From Archangium sp. (GTDB lineage Bacteria; Myxococcota; Myxococcia; Myxococcales; Myxococcaceae), in NCBI GenBank assembly GCA_031367385.1, contig JANLPS010000531.1:1-16795 (forward strand): a DNA stretch of 16,795 nucleotides. Reading direction: 5' to 3'. A program made the position numbers and the translations under genes. The notes beneath the pieces were generated by a model, which saw only the letters and a program-made list of their open reading frames with translations, was not told the DNA's origin and did not search any database. Below, in pieces: positions 1-16,795 of the stretch; position 1 is the stretch's first letter; each line of letters begins with the position of its first letter.

Positions 1-240
1 GCCAAGGCCTTGATGCAGCGGTCACTGGCGATCGACTCGAACTGCGACCGGGCCCACTACCAACTCGGCGTCATCGCCCGGGTCGAAGGCGACATGGAGC
101 GCGCCGAGCGCCACTTTCGCGAAGCCGTTCGGGTCAACCCCCGTCACCTCGAGGCCAACCAAGAACTCCGACTCATCGACATGCGCAAGAAGAAGGCGGG
201 CGAAGGCGCCGCCAAGAAGGGAGGCGGGTTCTTCCGCTAA
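1..240 (+). CDS. TPR-repeat protein, C-terminal fragment (5' truncated by window)
   Basis: Frame 1 is open from base 1 to TAA at 238-240. TPR-like helices: AHYQLGVIARVEGDMERAERHFREAVRVNPRHLEA. Ends in a Lys/Gly-rich tail. Confidence 0.75.
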   Translation, partial: AKALMQRSLAIDSNCDRAHYQLGVIARVEGDMERAERHFREAVRVNPRHLEANQELRLIDMRKKKAGEGAAKKGGGFFR

Positions 241-254
241 CAGGGTCGGCTTGG

Positions 255-593
255 CTAACTGCGCACATGCGCCAACAACGTCGCGCGGTCTGCCTCGTCC
301 ATCGAAACGAACTCCACCCCCATGCCCGCCGCCTCACCCCCCTGGGGAAACCGCCGCACCCACGCCACCCGGGCCTGGGTTCGCACCACTTTGGGCCCCT
401 CCGCCGAGGGCAGGGTGAATTCGAGCGACAACGCCTCGCCCTGTTCTAGAAGGAGGTCTGACTTGAGAAAGGTGCCTCCTGCTGAGAGGTCGGCACTCTG
501 AAAGACCAACTGCCCCGCGCCGTGCGCATCACGGGCCTGAAAATCGACCAAAACTGCTTTTCGCTCGAACCGCCGTTGATCCGCTGCTCCCAT
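255..593 (-). CDS. Stand-alone PilZ-domain protein (c-di-GMP receptor, myxobacterial TIGR02266-like)
   Basis: RRFER (RxxxR) and DLSAGG (DxSxxG) motifs, plus ARVAWVR and GMGVEF. Start set at ATG 593 because the longer ORF overlaps the divergent gene. Confidence 0.85.
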   Translation of the reverse strand: MGAADQRRFERKAVLVDFQARDAHGAGQLVFQSADLSAGGTFLKSDLLLEQGEALSLEFTLPSAEGPKVVRTQARVAWVRRFPQGGEAAGMGVEFVSMDEADRATLLAHVRS

Positions 594-609
594 CAGTGCA
601 TTCGAAACG

Positions 610-638
610 TTGACACCCCCCGTTGCAAGGCGAAACAT
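610..638 (+). promoter_or_regulatory. Possible sigma70-type promoter for the receiver-tsaD-rsmA unit
   Basis: Perfect TTGACA at 610-615, 17-bp spacer, weak -10 (AAACAT, 633-638), in the divergent intergenic region. Confidence 0.3.
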
Positions 639-680
639 CGGCCCCCCTGAAACTGACGGGCCTCTTTGAAAGGGCATTCT

Positions 681-3407
681 GTGGCGAAGCAGCACCTGCT
701 TCTGGTCGATGGTGACGCGAAGAGTCTTCGCGTCATGGAGGTCAGCCTCAAAAAGGCTGGCTTTCAGGTCACCACGGCTGTGCATGGCCACGATGCCGTC
801 GAGAAGGTGCAGATCAGCCCTCCTGACCTGGTGCTCTCAGAGACCAAAATGCCGGAGATGGACGGCTTCGAGCTGTGCAAGGTCATCAAGAACGACGAGC
901 GGTTTCGCCACATACCCTTCGTCTTTTTGACGAGCCAAAAGGCCGTCGAATCGAAGGTCAAAGGCCTCGAGCAGGGCGCGGAGGACTACCTCACCAAGCC
1001 CATCTACATCAAAGAAGTCGTCACCCGCGTGCGCATGATTCTCACCAAGGTCGAGAAAGAACGCACCGACAAGAAAGAGCAGAAGGCTGGCTTCACCGGC
1101 AACCTGACCGACATGGGCGTGGTCGACCTGGTGCAAACCTTTGAGATCGGCCGCAAGACCGGCGTGATTCGACTCGATGGTGACCGTACCGGCGCGATTT
1201 ATTTTCGTGAGGGGCGCGTGACCGACGCAGAGCTCGGGCGGCTGCGCGGCGAGAACGCGTTTTACCGAATGCTCAACACGTTCGAGGGCCAGTTCGAGGT
1301 CTCGTTCGCCCCGGTCGAGCGCGCTGATCGCATCGAGGTCTCGACCCAGGGCCTGTTGATGGAGGGCATGCGCCGCCTCGACGAGTGGGGCCGCATGCTC
1401 GAGCAGTTGCCGCCGCTCGAGACGATGTTCGAGCTCGACTATGACCAGCTCACCGACCGGCTCGCCGAGATACCCGATGAAGTGAACGGGTTGCTGCGGC
1501 TCTTCGATGGGCGGCGAACGCTCTCGAAGGTGGTCGACGATTCTGACTTCGAAGACCTGGCGGCCCTGGGCATCATCTCGAAGCTGTACTTCGAGGGGCT
1601 GATCAAAGAGGTCGGGCAGGCCGGCATGGCGCTCGACGGGAAGGCGAAGAAGCCAGGCATCGAAGAGTGGCTCAACACCGGTGCGCCGGGCGGCCCGCTG
1701 AGCCCCGAAGAGAAGACCCCGCCGGGTTTTCAGGCCCCGGCCATCGTGCCGGCGTCGATCCCCGCTCCGGTGGTGCCTGCGGCGTCGGCGAGCGCGAACG
1801 CGGCGGCCGCGGCCCGCTTGTCGCTCAAAGACCACGAGCTGCCGATGGGCGTCGAGGAGCCGCTCGACGCACCGCTGCGCGCCACGCCCAGCAAGGCACC
1901 ACCGGCAGTCCCTTCGATTCCCCCAGCGATTACGCCGGTCTCGGCCGCTCCAGCGCCGTTGCCGGTGCCGAGTGCCGCTTCATCGCAGGCCCCGGTGGCG
2001 GCGTCTCCCGCCAAGGTCAAGGTGGTCGAGTTCGAGGCCAAGCCGAAGGCCCCCGGAGTGCCGCGCATCAGCTCGCCGAGCGCCGCGCCCACCCAATTGG
2101 CCACGCCGCCGCCTCCCGCGCCCCCGCCGGCCGACGCGTCGCAATTCTTGGTCGACCAGGCCCCGCGTGAGCTGCAACGCGCACGTCAACAGCTGATTGA
2201 TGACTGGTCGAAGGTCGAGGGCGATGACGGGCTCGAGTCGATGTCGACCTGGGCCCCGGTCAGAGGGTGGTCGAAGCCCGAGACCCGCTCTCCCACCGCG
2301 TCGGTCTCGCCCCCGGCGGCGATACCGGTGCCCAGTGAGCCCTCGAAGCCGCCCGTCTTCGGAGGCGCGGCCATCGAGAAGATTTCGCTCGCGCCCAAGC
2401 CCGCCGCGACGCCGCCGTCGCCCACGCCGTTCACTGATTTGCCGCCCGAGGCCACCGAAGAGCCGGTGACGCTGGCCGCGCCAGACCCGCTGCCTCCGCC
2501 TCAAGAAGAGAAGAAGGCCCCCGCGCCGGTGAGCACGAGCGTGCCGTTGGGCAAGCTCAAACCGGCCTCGCCCAAGCCCATCGCCGCCGCCGAGGCGACG
2601 TTCTTCGACGATGTCGAGGGCAAGAATTCGGTGCCGCTGTCGGGCGAAAATCCGCTCCCTCGGCAGACCAACGTGATGCTGTTCGTGGTCACGGCGGTGG
2701 GGTTGCTGGTCGGCGTCGGGGTCGCCGTCGGCGCGTACGAATATCTGTTTCCTGAAAGCGGAGTGGTCTCGCTGTCTTTCGATGCCGGCCCTCAGGTGGT
2801 GCTGCCTCCGATGGCCGTCGAGTCGTTCGATGCGGGCGATGAAGCGCTCGCGGTCGCCGAGGTCGATGCGGGGCCGGCTGCCGTCGTCGTCGCGGCGGTG
2901 GTCGACGCGGGTGTGAAGGCGGTGGCCGAGGCCGCGATTGATGCAGGCCGCCCGGCGCTCGCGGTGGTGGTTGATGCGGGTCGACCGGCTGTCGTGGCGG
3001 CGGTGCCAGACGCGGGTGCGCCTGCGGTGGTGGCCTCGGTGCCGACGGTCAGCTTCGACAAGCTGCTCTCCGATGCCAAGGCCGCGGCGGTCGCGCAGCG
3101 CTGGAGCCCGGCTGTTCGCCTCTACCGCAACGCCCTCAAGCAGCGCCCCGACTCGATGGAGGCTCGCAGCGGGCTGGGCATCGCGCTGGTGCTGTCTGAG
3201 ACCGGGTTTCGCGAGGCGATACCGTACTTGAAGGCCGCGACCGCCGCCGATGCGAGCAACGCGCAAGCCTGGCTCACCTTGGGCATCGCGCTGCAGAACC
3301 TCGACCGAAAAACCGAAGCGAAGAACCCGTACCAACAATACTTGCGGCTGATGCCCAATGGCCCCCAGGCCGGCGAAGTGCGCGAGGCTCTCAAGGCGAT
3401 ACCCTAG
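681..3407 (+). CDS. Membrane-anchored response-regulator-like protein: receiver + DUF4388/PatA-N-like domain + Pro/Ala-rich linker + TM helix + DAG-repeat linker + C-terminal TPRs
   Basis: Receiver motifs LLLVDGD, MPEMDG, FLTS, YLTKP. DUF4388-like segment [24 protein letters not shown]...[10 protein letters not shown]. Hydrophobic [22 protein letters not shown]. TPRs ([12 protein letters not shown]...YLRLMPNG). GTG start at 681 preceded by AAGGG. Confidence 0.85.
2781..3017 (+). repeat. Seven Asp-Ala-Gly (DAG) peptide repeats in a Val/Ala-rich linker
   Basis: FDAGP, FDAGD, VDAGP, VDAGV, IDAGR, VDAGR and PDAGA in the translation between the TM helix and the TPR domain. Confidence 0.8.
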
Positions 3408-3409
3408 TC

Positions 3410-4408
3410 GTGCTGTGTCTGGGCATCGAGACCTCGTGCGACGAGACGGCGGCGGCGGTGGTGCGCGACGGCCGCGAGGTGCTCTCTGACGTGGTGTCGA
3501 CCCAAATCGACATTCACCGGCGGTGGGGTGGGGTGGTGCCCGAGCTCGCGAGCCGAAATCACGTGGTGCAGGTGATGCCGGTCATCGACGACGCGTTGAC
3601 CCGCGCGGGCAAGACGCTGGCTGACCTCGACTTGATTTCAGTGACGTCGGGGCCGGGGTTGCAGGGCGCGCTGCTGGTGGGGCTGCAGGTGGCCAAGTCG
3701 CTTGCGCTTGCTCGGGGCCTGCCCTTCGTCGGCGTCAATCACCTCGAGGGGCACCTGCTGGCGATTCGGCTGGCGGCCGATGCACCCGAGCCGCCGTTTC
3801 TGGGGCTGGTCGTATCGGGTGGGCACACCACGCTGTACGACGTGAAGCAGTACGGCACCTACGGCCGCCTGGGCACGACCCGTGATGACGCTGCCGGAGA
3901 AGCCTACGACAAGGTCGCCAAGCTGTTGGGCTTGCCATACCCCGGAGGCCCGCGCATCGACGAGTTGGCGCAGACGGGCAACCCCAAGGCAGTCGCTTTT
4001 CCCCGGGCGCTGAAGGCGCATGACGTGCTCGATTGGAGCTTCTCGGGCCTCAAGACCGCGGTGCTGTTGCACGTACAGAAGCACGGCGTGCCGACGGGGC
4101 AGGCGCTCAACGACGTGTGCGCTTCGTTTCAAGAGGCGGTCGCCGACGCCCTGACCAAGAAGCTGATTCTCGGGGCGAAGAAGGTGCAGGCCAAGACCCT
4201 GGTCATCTGCGGCGGAGTGGCGGCGAATTCACGGCTGCGGGCGCTGGCGCAAGAGCGGGCGGCCGATGCGGGCATGACGCTGTTCTTGCCCCCGAAACGA
4301 TTGTGCACCGACAACGGAGCGATGATCGCCGTTGCCGGGTATGAGGCCTGGCGTCGCGGCGTGCGAGGTGATGCCACGCTGAACTCAGACCCGACCTGGA
4401 GGCTGTAA
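3410..4408 (+). CDS. tsaD: tRNA N6-adenosine threonylcarbamoyltransferase TsaD
   Basis: LGIETSCDET, GGVVPELASRNH, NHLEGH, VSGGHT, DDAAGEAYDK, SFSGLKT and CTDNGAMIA motifs. Confidence 0.97.
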   Translation: MLCLGIETSCDETAAAVVRDGREVLSDVVSTQIDIHRRWGGVVPELASRNHVVQVMPVIDDALTRAGKTLADLDLISVTSGPGLQGALLVGLQVAKSLALARGLPFVGVNHLEGHLLAIRLAADAPEPPFLGLVVSGGHTTLYDVKQYGTYGRLGTTRDDAAGEAYDKVAKLLGLPYPGGPRIDELAQTGNPKAVAFPRALKAHDVLDWSFSGLKTAVLLHVQKHGVPTGQALNDVCASFQEAVADALTKKLILGAKKVQAKTLVICGGVAANSRLRALAQERAADAGMTLFLPPKRLCTDNGAMIAVAGYEAWRRGVRGDATLNSDPTWRL

Positions 4409-4409
4409 G

Positions 4410-5234
4410 GTGGCCGATTCTCCGCAGATTTTGCTGCGCAAGCTGCGCCTGACGCCCAAGCACAGCTGGGGTCAGAACTTCTTGGGCGATGACGAGGTGC
4501 TGCTGCGCATCGTCGATGAAGCGATGATCGTGCCTGAAGACCACGTGGTCGAGCTCGGTGCGGGGCTCGGGCATTTGACGCGGCATCTGCTCGATACTGG
4601 TGCCAGCATCACGGCCGTCGAGCGCGACCGTGACATGGTCGAGGCGCTCAAGACGATGGCTCTGCCCGGCCTGACGCTGGTCGAAGGCAACGCCGCCGAG
4701 ATCGACTTCGCCGCGACGGCCAAGAGCGACCAGGTCGTGGTGGTGGGCAACTTGCCGTATCACCTGACCAGCTCGATTCTGTTCGAGGTGCTCGACCAGG
4801 CCGATCACGTGAAGCGCGCGCTGTTCACGTTGCAGAAAGAGGTCGTCGTGCGGCTCACCGCCGACCCGGGTGGGCGCGACTATGGGCTGCTCTCGGTGCT
4901 GCTCGGGCTGCGCTTTCACGTGGAGTACTGCTTCGATGTGCCGTCTGAATTCTTTCACCCGCCACCGAAGGTCGACTCGGCGGTGGTGCGGCTGGCGCGG
5001 CGGTCGGCTCCGAAGGCGCAGGTGGTGAGCGAGGCGCGATTTCGGCAAGTGGTGAAGGCCGGGTTCGCGCAGCGGCGCAAGACGTTGATCAACTCGCTGA
5101 AGAGCGATCAACGGTTGGTCGAGGCGCACGACCTGTTGGGTGCGCTCGACCGAGCCGGAATCGACCCGAAGCGACGCGCAGAGACGCTCTCAGTCGAAGA
5201 GTTCGCCGCGCTCGAGCGCGCCCTCGACGGCTGA
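4410..5234 (+). CDS. rsmA: 16S rRNA adenine dimethyltransferase RsmA/KsgA
   Basis: GQNFL, ELGAGLG (SAM binding), GNLPY, QKEV, F-PPPKVDSAV, FAQRRKTL and RAETLS motifs. Starts 1 nt after the tsaD stop. Confidence 0.96.
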   Translation: MADSPQILLRKLRLTPKHSWGQNFLGDDEVLLRIVDEAMIVPEDHVVELGAGLGHLTRHLLDTGASITAVERDRDMVEALKTMALPGLTLVEGNAAEIDFAATAKSDQVVVVGNLPYHLTSSILFEVLDQADHVKRALFTLQKEVVVRLTADPGGRDYGLLSVLLGLRFHVEYCFDVPSEFFHPPPKVDSAVVRLARRSAPKAQVVSEARFRQVVKAGFAQRRKTLINSLKSDQRLVEAHDLLGALDRAGIDPKRRAETLSVEEFAALERALDG

Positions 5235-5266
5235 ACTTGTAGGAGGCTGAAGCGAGGGCCCCCCAG

Positions 5267-5296
5267 AACTCTCATGGTGGGCCTGTCGAACCACGA
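5267..5296. repeat. 30-bp interspersed REP-like repeat, copy 1
   Basis: AACTCTCATGGTGGGCCTGTCGAACCACGA, identical at 29/30 positions to 13629-13658. Confidence 0.85.
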
Positions 5297-5922
5297 TACT
5301 GAGGCGCCGAAAACGCCCGAAACGCCCGCGTCACGACCGCTTTCTTGCCCTCAATCACCAACCGCCCCCGGGCATCGGCATCACCACCGATGAAAGCCTC
5401 GCGCAGCGTCACCGAATCAGCCGTGACCGTCGCATCAACCGGCCCCGTATCATCATCGCGCACGGCCATGGTCACGTTGCCCAGCCGAAGCGTGTACCGC
5501 CGCTGCTCCGAAACCAGCCCAATCGAGCCTGTCACGCCACCCTGATACCGGCGCTTCAGCGCAAACAACGCCCACCCCAGGTTCTTCGTATCGGCACGCC
5601 TCACCGCCCCCATGAACCGGCCGCCCCAGGCCCCCAGCGCATGCACCGCTGGCTCGAGCGTGGCGCCCTCATTGGTGAGCTCGTACACCGTCGCCGAATA
5701 CGGAGGCGCGCTCGTGCGCTTGGTCACCAGCCCCTGCTTGGTCATCTCTGCCAGCCGCTTCGCCAGCAGGTTCGTGGTGATCCCCGGCAGCTCGTCCATC
5801 AGGTCTGAATACCGGCGCGGGCCGAGAAACAAATTCCGCACGATCAGCAGGGTCCACCGCTCTCCAATCACATCGAGGGCGCGGGCGAGACCGCAGTATT
5901 GGTCGTAGCTTTTTCGGGCCAT
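5272..5922 (-). CDS. HxlR/DUF24-family winged-helix transcriptional regulator with possible C-terminal SCP2-like domain
   Basis: YDQYCGLARALDVIGERWTLLIVRNL..GPRRYSDL...LPGITTNLLAKRL...YELT..G..LEP. Family-typical start MARKSY at ATG 5922. Confidence 0.9.
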   Translation of the reverse strand: MARKSYDQYCGLARALDVIGERWTLLIVRNLFLGPRRYSDLMDELPGITTNLLAKRLAEMTKQGLVTKRTSAPPYSATVYELTNEGATLEPAVHALGAWGGRFMGAVRRADTKNLGWALFALKRRYQGGVTGSIGLVSEQRRYTLRLGNVTMAVRDDDTGPVDATVTADSVTLREAFIGGDADARGRLVIEGKKAVVTRAFRAFSAPQYRGSTGPP

Positions 5923-5944
5923 GTCACTTGTCTTTAAACTCTCC

Positions 5945-5961
5945 TTACTCATAAAAAGTAA
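5945..5961. promoter_or_regulatory. Inverted repeat TTACT-N7-AGTAA, likely operator of the adjacent HxlR-family regulator
   Basis: TTACT cataaaa AGTAA lies in the AT-rich 42-bp gap between divergent genes and matches the TACT-N7-AGTA type box known for DUF24/MarR regulators such as YodB. Confidence 0.7.
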
Positions 5962-5964
5962 AGC

Positions 5965-6672
5965 ATGTCGCCTCCCTCAGCCTCGGCAGTTGTGACCGGG
6001 GGCATCGTCGCCCTCTCGGTACTCATGGTGCTGGCGTGGGTCTGGTTGCTGTGGCGGGCCAACCCACCGGGTCGCACGATGTTGACTGCGCGATTTGCGC
6101 TCGGTCTGCTCGGCTGGGCCGGGCTGTGGTGCGGCCTCGCGGCCGCGGGCGTGCTGTCGAACCTCGATCGCAAGCCGCCGCTCTTCATCACCCTGATCCC
6201 CCTGATGGTGATTCTGGTCGCGGTGCTCAGCCGCTCGGTCATCGGGGCCGTGCTGGCCTTCGAGACTCCGCTCTGGCTGCTCGTCGGTATGCAGGCGTTT
6301 CGATTACCGCTCGAGCTCGTGATGCACCAGGCGGCGGCCGAGGGCGTGATGCCCGCGCAGATGAGCTTCGGAGGCCTGAACTACGACATCGTCACCGGCG
6401 CCACCGCGTTGCTGCTCGGGCTCGTGCTGACCAAGCGAACGCTGCCCAAGCCCCTGCTCCTGGGGTGGAACGTGCTGGGCTCACTGCTGCTCGTGAACAT
6501 CGTCGTGGTGAGCGTGCTGAGTACTCCGCTGTTCGCGCGCTTCGGGTCTGACCCGGCGCACCTCAACACGTGGGTGATGTACGCACCTTTCGTCTGGTTA
6601 CCGGCGGTGCTGGTCGGCTCGGCCTTACTCGGCCACGTGTTGATCTTCAGAAAGCTGCTCTCGAAGACCTAG
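5965..6672 (+). CDS. Uncharacterised polytopic membrane protein (about 6-7 TM helices)
   Basis: Multiple hydrophobic segments and conserved-looking motifs (QAFRLPLE, GLNYDIVTG, PFVWLP). Divergent from the HxlR gene. Confidence 0.8.
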   Translation: MSPPSASAVVTGGIVALSVLMVLAWVWLLWRANPPGRTMLTARFALGLLGWAGLWCGLAAAGVLSNLDRKPPLFITLIPLMVILVAVLSRSVIGAVLAFETPLWLLVGMQAFRLPLELVMHQAAAEGVMPAQMSFGGLNYDIVTGATALLLGLVLTKRTLPKPLLLGWNVLGSLLLVNIVVVSVLSTPLFARFGSDPAHLNTWVMYAPFVWLPAVLVGSALLGHVLIFRKLLSKT

Positions 6673-7631
6673 CCTTTCTTCAGGCTCGCAGGCGCATTGG
6701 GGTGCCGGCTGAGCGCGGTGCGCAGCTGCGGCTGCCGAACGACCATGGGCTGCTTGAGCAGATGCGCGATCAACGCCGGGGGCGCCGCCGACCAATGCGC
6801 GATGTTCTGCACCAGCATCTGCGACGAATACGAGCGCCCGCACATCAACGCACTGGTCTTCCCGTCGACGGGTATGCCCGAGAGCCCCGCCAGCGAGCGA
6901 CCCTCGGTGGTGAAGATGAGCTCGATTTTCTCTTCTGAAGAAGCGGTGGCGAACCGGGCACGCAGCAGCTTCGCGGTGCTCGAGCGCGTCTGCGAAGTGG
7001 CCTCGCGACTCACCGTCAATTTCCACAGCTCGAGGAGGCGTTTGCTGGCGACCAGCCGGCGCAGTTGGCCTTCGTTGAGCTGTGGGTTTCGCCACAGCAT
7101 TCGCTGCACCTGCGCATCGCGCATCAAATCGGCGCGCACGATGAGCCACTCGAGGCCTGCTGAATTGCGATGGTGCGCGGCGATCAAGCGGGCTTGCTCG
7201 GGGCCCGCGTTGGGGTTCTGCAGCAAGGCGTGAATCACCGCTGGCAGGGGGTCGAAGCAGAGCGCTGAGAGCCGGGCGCCACGCTCCATCGAGGCATGGT
7301 GCGCGCGCTCATCGGCACCGAGATCGTGAAAGGCCTCACGGTACAGCTTGAGGTGCGACCCGCTCGGCTCGTCATCGAGCACCGGCGCCTCGCGCTCGTC
7401 TTCGCTCAACACGTGAGCCTCGGCCGCAACGAAAACCGGGGGCGCCACCACCGCCCCGGTCGCGACCAACTTCTCGACGATGGCGTCGACCCGTTCTCGG
7501 CTCAAGCCCGTGAGCAAAGACAGCTGCTCGACCGACGTCTGCCCATCGATTCGCGAAGAGACGAAACCCTCTTCAGCCGTCAGAGGCAGTGACCGAAGAT
7601 CAATCGGCGCAAGCTTCGGAGTCCACGACAT
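6669..7631 (-). CDS. Hypothetical protein: N-terminal wHTH-like segment and helical (leucine-rich-variant/HEAT-like) repeats
   Basis: LPLTAEEGFVSSRIDGQTSVEQL N-terminus. Repeated L..NP/HP motifs (LLQNPN, LWRNPQ, LSRHPN). GGAGG RBS precedes ATG 7631 and overlaps the dapE end. Confidence 0.75.
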   Translation of the reverse strand: MSWTPKLAPIDLRSLPLTAEEGFVSSRIDGQTSVEQLSLLTGLSRERVDAIVEKLVATGAVVAPPVFVAAEAHVLSEDEREAPVLDDEPSGSHLKLYREAFHDLGADERAHHASMERGARLSALCFDPLPAVIHALLQNPNAGPEQARLIAAHHRNSAGLEWLIVRADLMRDAQVQRMLWRNPQLNEGQLRRLVASKRLLELWKLTVSREATSQTRSSTAKLLRARFATASSEEKIELIFTTEGRSLAGLSGIPVDGKTSALMCGRSYSSQMLVQNIAHWSAAPPALIAHLLKQPMVVRQPQLRTALSRHPNAPASLKKG

Positions 7632-7633
7632 CG

Positions 7634-8698
7634 TCACCTCCCTTGAACCAACCTCCTCAACACCTCCAACGCCGCTCCCAGCGCCTCGACCGAAGCGCTC
7701 TCATCTCTCTGGTGCGCCTGAGCGGTCTCGCCCGGGCCGAAATTCACAGCATCAATCCCCAGCTCCGAGAACCGCGCCACGTCGGTCCACGCCTGTTTCG
7801 CCTCGGCCGGCCGCCCACTCAACTCAACCAGTTTCTGAAAATACGAATTCTGCGCACACACGGCCCCCGACGGGGCGACATCGGTGAACGTCACCGCCGC
7901 TCGCCCCGCCACGAAGGCCCGAACCTCAGCCTGCGCCTGCTGCACCGACTTGCCCGGAGCGAACCGGTAATTCACGTTCACGTCGAACGACTCAGGCACC
8001 ACGTTGCGAGCCCGGCCGCCCTTCGCGGTGGTCGCGCTCATCACCTCGAAGTACGAGAAGCCGTCGACCTGAACCAGCTTGCGCTCCATGGCGCCAAGCT
8101 CGCTCAGCACCGGGCCCGCCGCGTGAATCGCGTTCTTGCCCTGCCATGGCCTCGCCGAGTGCGCCGCCTGCCCCTCGAAGGTCAGCGTCGCGTGCAACGT
8201 GCCGACACAGCCGACCTGCACCGCGCCGTCGGTCGGCTCCATCGCGATCGCCAGCGCCGCCCGCTTCACCTCGGGAGCGGCGGCGAACAACGGCCCCAGC
8301 CCGCTCTCGAGGTACGGCCCCTCTTCGCGCTCGTAGAGCATCAACACCAGATTCACCGGCAACTCGGCCAACGTCACTTGCTCGACGAGCGCACACATCA
8401 CCGCCAGCGAGCCCTTCATGTCAGACGCGCCGAGCCCGTACAGCCGCCCGTTCTCGATTCGGGGCGGGTTGCCCGACGGGTGCGCGGGCACGGTATCGAG
8501 GTGCCCGACCAACACCACCATCGGCCTCGGGTCGACCCTGCGGCCGATCAGCAGCGAGTGCGAGAGCCGCAGAATTTCACTCGCCGCGAACCGCCCGCGG
8601 GCCCAGGCTTCGACCAAGTCAGCCAAGGCCTTCTCATCGCCGATGACCGACGGTACCCGCACCAGCTCGAGCGCCCGCTCGGCGAGCGAAGCACTCAC
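7634..8698 (-). CDS. dapE: Succinyl-diaminopimelate desuccinylase (M20 family)
   Basis: GHLDTVP, GASDMKG, REEG, MEPT, AHSARPW.G.NAIH, WTDVARF and GPG..AQAH..DE motifs. GTG start overlaps the dapD TGA (GTGA). Confidence 0.88.
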   Translation of the reverse strand: MSASLAERALELVRVPSVIGDEKALADLVEAWARGRFAASEILRLSHSLLIGRRVDPRPMVVLVGHLDTVPAHPSGNPPRIENGRLYGLGASDMKGSLAVMCALVEQVTLAELPVNLVLMLYEREEGPYLESGLGPLFAAAPEVKRAALAIAMEPTDGAVQVGCVGTLHATLTFEGQAAHSARPWQGKNAIHAAGPVLSELGAMERKLVQVDGFSYFEVMSATTAKGGRARNVVPESFDVNVNYRFAPGKSVQQAQAEVRAFVAGRAAVTFTDVAPSGAVCAQNSYFQKLVELSGRPAEAKQAWTDVARFSELGIDAVNFGPGETAQAHQRDESASVEALGAALEVLRRLVQGR

Positions 8699-9516
8699 AC
8701 CGCCACCGCGAAGTCGCGAAGCGCTTGATTCAACGAGGTTTTCTGGTCGGTCGACTTGCCGCGCGTGCCGATGATCAACGCACACGGCACCTGGTACGCC
8801 CCCGCGGGAAATTGCTTGGTCCTCGTCCCGGGGATCACCACGCTTCGCGGCGGCACTACGCCCTTGTGAATCACTTCTTTTTCTCCACTCACGTCGATGA
8901 TCTGCGTCGACGAGGTGAGCACCACGTTCGCGCCGAGCACCGCCTCTTCACCGACCACCACCCCCTCGACCACCACGCAGCGGCTGCCGATGAACGCGCC
9001 GTCTTCGATGATGACCGGTTGCGCGCTCGCGGGCTCGAGCACCCCGCCGATGCCGACGCCGCCTGACAAATGCACGTTGCGGCCGATTTGCGCGCAGCTG
9101 CCGACCGTGGCCCAGGTGTCGACCATCGTGCCCGCGCCGACCCAGGCGCCGATGTTCACGTAGGCGGGCATCACGATCACTGAGCGCTCGAGAAACGCGC
9201 CGTAGCGAATCGCTCCAGGAGGCACCAGGCGAACACCCGCCTCCGCCAGGCCTTTCTTGAGCGGTATCTTGTCGTGAAATTCGAAAGGAGGCGTCTCGGT
9301 GGTCTTCATCTCAGCGAGCGAGAAGTAGAGCAGTATCGCCTGCTTGACCCAGGCGTTGACCTCCCACCCGCCGACGGCCTTCTGCGCCACCCGAATGACG
9401 CCGCGGTCGAGCAGCGAGAGGGTCTCTTTGACCGCCATCGCGTAGAACGGCTCTTTGAGCTTTTCGCGATCAGCGAACGCCGCGTCGATTCGTTGCTTCA
9501 AGTCATCGAGGTTCAT
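8695..9516 (-). CDS. dapD: 2,3,4,5-tetrahydropyridine-2,6-dicarboxylate N-succinyltransferase
   Basis: W.VN.WVKQAILLYF, DKIPLK, R.VPP, MPAYVNIGA, MVDTWATVGSCAQIG..VHLSGGVGIGGVLEP and KTSLN..LR motifs. Confidence 0.96.
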   Translation of the reverse strand: MNLDDLKQRIDAAFADREKLKEPFYAMAVKETLSLLDRGVIRVAQKAVGGWEVNAWVKQAILLYFSLAEMKTTETPPFEFHDKIPLKKGLAEAGVRLVPPGAIRYGAFLERSVIVMPAYVNIGAWVGAGTMVDTWATVGSCAQIGRNVHLSGGVGIGGVLEPASAQPVIIEDGAFIGSRCVVVEGVVVGEEAVLGANVVLTSSTQIIDVSGEKEVIHKGVVPPRSVVIPGTRTKQFPAGAYQVPCALIIGTRGKSTDQKTSLNQALRDFAVAV

Positions 9517-9558
9517 GTCGGCCGGGGGTTGTAGCACCGGCCGCCGCTCGTGGTGAGC

Positions 9559-10035
9559 CTACGCCCGCGGCGAGCGGGCCGAACCACGTACGCGCCGCGC
9601 CAATGCCAACAACGCCAGCACCGCCATCGACCCAGGTACCGCCTGCGCTCCGCACCCGTACCTGGGTGGGGGCAGCCCGGTCTTCGTATCACCGACCAGG
9701 TTCGGGTCAGTGCCACTGCGCAGCTCGGCGATGTCGGTCAAGCCATCGCCATCACTGTCGACCGCGTCGGCCTCGAGCTTGGTGAGCGCTGTCTGCAGCG
9801 AGGCCTCGTTGTACGAGACCAGCCCCCTGGCCTTCATGCTCAGCGCGAACGGCGTAATCACCGTCGACGCGTCTTGTTTGTTGTTCTTGTGACACAGCGA
9901 GCACTGCTGCGAAGGCGGCTGTTTGAGCCCCAAATCGGTCGCGATCGCGAACGGGTACGTCGGAGTCGCCCCCGCCGCCCCCGCCGCGAGCGCCACCAGC
10001 ACCACCGCTGCGCGTGACACGCTGGCCGCTCTCAT
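9559..10035 (-). CDS. Small secreted CxxCH (putative monoheme c) protein with TSP3-like Ca-binding motif and MYXO-CTERM-like C-terminal anchor
   Basis: Signal peptide ending AAGA. CSLCH at 9889-9903. DSDGDGLTDIAEL..GTDP. Tail YGCGAQAVPGSMAVLALLALARRVR. ATG overlaps the upstream gene's stop (ATGA). Confidence 0.75.
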   Translation of the reverse strand: MRAASVSRAAVVLVALAAGAAGATPTYPFAIATDLGLKQPPSQQCSLCHKNNKQDASTVITPFALSMKARGLVSYNEASLQTALTKLEADAVDSDGDGLTDIAELRSGTDPNLVGDTKTGLPPPRYGCGAQAVPGSMAVLALLALARRVRGSARSPRA

Positions 10036-11219
10036 AAGAACACGTGCGCTTGCAAGAGAATGGTCACGCTGGTCGAGGGGTCTTGCCCGCCCGTGTGCGC
10101 CAGCCGCCGAATGATGCCGTCGACCCGAATCTCGGTGTGCGGCAACACGTACCAGGCCGCCGCCGCCCAGAACCCAAGGCTCGGGCCCCGCGCGCCATCA
10201 CCCTGGTGCATCGCCTCGAGCGACCCACTCACATGAATGCCCGGCACCACCTCGACATCGGTCTGCAACCAGCTCGCGAACCCGAACCGGTCGACCAGCC
10301 CCGGCTGCTGCCAGATGAGCAGGTCGGCTTCTCCCAAGAACGAGAGAATGTCGGTCGGCGAAAACCGCGCCATGAAGCCGTGGGCGTGGCGCACCTGGGG
10401 TTGCTGATTCACGAAGTCAGCCTGCGCGCTCGTGATCAGGCTCGAGAGCCCGACGTAGAGGTTCGAGCGAAACGCATATTCGGCGAACCCCGAATAGCCA
10501 CGCTCGCGATACGCGTCGGGCCCCAGCGAATAGTTGCCCAGAATGCCCATCACCTCGCCGCGCAGCACATCGGAGTTGTACGCCGCGCTCACCCCATACT
10601 GCTGCCCCAGGTTCACATCGGTCGCGGTCAACGCCCGCACCCACGAGGTGTGCTCGTTGTTGCGCAGCCCGAACGGCAGGTTGATTCGCCCCGCCCGCAC
10701 CATCACCGCCTCGTCGCTGAACAACGCGCCCGCCCAGAACTCGCGCGAGATCCACTGAACTCCGCAGGGGCTCGCGGTGCAGAGCGGCAGAATCGCACCC
10801 AGGCCCGCGTTGCGAATGCCCACGCCGGTCGTCACGTGGGCCACGAACCGGTCGACCTTCACCGTCGCATACAGGTCGCTCGCCATCACCAATGGGCGCA
10901 CCACGCTGCCCACCGGTATCAGCGCTCCACCGCGCAGGTTGCCCGAGAGGTTCACCGCTTCGGGCAGCTCGATGCCCCATAAGAAATTCGCCGTCTTCGA
11001 CACGTCTTGCTCTTCGCCCGGCTTGGGGCGGTCGAGCTTCCACCGCAGCAGGGTGTCTGACTGGGCGCGGCCGTACAGCGTCAGCTGCCCGCTGCCCGAG
11101 GGGTCGACGTGGCAAGCCGCACAGGTTTGATACCCGTGCTTCACCATCCACGGAAAGGCCAGGGCTGGGGTGGCGCTCGTGACGACAGCGCAGCAGACCA
11201 GCCAACCGATTGAACGCAT
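10032..11219 (-). CDS. Putative outer-membrane beta-barrel with N-terminal CxxCH (cytochrome c-porin fusion, Cyc2-like architecture)
   Basis: Signal peptide ending ALA. Mature N-terminus FPWMVKHGYQTCAACHVDPSGSGQLTLYGR. Amphipathic aromatic-rich strands (VRAGRINLPFG, YSGFAEYAF, FWAAAAWY). C-terminus ILLQAHVFL. Confidence 0.75.
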   Translation of the reverse strand: MRSIGWLVCCAVVTSATPALAFPWMVKHGYQTCAACHVDPSGSGQLTLYGRAQSDTLLRWKLDRPKPGEEQDVSKTANFLWGIELPEAVNLSGNLRGGALIPVGSVVRPLVMASDLYATVKVDRFVAHVTTGVGIRNAGLGAILPLCTASPCGVQWISREFWAGALFSDEAVMVRAGRINLPFGLRNNEHTSWVRALTATDVNLGQQYGVSAAYNSDVLRGEVMGILGNYSLGPDAYRERGYSGFAEYAFRSNLYVGLSSLITSAQADFVNQQPQVRHAHGFMARFSPTDILSFLGEADLLIWQQPGLVDRFGFASWLQTDVEVVPGIHVSGSLEAMHQGDGARGPSLGFWAAAAWYVLPHTEIRVDGIIRRLAHTGGQDPSTSVTILLQAHVFL

Positions 11220-11264
11220 GAGCCGCCTTTTCTACGTACCTTGAAGTCGCGAGTCGAGCGCTGC

Positions 11265-11807
11265 TTACTGGCCCAAAGAGAACTTGGCGTGAATCGCGAC
11301 GTCAGGCTTCACGGTCACACCCATGTAGCTGCGCACCTTCACGTCGTAGTCTTTCAAGTTGATGCTCCCGTTCGCGTCGACGTCGCACACCGTGCCTTTG
11401 CACGCGGTCTTGTACTTGAACGTGATGTCTTTGCTCTTGCCGTGCAGGGTGAAGGTGCCTTTGCCCTCGCCCTCGGCGGGCTTGCCGTCAGCCAGCACCT
11501 TGAGTGACTCGTCGGGTATCGAGAGCGAAATGTCGGGGTACTTTTCCGACTCCAGGTCTTCAGACATGTGCCGGTTGCGCAGGCCGATGCCGGTGTCGAG
11601 GTCTTTGATCAACACCGTGATGAGGGTGTTCTTGCCGTCGTCTTTGGCCACCATCTTGGCCGTCTTGCCGTCGAACTTGAGGCCGACGGTGCCGGTGGCG
11701 GTGAACCCGACCTCGGGCTCTCCTTTGACCGACCAGCCGGCGAATGCGGTGAGTGCGGCACCTACACAGGCCATCAGAACCCAGCGAGACAGTGTGAGCG
11801 GCTTCAT
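11265..11807 (-). CDS. YceI-family periplasmic lipid/polyisoprenoid-binding protein
   Basis: Signal peptide ending AFA. LDTGIGLRNRHM..LESEKYP.I, G.FTLHGKSK and INLKDYDV motifs typical of YceI. AAAGGT RBS upstream. Confidence 0.88.
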   Translation of the reverse strand: MKPLTLSRWVLMACVGAALTAFAGWSVKGEPEVGFTATGTVGLKFDGKTAKMVAKDDGKNTLITVLIKDLDTGIGLRNRHMSEDLESEKYPDISLSIPDESLKVLADGKPAEGEGKGTFTLHGKSKDITFKYKTACKGTVCDVDANGSINLKDYDVKVRSYMGVTVKPDVAIHAKFSLGQ

Positions 11808-12000
11808 AAGTACAGACCTTTCGACTTCGTGTGGCGAACGGGTGCAGAGCTACGCACCAGGCGAAACAAGGTCACGCATCATGGCCGAAAGAAATTCACG
11901 AGGGCCATCCAAAGATTCGAAAGGCTGCCCCAAACTGAGGGAAACACTCAAGGAAAAGGTCGATCGATCGCCTGAAGATCGTGCGAGAGTGCGCCTCGGC

Positions 12001-13230
12001 ATGACGGTGAGTTTTGACGAATTCGCGCAGCGGGCCATGTCCTTCCTGCGCTCCCAGGGTGAGACGCGAAAGCTCGTCGTTGATGAGAAGCGCGGCTTTT
12101 TGATCATCGGCGAATCGCCGGGCCTGGTGAGCTTCGCGTACTTGCGCCACGCGTTCGGTGAATACAAAACCTCGCTCCCCTCTGAGTACGACAAGCTGCT
12201 CCACCGCCGCCTGTGGACGGTGATTTCACCCGACGCCAAGCCCAGCAAAGAGGTGCTCTACCGGTCGGTGGTGCCCCGGCTGCGCGACCGGGCCTGGTTC
12301 TCGGCCGTTCGCCGCCAGGCCGAGCTCGAGCTGGGGGCCGACGAGGCCGCGATTGAAGAGGTGATGCTGCCTCACCGGGCGGTCAACTCCGAGCTGTCGG
12401 TGCACCTGGCCTACGAGCTGCCCACCTCGATGATGGAGCTGGGCCCCGACCGCCTGCGCGCCTGGCACACCACCTTCGACGAGCTGCTCGAGGTCTCGAA
12501 GAAGAACCTGCGCGCCCGCTCGACCACGCCGTTCGAGAACCCCGAGCCCGGCATGTTCGTCTCGCCGTACAAAGACTCGTACGACGCCACTCGCATCATT
12601 TTGCCAGAGCTGTTCGAAGCCCTGAAGGTGAAGGGCAAGCCGGTGATCATCGCGCCCACGCACGACATCGTTCTGGTCACCGGTGATGAAGACGCCGAAG
12701 GCCTCGAGCGCCTGGGCCTGTGGGCAGAGCAGGGCCTGCTCGAGCCGCGGCCCAATTCGGCGGTGACCTTTCGGCTCGAGAATCGTGGCTGGCGGCCCTG
12801 GTTGCCGAATCGAGATCACCCCGCGTACACCAAGCTCAAGCTGCTGCAGCTGCAGACCGTGGCCTCGGCGTACTCGCGGCAAAAAGAGGTGCTCGAGGCG
12901 CTGCTCGAGGCCAACGGGCACGACATCTTCGTGGCCAACATGCGGGCCTTTCGCGCGACCGGAGGCGATATCTTCACCAGCTGCTCGTGGACCGAGGGCG
13001 TCGAAGCCCTGTTGCCCGAGACCGATCGCCTCGACTTCGTTCGCCTGCCGCCCGATGGAGGCGAAGCTGCGAACGGCACCGTCTGGTCGACCAGCTGGGC
13101 CGTCGCCGTGCGCACCTTGGGCACCCAGATGCAGCCGACCGGTGACGTGCCCGAGCGCTGGCGCGTTCGCGGGTTTCCAACCGATGCGCAGCTCGAGCAG
13201 ATGTCGCTCGAGGGCGCGATGCCCACGTAG
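12001..13230 (+). CDS. Hypothetical protein, DUF1444-like
   Basis: GC-biased codon usage from ATG 12001. Motifs VVPRLR, LAYELPTSM, L..W....DEL...A/SKKNL, SYDATRIIL and APTHDIVLVTG resemble DUF1444-type proteins. The upstream ORF extension is antisense to yceI and was discarded. Confidence 0.7.
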   Translation: MTVSFDEFAQRAMSFLRSQGETRKLVVDEKRGFLIIGESPGLVSFAYLRHAFGEYKTSLPSEYDKLLHRRLWTVISPDAKPSKEVLYRSVVPRLRDRAWFSAVRRQAELELGADEAAIEEVMLPHRAVNSELSVHLAYELPTSMMELGPDRLRAWHTTFDELLEVSKKNLRARSTTPFENPEPGMFVSPYKDSYDATRIILPELFEALKVKGKPVIIAPTHDIVLVTGDEDAEGLERLGLWAEQGLLEPRPNSAVTFRLENRGWRPWLPNRDHPAYTKLKLLQLQTVASAYSRQKEVLEALLEANGHDIFVANMRAFRATGGDIFTSCSWTEGVEALLPETDRLDFVRLPPDGGEAANGTVWSTSWAVAVRTLGTQMQPTGDVPERWRVRGFPTDAQLEQMSLEGAMPT

Positions 13231-13255
13231 TGTGCTGTCTGAAAAGAGACCTGCC

Positions 13256-13516
13256 ATGACGCTCGATGAATCGTTTCTCGATGCGCAGCAACGCGTGAAG
13301 ACGCTCAGTGCGACGCCCGAGAATGACGTGCTGCTCGACCTCTACGCGTTGTTCAAGCAGGGCACGACCGGCGACGTGACCGGCTCACGCCCCGGCATGT
13401 TGGACTTCAAGGGCCGCGCGAAGTTCGACGCGTGGACCAAGAAGAAGGGCGTCACGCCCGAGGCCGCGAAGAACGCCTACATCGCGTTGGTCGACAAGCT
13501 GACCCGCTCGAAATGA
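13256..13516 (+). CDS. Acyl-CoA-binding protein (ACBP)
   Basis: F..AQQRVKTL...P.ND.LL.LYALFKQGT.GD....RPGM.DFKGRAKFDAW....G...E.AK.AYI.LV, the classic ACBP signature. 86 aa from ATG 13256. Confidence 0.95.
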   Translation: MTLDESFLDAQQRVKTLSATPENDVLLDLYALFKQGTTGDVTGSRPGMLDFKGRAKFDAWTKKKGVTPEAAKNAYIALVDKLTRSK

Positions 13517-13533
13517 GATGAGCGCTGCGCACG

Positions 13534-13619
13534 CAATCAGGGCTGCACGAAAAATCTGAGGCACCCAAAACGCAGGCAGCGGAAAAGCCGAGCCACACCC
13601 GAAAATCTGAGCTGCACCG
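13534..13619. repeat. Degenerate 16-19-bp tandem array (consensus about AAAATCTGAGCTGCACCG)
   Basis: Units CAATCAGGGCTGCACGA, AAAATCTGAGGCACCC, AAAACGCAGGCAGCGG, AAAAGCCGAGCCACACCCG and AAAATCTGAGCTGCACCG. Confidence 0.5.
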
Positions 13620-13628
13620 AATGAGACC

Positions 13629-13658
13629 AACTCTCATGGTGAGCCTGTCGAACCACGA
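13629..13658. repeat. 30-bp interspersed REP-like repeat, copy 2
   Basis: AACTCTCATGGTGAGCCTGTCGAACCACGA, containing the CTCA-TGG-TGAG mini-hairpin. Identical at 29/30 positions to 5267-5296. Confidence 0.85.
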
Positions 13659-13690
13659 ACCACGAACGACGAACGACGAACGACGAACGC
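13649..13690. repeat. Heptanucleotide tandem repeat CGAAC(C/G)A x6
   Basis: CGAACCA CGAACCA CGAACGA CGAACGA CGAACGA CGAACGC. Confidence 0.9.
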
Positions 13691-13733
13691 TCAAACCCTG
13701 TCGCCTGCCCTCGGCCTCCGTTAAACGAGCGAC

Positions 13734-15641
13734 ATGACGTTCATTCCCCTCGCCACCGCCGCATGGCTCATCCTCGCCGCGCCTCCCGAAAAAGCGCTCC
13801 ATGACTTCCTCCAGGTCGCGCTCTCGCCTGATGGCCAGTGGGTCGCCTCCGTCGAGGGCGATATGCCGGCCTCTGGCGGCGACCCGGTGGTCCGCGGTCT
13901 GACGATTCGCAGTGTCGATGGCAGGAGCACCAAATCGGTCAGGCTGCCATGTGGTGCCGTCCCCAGGTGTTGGCCCGCCTGGCCTGCTTGGTCACCCGAT
14001 TCGCGGTCGCTCTACTTCGCGCTCCGCTCACCCAGCAGTCACGCCCGCTCGCTCTACAAGGTGGCGAACGACGGCAGCACACTTCAGCGCGTGCTGGCCT
14101 TTGACGGCACCCTCGAACATCTGCGCTTCGGCCCCAAAGGCAAGTTGGCGATGCTGGCCACCGCTGGAGCGACCAAAGAGCAGGGCGCGATCGAGGCGGG
14201 GGCCCCAATCGTCGGCGACATCGACACGGCTCCTCCTGAACAACGCATCGCTTGGCTCGAAGGCAACGCGCTGCACTGGGCGTCACCCGCCGACACGTTC
14301 GTCTACGAATATGACTGGCTGCCTGACGGCACCGGCTTCGTGGGCACCGCCGCCCTCGGCGATGGAGACCGCAACTGGTGGGTCGCCAAGCTCTACGCCT
14401 TTGATGCGGTCGCTGGGAGCGGCCGCGTGATCTACGCACCCAGCTCGCTGCAGCAACAACTGGCGTCGCCCAAGGTCTCGCCTGATGGTGAACGGGTCGC
14501 CTTCATCGCCGGGTTGATGAGTGATTTCGGCGTCGTGGGTGGCGACGCCTTCACTCTGAACCTCAAGACCGGAGCAGCCACCAACCTCACCGTCGACCGC
14601 CCGTCGACGGTGACTTCGATTCAGTTCGGGTGCGATGGGCACCTGCTCACCGAGGTCCTCAAGGGCGGCGAGCGCTCCATCGTTGACCTCTCTGATTCGA
14701 GCACGCTGTGGCACGGCGAAGACGAATTGTATGACGCGTCGATCGCCTGCCCATCGGGGGCCTGGGCGGTTGCCCACGAGCGCTTCGACCGCGCCATCGA
14801 AATTCAAGTTGGGCCGCCCGGGCGGTGGCACGATCTGACCCAAGTCAATTCGGCCTTCGCCCCAGTGTCGACCGTGAAGAGCGTGACCTGGCGAAGTGAC
14901 GCATTCACCGTTCAAGGGTGGCTCTTGCTGCCATTGACGATGCCGGGCAACGGTCAGGCGCTCCCGATGCTGACCTTCGTGCACGGAGGCCCCTCGAGCG
15001 CGAAGAGCTCGCGCTTCGTCACCGGCCTGCACAGGGCACTGCTGCAACGGGGGTATGCCCTTTTTTACCCAAACCCGCGTGGCAGCTACGGCCAGGGCGA
15101 AGCCTTCACGATCGCGAACGTGCGCGACTTCGGGTTTGGCGATCTTCGCGACATCTTGGCGGGCGTCGACGCAGCAGCAGAAGCAGCCCCCATCGACCGC
15201 GAACGACTCGGCATCTTCGGCCACAGCTACGGCGGGTTCATGTCGATGTGGGCCGTTACGCAGACCGATCGATTCAAAGCGGCGGTGGCGGCCGCGGGCA
15301 TCTCGAATTGGCAGTCGTACGCCGGGCAAAACGGCATCGACGAATGGCTCAAGCCCTTCTTCGGAGCGACCGTGTACGACGACCCTGCCATCTATGCGAA
15401 GTCGTCGCCGATCGTGGGGGTCAAGAAAGTACGCACCCCCCTCTTCAGCTACGTGGGCGAAGCCGACATCGAGTGCCCGGCCGCACAGACCATCGAGCTC
15501 GCGCACGCCCTGCGAGCGCTGGGCAAGACCTCGTCGACCGTCATTTACCCTGGCGAAGGGCACTCCATTCGAGACCCCGCGCACTTGGCTGACATCGATC
15601 GCCGCACCGTCGAGTGGTTCGACAAGTGGCTCAAGCGCTGA
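13734..15641 (+). CDS. S9 (prolyl oligopeptidase/acylaminoacyl peptidase) family serine peptidase, probably exported
   Basis: WD40/PD40-like SPDG repeats, VHGGP, PNPRGSYGQG, catalytic GHSYGG, Asp in GEADIEC and His in YPGEGH. Short hydrophobic N-terminus. Confidence 0.92.
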   Translation: MTFIPLATAAWLILAAPPEKALHDFLQVALSPDGQWVASVEGDMPASGGDPVVRGLTIRSVDGRSTKSVRLPCGAVPRCWPAWPAWSPDSRSLYFALRSPSSHARSLYKVANDGSTLQRVLAFDGTLEHLRFGPKGKLAMLATAGATKEQGAIEAGAPIVGDIDTAPPEQRIAWLEGNALHWASPADTFVYEYDWLPDGTGFVGTAALGDGDRNWWVAKLYAFDAVAGSGRVIYAPSSLQQQLASPKVSPDGERVAFIAGLMSDFGVVGGDAFTLNLKTGAATNLTVDRPSTVTSIQFGCDGHLLTEVLKGGERSIVDLSDSSTLWHGEDELYDASIACPSGAWAVAHERFDRAIEIQVGPPGRWHDLTQVNSAFAPVSTVKSVTWRSDAFTVQGWLLLPLTMPGNGQALPMLTFVHGGPSSAKSSRFVTGLHRALLQRGYALFYPNPRGSYGQGEAFTIANVRDFGFGDLRDILAGVDAAAEAAPIDRERLGIFGHSYGGFMSMWAVTQTDRFKAAVAAAGISNWQSYAGQNGIDEWLKPFFGATVYDDPAIYAKSSPIVGVKKVRTPLFSYVGEADIECPAAQTIELAHALRALGKTSSTVIYPGEGHSIRDPAHLADIDRRTVEWFDKWLKR

Positions 15642-15653
15642 CGCTCCGGCGCC

Positions 15654-16556
15654 TCACGCCTCGGTGTCAGGCTCGACGAAGCACCACCGCACCACGGGCA
15701 GCTCGGCCTTGAGCTCTTTCTCGTAGGCGTTGATCACGTCGACCACCTGCTGCGTGGTCAGCCCGTCGCGCAGCTTGAGCTTCAGTGCCGCCAGCACTTC
15801 GCCAGGGCCCTGCTGCACGGTGAGCACGGTCAGCACCTGCTCGACGTCAGGGTGCCTCGCCGCGACCGCGCGAATGGTCTTCTCGACGTCGGGGTCGGCC
15901 CGCTCTCCCAGCAGCAGTGACTTGATTTCATTGCCCAAGAACAGCGCCACCGCGATCAACACCACGCCGATCGCCAGAGACCCCACTGCGTCGTACCGCG
16001 GGTCTCCGGTTCTCCAGGCCAGGGCCAAGAAAATCAGCGCCAGCGACAGGCCGGTCACCGCCGCGGCGTTCTCACCGAAGACGACGATCAGGTCTGAGTC
16101 TTTGGTTTCGCGCAGGTACTGAAGCAACGGCATCGCCCCGCGGCGGGTCTTCATCTCTTTCACGTTGCCAAAGAGTGCCCAGCCCTCGAGGCACATCGAG
16201 AACACCAGAATGCCGAAGCCCAGCTCGACGTGCTCGACCGGCTCGGGGTGCCGCAGCTTGTGAAAGCCCTCGTAGACCGAGAACACGCCGCCGCCGGTGA
16301 AGAGCAACAACGCCACGATGAACGACCAGAAATAGAGCGCCCGGCCATAGCCCAGCGGGTGCGTCGCCGTGGGCACTTTCAGTGCGCGCTTGAGGCCTAC
16401 CAGCAGCAGCACCTGGTTGGTGCAGTCGGCCGCCGAGTGAATCGCCTCGGCGAGCATCGAGCCTGACCCGGTGAAGAAGGCGGCGATGGCCTTGGCGACC
16501 GCAATGGTCACGTTGACCGCGAGCGACTGCAGAATCTGCTTCGTGCTCCCGGCCAC
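15654..16556 (-). CDS. Cation diffusion facilitator (CDF) family transporter
   Basis: N..IAVAK...A.FTGSGSMLAEAIHSAAD..NQ, HPLGYGR..YFWSF, S.YEG and D..GS..IG motifs, plus C-terminal dimerisation domain ending FVEPD. Confidence 0.92.
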   Translation of the reverse strand: MAGSTKQILQSLAVNVTIAVAKAIAAFFTGSGSMLAEAIHSAADCTNQVLLLVGLKRALKVPTATHPLGYGRALYFWSFIVALLLFTGGGVFSVYEGFHKLRHPEPVEHVELGFGILVFSMCLEGWALFGNVKEMKTRRGAMPLLQYLRETKDSDLIVVFGENAAAVTGLSLALIFLALAWRTGDPRYDAVGSLAIGVVLIAVALFLGNEIKSLLLGERADPDVEKTIRAVAARHPDVEQVLTVLTVQQGPGEVLAALKLKLRDGLTTQQVVDVINAYEKELKAELPVVRWCFVEPDTEA

Positions 16557-16566
16557 GACGACGCCC

Positions 16567-16795
16567 TCAGTGAATCGGGTTGCCGGGGTCGGTCACTTCG
16601 ACCGGGCCGAACTTCGCCTCGTACTTGGCGAGGTTGTCTTGCATTGCCAGCAACAGCCGCTTCATGTGCTTGGGGCTGGTGATGATGCGCGAGAGCACCT
16701 TGGCCCTGGGCTGCTGCGGCTGCACGTAAATGAAGTCGAGCGTAAACTCGGTCTCGGCGTGATTCACCAACGCCATGTTCGCGTACTGCCCATTC
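16567..16795 (-). CDS. DUF3467-like protein (5' end outside window)
   Basis: Frame is open to the window end: NGQYANMALVNHAETEFTLDFIYVQP..P.AKV.SRIITSPKHMKRL..A..DNL.KYE.KFG. Confidence 0.8.
   Translation of the reverse strand, partial: NGQYANMALVNHAETEFTLDFIYVQPQQPRAKVLSRIITSPKHMKRLLLAMQDNLAKYEAKFGPVEVTDPGNPIH

Follow-up and report, generated by a model that had tools for sequence, protein, structure and literature searches.

A conserved myxobacterial gene unit encoding a YceI lipocalin, a predicted Cyc2-like cytochrome–porin and a MYXO-CTERM-like monoheme protein

Cyc2-type proteins serve as markers of iron oxidation. A 16,795-nucleotide stretch of the genome of an Archangium sp. (the window; contig JANLPS010000531.1 of assembly GCA_031367385.1) encodes a protein of similar design, in which a heme-attachment motif precedes a predicted outer-membrane barrel, between a YceI-family lipocalin and a small monoheme protein with a MYXO-CTERM-like tail. 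What could such a trio do, and is it related to Cyc2? The initial annotation proposed a minimal envelope-spanning electron conduit or, alternatively, a redox-linked uptake system for a lipophilic ligand. We find this interpretation, taken as a whole, to be partly supported.

The locus and its conservation

Reading of the open reading frames in the window identified three co-oriented genes on the minus strand, whose signal peptides are called by sequence pattern. The 45-bp gap, the ATGA overlap and the CAACH and CSLCH motifs originally reported can all be read directly from the DNA. The features are:

11265..11807, minus strand: yceI, 180 aa, YceI-family lipocalin (PF04264) of a distinct subfamily, predicted periplasmic
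11220..11264, minus strand: 45-bp spacer between yceI and the barrel gene, read directly
10032..11219, minus strand: monoheme cytochrome–porin fusion, 395 aa, with signal peptide (residues 1–21), heme mini-domain, linker and predicted 16-strand OprP-like barrel
11109..11123, minus strand: CAACH heme-attachment motif, residues 33–37, 11 residues past the predicted signal-peptidase site
10884..10886, minus strand: Met112, barrel residue, candidate metal or heme ligand, present in 99% of 83 representatives and 16 of 22 distant relatives
10650..10652, minus strand: His190, loop residue, candidate metal or heme ligand, present in 99% of 83 representatives and 16 of 22 distant relatives
10044..10046, minus strand: His392, in the last strand, best candidate for a sixth heme ligand, present in 96% of 83 representatives and 21 of 22 distant relatives
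10032..10035, minus strand: ATGA stop/start overlap of the barrel and small genes, read directly
9559..10035, minus strand: small monoheme protein, 158 aa, with signal peptide, 90-aa helical heme domain containing a TSP3 loop, linker and MYXO-CTERM-like tail
9889..9903, minus strand: CSLCH heme-attachment motif, residues 45–49
9700..9759, minus strand: bacterial TSP3 repeat, a predicted calcium-binding loop (PF18884, 28.6 bits, cut-off 25), with Asp residues 86–92% conserved
9589..9657, minus strand: Gly-Cys, hydrophobic and Arg tail, MYXO-CTERM-like (TIGR03382, 14 bits, cut-off 15.85), the pattern present in 74 of 74 copies

GC3 values of 0.85 (yceI), 0.85 (barrel gene) and 0.83 (small gene) are consistent with all three being real genes. 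Their neighbours in the window, as identified by a Pfam/NCBIfam scan, are dapD, dapE and a DUF1444-like gene. No promoter-like site was found at the trio, terminator-like sites occur around it at chance frequency, and the plasmids and viral contigs that were searched gave no match. The host genome (98% complete, 562 contigs) has a single copy of the barrel gene and encodes CcmE and two cytochrome c assembly proteins, maturation genes of the kind the initial annotation wished to see checked.

The genes for YceI, the barrel and the small protein are a conserved unit in many myxobacteria. A scan of GTDB for the barrel found 315 relatives, and all locus counts given here refer to the best 80 of these 315. 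In 72 of the 80 loci the small gene directly follows the barrel gene, with a 4-nt overlap in 36 of the 72, and all three genes lie side by side in 52 of the 80; the loss of synteny that would have spoken against the initial annotation is not seen. Where yceI is not adjacent to a barrel–small pair (20 of 72), 16 loci have none despite upstream room, 2 end with the contig and 2 have a yceI farther away. An adjacent small gene is missing in 8 of the 80 loci, and neither partner is found in 6, with room on both sides. The closest named relatives among these best 80 are Myxococcaceae and Archangium records, and the complete genome of a named strain, Archangium minus Cbm 6 (L102), contains all three genes. 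Other searches for barrel homologues returned 673 in one case and 375 clusters at E ≤ 1e-30 in another.

Among 301 genomes of the phylum, 79 have a barrel match of any kind. The full-length barrel (E < 1e-100, a threshold picked post hoc) and the small protein (E ≤ 1e-12) occur in the identical 59 genomes, and the barrels of the remaining 20 are distant or partial; one unpublished genome (G204) among these 20 enters the counts and supports no claim made here. Because of linkage and shared descent, this co-occurrence does not count as independent evidence. Covariation between the two proteins over 90 paired rows was uninformative, with a top z of 6.0 compared with 5.2–5.9 in five shuffles. Occurrence is patchy by genus (0/19, 2/29, 6/6 and 10/10 genomes in four genera), which fits gain and loss as a unit.

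The cytochrome–porin and its relation to Cyc2

The barrel protein has no match in Pfam or NCBIfam and none by sequence in the PDB; Porin_O_P matches weakly in 13 of 59 homologues. An AlphaFold model (mean pLDDT 85.4), in which we counted 16 strands and a short helical N-terminal heme segment, has the porin OprP as its top structural match (2o4v; Z 25.6, r.m.s.d. 2.9, 297 residues aligned), and further 16-strand porins rank next (Z 24.4–24.0). The model agrees with the cytochrome–porin architecture suggested at the outset, and the protein is predicted to be an outer-membrane 16-strand pore with one heme-attachment site. CxxCH is invariant in 90 of 90 aligned rows for the barrel and for the small protein alike, rows that were chosen for bearing the motif; without this filter it is present in 78 of 80 barrel matches, the other two being truncated by the contig end. 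The motifs are conserved, as the initial annotation required. In some homologues the heme segment is followed by acidic insertions as long as about 200 residues, and because the linker accepts them, the heme domain is a tethered module. The barrel alignment has 32 invariant columns, 9 of which are Arg. Conservation also marks Met112, His190 and His392 as candidate ligands; Met112 and His190 are missing from the identical six distant relatives, five of which form one branch.

The closest known systems are the fused cytochrome–porins Cyc2 and Cyt572 (PMC8406198, PMC13741234, PMC13692758). Cyc2 is described as having a single CXXCH and a 16-strand OprO/OprP-like barrel (PMC8406198). The trio protein resembles it in its signal peptide, in one N-terminal CxxCH at equal spacing from the cleavage site (the first Cys 11 residues after it) and in a predicted 16-strand OprO/OprP-like barrel in a chain of at least 365 aa (395 aa here). 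The spacing is nearly fixed in the family: counted back from the first Cys, Ala stands at −12 in 203 of 205 homologues, Tyr or Phe at −11 in 199 and Pro at −10 in 178, with an Ala-x-Ala cleavage pattern in 196/205 and 203/205. However, both Cyc2 signature motifs are missing. Of AXPXFAR[Q/K][T/Y], upstream of CXXCH, the Ala and Pro remain and stand in register, but the window barrel has MVKHG in place of FAR[QK][TY], and the family consensus does not restore the motif. The PXL that stands 4 residues past CXXCH in Cyc2 is absent, and the family has DPSGxGxL and a longer loop. The barrel of the trio is strongly conserved, including Met112, His190 and His392, in contrast to the poor conservation described for Cyc2 barrels (PMC8406198), and its partners, YceI and a MYXO-CTERM-like monoheme protein, set it further apart.

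We compared the family with 30 Cyc2 proteins of the same phylum, a set defined by motif and not by experiment. The family profile detects none of the 30 (best E 0.21), and direct profile–profile scores of 13–34 are also reached by unrelated CxxCH controls. When 22 distant relatives are combined into a profile, this matches the barrel family with a probability of 100 over 349 columns and the motif-defined Cyc2 proteins with 96.8 over 320 columns. Because the signature motifs are absent and the link runs through this intermediate group only, we regard the barrel as Cyc2-like, a distant relative, and do not file it as Cyc2.

The distant relatives also bear on the history of the unit. A midpoint-rooted tree was built by a quick method from 61 rows, comprising one quarter of the family, half the motif-defined Cyc2 proteins and all 22 distant rows. 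In it, the trio barrel family forms one branch (98) nested with nine distant barrels in a branch with a support of 99, and the motif-defined Cyc2 proteins form a branch of their own. For eight of these nine barrels, a divergent yceI lies immediately upstream and the retrieved flanking DNA contains no small gene; for the 13 distant barrels outside the branch, the retrieved DNA contains no yceI. Gene-by-gene listings of five of the 13 loci show genes for mono- or diheme c-type cytochromes beside every one of these barrels, in one case together with a Rieske protein and cytochrome b and in another with NrfD and an Fe–S protein. This suggests that YceI occupies the place of the quinol-linked module of the sister loci. 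Because eight of the nine related distant barrels are linked to yceI and lack the small gene, YceI and the barrel are the likely core; YceI probably joined the barrel first and the small protein later, in the trio barrel family alone. The three-part unit first proposed is thus conserved, but its ancestral core probably had two parts.

The YceI and small monoheme proteins

The YceI of the window matches PF04264 at 55.5 bits (cut-off 23.7) and, weakly, PDB sequences of a periplasmic polyisoprenoid-binding protein (E 5e-4). A profile built from the YceI proteins of these loci finds it at E 7e-71 and the five other YceI-like ORFs of the genome at 1e-17 to 3e-8. The hydrophobic ligands of YceI proteins are reported to be varied, with an isoprenoid in most crystal structures and ubiquinone-8 in some (PMC9113575). 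A search found no longer fused forms of YceI. One YceI–barrel read-through (P0236) was set aside as a probable assembly error, since a signal peptide lies within it and its end is garbled.

Two published systems pair YceI with heme. For BcnA (a YceI protein) and LcoA (a cytochrome b561), a relay via YceI-bound quinone has been proposed that acts against lipid peroxidation (PMC9113575). The trio shares the linkage of yceI to a heme protein and a proposed YceI–quinone relay, but its heme partner is a predicted outer-membrane c-type porin rather than an inner-membrane b561, and no cytochrome b561 gene is among the scanned window neighbours. In Cellvibrio, Cbp2D joins YceI-like and cytochrome c domains in one chain (PMC8981238, PMC12542752). 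As is suggested for the trio, Cbp2D/Cbp2E combine YceI-like quinone binding with monoheme cytochrome c, in a proposed extracellular electron supply. They differ in being multidomain proteins that include a carbohydrate-binding module and lack a porin.

The mature heme domain of the small protein (90 residues) is modelled as a compact fold with a pLDDT of 95.9. Besides CxxCH, conservation is concentrated in a GT-x3-PFG segment, the TSP3 aspartates and a final PN. Neither a second Met nor a second His is conserved in the alignment (Met67 occurs in 44%), and the heme would be five-coordinate or have an unusual or borrowed ligand; for the same reason, a ligand-binding or catalytic role is as compatible with it as that of an electron carrier. 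In a fold search with the model against 48,161 chains, the best Z was 2.7, and Foldseek matched nothing at E 0.001, a blank result that does not imply a new fold. Matches to TAL effectors in the PDB were summed weak repeat hits and were rejected as chance. A profile comparison with the Cyc2 heme domain gave a probability of 86 over 25 columns (controls, 22 and 14), and single-sequence comparisons gave a median of 8.7, which overlaps a background with a 95th percentile of 7.8; homology between the two heme domains is suggestive only.

The small heme domain also opens other proteins, among them NF041762 and a 472-aa ORF on contig C11. With the GEGP diheme model NF041762 the small protein scores 21.5 bits (whole-model threshold, 300) and shares positions 47–115 only. 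It has feature scores of 0.92–0.93 to clusters bearing Temptin_C (PF24784), a domain missing among 25 listed of 37 Pfam families (90 members). A search for the small protein within longer fusions gave none, a weak blank given that one search also missed the in-frame lipoprotein fusion present in some loci.

The C-terminal tail resembles that of TraA and other MYXO-CTERM proteins in its succession of Cys, hydrophobic and Arg residues, and the host genome encodes the myxosortase MrtX (NF040593, 349.9 bits, cut-off 180). When MYXO-CTERM models were run on 12 small-protein homologues, 1 passed and 5 more scored under the cut-off (TIGR03382 or TIGR03901). TraA has been shown at the cell surface (PMC11980579), and by analogy the small protein may be located there too. 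The cargo is what differs, being a c-type heme domain in the trio; the words ‘cytochrome’ and ‘heme’ occur nowhere in the main text of the MYXO-CTERM paper (PMC11980579).

A proposed relay and its alternatives

We tentatively propose, with a probability of about 0.45, that the trio forms an outward, quinol-fed relay across the envelope. Its products would sit in the periplasm, the outer membrane and at the cell surface, with covalent heme at both CxxCH motifs. YceI, with a quinone as its ligand, would carry quinol through the periplasm to the barrel heme, which would plug the periplasmic mouth of the outer-membrane pore. From there electrons would move outward and be taken up either by a small acceptor inside the pore or by the heme protein that is likely anchored at the surface. 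A relay point within the pore, either a diffusible mediator or a metal site at Met112/His190, would take the place of direct contact between hemes. A likely use would be to keep the outer membrane and surface reduced, by quenching oxidants or reducing metals or surface enzymes, rather than growth on iron. The precedents for YceI ligands and the pattern of the sister operons are our reasons for placing YceI between the quinone pool and the barrel heme, and the argument for direction draws on a handful of sister loci and the quick tree. A counterpoint may lie in the quinol itself: an octaprenyl quinol buried in YceI would have to reach the barrel heme. Myxobacteria use menaquinone. The direction of electron flow is not readable from sequence, because measured Cyc2 potentials include values as far apart as +208 and −130 mV (PMC8406198, PMC13692758).

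The same parts could also work inward. In heme-gated uptake, the surface protein would capture a small or lipophilic ligand, the barrel would import it and YceI would collect it, with the hemes acting as a redox gate or altering the redox state of the ligand. The unusual conservation of the barrel, invariant arginines included, speaks for this option when set against the poorly conserved Cyc2 barrels (PMC8406198), as do a best match to a substrate-selective porin, OprP, the variety of hydrophobic ligands bound by YceI proteins (PMC9113575) and a heme domain on an insertion-tolerant linker, as expected of a movable plug. We nevertheless think uptake unlikely, given that all other recurring partners are cytochromes or respiratory proteins and that no transporter or catabolic gene is prominent in the most frequent neighbour clusters. 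A Cyc2-type metal oxidase, in which dissolved Fe(II) or Mn(II) would be oxidized at the heme in the pore and electrons would pass inward to YceI-bound quinone while the surface protein binds or escorts the metal, is quite unlikely in our view. It would account for the Cyc2 architecture (signal peptide, CxxCH spacing, 16 strands and OprP match) and for the full-length profile link through the intermediate group (probabilities of 100 and 96.8), and genomes of Myxococcota are reported to contain Cyc2 (10.1101/2022.03.26.485925). However, the signature motifs are missing, and motif-defined Cyc2 proteins escape the family profile and branch separately. The hosts, moreover, include A. minus (L102), a heterotroph. 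Keffer et al. warn that iron oxidation should not be assigned to distant Cyc2 homologues (PMC8406198).

The initial idea of a minimal conduit, read as a direct two-heme wire, fares worst. The surface protein would dock in the outer mouth of the barrel, which would let the two hemes trade electrons with solids or other cells without an intermediary. Co-inheritance of the barrel and small genes (59 of 59 genomes), their frequent 4-nt overlap and the compact 90-aa domain predicted for the small protein would suit such a wire. The predicted layout of the trio across periplasm, outer membrane and surface recalls MtrCAB and MtoAB. Those systems, however, are 26-strand barrels filled with decaheme proteins (PMC8406198), whereas the trio has 16 predicted strands and two single hemes. 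In the published Cyc2 model the single heme lies on the periplasmic side and cannot span a 16-strand barrel (PMC8406198). The barrel heme of the trio should likewise lie at the mouth that faces the periplasm, which makes a direct wire doubtful, and the eight distant yceI–barrel pairs with no small gene in the retrieved flanking DNA also argue against it. We consider it very unlikely.

The outward relay also has a more specific form, which strikes us as improbable when all its parts are taken together. The YceI lipocalin would replace a periplasmic cytochrome and feed a Cyc2-type heme plug, from which a Met112/His190 metal bridge would lead to the surface cytochrome. The latter would be related to the heme domain of Cyc2 but free-standing and stabilized by calcium, and would serve as a soluble proxy in the search for the sixth ligand of Cyc2, with the N-terminal amine as a possible ligand. 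Cytochrome f is a precedent for such a ligand. The idea draws on this precedent, the fixed cleavage spacing and the mature N terminus of Cyt572 (PMC13741234). One Cyc2 is reported to give a low-spin, two-ligand EPR signal, and AlphaFold 3 models one ligand (PMC13692758, PMC13741234).

The initial annotation could point to no earlier account of the three-part combination in myxobacteria. A literature search that covered few subscription papers returned no description of the trio, of cyc2 with YceI or of Cyc2 with cytochrome f ligation. The fusion itself has a precedent in the Cyc2 design and a distant relative in Cyc2. The trio is apparently an undescribed, conserved variant of the cytochrome–porin design with new partners, and the family might already sit in the published Cyc2 alignment or in the FeGenie HMMs. 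It bears on distant Cyc2 homologues, on their roles, redox partners and sixth heme ligand, and it supplies a named set of partners, a named strain, candidate ligands and a small heme domain whose model is of high confidence. If the relay is true, a quinone-carrying protein connects the outer membrane with the respiratory chain, and the Cyc2 design is used for a purpose other than iron in predatory and soil bacteria.

A gene for a di- or triheme lipoprotein is a further, optional neighbour, occurring in 11 of the 80 loci (best 80 of 315). We rejected it as an obligate fourth part: it was not found in the host genome and is present in many genomes that have no barrel (88 of 301). In 5 of the 11 loci it forms an in-frame fusion with the small protein, and in one genus the multiheme lipoprotein and small genes form a separate pair.

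Genes flanking the operon

The operon, which comprises yceI, the barrel gene (encoding a predicted Cyc2-like monoheme cytochrome-porin) and the small gene (encoding a predicted monoheme protein with a MYXO-CTERM-like tail), lies on the minus strand among the following genes of the window:

5965-6672, plus strand: 235-aa open reading frame (ORF)
6669-7637, minus strand: 322-aa ORF
7634-9537, minus strand: dapD and dapE, ~40 bp downstream of the operon
12001-13230, plus strand: 409-aa gene with weak similarity to DUF1444, divergent from the operon

The placement of dapD and dapE downstream of the operon is common to 31 loci, and the DapE of the window scores above the cut-off for TIGR01900, a Gram-positive-type model. 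No Pfam match was found for the 322-aa and 235-aa ORFs. In several closely related genomes, relatives of the DUF1444-like gene are found upstream of the operon. Close relatives also encode other cytochromes upstream of the operon, at a distance of a few kb (L021:139-4167 and similar loci), with a monoheme class I cytochrome c at ~30 loci and a diheme peroxidase at 16; their presence may reflect plain shared descent.

Barrel homologues and motif-defined Cyc2

Distant barrels, which fall outside the barrel family of the operon, are encoded in operons with genes for monoheme and diheme cytochromes, Rieske and cytochrome b, or in the vicinity of NrfD and Fe-S genes (L157:4426-9307 and L035:64-7856). 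Five barrel homologues (P0175, P0177, P0190, P0192 and P0205) carry long acidic low-complexity insertions, arranged as heme segment, insertion and barrel. Cyc2 genes defined by signature motifs (loci L196-L225) were identified in 26 of the 301 Myxococcota genomes, mostly in families that lack the yceI-barrel-small operon; in one genus, both are present in all five genomes (5/5).

Relatives and fusions of the small protein

At five loci (L077:8139-9173, L093, L098:8170-9117, L101 and L104), the small-protein reading frame stays open beyond the Cys/hydrophobic/Arg tail and continues into a second hydrophobic stretch that ends in Cys, followed by a diheme domain. These extended products may be polyproteins that are cleaved into two lipid-anchored cytochromes. 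One genus has a separate pair consisting of a small gene and a triheme lipoprotein gene (L228:3692-5015, L229 and L230), and its yceI-barrel pairs are located elsewhere in the genome.

No Pfam match to Temptin_C for the small domain (window 9697-9966) was found among the matches listed. Its language-model features are 0.92-0.93 similar to those of bacterial clusters with Temptin_C; if this likeness is real, temptin-like domains may bind heme. A relative of the small heme domain forms the N-terminal part of a 472-aa secreted protein in the same Archangium sp. genome (L233:4422-5840, contig C11), which has weak similarity to DUF1549 and DUF1588 and is encoded near a DUF1501-like gene. A crude filter returned ~126 candidate c-type cytochrome ORFs in this genome, and ORFs on contigs C193 and C212 bear 29, 10, 10 and 10 CxxCH motifs.
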